A DNA stretch of 5,660 bases from Candidatus Odinarchaeota archaeon (GTDB taxonomy: Archaea > Asgardarchaeota > Odinarchaeia > Odinarchaeales > Odinarchaeaceae). Under the pieces are notes generated by a model. It was not told where the DNA came from, searched no databases, and was given only the letters and a program-made list of their open reading frames with translations. Every line of letters starts with the position of its first letter. The first letter of the stretch is position 1. The stretch spans positions 1-5,660 of the forward strand of contig JAWBON010000075.1 of assembly GCA_038826135.1 (NCBI GenBank), given 5' to 3'. The translations under genes were made by a program, and so were the position numbers. This document shows, piece by piece, positions 1 to 5,660 of the stretch.

Positions 1-212
1 GTTTCTTCGGCGTGAGAGCCGGACCTGACTTTAAGGTTATATTCAGGTTTCCGTAATTCTAAGTCTTCAAAAAATATTTTATCCATATTAAGCGAATAAT
101 GCTGACCGGTGTGAATGACTTTGTAATTAAATGATGATTTCTCTAGTTTCCTTATTACTGGTGAAATTTTTATTATTTCAGGCCGCGTCCCTATTATTAC
201 AGCGATTTTCAT
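1..212 (-). CDS. wecB: UDP-N-acetylglucosamine 2-epimerase (non-hydrolysing), N-terminal 70 codons; runs off the left edge
   Basis: Absent from the ORF track. Manual translation from ATG at 212: [70 protein letters not shown]. It has the GTRPE-x-IK and HTGQH family motifs and an AAGGTG Shine-Dalgarno-like motif at 223-228 (minus). Confidence 0.93.
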
Positions 213-373
213 AGTGATAAAACACCTTAACGCTTAGATTTAACATCTTCAATTTTATAGATGGATTATATTAAGTTATTAGTTTTTAAAAAACAGTTAA
301 TTAATAAAAGTATTTCTTAATAAAACTGTATTATAGTTTAAATTGGTGCCGCGATCGGGATTTGAACCCGAGT

Positions 374-393
374 ATCCCAAGAGTTTTACTCTA
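374..393 (-). other. tRNA-Glu intron 2, non-canonical 45/46 (variable region), 20 nt
   Basis: TAGAGTAAAACTCTTGGGAT. 5' bulge AG^T; intron helix AGAGT:ACTCT; central helix CCCA(40-43):TGGG; 3' bulge AT^A. The outer helix is absent (relaxed BHB). Removal restores the 4-nt variable region AGAC. Confidence 0.88.
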
Positions 394-401
394 CTTGGGG
401 G

Positions 402-431
402 TTCTTCTCCAAGCACTACTTGTAATTGGAA
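402..431 (-). other. tRNA-Glu intron 1, canonical 37/38, 30 nt
   Basis: TTCCAATTACAAGTAGTGCTTGGAGAAGAA. Strict BHB: anticodon stem; 3' bulge AA^C; central helix CTTT:GAAG; 5' bulge CG^T; intron helix TCCAA:TTGGA. Confidence 0.93.
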
Positions 432-501
432 CGAAAGCCCCAGATGCTTGGCCGAGCTACACCATCGCGGCGACTAGTGAATTAAAATTATAATATAACA
501 G

Positions 502-514
502 TTTTAAATCTTTT
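502..514 (-). promoter_or_regulatory. Putative BRE/TATA promoter of tRNA-Glu
   Basis: Minus strand reads AAAAGA-TTTAAAA, with the TATA-like box 31-37 nt upstream of the mature 5' end. The AT-rich background lowers specificity. Confidence 0.5.
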
Positions 515-645
515 GTAAATATATTAAAAACGCGTTGTGATTATATTTTTAATATACTCTCATCTTAATCAATAGGATTAATATTTTAAATCTAAAAATT
601 TAATATCAATTTAAAATTCAATAACTGCTTTAGAAGTGGGATATT

Positions 646-1869
646 TTGCAGAAGTCGAATAGGATTCTAATGGTTTTAGATAATTATTATCCTCCAGATA
701 TTAGGGTTTCTAAAGAAGCTAACACTTTGATTAAACATGGTTTTGATGTAAACTTATTGTGTTGGGGTTCAAAAACTAGTTTAGAAAGGGAGATTATAGA
801 CGGTTTAAAAGTTTTCAGACTTGCTAGGCTTTATGGTTTTAAAAAATTTAAAGGTATATTAAACTATTATATTAATTTCGTAAACCCTATATGGCTTAAG
901 ATGATAGATAAAATAGTTAGAGAGATTGGTGCGGATATTTTACATGTTCACGATTTACCTTTAGTTAAAACCTGTTTAAAAGTTGCTGAGAAATATAATA
1001 TACCGGTTATAGCTGATCTTCACGAGAATTATCCTGAGGCTGTAAAAGACTGGATGAGCTTAGGGGCGGGTGTTAAATCAAAGATATCTAATTTTTTAAT
1101 GCCAGTTAGAAGGTGGAGAAAATACGAGAAGAATGTTTTGAAACATGTTACAAGAGTAATTACGATAGTCGAGGAGAATGTTGAACATTATGTTAAAGAT
1201 TGCGGTTTACCTCGTGAAAAGATTGTTGTAATCCGGAATACTGATCTTGTTGAAAACTTATTAAAGTATGAGCGATATCCAGACATTATAGAAAGATATA
1301 AGGGGTTTTTTATAGTAACTTATATAGGTGCTTTCGGCCCTCATAGAGGATTAGAGATAGTTTTAAAAGCCACACCTTTACTTGTTAAAAAGATCCAGAA
1401 GTTAAAGATATTAATAGTTGGTGGGGGTGGGCCTCCAGGATATGATAATATTCTTAGGAGTATTGTTAAAGAGCTAGGTATAGAAGAATTTGTAGAGTTT
1501 ACAGGGTGGGTTGATTATAAGTTTATTCCAACCTATATTTATATAAGTAATATATGTTTAATACCTTATAAGCTGAGTAATCACACTAATGATGCTTTAC
1601 CTCATAAGTTATTCCAGTATATGGCTTTCAGTAAACCTGTAATAGCCACTAGGACGAGAGTTTTTTCAAAAATTATTGAAGGATATAATTGCGGGCTGCT
1701 TATCCCTTCAGAGGATTATGAGACGCTTGCAGATTGTATTATAAAACTTTACACGGATAAGGATTTAGCTTATAGAATGGGATTAAACGGTTTGGAGGCT
1801 GTGAATAAATATTATAATTGGAGTTTAGACGCTAAAAGATTAGTTGAATTATACAATGATGTTTTATAA
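646..1869 (+). CDS. GT4-family (GT-B fold) glycosyltransferase, 407 aa
   Basis: RILMV N-terminal strand, DILHVHD, YIGAFGPHRGLE, FTGWV, PHKLFQYMAFSKPVIAT (nucleotide-sugar binding region) and a C-terminal YNW. TTG start at 646 is needed to include RILMV. Confidence 0.9.
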   Translation: MQKSNRILMVLDNYYPPDIRVSKEANTLIKHGFDVNLLCWGSKTSLEREIIDGLKVFRLARLYGFKKFKGILNYYINFVNPIWLKMIDKIVREIGADILHVHDLPLVKTCLKVAEKYNIPVIADLHENYPEAVKDWMSLGAGVKSKISNFLMPVRRWRKYEKNVLKHVTRVITIVEENVEHYVKDCGLPREKIVVIRNTDLVENLLKYERYPDIIERYKGFFIVTYIGAFGPHRGLEIVLKATPLLVKKIQKLKILIVGGGGPPGYDNILRSIVKELGIEEFVEFTGWVDYKFIPTYIYISNICLIPYKLSNHTNDALPHKLFQYMAFSKPVIATRTRVFSKIIEGYNCGLLIPSEDYETLADCIIKLYTDKDLAYRMGLNGLEAVNKYYNWSLDAKRLVELYNDVL

Positions 1870-1946
1870 AATTATTAAGTTAAATAGCCAAAACTATTTA
1901 TCCGGAGTTTCACGGCTATGAGAGCGTGAATTAATCAAAGAAAGAT

Positions 1947-2222
1947 TCACGCTTTAGTACATGTGATTGTATTTGTTTCAGTAACGTACCAGCGTGTTAC
2001 ATCTCTGAATCGCGGCCACCATTCTAGGAATGAGGCCATGTTATCTGTTTCTAAAATAAACACACCGTTGTAAATTGACCCCCAAGCGTGCTCGTATTCT
2101 CCAACGATTTTTAAATCGCTTGGAAGCTTAGCTTTAAAAGCCTCCCATTCTCTCTTAGCGTCTTCTTTCTCCTGGTTTGAGAGCGCTCTTATTTTATAAA
2201 ATACGAGAAAAGCCAGTGTCAT
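1947..2222 (-). CDS. Small hypothetical protein, probable dimeric alpha/beta-barrel (GYD/DUF3303-like), 91 aa
   Basis: ATG start and clean ORF. The beta-alpha-beta-beta-alpha-beta pattern (FLVFYK / helix / KIVGEYEHAWG / NGVFILETDN / helix / TETNTITC) resembles ferredoxin-like barrel families. The family call is by eye only. Confidence 0.6.
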   Translation of the reverse strand: MTLAFLVFYKIRALSNQEKEDAKREWEAFKAKLPSDLKIVGEYEHAWGSIYNGVFILETDNMASFLEWWPRFRDVTRWYVTETNTITCTKA

Positions 2223-2341
2223 ATATATCCCATTTTACATAAATATTCAGGAATTTAATAGTTATACTAAGATTTAAAAGCATTGTTTATTAATAGTTGA
2301 AGAGGACAGGATGACTCGGAGAGATCTAGCATGGTGGTTTT

Positions 2342-2797
2342 ATGAAGTCTAGTATTTACTGTGTTTTCGTTATTCAGAGAATTGACGGTGTCTGCCTTTT
2401 CTCTAAGATGTATCATCCACCAAATAATAGCCTAGCCTCCAGTAAATGTGTAGATGAGGATAAGTATAATATTTTAAGCGGATTCATCTCCGCTGTTAGC
2501 ACGATTGTCACCAATGTGGCGGATGATTATATTAAACAGATGAGGCTTGAAGGTGAAAAACACATAAAGATCATTGTGGAAACAGGGGATAAAGTAGCAG
2601 TAGGCGTGGTTGCGGATAAATCTGAATCTGATAGAAAATTATTTAATTTAGCTAGGGGCTTGGTTAAACAGTTTAACTATTTATACGGGGAGAAACTTAA
2701 AACCTGGAATGGCAGCCTAGCAACATTTAACATATTTGATAAAATTGTGGATACTGAGATCGGTAACACTGAAAGAGATTTCACAGAATACTTATAG
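2342..2797 (+). CDS. Stand-alone longin-like domain protein, 151 aa
   Basis: Longin topology: b1 IYCVFVIQ, b2 GVCLFSKMY, a1 ILSGFISAVSTIV, b3-b5 IKQMRL/KIIVETG/VAVGVVAD, a2 ARGLVKQFNYLY, then W-x-G-x4-F-x2-F and a3. GGTGG Shine-Dalgarno-like motif at 2333-2337. Confidence 0.72.
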   Translation: MKSSIYCVFVIQRIDGVCLFSKMYHPPNNSLASSKCVDEDKYNILSGFISAVSTIVTNVADDYIKQMRLEGEKHIKIIVETGDKVAVGVVADKSESDRKLFNLARGLVKQFNYLYGEKLKTWNGSLATFNIFDKIVDTEIGNTERDFTEYL

Positions 2798-2806
2798 AGT
2801 TAATTA

Positions 2807-2814
2807 TTTATATT
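2807..2814 (+). promoter_or_regulatory. Putative TATA box of tRNA-Leu
   Basis: TTTATATT ending 26 nt upstream of the mature tRNA 5' end (2840), typical archaeal spacing, immediately after the longin stop codon. Confidence 0.55.
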
Positions 2815-2872
2815 AGGTTTAGAATCAAAAATATTAAGCGCGGGGGTTCCCGAGCCAGGTCTAAGGGGCAGG

Positions 2873-2899
2873 ATCTTGGCAGATATACCAGGAGGCTTA
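2873..2899 (+). other. tRNA-Leu intron 1, position 30/31, 27 nt
   Basis: Bulge GG^A; intron helix TCTTGG:CCAGGA; central helix GGCA:GGCT (one A-G mismatch); bulge TA^A; outer helix AGG:CTT. A 31/32 register gives the same mature RNA. Confidence 0.85.
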
Positions 2900-2906
2900 A
2901 CTTAGG

Positions 2907-2928
2907 ACCCTGAAGACCCGGGTATGAT
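2907..2928 (+). other. tRNA-Leu intron 2, canonical 37/38, 22 nt
   Basis: Bulge GG^A; intron helix CCC:GGG; central helix CTTA:TATG (one T-T mismatch); bulge AT^A; outer helix is the anticodon stem. Confidence 0.88.
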
Positions 2929-2937
2929 ATCCTGTGC

Positions 2938-2955
2938 AAGGCTAAACCTGCAGAT
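2938..2955 (+). other. tRNA-Leu intron 3, 5' strand of the long variable arm (after T44-G-C), 18 nt
   Basis: Bulge GC^A; intron helix AGG:CCT; central helix CTGT:GCAG (4 bp including one G-U); bulge AT^T; outer pair C40:G2957. Confidence 0.85.
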
Positions 2956-2960
2956 TGTAG

Positions 2961-2987
2961 AGATTAACAGTTTTGTTAATCCAGTAA
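2961..2987 (+). other. tRNA-Leu intron 4, tip of the variable arm (after the GTAG loop), 27 nt; 5' boundary +/-1 nt
   Basis: 8-bp intron helix GATTAACA:TGTTAATC; central helix GCTG:CAGT (after intron 3 removal); 3' bulge AA^A; outer pairs T44:G and G43:C. The 5' bulge is 4 nt (TAG^A), and the boundary was chosen to restore the consensus GTAG loop. Confidence 0.8.
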
Positions 2988-3110
2988 AGCTTCATGGGTT
3001 CAAATCCCATCCCCCGCACCACTTAGTTTGATAAGGTCAATAATTAAATAATTTAGATTACCCGCCTTAACTTAAAATAATAAAAGGCTTAATTATTTTA
3101 ACAGCTTGCT

Positions 3111-3116
3111 GGTGAT
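3111..3116 (+). promoter_or_regulatory. Shine-Dalgarno motif of the second glycosyltransferase
   Basis: GGTGAT, 3 nt upstream of the TTG start at 3120; matches the archaeal anti-SD complement. Confidence 0.55.
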
Positions 3117-3119
3117 AGT

Positions 3120-4157
3120 TTGAAAATACTGCATCTAAGCCATACTGGTTTAGAATACGACAGCCGGATTAAGAAGGCTATGAACACTTGTATAAAACAG
3201 GGGTTTGAATGCAGTTTCCATGATTTAGGATACTCTAATAATTTCAATAACATAGTTATCTCTGCGCATATACCGTATTTCTGGGGTAAAATAAAAGGCA
3301 GAGTTGCAAAAATAATTGGAGAATTTAAACCTGACATTGTACACGCTCATGACATTTACGCTGCTAAAATATGTCAAGAGCTGGAGGCGCCGTTTGTTTT
3401 CGACTCGCATGAAAACTGGTTAAAACCACCTAAACATCCGTATAAGAATCTTCTCCTAAGATATATTAAACATAAAGGTTTGGATAAGTTTTCAAACTGG
3501 TGTAAAGAGATTATATCTGAAACTCCTACATTAACAGTTAATGAAACCATTCTTGAATTATATAAACAATATAGTAGACAAGTATATCTACTACCGAACT
3601 ATATTACACTGGAAGAGTCTAAGAATATTAATTTTAAGTCTAAGACGTCAAGTGTATCATATGTTTATGTTGGCAATGATTATCCTAATCGAAACTCTTT
3701 TAGAAATATAGATCGCTTAGTGAAATTGTTTTTAACCGGTAAATATGGAAGACTGACTCTAGTTACTAATAAGACTCCTAATCTTAATGAATATGTTTTA
3801 ACACAAAAGTTTATGGAACATACAGAGCTTTTAGATTATCTTACCCAGTTTATTGTGGGCTTATTATACTATGAGCCACACCCTGATCATCATTATTTTT
3901 TAGCTAACAAATTTAGTGAATACGCTCATTCAAGTCTCTGCGTATTATACACTAATAGTTTGACAAATGTTTCTAGGATAATAGGTGATCTAGGTATAGG
4001 AGTGGAGCCTGAAGAGCTTGAAGCTACTTTAAAAAATCTGAGAGAACAGAGAGAGCACTTAGTAGATAAAGGTGAGAAGACTAGGAGATTTGCTGTTAAA
4101 CATTTAATATGGGAGTTATACGAGAATAATATCTTAGAAGCTTATAAGCGGGTTTAA
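3120..4157 (+). CDS. Divergent GT4-like glycosyltransferase, 345 aa
   Basis: MKILHLS start, FKPDIVHAHD, FVFDSHE, YVYVG, and NKFSEYAHSSL resembling the NK-x-x-EY motif of GT4 enzymes. The C-terminal domain is short and divergent. Confidence 0.8.
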   Translation: MKILHLSHTGLEYDSRIKKAMNTCIKQGFECSFHDLGYSNNFNNIVISAHIPYFWGKIKGRVAKIIGEFKPDIVHAHDIYAAKICQELEAPFVFDSHENWLKPPKHPYKNLLLRYIKHKGLDKFSNWCKEIISETPTLTVNETILELYKQYSRQVYLLPNYITLEESKNINFKSKTSSVSYVYVGNDYPNRNSFRNIDRLVKLFLTGKYGRLTLVTNKTPNLNEYVLTQKFMEHTELLDYLTQFIVGLLYYEPHPDHHYFLANKFSEYAHSSLCVLYTNSLTNVSRIIGDLGIGVEPEELEATLKNLREQREHLVDKGEKTRRFAVKHLIWELYENNILEAYKRV

Positions 4158-5239
4158 TTTGGTGAATTATTAACTGAATGGTTTAAATATTCTTTAAGTA
4201 TCTGTGAGATTTTTCTAGAAGCATTTCCTTGGAATATATTTCTCCTCAACGTCTCTGGCTGAAAACTTTTAACTTTATCTAGTATTTGATTTTTATCAGT
4301 ACCGACCAATATATTCCAGCCGGCTTTAACGGTTTCAACCCATTCTGTGCGTTCTCTTAAAGTGATACAGGGGGTGCCTAACAAATATGCTTCCTTTTGC
4401 ATCCCCCCTGAGTCTGTTAATATTTTCTCAGCGTTTTTTTCAAGAACCAGCATGTCGAAGTATCCCACTGGGGAGGTTACTAAAATTTTTTCAGATAATT
4501 GATTAATGACACCTTGTTTTTCAAGTATTTTTCTTGTTCGAGGGTGACAGATGAATACCAGATTCGGTATTTTTTTAAAAGCTTCTATGATACTTTTTAA
4601 TCTTTCAGGATGATCTGTGTTTTCAGCACGGTGAAGAGTGGCTAGAATATAGGATTTAGAGGATAAATGTAATTCTTCAAGTATGTGGGATTTTTGCTCA
4701 GCTAATTTTAAGTTTTCTTTAATGCTGTCAACCATTACATCCCCGACTTTAAACACATTGTTTTTTATTCCCTCTTTTTTTAAGTTGAGAACTGATAGTT
4801 TAGTTGGGCAAAATAGTATATCTGAGCAGTGATCTGTTAACACTCGATTTATTTCCTCAGGCATTTCCTTGTCAAAACATCTTAACCCAGCTTCTACATG
4901 AGCTGTTCTAATACCCGATTTACGTGAAGCTAGGGCTCCGCCTAAAGTTGAATTAGTGTCACCGTATACTATAACAAGGTCGGGTTTTTCTTTAAATAAA
5001 ACCTCTTCTGTTCTTTTCACTATTTCACCCACCTGGTAGCCGTGGCTTCCTGAGCCGACTCCGAGATGATAATCTGGATCCGGAATATTCAATTCATCGA
5101 AGAATATTTTATCCATTTCATAATCATAGTGTTGACCTGTATGAATTATCAACTGGGAGAAGGATTTACCAAGTTCTTTGAATAGAGGGGCTAATTTTAT
5201 AAAATTTGGTCTAGCACCGACAATAGAAGCTATCCTCAT
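4154..5239 (-). CDS. wecB: UDP-GlcNAc 2-epimerase family protein (non-hydrolysing), WbpI-like signature
   Basis: GARPNFIK, HTGQHYD, GDTNST, HVEAGLR, PEEINR, TLHRAEN, HPRT, DSGGMQKEA and TLRERTEWVE. ATG at 5239 is preferred over TTG at 5248 because it aligns with the family N-terminus. Confidence 0.95.
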   Translation of the reverse strand: MRIASIVGARPNFIKLAPLFKELGKSFSQLIIHTGQHYDYEMDKIFFDELNIPDPDYHLGVGSGSHGYQVGEIVKRTEEVLFKEKPDLVIVYGDTNSTLGGALASRKSGIRTAHVEAGLRCFDKEMPEEINRVLTDHCSDILFCPTKLSVLNLKKEGIKNNVFKVGDVMVDSIKENLKLAEQKSHILEELHLSSKSYILATLHRAENTDHPERLKSIIEAFKKIPNLVFICHPRTRKILEKQGVINQLSEKILVTSPVGYFDMLVLEKNAEKILTDSGGMQKEAYLLGTPCITLRERTEWVETVKAGWNILVGTDKNQILDKVKSFQPETLRRNIFQGNASRKISQILKEYLNHSVNNSPN

Positions 5240-5260
5240 ATAAATCAACCGTATTTCTAA

Positions 5261-5660
5261 TTAACTGGGGTTTATTTTAATTTCTAGAGTAAAACTCTCA
5301 AACACCATATCTGCTAATCTGGGTTCCAAGTAGCTTAATCCCATGGCTTCAATCTCTTTTTTAGAATAAAGCTCGTCGAAAACGTAGACGTTGAATCCTT
5401 TGTCTCTAAGTATTTCAGCTATCTTCATGTTTCTACTATAATGGGTGCTTTTAACACCTTTCCTGAAGGTGATTCCGTTTATGCATATTTTAACTTCATT
5501 TAAAGGCTTATTTATTTTAAGAGCGTTCTGTAAGATGTTGTTAACCCAGTAGTAAGCCATTTCATCATTTATTTCTCTGGCTGTTTTAAGAAGATGTGAA
5601 TAATCGTAATATCCCAGTCTCTCCATTTCCTTTATCAGAAACCAGGGGTAGTATGGTATG
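5261..5660 (-). CDS. UDP-glucose/GDP-mannose dehydrogenase family (WecC-like) protein, C-terminal part; 5' end is outside the window
   Basis: The frame is open upstream of the ORF-track Met: ...IPYYPWFLIKEMERLG..., matching the GHCIPxDPxFL active-site segment. It continues with AREIND and a UDP-binding-domain-like KICINGITFRKGVK...VYVFDEL. Confidence 0.85.
   Translation of the reverse strand, partial: IPYYPWFLIKEMERLGYYDYSHLLKTAREINDEMAYYWVNNILQNALKINKPLNEVKICINGITFRKGVKSTHYSRNMKIAEILRDKGFNVYVFDELYSKKEIEAMGLSYLEPRLADMVFESFTLEIKINPS

Follow-up and report, generated by a model that had tools for sequence, protein, structure and literature searches.

Positions 2840-3021 on the forward strand of the window (the whole 5,660-nt stretch of DNA that was analysed, contig JAWBON010000075.1 of a Candidatus Odinarchaeota archaeon) hold a 182-nt gene with an 88-nt tRNA-Leu(UAG) as its product. 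The locus starts with GCGGGGGTTCCCGAGCC, a tRNA 5′ end, and finishes with GGGTTCAAATCCCATCCCCCGCACCA, which contains the T arm, the acceptor strand and CCA, and the spacing between the two is far too long for a tRNA. Removal of four inserts, which make up 94 of the 182 nt, leaves 88 nt in five exons (Table 1). This five-exon layout, with internal exons of 7, 9 and 5 nt, had been proposed from the DNA letters alone in the original prediction, and it is confirmed here on both sequence and comparative evidence. ARAGORN identifies the 88-nt in-silico product as tRNA-Leu(tag), in agreement with the identity and the length that had been predicted; the cloverleaf is complete, the variable arm is long, and A73 and an encoded CCA are present. 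The long variable arm and A73, together with the Leu anticodon TAG and G37 (R37), are those of a class II tRNA-Leu, and this class II design is common to the four paralogues and the orthologues of the gene. The variable region of the product is 14 nt long and reads T-GCT-GTAG-AGC-TTC. Upstream of the gene lies a TATA-like sequence that may act as a promoter element; its conservation in three congeners is weak evidence of this, because the whole of this stretch, just downstream of an ORF that ends at 2797, is conserved.

Table 1. Features of the tRNA-Leu(UAG) locus in the window; P values are from the shuffle test described in the text.
Feature	Positions	Strand	Remark
Putative archaeal TATA box TTTATATTA	2807..2815	+	~29 nt upstream of tRNA position 1; read from sequence
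Exon 1, 33 nt: acceptor 5′ strand, D arm, position 26, anticodon-stem 27-30	2840..2872	+	invariant, 4 genomes
Intron 1, 27 nt, position 30/31	2873..2899	+	P = 0.002; absent in sister-family orthologues
Exon 2, 7 nt ACTTAGG: position 31, anticodon loop 32-37, anticodon TAG	2900..2906	+	invariant, 4 genomes
Intron 2, 22 nt, canonical 37/38	2907..2928	+	P = 0.018
Exon 3, 9 nt ATCCTGTGC: position 38, anticodon-stem 3′ strand, variable region nt 1-3	2929..2937	+	invariant, 4 genomes + metagenome variant
Intron 3, 18 nt, within variable-stem 5′ strand	2938..2955	+	canonical BHB; P = 0.002
Exon 4, 5 nt TGTAG: last nt of variable-stem 5′ strand + GUAG variable loop	2956..2960	+	invariant
Intron 4, 27 nt, after GUAG loop	2961..2987	+	P = 0.0004
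Exon 5, 34 nt: variable-stem 3′ strand, T arm, acceptor 3′ strand, discriminator A, CCA 3019-3021	2988..3021	+	invariant

Orthologous Leu(TAG) genes are present in three genomes of a sister family of the same order (G004:C182:8966-9073, G005 and G006), where the gene is 108 nt long and scores 55.1 bits against the Rfam tRNA model. In these genes exons 1-4 are uninterrupted, with exon 2 running contiguously with exons 1 and 3, and both GCAGGACTTAGGATCCTGTGC and GGGGCAGGACTTAGGATCCTGTGCCGTAG are contiguous; exon 1 is identical to that of the sister family at 31 of 33 positions. This contiguity means that the junctions of introns 1, 2 and 3 are confirmed by real DNA. The junction-spanning string that the original prediction had offered as a query for spliced reads is found in the in-silico product, and the sister-family orthologues carry its first 21 nt as uninterrupted genomic DNA. 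Removal of the inserts thus gives a canonical cloverleaf tRNA that matches contiguous orthologues, as is expected of protein-spliced introns. In the sister-family gene the only insert is an intron of 20 nt that follows GTAG and has a strict BHB, made up of the helix CCGT/GCGG and the bulges AG|A and AG|G. The mature sequences of the two families are therefore near-identical and both genes have an intron after the GUAG variable loop, whereas the sister family has one intron with a strict BHB and the present genus has four. Since the same site is occupied in the sister family, the intron after the variable loop is the older one, and introns 1-3 were gained on the branch to this genus, because the after-GTAG intron is the only one that the sister family has. 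The locus thus offers a polarised, clean case of intron gain, from one intron in the sister family to four in this genus. Two pairs of the product differ between the families by two-sided changes: in the variable stem, the T2956-A2988 pair, which spans the exon 4/exon 5 junction, corresponds to C-G in the sister family, and the first T-stem pair is A-T here and G-C there.

Within the genus, the locus was found in three congeneric genomes (1.3-1.4 Mb, one of them closed) at 89-91% identity. In an alignment of the four congeners, none of the 88 exon columns varied vs 28 of the 101 intron columns (Fisher P = 5e-9, a value that is overstated because the four genomes are kin). All substitutions and indels, length changes included, fall in the introns, mostly in hairpin loops; intron 1 varies in both sequence and length, and the similarity to the congeners stops directly after the CCA. 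A fifth variant of Leu(TAG) was found on the metagenome contig Ga0272448_1077559 (L151:1-121); it is a partial copy, truncated where the contig begins. Its exon sequences are identical to those of the present gene, the central helix of its intron 2 (CTTA/TAAG) is fully paired, and the hairpin loop of its intron 4 is larger and different, with a different top pair as well. A metagenome scan with the exon 1/intron 1 junction as the query gave no match.

We then considered the splicing motifs of the four introns, using 5000 shuffles per intron with each intron placed in the fully spliced context. A BHB or an accepted relaxed form of it (HBh′, hBH) was found for all four introns, above shuffles. 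The strict hBHBh′ motif, a fully paired 4-bp helix with two 3-nt bulges, is present in intron 3 and in none of introns 1, 2 and 4. Intron 3 has the helix CTGT/GCAG (4/4 pairs), bulges GC|A and AT|T, the inner stem AGG/CCT and an outer helix of 1 bp; its helix is fully paired and strictly canonical in 4/4 genomes, and its loop differs in sequence and length. Intron 1 has the central helix GGCA/GGCT (3/4 pairs), bulges GG|A and TA|A, a 6-bp inner stem TCTTGG/CCAGGA and a 3-bp outer helix AGG/CTT. Intron 2 combines a CTTA/TATG central helix (3/4 pairs, falling to 2/4 in one congener) with bulges GG|A and AT|A and an inner stem CCC/GGG; the anticodon stem serves as its outer helix and becomes continuous only after the excision of intron 1. 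Intron 4 has the helix GCTG/CAGT (4/4 pairs), a 4-nt 5′ bulge TAG|A, a 3-nt 3′ bulge AA|A, an outer helix of 2 bp and an 8-bp inner stem, GATTAACA/TGTTAATC. The 5′ strand of its helix consists of G2936 and C2937 together with T2956 and G2957; it straddles the exon 3/exon 4 junction, and in 3/4 genomes the helix is whole only after the excision of intron 3. Intron 4 is also unusually conserved for an intron. The description of the four inserts as bounded by BHB-type bulges thus stands strictly for intron 3 and needs to be relaxed for introns 1 and 2 (3/4 pairs) and for intron 4 (4-nt 5′ bulge). A broad-specificity EndA does not require a strict BHB (PMC5829648).

The other Leu genes of the genome provide a further comparison. 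The single intron of Leu(CAG) is a canonical BHB intron at the intron-4 site, and TCCTATGCTGTAG runs uninterrupted in that gene; in Leu(GAG), canonical BHB introns occupy position 37/38 and the intron-3 site; and Leu(UAA) has canonical BHB introns at 30/31 (GGCG/CGCC) and after GTAG. The 88-nt register was chosen because the GTAG variable loop is present in every Leu gene examined, paralogues and orthologues alike. An 89-nt product, which was our first boundary choice, was dropped in favour of this register after the comparison with paralogues and orthologues. Intron 4 may nevertheless be cut at its 5′ end 1 nt away from the position given here (TA|GA or TAG|A).

The genomes of the genus, including the closed genome G002, each contain exactly five Leu-type genes (TAG, CAG, GAG, TAA and CAA), indicating that Leu(TAG) is single-copy; a search for another Leu(TAG) gene, as had been recommended with the original prediction, accordingly found none among the five. 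In long ORFs, CTA occurs at 14.9 per 1000 codons and accounts for 14% of Leu codons, and under standard wobble rules CUA is read by no other Leu tRNA. The gene is thus the sole reader of a common codon, even though more than half of it is intron. A BLAST search of the genome with the four introns gave only chance-level matches elsewhere, so there is no sign of recent transposition.

Standard tools deal poorly with this locus. ARAGORN in its default mode makes no call; with introns allowed, it mis-calls an Ile(gat) with a 328-nt intron when given the whole contig, and when given the excerpt it reports Leu(tag), but with one intron of 81 nt and an incorrect product of 101 nt. The Rfam tRNA model has no match at the locus and matches only the other tRNA of the window, and the sole Rfam match at the locus is of the exon 5 T arm to the tmRNA model, sub-threshold at 13.6 bits against a gathering score of 47. 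The expectation that standard tRNA finders would miss or mis-call the gene thus proved right for two tools, ARAGORN and the Rfam tRNA model. Since these finders miss or mis-call Leu(UAG), annotations of Odinarchaeia may lack an essential tRNA. Incomplete tRNA sets have been noted in the Asgard genomes in which EndA was studied (PMC5829648).

The rejection of the locus by standard finders and the relaxed form of three of its four motifs are what one might expect of a decaying pseudogene or an unused relic. However, all 88 exon positions are invariant while introns and flanks diverge, compensatory changes keep the stems of the Leu(UAG) product, and no other Leu(TAG) gene is available to read the common CUA codons, even in the closed genome. 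Decay or disuse is therefore highly improbable, and the gene is almost certainly functional. A different parse, with another anticodon or other exon boundaries, also has to be considered, since a permissive BHB definition yields 96 candidate introns within the 182 nt. With so many candidates, motif-only solvers are ambiguous or wrong; one solution, for instance, has AAC as its anticodon and a variable region of 18 nt, and another reads TAG but has five inserts. Such alternatives clash with the contiguous orthologue sequence GCAGGACTTAGGATCCTGTGCCGTAG and with the GTAG loop common to all Leu genes, and they put variable columns inside exons, which makes it extremely improbable that any of them is correct. 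Because a loose BHB search allows other parses, our parse rests on the comparative data and not on the motif alone, and motif-only solver parses were rejected as a basis for the exon boundaries.

The fourth insert needs more discussion. One alternative is that only three inserts are spliced and that insert 4 is retained as an extension of the variable arm or is removed by a non-standard cut rule. The 4-nt 5′ bulge, which deprives it of a strict BHB, would be in keeping with this, as would the 8-bp hairpin and loop, which are near-invariant in the four genomes, unlike introns 1-3. Nonetheless, in the sister-family orthologues and two of the paralogues this site is occupied by canonical BHB introns, the motif of insert 4 has a 4-bp helix and a canonical 3′ bulge and exceeds shuffles at P = 0.0004, and the hairpin loop and its top pair do differ in the metagenome variant. 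Furthermore, a retained insert 4 would mean a variable region of 41 nt, and we know of no tRNA with a variable region of that length. Splicing of three inserts only, or a non-standard rule for the fourth, is thus very unlikely. It is likewise unlikely, although conceivable, that insert 4 is not an ordinary intron in a broader sense, such that EndA cuts the 4-nt bulge "one nucleotide before the helix" only after the removal of intron 3, in a strictly recursive manner through the 5-nt exon, or such that the 8-bp hairpin is kept as a variable-arm extension.

We conclude that the locus is very probably a single functional tRNA-Leu(UAG) gene of an Odinarchaeia-type Asgard archaeon, with four introns that would be spliced by proteins. 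The genome encodes both the endonuclease and the ligase that this would require. Two genes of the EndA family (PF01974) are present, one of which is closest to subunits of crenarchaeal heterotetramers (3P1Z_B and 3AJV_B, for example), while the second is divergent; RtcB is encoded as well (E = 4e-149). An (alpha-beta)2 EndA with an L1 loop has been reported for Asgard archaea, including Odinarchaeota LCB_4 (PMC5829648), and the two EndA genes and RtcB found here agree with that report. The gene for the catalytic-type EndA is broken over the contig ends G000:C48:1-420 (-) and G000:C72:2-274 (+), with an overlap of ~42 residues; this is an assembly break and not a split gene. RtcB lies in a 995-aa open frame at G000:C16:2586-5357 (+), and its Pfam match is split into profile residues 1-50 and 49-426, ~1.4 kb apart, an arrangement that suggests an intein.

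In the proposed pathway, a 182-nt precursor that includes the CCA would be transcribed from the TATA-like element, the heteromeric EndA would cut it at the four BHB or relaxed motifs, and ligation of the five exons by RtcB would yield the 88-nt tRNA that decodes CUA. The order of splicing would be partly fixed by the structure of the precursor. Intron 1 would probably be removed before intron 2, as its removal restores the anticodon stem that serves as the outer helix of intron 2, and intron 3 would probably be removed before intron 4, the central helix of which is completed by the removal of intron 3. A 5-nt exon between two introns of one variable arm would thus be a demanding substrate on which to study both the tolerance of Asgard EndA for relaxed motifs and ordered splicing.

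Other tRNA genes of this genome are also heavily interrupted. By a rough length-based count, 36 of the 42 recognisable tRNA genes are interrupted, with an excess of 1583 nt or ~1.7 introns per gene, a density that, on this rough count, is comparable with that of the most intron-rich Thermoproteales; CCA is encoded in nearly all of the tRNA genes. The initiator tRNA-Met gene (G000:C25:7153-7342 (+), 190 nt) gives a 78-nt tRNA-Met(cat) on removal of five inserts of 25, 14, 17, 26 and 30 nt, and this product has A1-U72, a GGG/CCC anticodon stem and TACCA as its last exon. The elongator tRNA-Met(CAT) gene (G000:C5:12805-12986 (-), 182 nt) gives a product that ARAGORN calls as tRNA-Met(cat) once four inserts are taken out, one at 30/31, one behind the anticodon loop, one in the variable region and one in the T loop, where the boundary used is off by one nt. 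In the window itself, an interrupted tRNA-Glu(UUC) gene at 344-471 (-) scores 36.6 bits against the Rfam tRNA model. Its anticodon is followed by an insert of 33 nt, and another insert, of 21 nt, precedes the T arm; the solver split the first of these into two tandem introns of 16 and 14 nt.

The original prediction had raised the possibility that four introns exceed the known maximum for a tRNA gene, and in this respect it does not hold. Up to three introns in archaeal tRNA genes were given in the tRNAscan-SE 2.0 paper of 2021 (PMC8450103). In Atabeyarchaeia and Freyarchaeia, 92-95% of tRNA genes are interrupted (Valentin-Alvarado et al. 2024, PMC11291895), and Supplementary Data 4 of that study has intron-4 columns with filled rows, for example for Lys(TTT). 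In a 2026 preprint on Jordiarchaeia and Atabeyarchaeia (bioRxiv 10.64898/2026.10.13.758758), as many as five intervening sequences per Asgard tRNA gene are reported, some of them in the variable arm, and tRNAscan-SE is shown to miss 30% of them; the initiator tRNA gene of the present genome likewise has five. The 2024 table covers Atabeyarchaeia and Freyarchaeia only, and Odinarchaeia are absent from the main text of the 2026 preprint, whereas the host here belongs to Odinarchaeia; the nearest public relative of a gene neighbouring the locus is that of Candidatus Odinarchaeota J65_bin.29, at 80% aa identity. This neighbouring gene was used to place the lineage, as an SSU rRNA gene is absent from the assembly. 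Neither report includes this Leu(UAG) gene or its two variable-arm introns split by a 5-nt exon.

Similarities also exist with the multi-intron tRNAs of the Thermoproteales (Pyrobaculum, Thermofilum and Caldivirga; Sugahara et al. 2008, as cited in PMC8450103 and PMC4090602), which are described there as likewise having introns with BHB or relaxed-BHB motifs outside the canonical site, together with an (alpha-beta)2 EndA and nearby introns that have to be removed in order. In the same accounts, however, the maximum reported is three introns in one gene, and the resemblance among intron sequences points to transposition from gene to gene, whereas the Leu(UAG) gene has four introns and no genomic copy of any of them. 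Compared with the mature design the gene has four inserts, of which the sister-family gene lacks three, and it belongs with the Asgard tRNA genes that have four or more inserts. It is thus a case of extreme tRNA-gene fragmentation of a kind already reported for other Asgard archaea, and it leaves the known intron maximum where it was; what is particular to this gene is the presence of two introns in one variable arm with a 5-nt exon between them, the relaxed motif of intron 4, and the gain from one intron to four.

Follow-up and report, generated by a model that had tools for sequence, protein, structure and literature searches.

The window (the whole stretch of DNA analysed, 5,660 nt) belongs to an Odinarchaeon, and the runs that hold it are hot-spring metagenomes. 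On its forward strand lies a tRNA-Leu(UAG) gene that appears to be divided into five exons by four introns (Table 1). Rfam matches the T arm (2993-3010) and leaves the rest of the gene unmatched; about 95 extra bases stand between the 5′ tRNA part and the T arm/acceptor/CCA part of 2840-3021. We infer a promoter role for the putative TATA box TTTATATTA, the ATTTATAT core of which is kept upstream of the gene in all four orthologs.

Table 1. Predicted structure of the tRNA-Leu(UAG) gene and its putative promoter element (positions in the window).
Feature	Position	Strand	Description
putative archaeal TATA box TTTATATTA	2807..2815	+	read from sequence; centre ~29 nt upstream of the tRNA 5′ end
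tRNA-Leu(UAG) gene	2840..3021	+	182 nt; five exons, four introns; 3′ CCA encoded
exon 1	2840..2872	+	acceptor 5′ strand, D arm, G26, anticodon-stem positions 27-30
intron 1	2873..2899	+	27 nt, position 30/31
exon 2 ACTTAGG	2900..2906	+	7 nt: A31, C32, U33, anticodon UAG, G37
intron 2	2907..2928	+	22 nt, canonical 37/38; relaxed BHB
exon 3	2929..2937	+	9 nt: A38, anticodon-stem 3′ strand UCCUG, U44, variable-arm bases 1-2
intron 3	2938..2955	+	18 nt, variable arm; HBh′-type BHB
exon 4 TGTAG	2956..2960	+	5 nt; 4 nt if cut after A2959; variable-arm stem base and loop
intron 4	2961..2987	+	27 nt (28 nt if from 2960), variable loop
exon 5	2988..3021	+	variable-arm 3′ strand, T arm, acceptor 3′ strand, A73, CCA

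By rule, a BHB motif has two 3-nt bulges on opposite strands with a 4-bp helix between them, and the cut falls after the second bulge base. The introns were placed by this standard geometry (a helix, a 4-nt central helix, a 3-nt bulge and a helix on each strand). The 5′ bulge of intron 4 is 4 nt long (TAGA, 2958-61), which leaves a 1-nt ambiguity in its 5′ cut. If two bases are counted from the central helix, the cut falls after A2959 and the loop is GUA, whereas homology to all paralogs and the sister genus, or counting from the hairpin, puts it after G2960 and leaves a GUAG loop and a 5-nt exon. We list intron 4 with the cut after G2960, subject to this ambiguity.

Splicing in silico gave an 87/88-nt type II tRNA that ARAGORN with default settings called as tRNA-Leu(tag); a default run on the window, where the gene is unspliced, returned no tRNA. 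The spliced variable region reads U-GCU-GUA(G)-AGC-UUC; with A73 at position 3018 and a UAG anticodon, the product has the features of a type II tRNA-Leu. Full-length orthologs at 87-89% identity are present in three other genomes of the genus, and all four species keep the four introns. Loci with the matching neighbour glycosyltransferase in Candidatus Odinarchaeota/Odinarchaeia MAGs carry the same four-intron gene. In the alignment of the four orthologs, variable columns number 0 of 88 in the exons versus 28 of 101 in the introns (Fisher p = 5e-9). Exons 1, 2 and 3 are each identical in all four, and the indels fall in the hairpin loops of introns 1, 3 and 4; the intron 1 hairpin and the intron 3 hairpin loop vary as well. 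Because these orthologs are such close kin, conservation of the intron helices among them carries little weight.

Further comparisons come from the sister genus of the same order and from the Leu paralogs. In three genomes of the sister genus, Leu(UAG) has an uninterrupted anticodon arm, CAGGA-CTTAGGA-TCCTG, which is exactly the arm predicted here after removal of introns 1 and 2, and a single intron, located in the variable loop after GTAG. Variable-loop introns homologous to intron 4 follow GTAG in the paralogs too, and the pattern U-NNN-GUAG-NNN-UUC is common to the paralogs and the sister genus. Within the same genome, Leu(UAA) carries a 30/31 intron whose central helix is perfect and whose outer helix is again AGG:CTT, and Leu(GAG) carries a strict 37/38 intron together with a variable-arm intron at the intron 3 site that uses the same CTGT:GCAG helix. 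Leu(CAG) has a variable-loop intron only, and its mature variable region, TGCTGTAGAGCTTC, is that predicted here. BLAST matches to the paralogous Leu genes stop at 2873 and restart exactly at 2988, the outer exon borders, with 100% identity from 2988 on. BHB-like motifs by themselves are abundant: a loose scan returned 81 candidates in the 182-nt gene, which makes motif counting uninformative, and it is the spliced product and these comparisons that lift the gene above chance. As judged from sequence, the four-intron structure of the tRNA-Leu(UAG) gene is well supported. In contigs of four hot-spring runs, every join proved to be a cross-match to a Leu gene, paralogous or foreign, in which other letters separate the two sides; these joins are neutral on expression.

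That the gene has another architecture, with fewer introns or a long native variable arm, or is a pseudogene, is hardly credible. ARAGORN with the -i option does propose one 81-nt intron, and the gene is still called Leu when 2938-2987 is deleted as one 50-nt intron. The former model, however, leaves the anticodon stem almost unpaired, and the latter yields a 9-nt variable region that lacks an arm, unlike every Leu paralog and ortholog, whereas the TGTAG micro-exon restores a variable region identical to that of Leu(CAG). A native long variable arm at the 2939-2949 hairpin was rejected on its indels among species, in contrast to the invariance of all exons. The Leu-like matches in this genome included no second Leu(UAG) gene; the present copy is therefore probably needed, which argues against a pseudogene. 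Two alternative registers were also discarded: 38/39 for intron 2, which by hand gave a central helix of 3/4 with the flanking helices missing, and 31/32 for intron 1, in which the central helix fails.

All of the helices named in the earlier note (outer and central helices, the anticodon stem, the helices of intron 4 and ATTG:CAGT) are present in the sequence, and its numbering could be reproduced. BHB1 has the outer helix AGG 2864-66 : CTT 2901-03, the central helix GGC(A) 2867-70 : (G)GCT 2894-97 with an A·G mismatch (2870/2894) in all orthologs, and an intron hairpin of 6 bp (2874-79 : 2888-93); the geometry scan placed intron 1 at 2872->2899 with nH 3, h 3 and h′ 6 (central helix 3/4). 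The outer helix of BHB2 is the anticodon stem, CAGG 2869-72 plus A2900 paired with TCCTG 2930-34. This stem is split by intron 1 and, as the earlier note stated, becomes continuous only after intron 1 is removed; the local BHB table gives the BHB2 helices as 3/1/3 before removal and 3/5/3 after. The BHB2 central helix, CTTA 2901-04 : TATG 2923-26 (3/4, with a U·U mismatch; hairpin CCC:GGG), is degenerate: its 3′ strand varies among the orthologs, 2-3 of the 4 pairs form across them, and only C32:G and U34:R are conserved.

BHB3 combines a 4/4 central helix, CTGT 2932-35 : GCAG 2950-53, which uses C41-U44, with an outer helix of only 1 bp (hairpin AGG:CCT; geometry scan 2937->2955, nH 4, h 1, h′ 3). 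The helices of BHB4 are assembled across the intron 3 junction, again in agreement with the earlier note, with a 4/4 central helix (G2936 C2937 + T2956 G2957 : CAGT 2982-85), an outer helix of T2935·G2989 and G2934:C2990, and a 7-bp intron hairpin. As long as intron 3 is in place, the alternative that the note had named, ATTG 2954-57 : CAGT, can substitute for the central helix; it is 4/4 in this species and has a G·G mismatch in the three congeners, where position 2955 is G. The strict BHB rule is followed in full by intron 3 alone (4/4, both bulges 3 nt). BHB1, BHB2 and BHB4 depart from it by the A·G mismatch, the U·U mismatch and the 4-nt bulge, respectively, and may belong with the relaxed motifs known for (alpha-beta)2 enzymes; that the enzyme cuts them, and at which sites, is assumed.

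We obtained the overlaps between the motifs from a programmatic table of base-partner conflicts. BHB1 and BHB2 share 2869-72 and 2900-03, which include C32-T34 (2901-2903), claimed earlier and present here in both the BHB1 outer and the BHB2 central helix. BHB2 and BHB3 share 2931-34, and the BHB3 central helix competes with the anticodon stem for C41-T44 (2932-2935), also as proposed. BHB3 shares 2934-37 and 2956-57 with BHB4, and 2954-57 with the substitute BHB4. No bases are shared between BHB1 and BHB3, BHB1 and BHB4, or BHB2 and the substitute BHB4. BHB1 also clashes with the D stem at 2864-67 (the D-stem 3′ strand), a conflict absent from the earlier note. Elsewhere, a 37/38 intron and a variable-arm intron clash in the same way in the paralog Leu(GAG) and in a two-intron tRNA-Glu gene at 344-471 (-) of the window.

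Neighbouring BHBs (1/2, 2/3 and 3/4) cannot coexist in one secondary structure, and the precursor must therefore change its conformation between cuts at adjacent introns. The claims that the precursor refolds between such cuts and that introns 2 and 3 are not cleavable in one conformation stand on these shared bases. The overlap itself arises because the internal exons (7, 9 and 4-5 nt) are shorter than the BHB footprint, which extends over at least ~6 exon bases ahead of the 5′ cut and at least 2 bases past the 3′ cut. It is automatic from the exon lengths, is not an independent signal and requires no selective explanation.

Splicing order was modelled with ViennaRNA over 15 intron-retention states per ortholog in four orthologs. 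The cost of a BHB was taken as the free energy of the forced motif (central pairs, contiguous flanking helices and unpaired bulges) relative to the unconstrained ensemble. The model describes free RNA, without enzyme, co-transcriptional folding, base modification or the growth temperature of the host; the results at 70°C were similar. Perfect paralog BHBs, whose splicing is obligatory, came out at 1.9-12.9 kcal/mol under the same treatment, and given this span of the controls we rejected free-RNA thermodynamics as a predictor and used it for differences within the gene only. The minimum-energy fold of the precursor contains no complete BHB, and every BHB state in the model is a minor one (p <= 0.05). 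Capture by the enzyme and folding during transcription clearly play a part.

Within these bounds, BHB2 cost 13.7-21.5 kcal/mol with intron 1 present and 7.6-15.4 kcal/mol without it, and the decrease was 5-8 kcal/mol in each of the four orthologs. The cost of BHB3 rose by 2-5.6 kcal/mol once intron 2 was removed, which fits competition for C41-U44. BHB4 cost 2.0-6.7 kcal/mol before removal of intron 3 and 3.6-4.6 kcal/mol after it across the four orthologs. In this species the values were 2.0 before versus 3.6 after, and BHB4 was the cheapest motif in the unspliced precursor; in the three congeners removal of intron 3 gained just 0.4-2.4 kcal/mol. Prior removal of the upstream intron gained intron 2 5-8 kcal/mol, whereas for intron 4 the gain lay between -1.6 and +2.4 kcal/mol. 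In a toy rate model, with rates proportional to Boltzmann weight, P(1 before 2) was ~1, P(3 before 4) was <= 0.05 in all four orthologs, and intron 2 left last in three of the four.

Two constraints on order had been proposed earlier, and they fared differently. Removal of intron 1 before intron 2 is favoured in this crude model by the drop in BHB2 cost, and it is a reasonable order because the degenerate BHB2 leans on the anticodon stem, which intron 1 interrupts. Removal of intron 3 before intron 4 does not appear to be required, because the substitute helix makes BHB4 as cheap or cheaper beforehand; the 2.0 versus 3.6 kcal/mol of this species, the small gain in its congeners and a rate model that takes intron 4 first in 4/4 orthologs all go against that claim.

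Domain matches in the genome indicate that the host encodes both a splicing endonuclease and RtcB. At least two genes have EndA domains (PF01974 matches at C45:5827-6087 and at the ends of contigs C72 and C48), and an RtcB gene (PF01139) with an intein inside lies on C16. Asgard EndA has been reported as an (alpha-beta)2 type with an L1 loop and broad specificity (PMC5829648).

The introns appear to differ in age. This genus has introns 1-3 and its sister genus lacks them, and a recent gain of three introns in this genus seems evident from the genomes compared. The variable-loop intron (intron 4) would be old, and the ancestral central helix of BHB4 would have been split by intron 3. Over its full length and in the same register, intron 3 matches the 37/38 intron of the paralog Leu(GAG) at 15 of 18 positions; among the differences are the two bases that adapt its central helix to the new location. 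Just one other 18-mer of the genome (2 x 1.26 Mb) reaches a 15/18 match to intron 3; it lies on C18 in apparent coding sequence and was taken as chance. The likeness to the Leu(GAG) intron points to derivation of intron 3 by duplication or transposition between tRNA genes. Short BLAST searches of the genome found no further copies of introns 1, 2 or 4. Intron duplication or transposition between tRNA genes has been described for Thermoproteales in work cited in PMC4033280.

We consider it likely that this Odinarchaeum tRNA-Leu(UAG) gene is functional, has accumulated four EndA/RtcB-type introns and yields a precursor that matures by folding, cutting, ligating and refolding in a partial order. 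Neighbouring introns could not be presented to the endonuclease together, and maturation would consist of repeated rounds of these steps; the non-neighbouring pairs (1 and 3, 1 and 4, 2 and 4) could be presented together. The order would be only partial. Intron 1 would precede intron 2, and intron 2, degenerate though at the canonical position, would tend to leave late. Introns 3 and 4 would be free relative to each other, with the 3′ end of intron 3 supplying the substitute helix. A likely by-product of the exclusion is that the two introns flanking a micro-exon would not be cut simultaneously. Simultaneous cuts would free a 4-9-nt micro-exon held by 1-2 base pairs, which would be lost at hot-spring temperature.

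The order could instead have little meaning, with a broad-specificity (alpha-beta)2 EndA taking any transient relaxed BHB in an essentially random sequence. This is unlikely, even though the BHB states are all minor (p <= 0.05) and the controls span 1.9-12.9 kcal/mol, so that enzyme capture must dominate, Asgard EndA has the broad-specificity L1 loop (PMC5829648), and such enzymes cleave HBh′ and hBH motifs (PMC4090602, PMC4033280). Before intron 1 is removed, BHB2 has a contiguous outer helix of 1 bp, a degenerate central helix and a cost of 13.7-21.5 kcal/mol, which makes it a poor substrate by any published criterion. Moreover, the red alga Cyanidioschyzon merolae, the sole system tested by RT-PCR, shows order even for independent BHBs (PMC3728597).

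At the other extreme, the cascade could be obligatory (1 before 2, 3 before 4, with ligation between cuts) and favoured by selection as a checkpoint in maturation. Such a scheme is in keeping with the way neighbouring BHBs exclude each other, with the perfect helix and 2-bp outer helix that BHB4 acquires only once intron 3 is removed, with the G·G mismatch of the substitute helix in three of the four orthologs, and with a review that suggests sequential processing as quality control for disrupted tRNAs (PMC3978253). We regard it nonetheless as quite improbable: the substitute helix is 4/4 in this species, where no other BHB of the precursor is cheaper, intron 4 leaves before intron 3 in every ortholog under the toy rate model, and the overlap, being forced by exon length, needs no selection to explain it and is seen between 37/38 and variable-arm introns of Leu(GAG) and the Glu gene of the window as well. 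The checkpoint suggested in the earlier note is speculation, since intron spacing forces the overlap and, in the sister genus, this tRNA is made from a one-intron gene and needs no checkpoint. Very doubtful, too, is the idea that the exclusion is a selected safety device, in which strictly alternating rounds of cutting, ligating and refolding would keep the 4-9-nt micro-exons from ever being freed, with a checkpoint through EndA-RtcB coupling. If it were true, maturation of the sole tRNA-Leu(UAG) would be tied to coupled EndA-RtcB and would offer a kinetic checkpoint or regulatory point for CUA/CUG decoding.

The closest known systems are the nested multi-intron pre-tRNAs of Thermoproteales (Sugahara 2007; Tocchini-Valentini 2009), as described in PMC3978253, PMC3728597 and PMC8450103. 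According to these accounts, the last BHB of archaeal nested introns forms only after the others are processed (PMC3728597, PMC3978253), and it is already published that one archaeal tRNA intron must leave before the next BHB forms (PMC8450103, PMC3728597, PMC3978253). As far as these descriptions go, the Odinarchaeum gene resembles those of Thermoproteales in having BHB introns so close that one may have to go before the next BHB forms, non-canonical positions, relaxed motifs and, as reported for Asgard archaea, an (alpha-beta)2-type EndA. It differs in its host, an Asgard archaeon rather than a crenarchaeote; in addition, all three neighbouring pairs clash and the last intron has a substitute helix from the preceding one.

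According to reviews, an archaeal tRNA gene has at most three introns (PMC4033280, 2014; PMC8450103, 2021), whereas Odinarchaeum Leu(UAG) has four. In Atabeyarchaeia and Freyarchaeia, introns occur in 92-95% of tRNA genes, with several in over half (PMC11291895). Supplementary Data 4 of Valentin-Alvarado et al. 2024 (PMC11291895) includes four-intron Freyarchaeia genes for Arg-TCT and Ile2-CAT and, by R2DT, four-intron genes for Leu-GAG and Atabeyarchaeia Trp-CCA; the exons between introns in these genes are ~8-9 nt long. They belong to another class and to other tRNAs than Odinarchaeia Leu-UAG, and the study tabulates their coordinates but gives no analysis of overlapping BHBs, splicing order or intron gain in evolution. 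RT-PCR in C. merolae shows that the 37/38 BHB always comes last in processing, and sequential processing as quality control is raised there also (Soma et al. 2013, PMC3728597). The 37/38 intron likewise leaves last in three of our four modelled orthologs, but C. merolae is a eukaryote with independent, non-overlapping BHBs, and its order was measured whereas ours is modelled.

The locus extends a known archaeal pattern; it is not a new mechanism, and the picture of tRNA splicing is unchanged. Particular to it are its occurrence in Odinarchaeia, the clashes that run through all neighbouring pairs, the substitute helix that intron 3 provides and the apparent recent gain of three introns. The 182-nt transcript, with four relaxed BHBs, three micro-exons and an intron 3′ end that replaces a helix, is a compact natural test substrate. 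Together with recombinant Asgard EndA and RtcB, it could show the limits of BHB relaxation, the ruler that sets the cut in a 4-nt bulge, and whether ligation alternates with cleavage. The gain of three introns relative to the one-intron sister genus, with one intron clearly related to a canonical-position intron of a paralog, bears on the spread of tRNA introns within the archaeal lineage nearest to eukaryotes.

The variable-loop intron is the sole intron of tRNA-Leu(UAG) in three genomes of a sister genus in the same order (loci L008, L039 and L040; genomes G004-G006), and the Leu(CAG) genes of that genus (L041-L043) likewise have one intron each, in the variable loop. Because the sister-genus Leu(UAG) has this intron only, introns 1-3 of the Odinarchaeon's gene were either gained in the Odinarchaeum genus or lost from the sister genus.

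In the whole Odinarchaeon genome, ARAGORN -i reported only 31 tRNA genes. In most of them the "intron" has an unusual position or length, and three are labeled "Stop(tta)"; this output suggests many multi-intron genes mis-parsed by the program. Leu(UAG) is the longest (182 nt), followed by Trp (171 nt). The window holds a second interrupted tRNA gene, which we read as tRNA-Glu(UUC). Its introns, of ~29 nt at 37/38 and ~20 nt in the variable region, have neighboring BHBs that clash in the same way as those of introns 2 and 3 of tRNA-Leu(UAG). The tRNA genes of the window are surrounded by a sugar-modification cluster that includes two family-4 glycosyltransferases, a UDP-GlcNAc 2-epimerase and a UDP-glucose/GDP-mannose dehydrogenase fragment.

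Coordinates of the features discussed (G000, Odinarchaeon genome; C, contig; L, extracted locus)
Feature	Location	Strand	Remark
RtcB ligase gene	G000:C16:2586-5357 (L034:97-1500)		single 995-aa open frame with 468-aa insert
EndA-domain match	G000:C72:2-247
EndA-domain match	G000:C48:1-135
EndA-domain match	G000:C45:5827-6087
Interrupted tRNA gene	window 344-471	-	Rfam tRNA, 36.6 bits
Leu(GAG) 37/38 intron	G000:C3:7352-7369
Leu(UAG) intron 3	window 2938-2955
Sugar-modification cluster	window 646-1869, 3120-4157, 4154-5248, 5261-5626

The insert in the RtcB ligase shows matches to an intein splicing domain and to a LAGLIDADG homing endonuclease. Since contig ends cut two of the three EndA-domain matches, the number of EndA genes in the genome may be two or three; a minimum of two fits an (alpha-beta)2 enzyme.

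Intron 3 and the canonical 37/38 intron of the paralogous tRNA-Leu(GAG) are identical at 15 of 18 positions, in register. Two of the differing bases lie in the central-helix strand and would retune it to its new site. This likeness suggests that an intron was duplicated or transposed from one tRNA gene to another.
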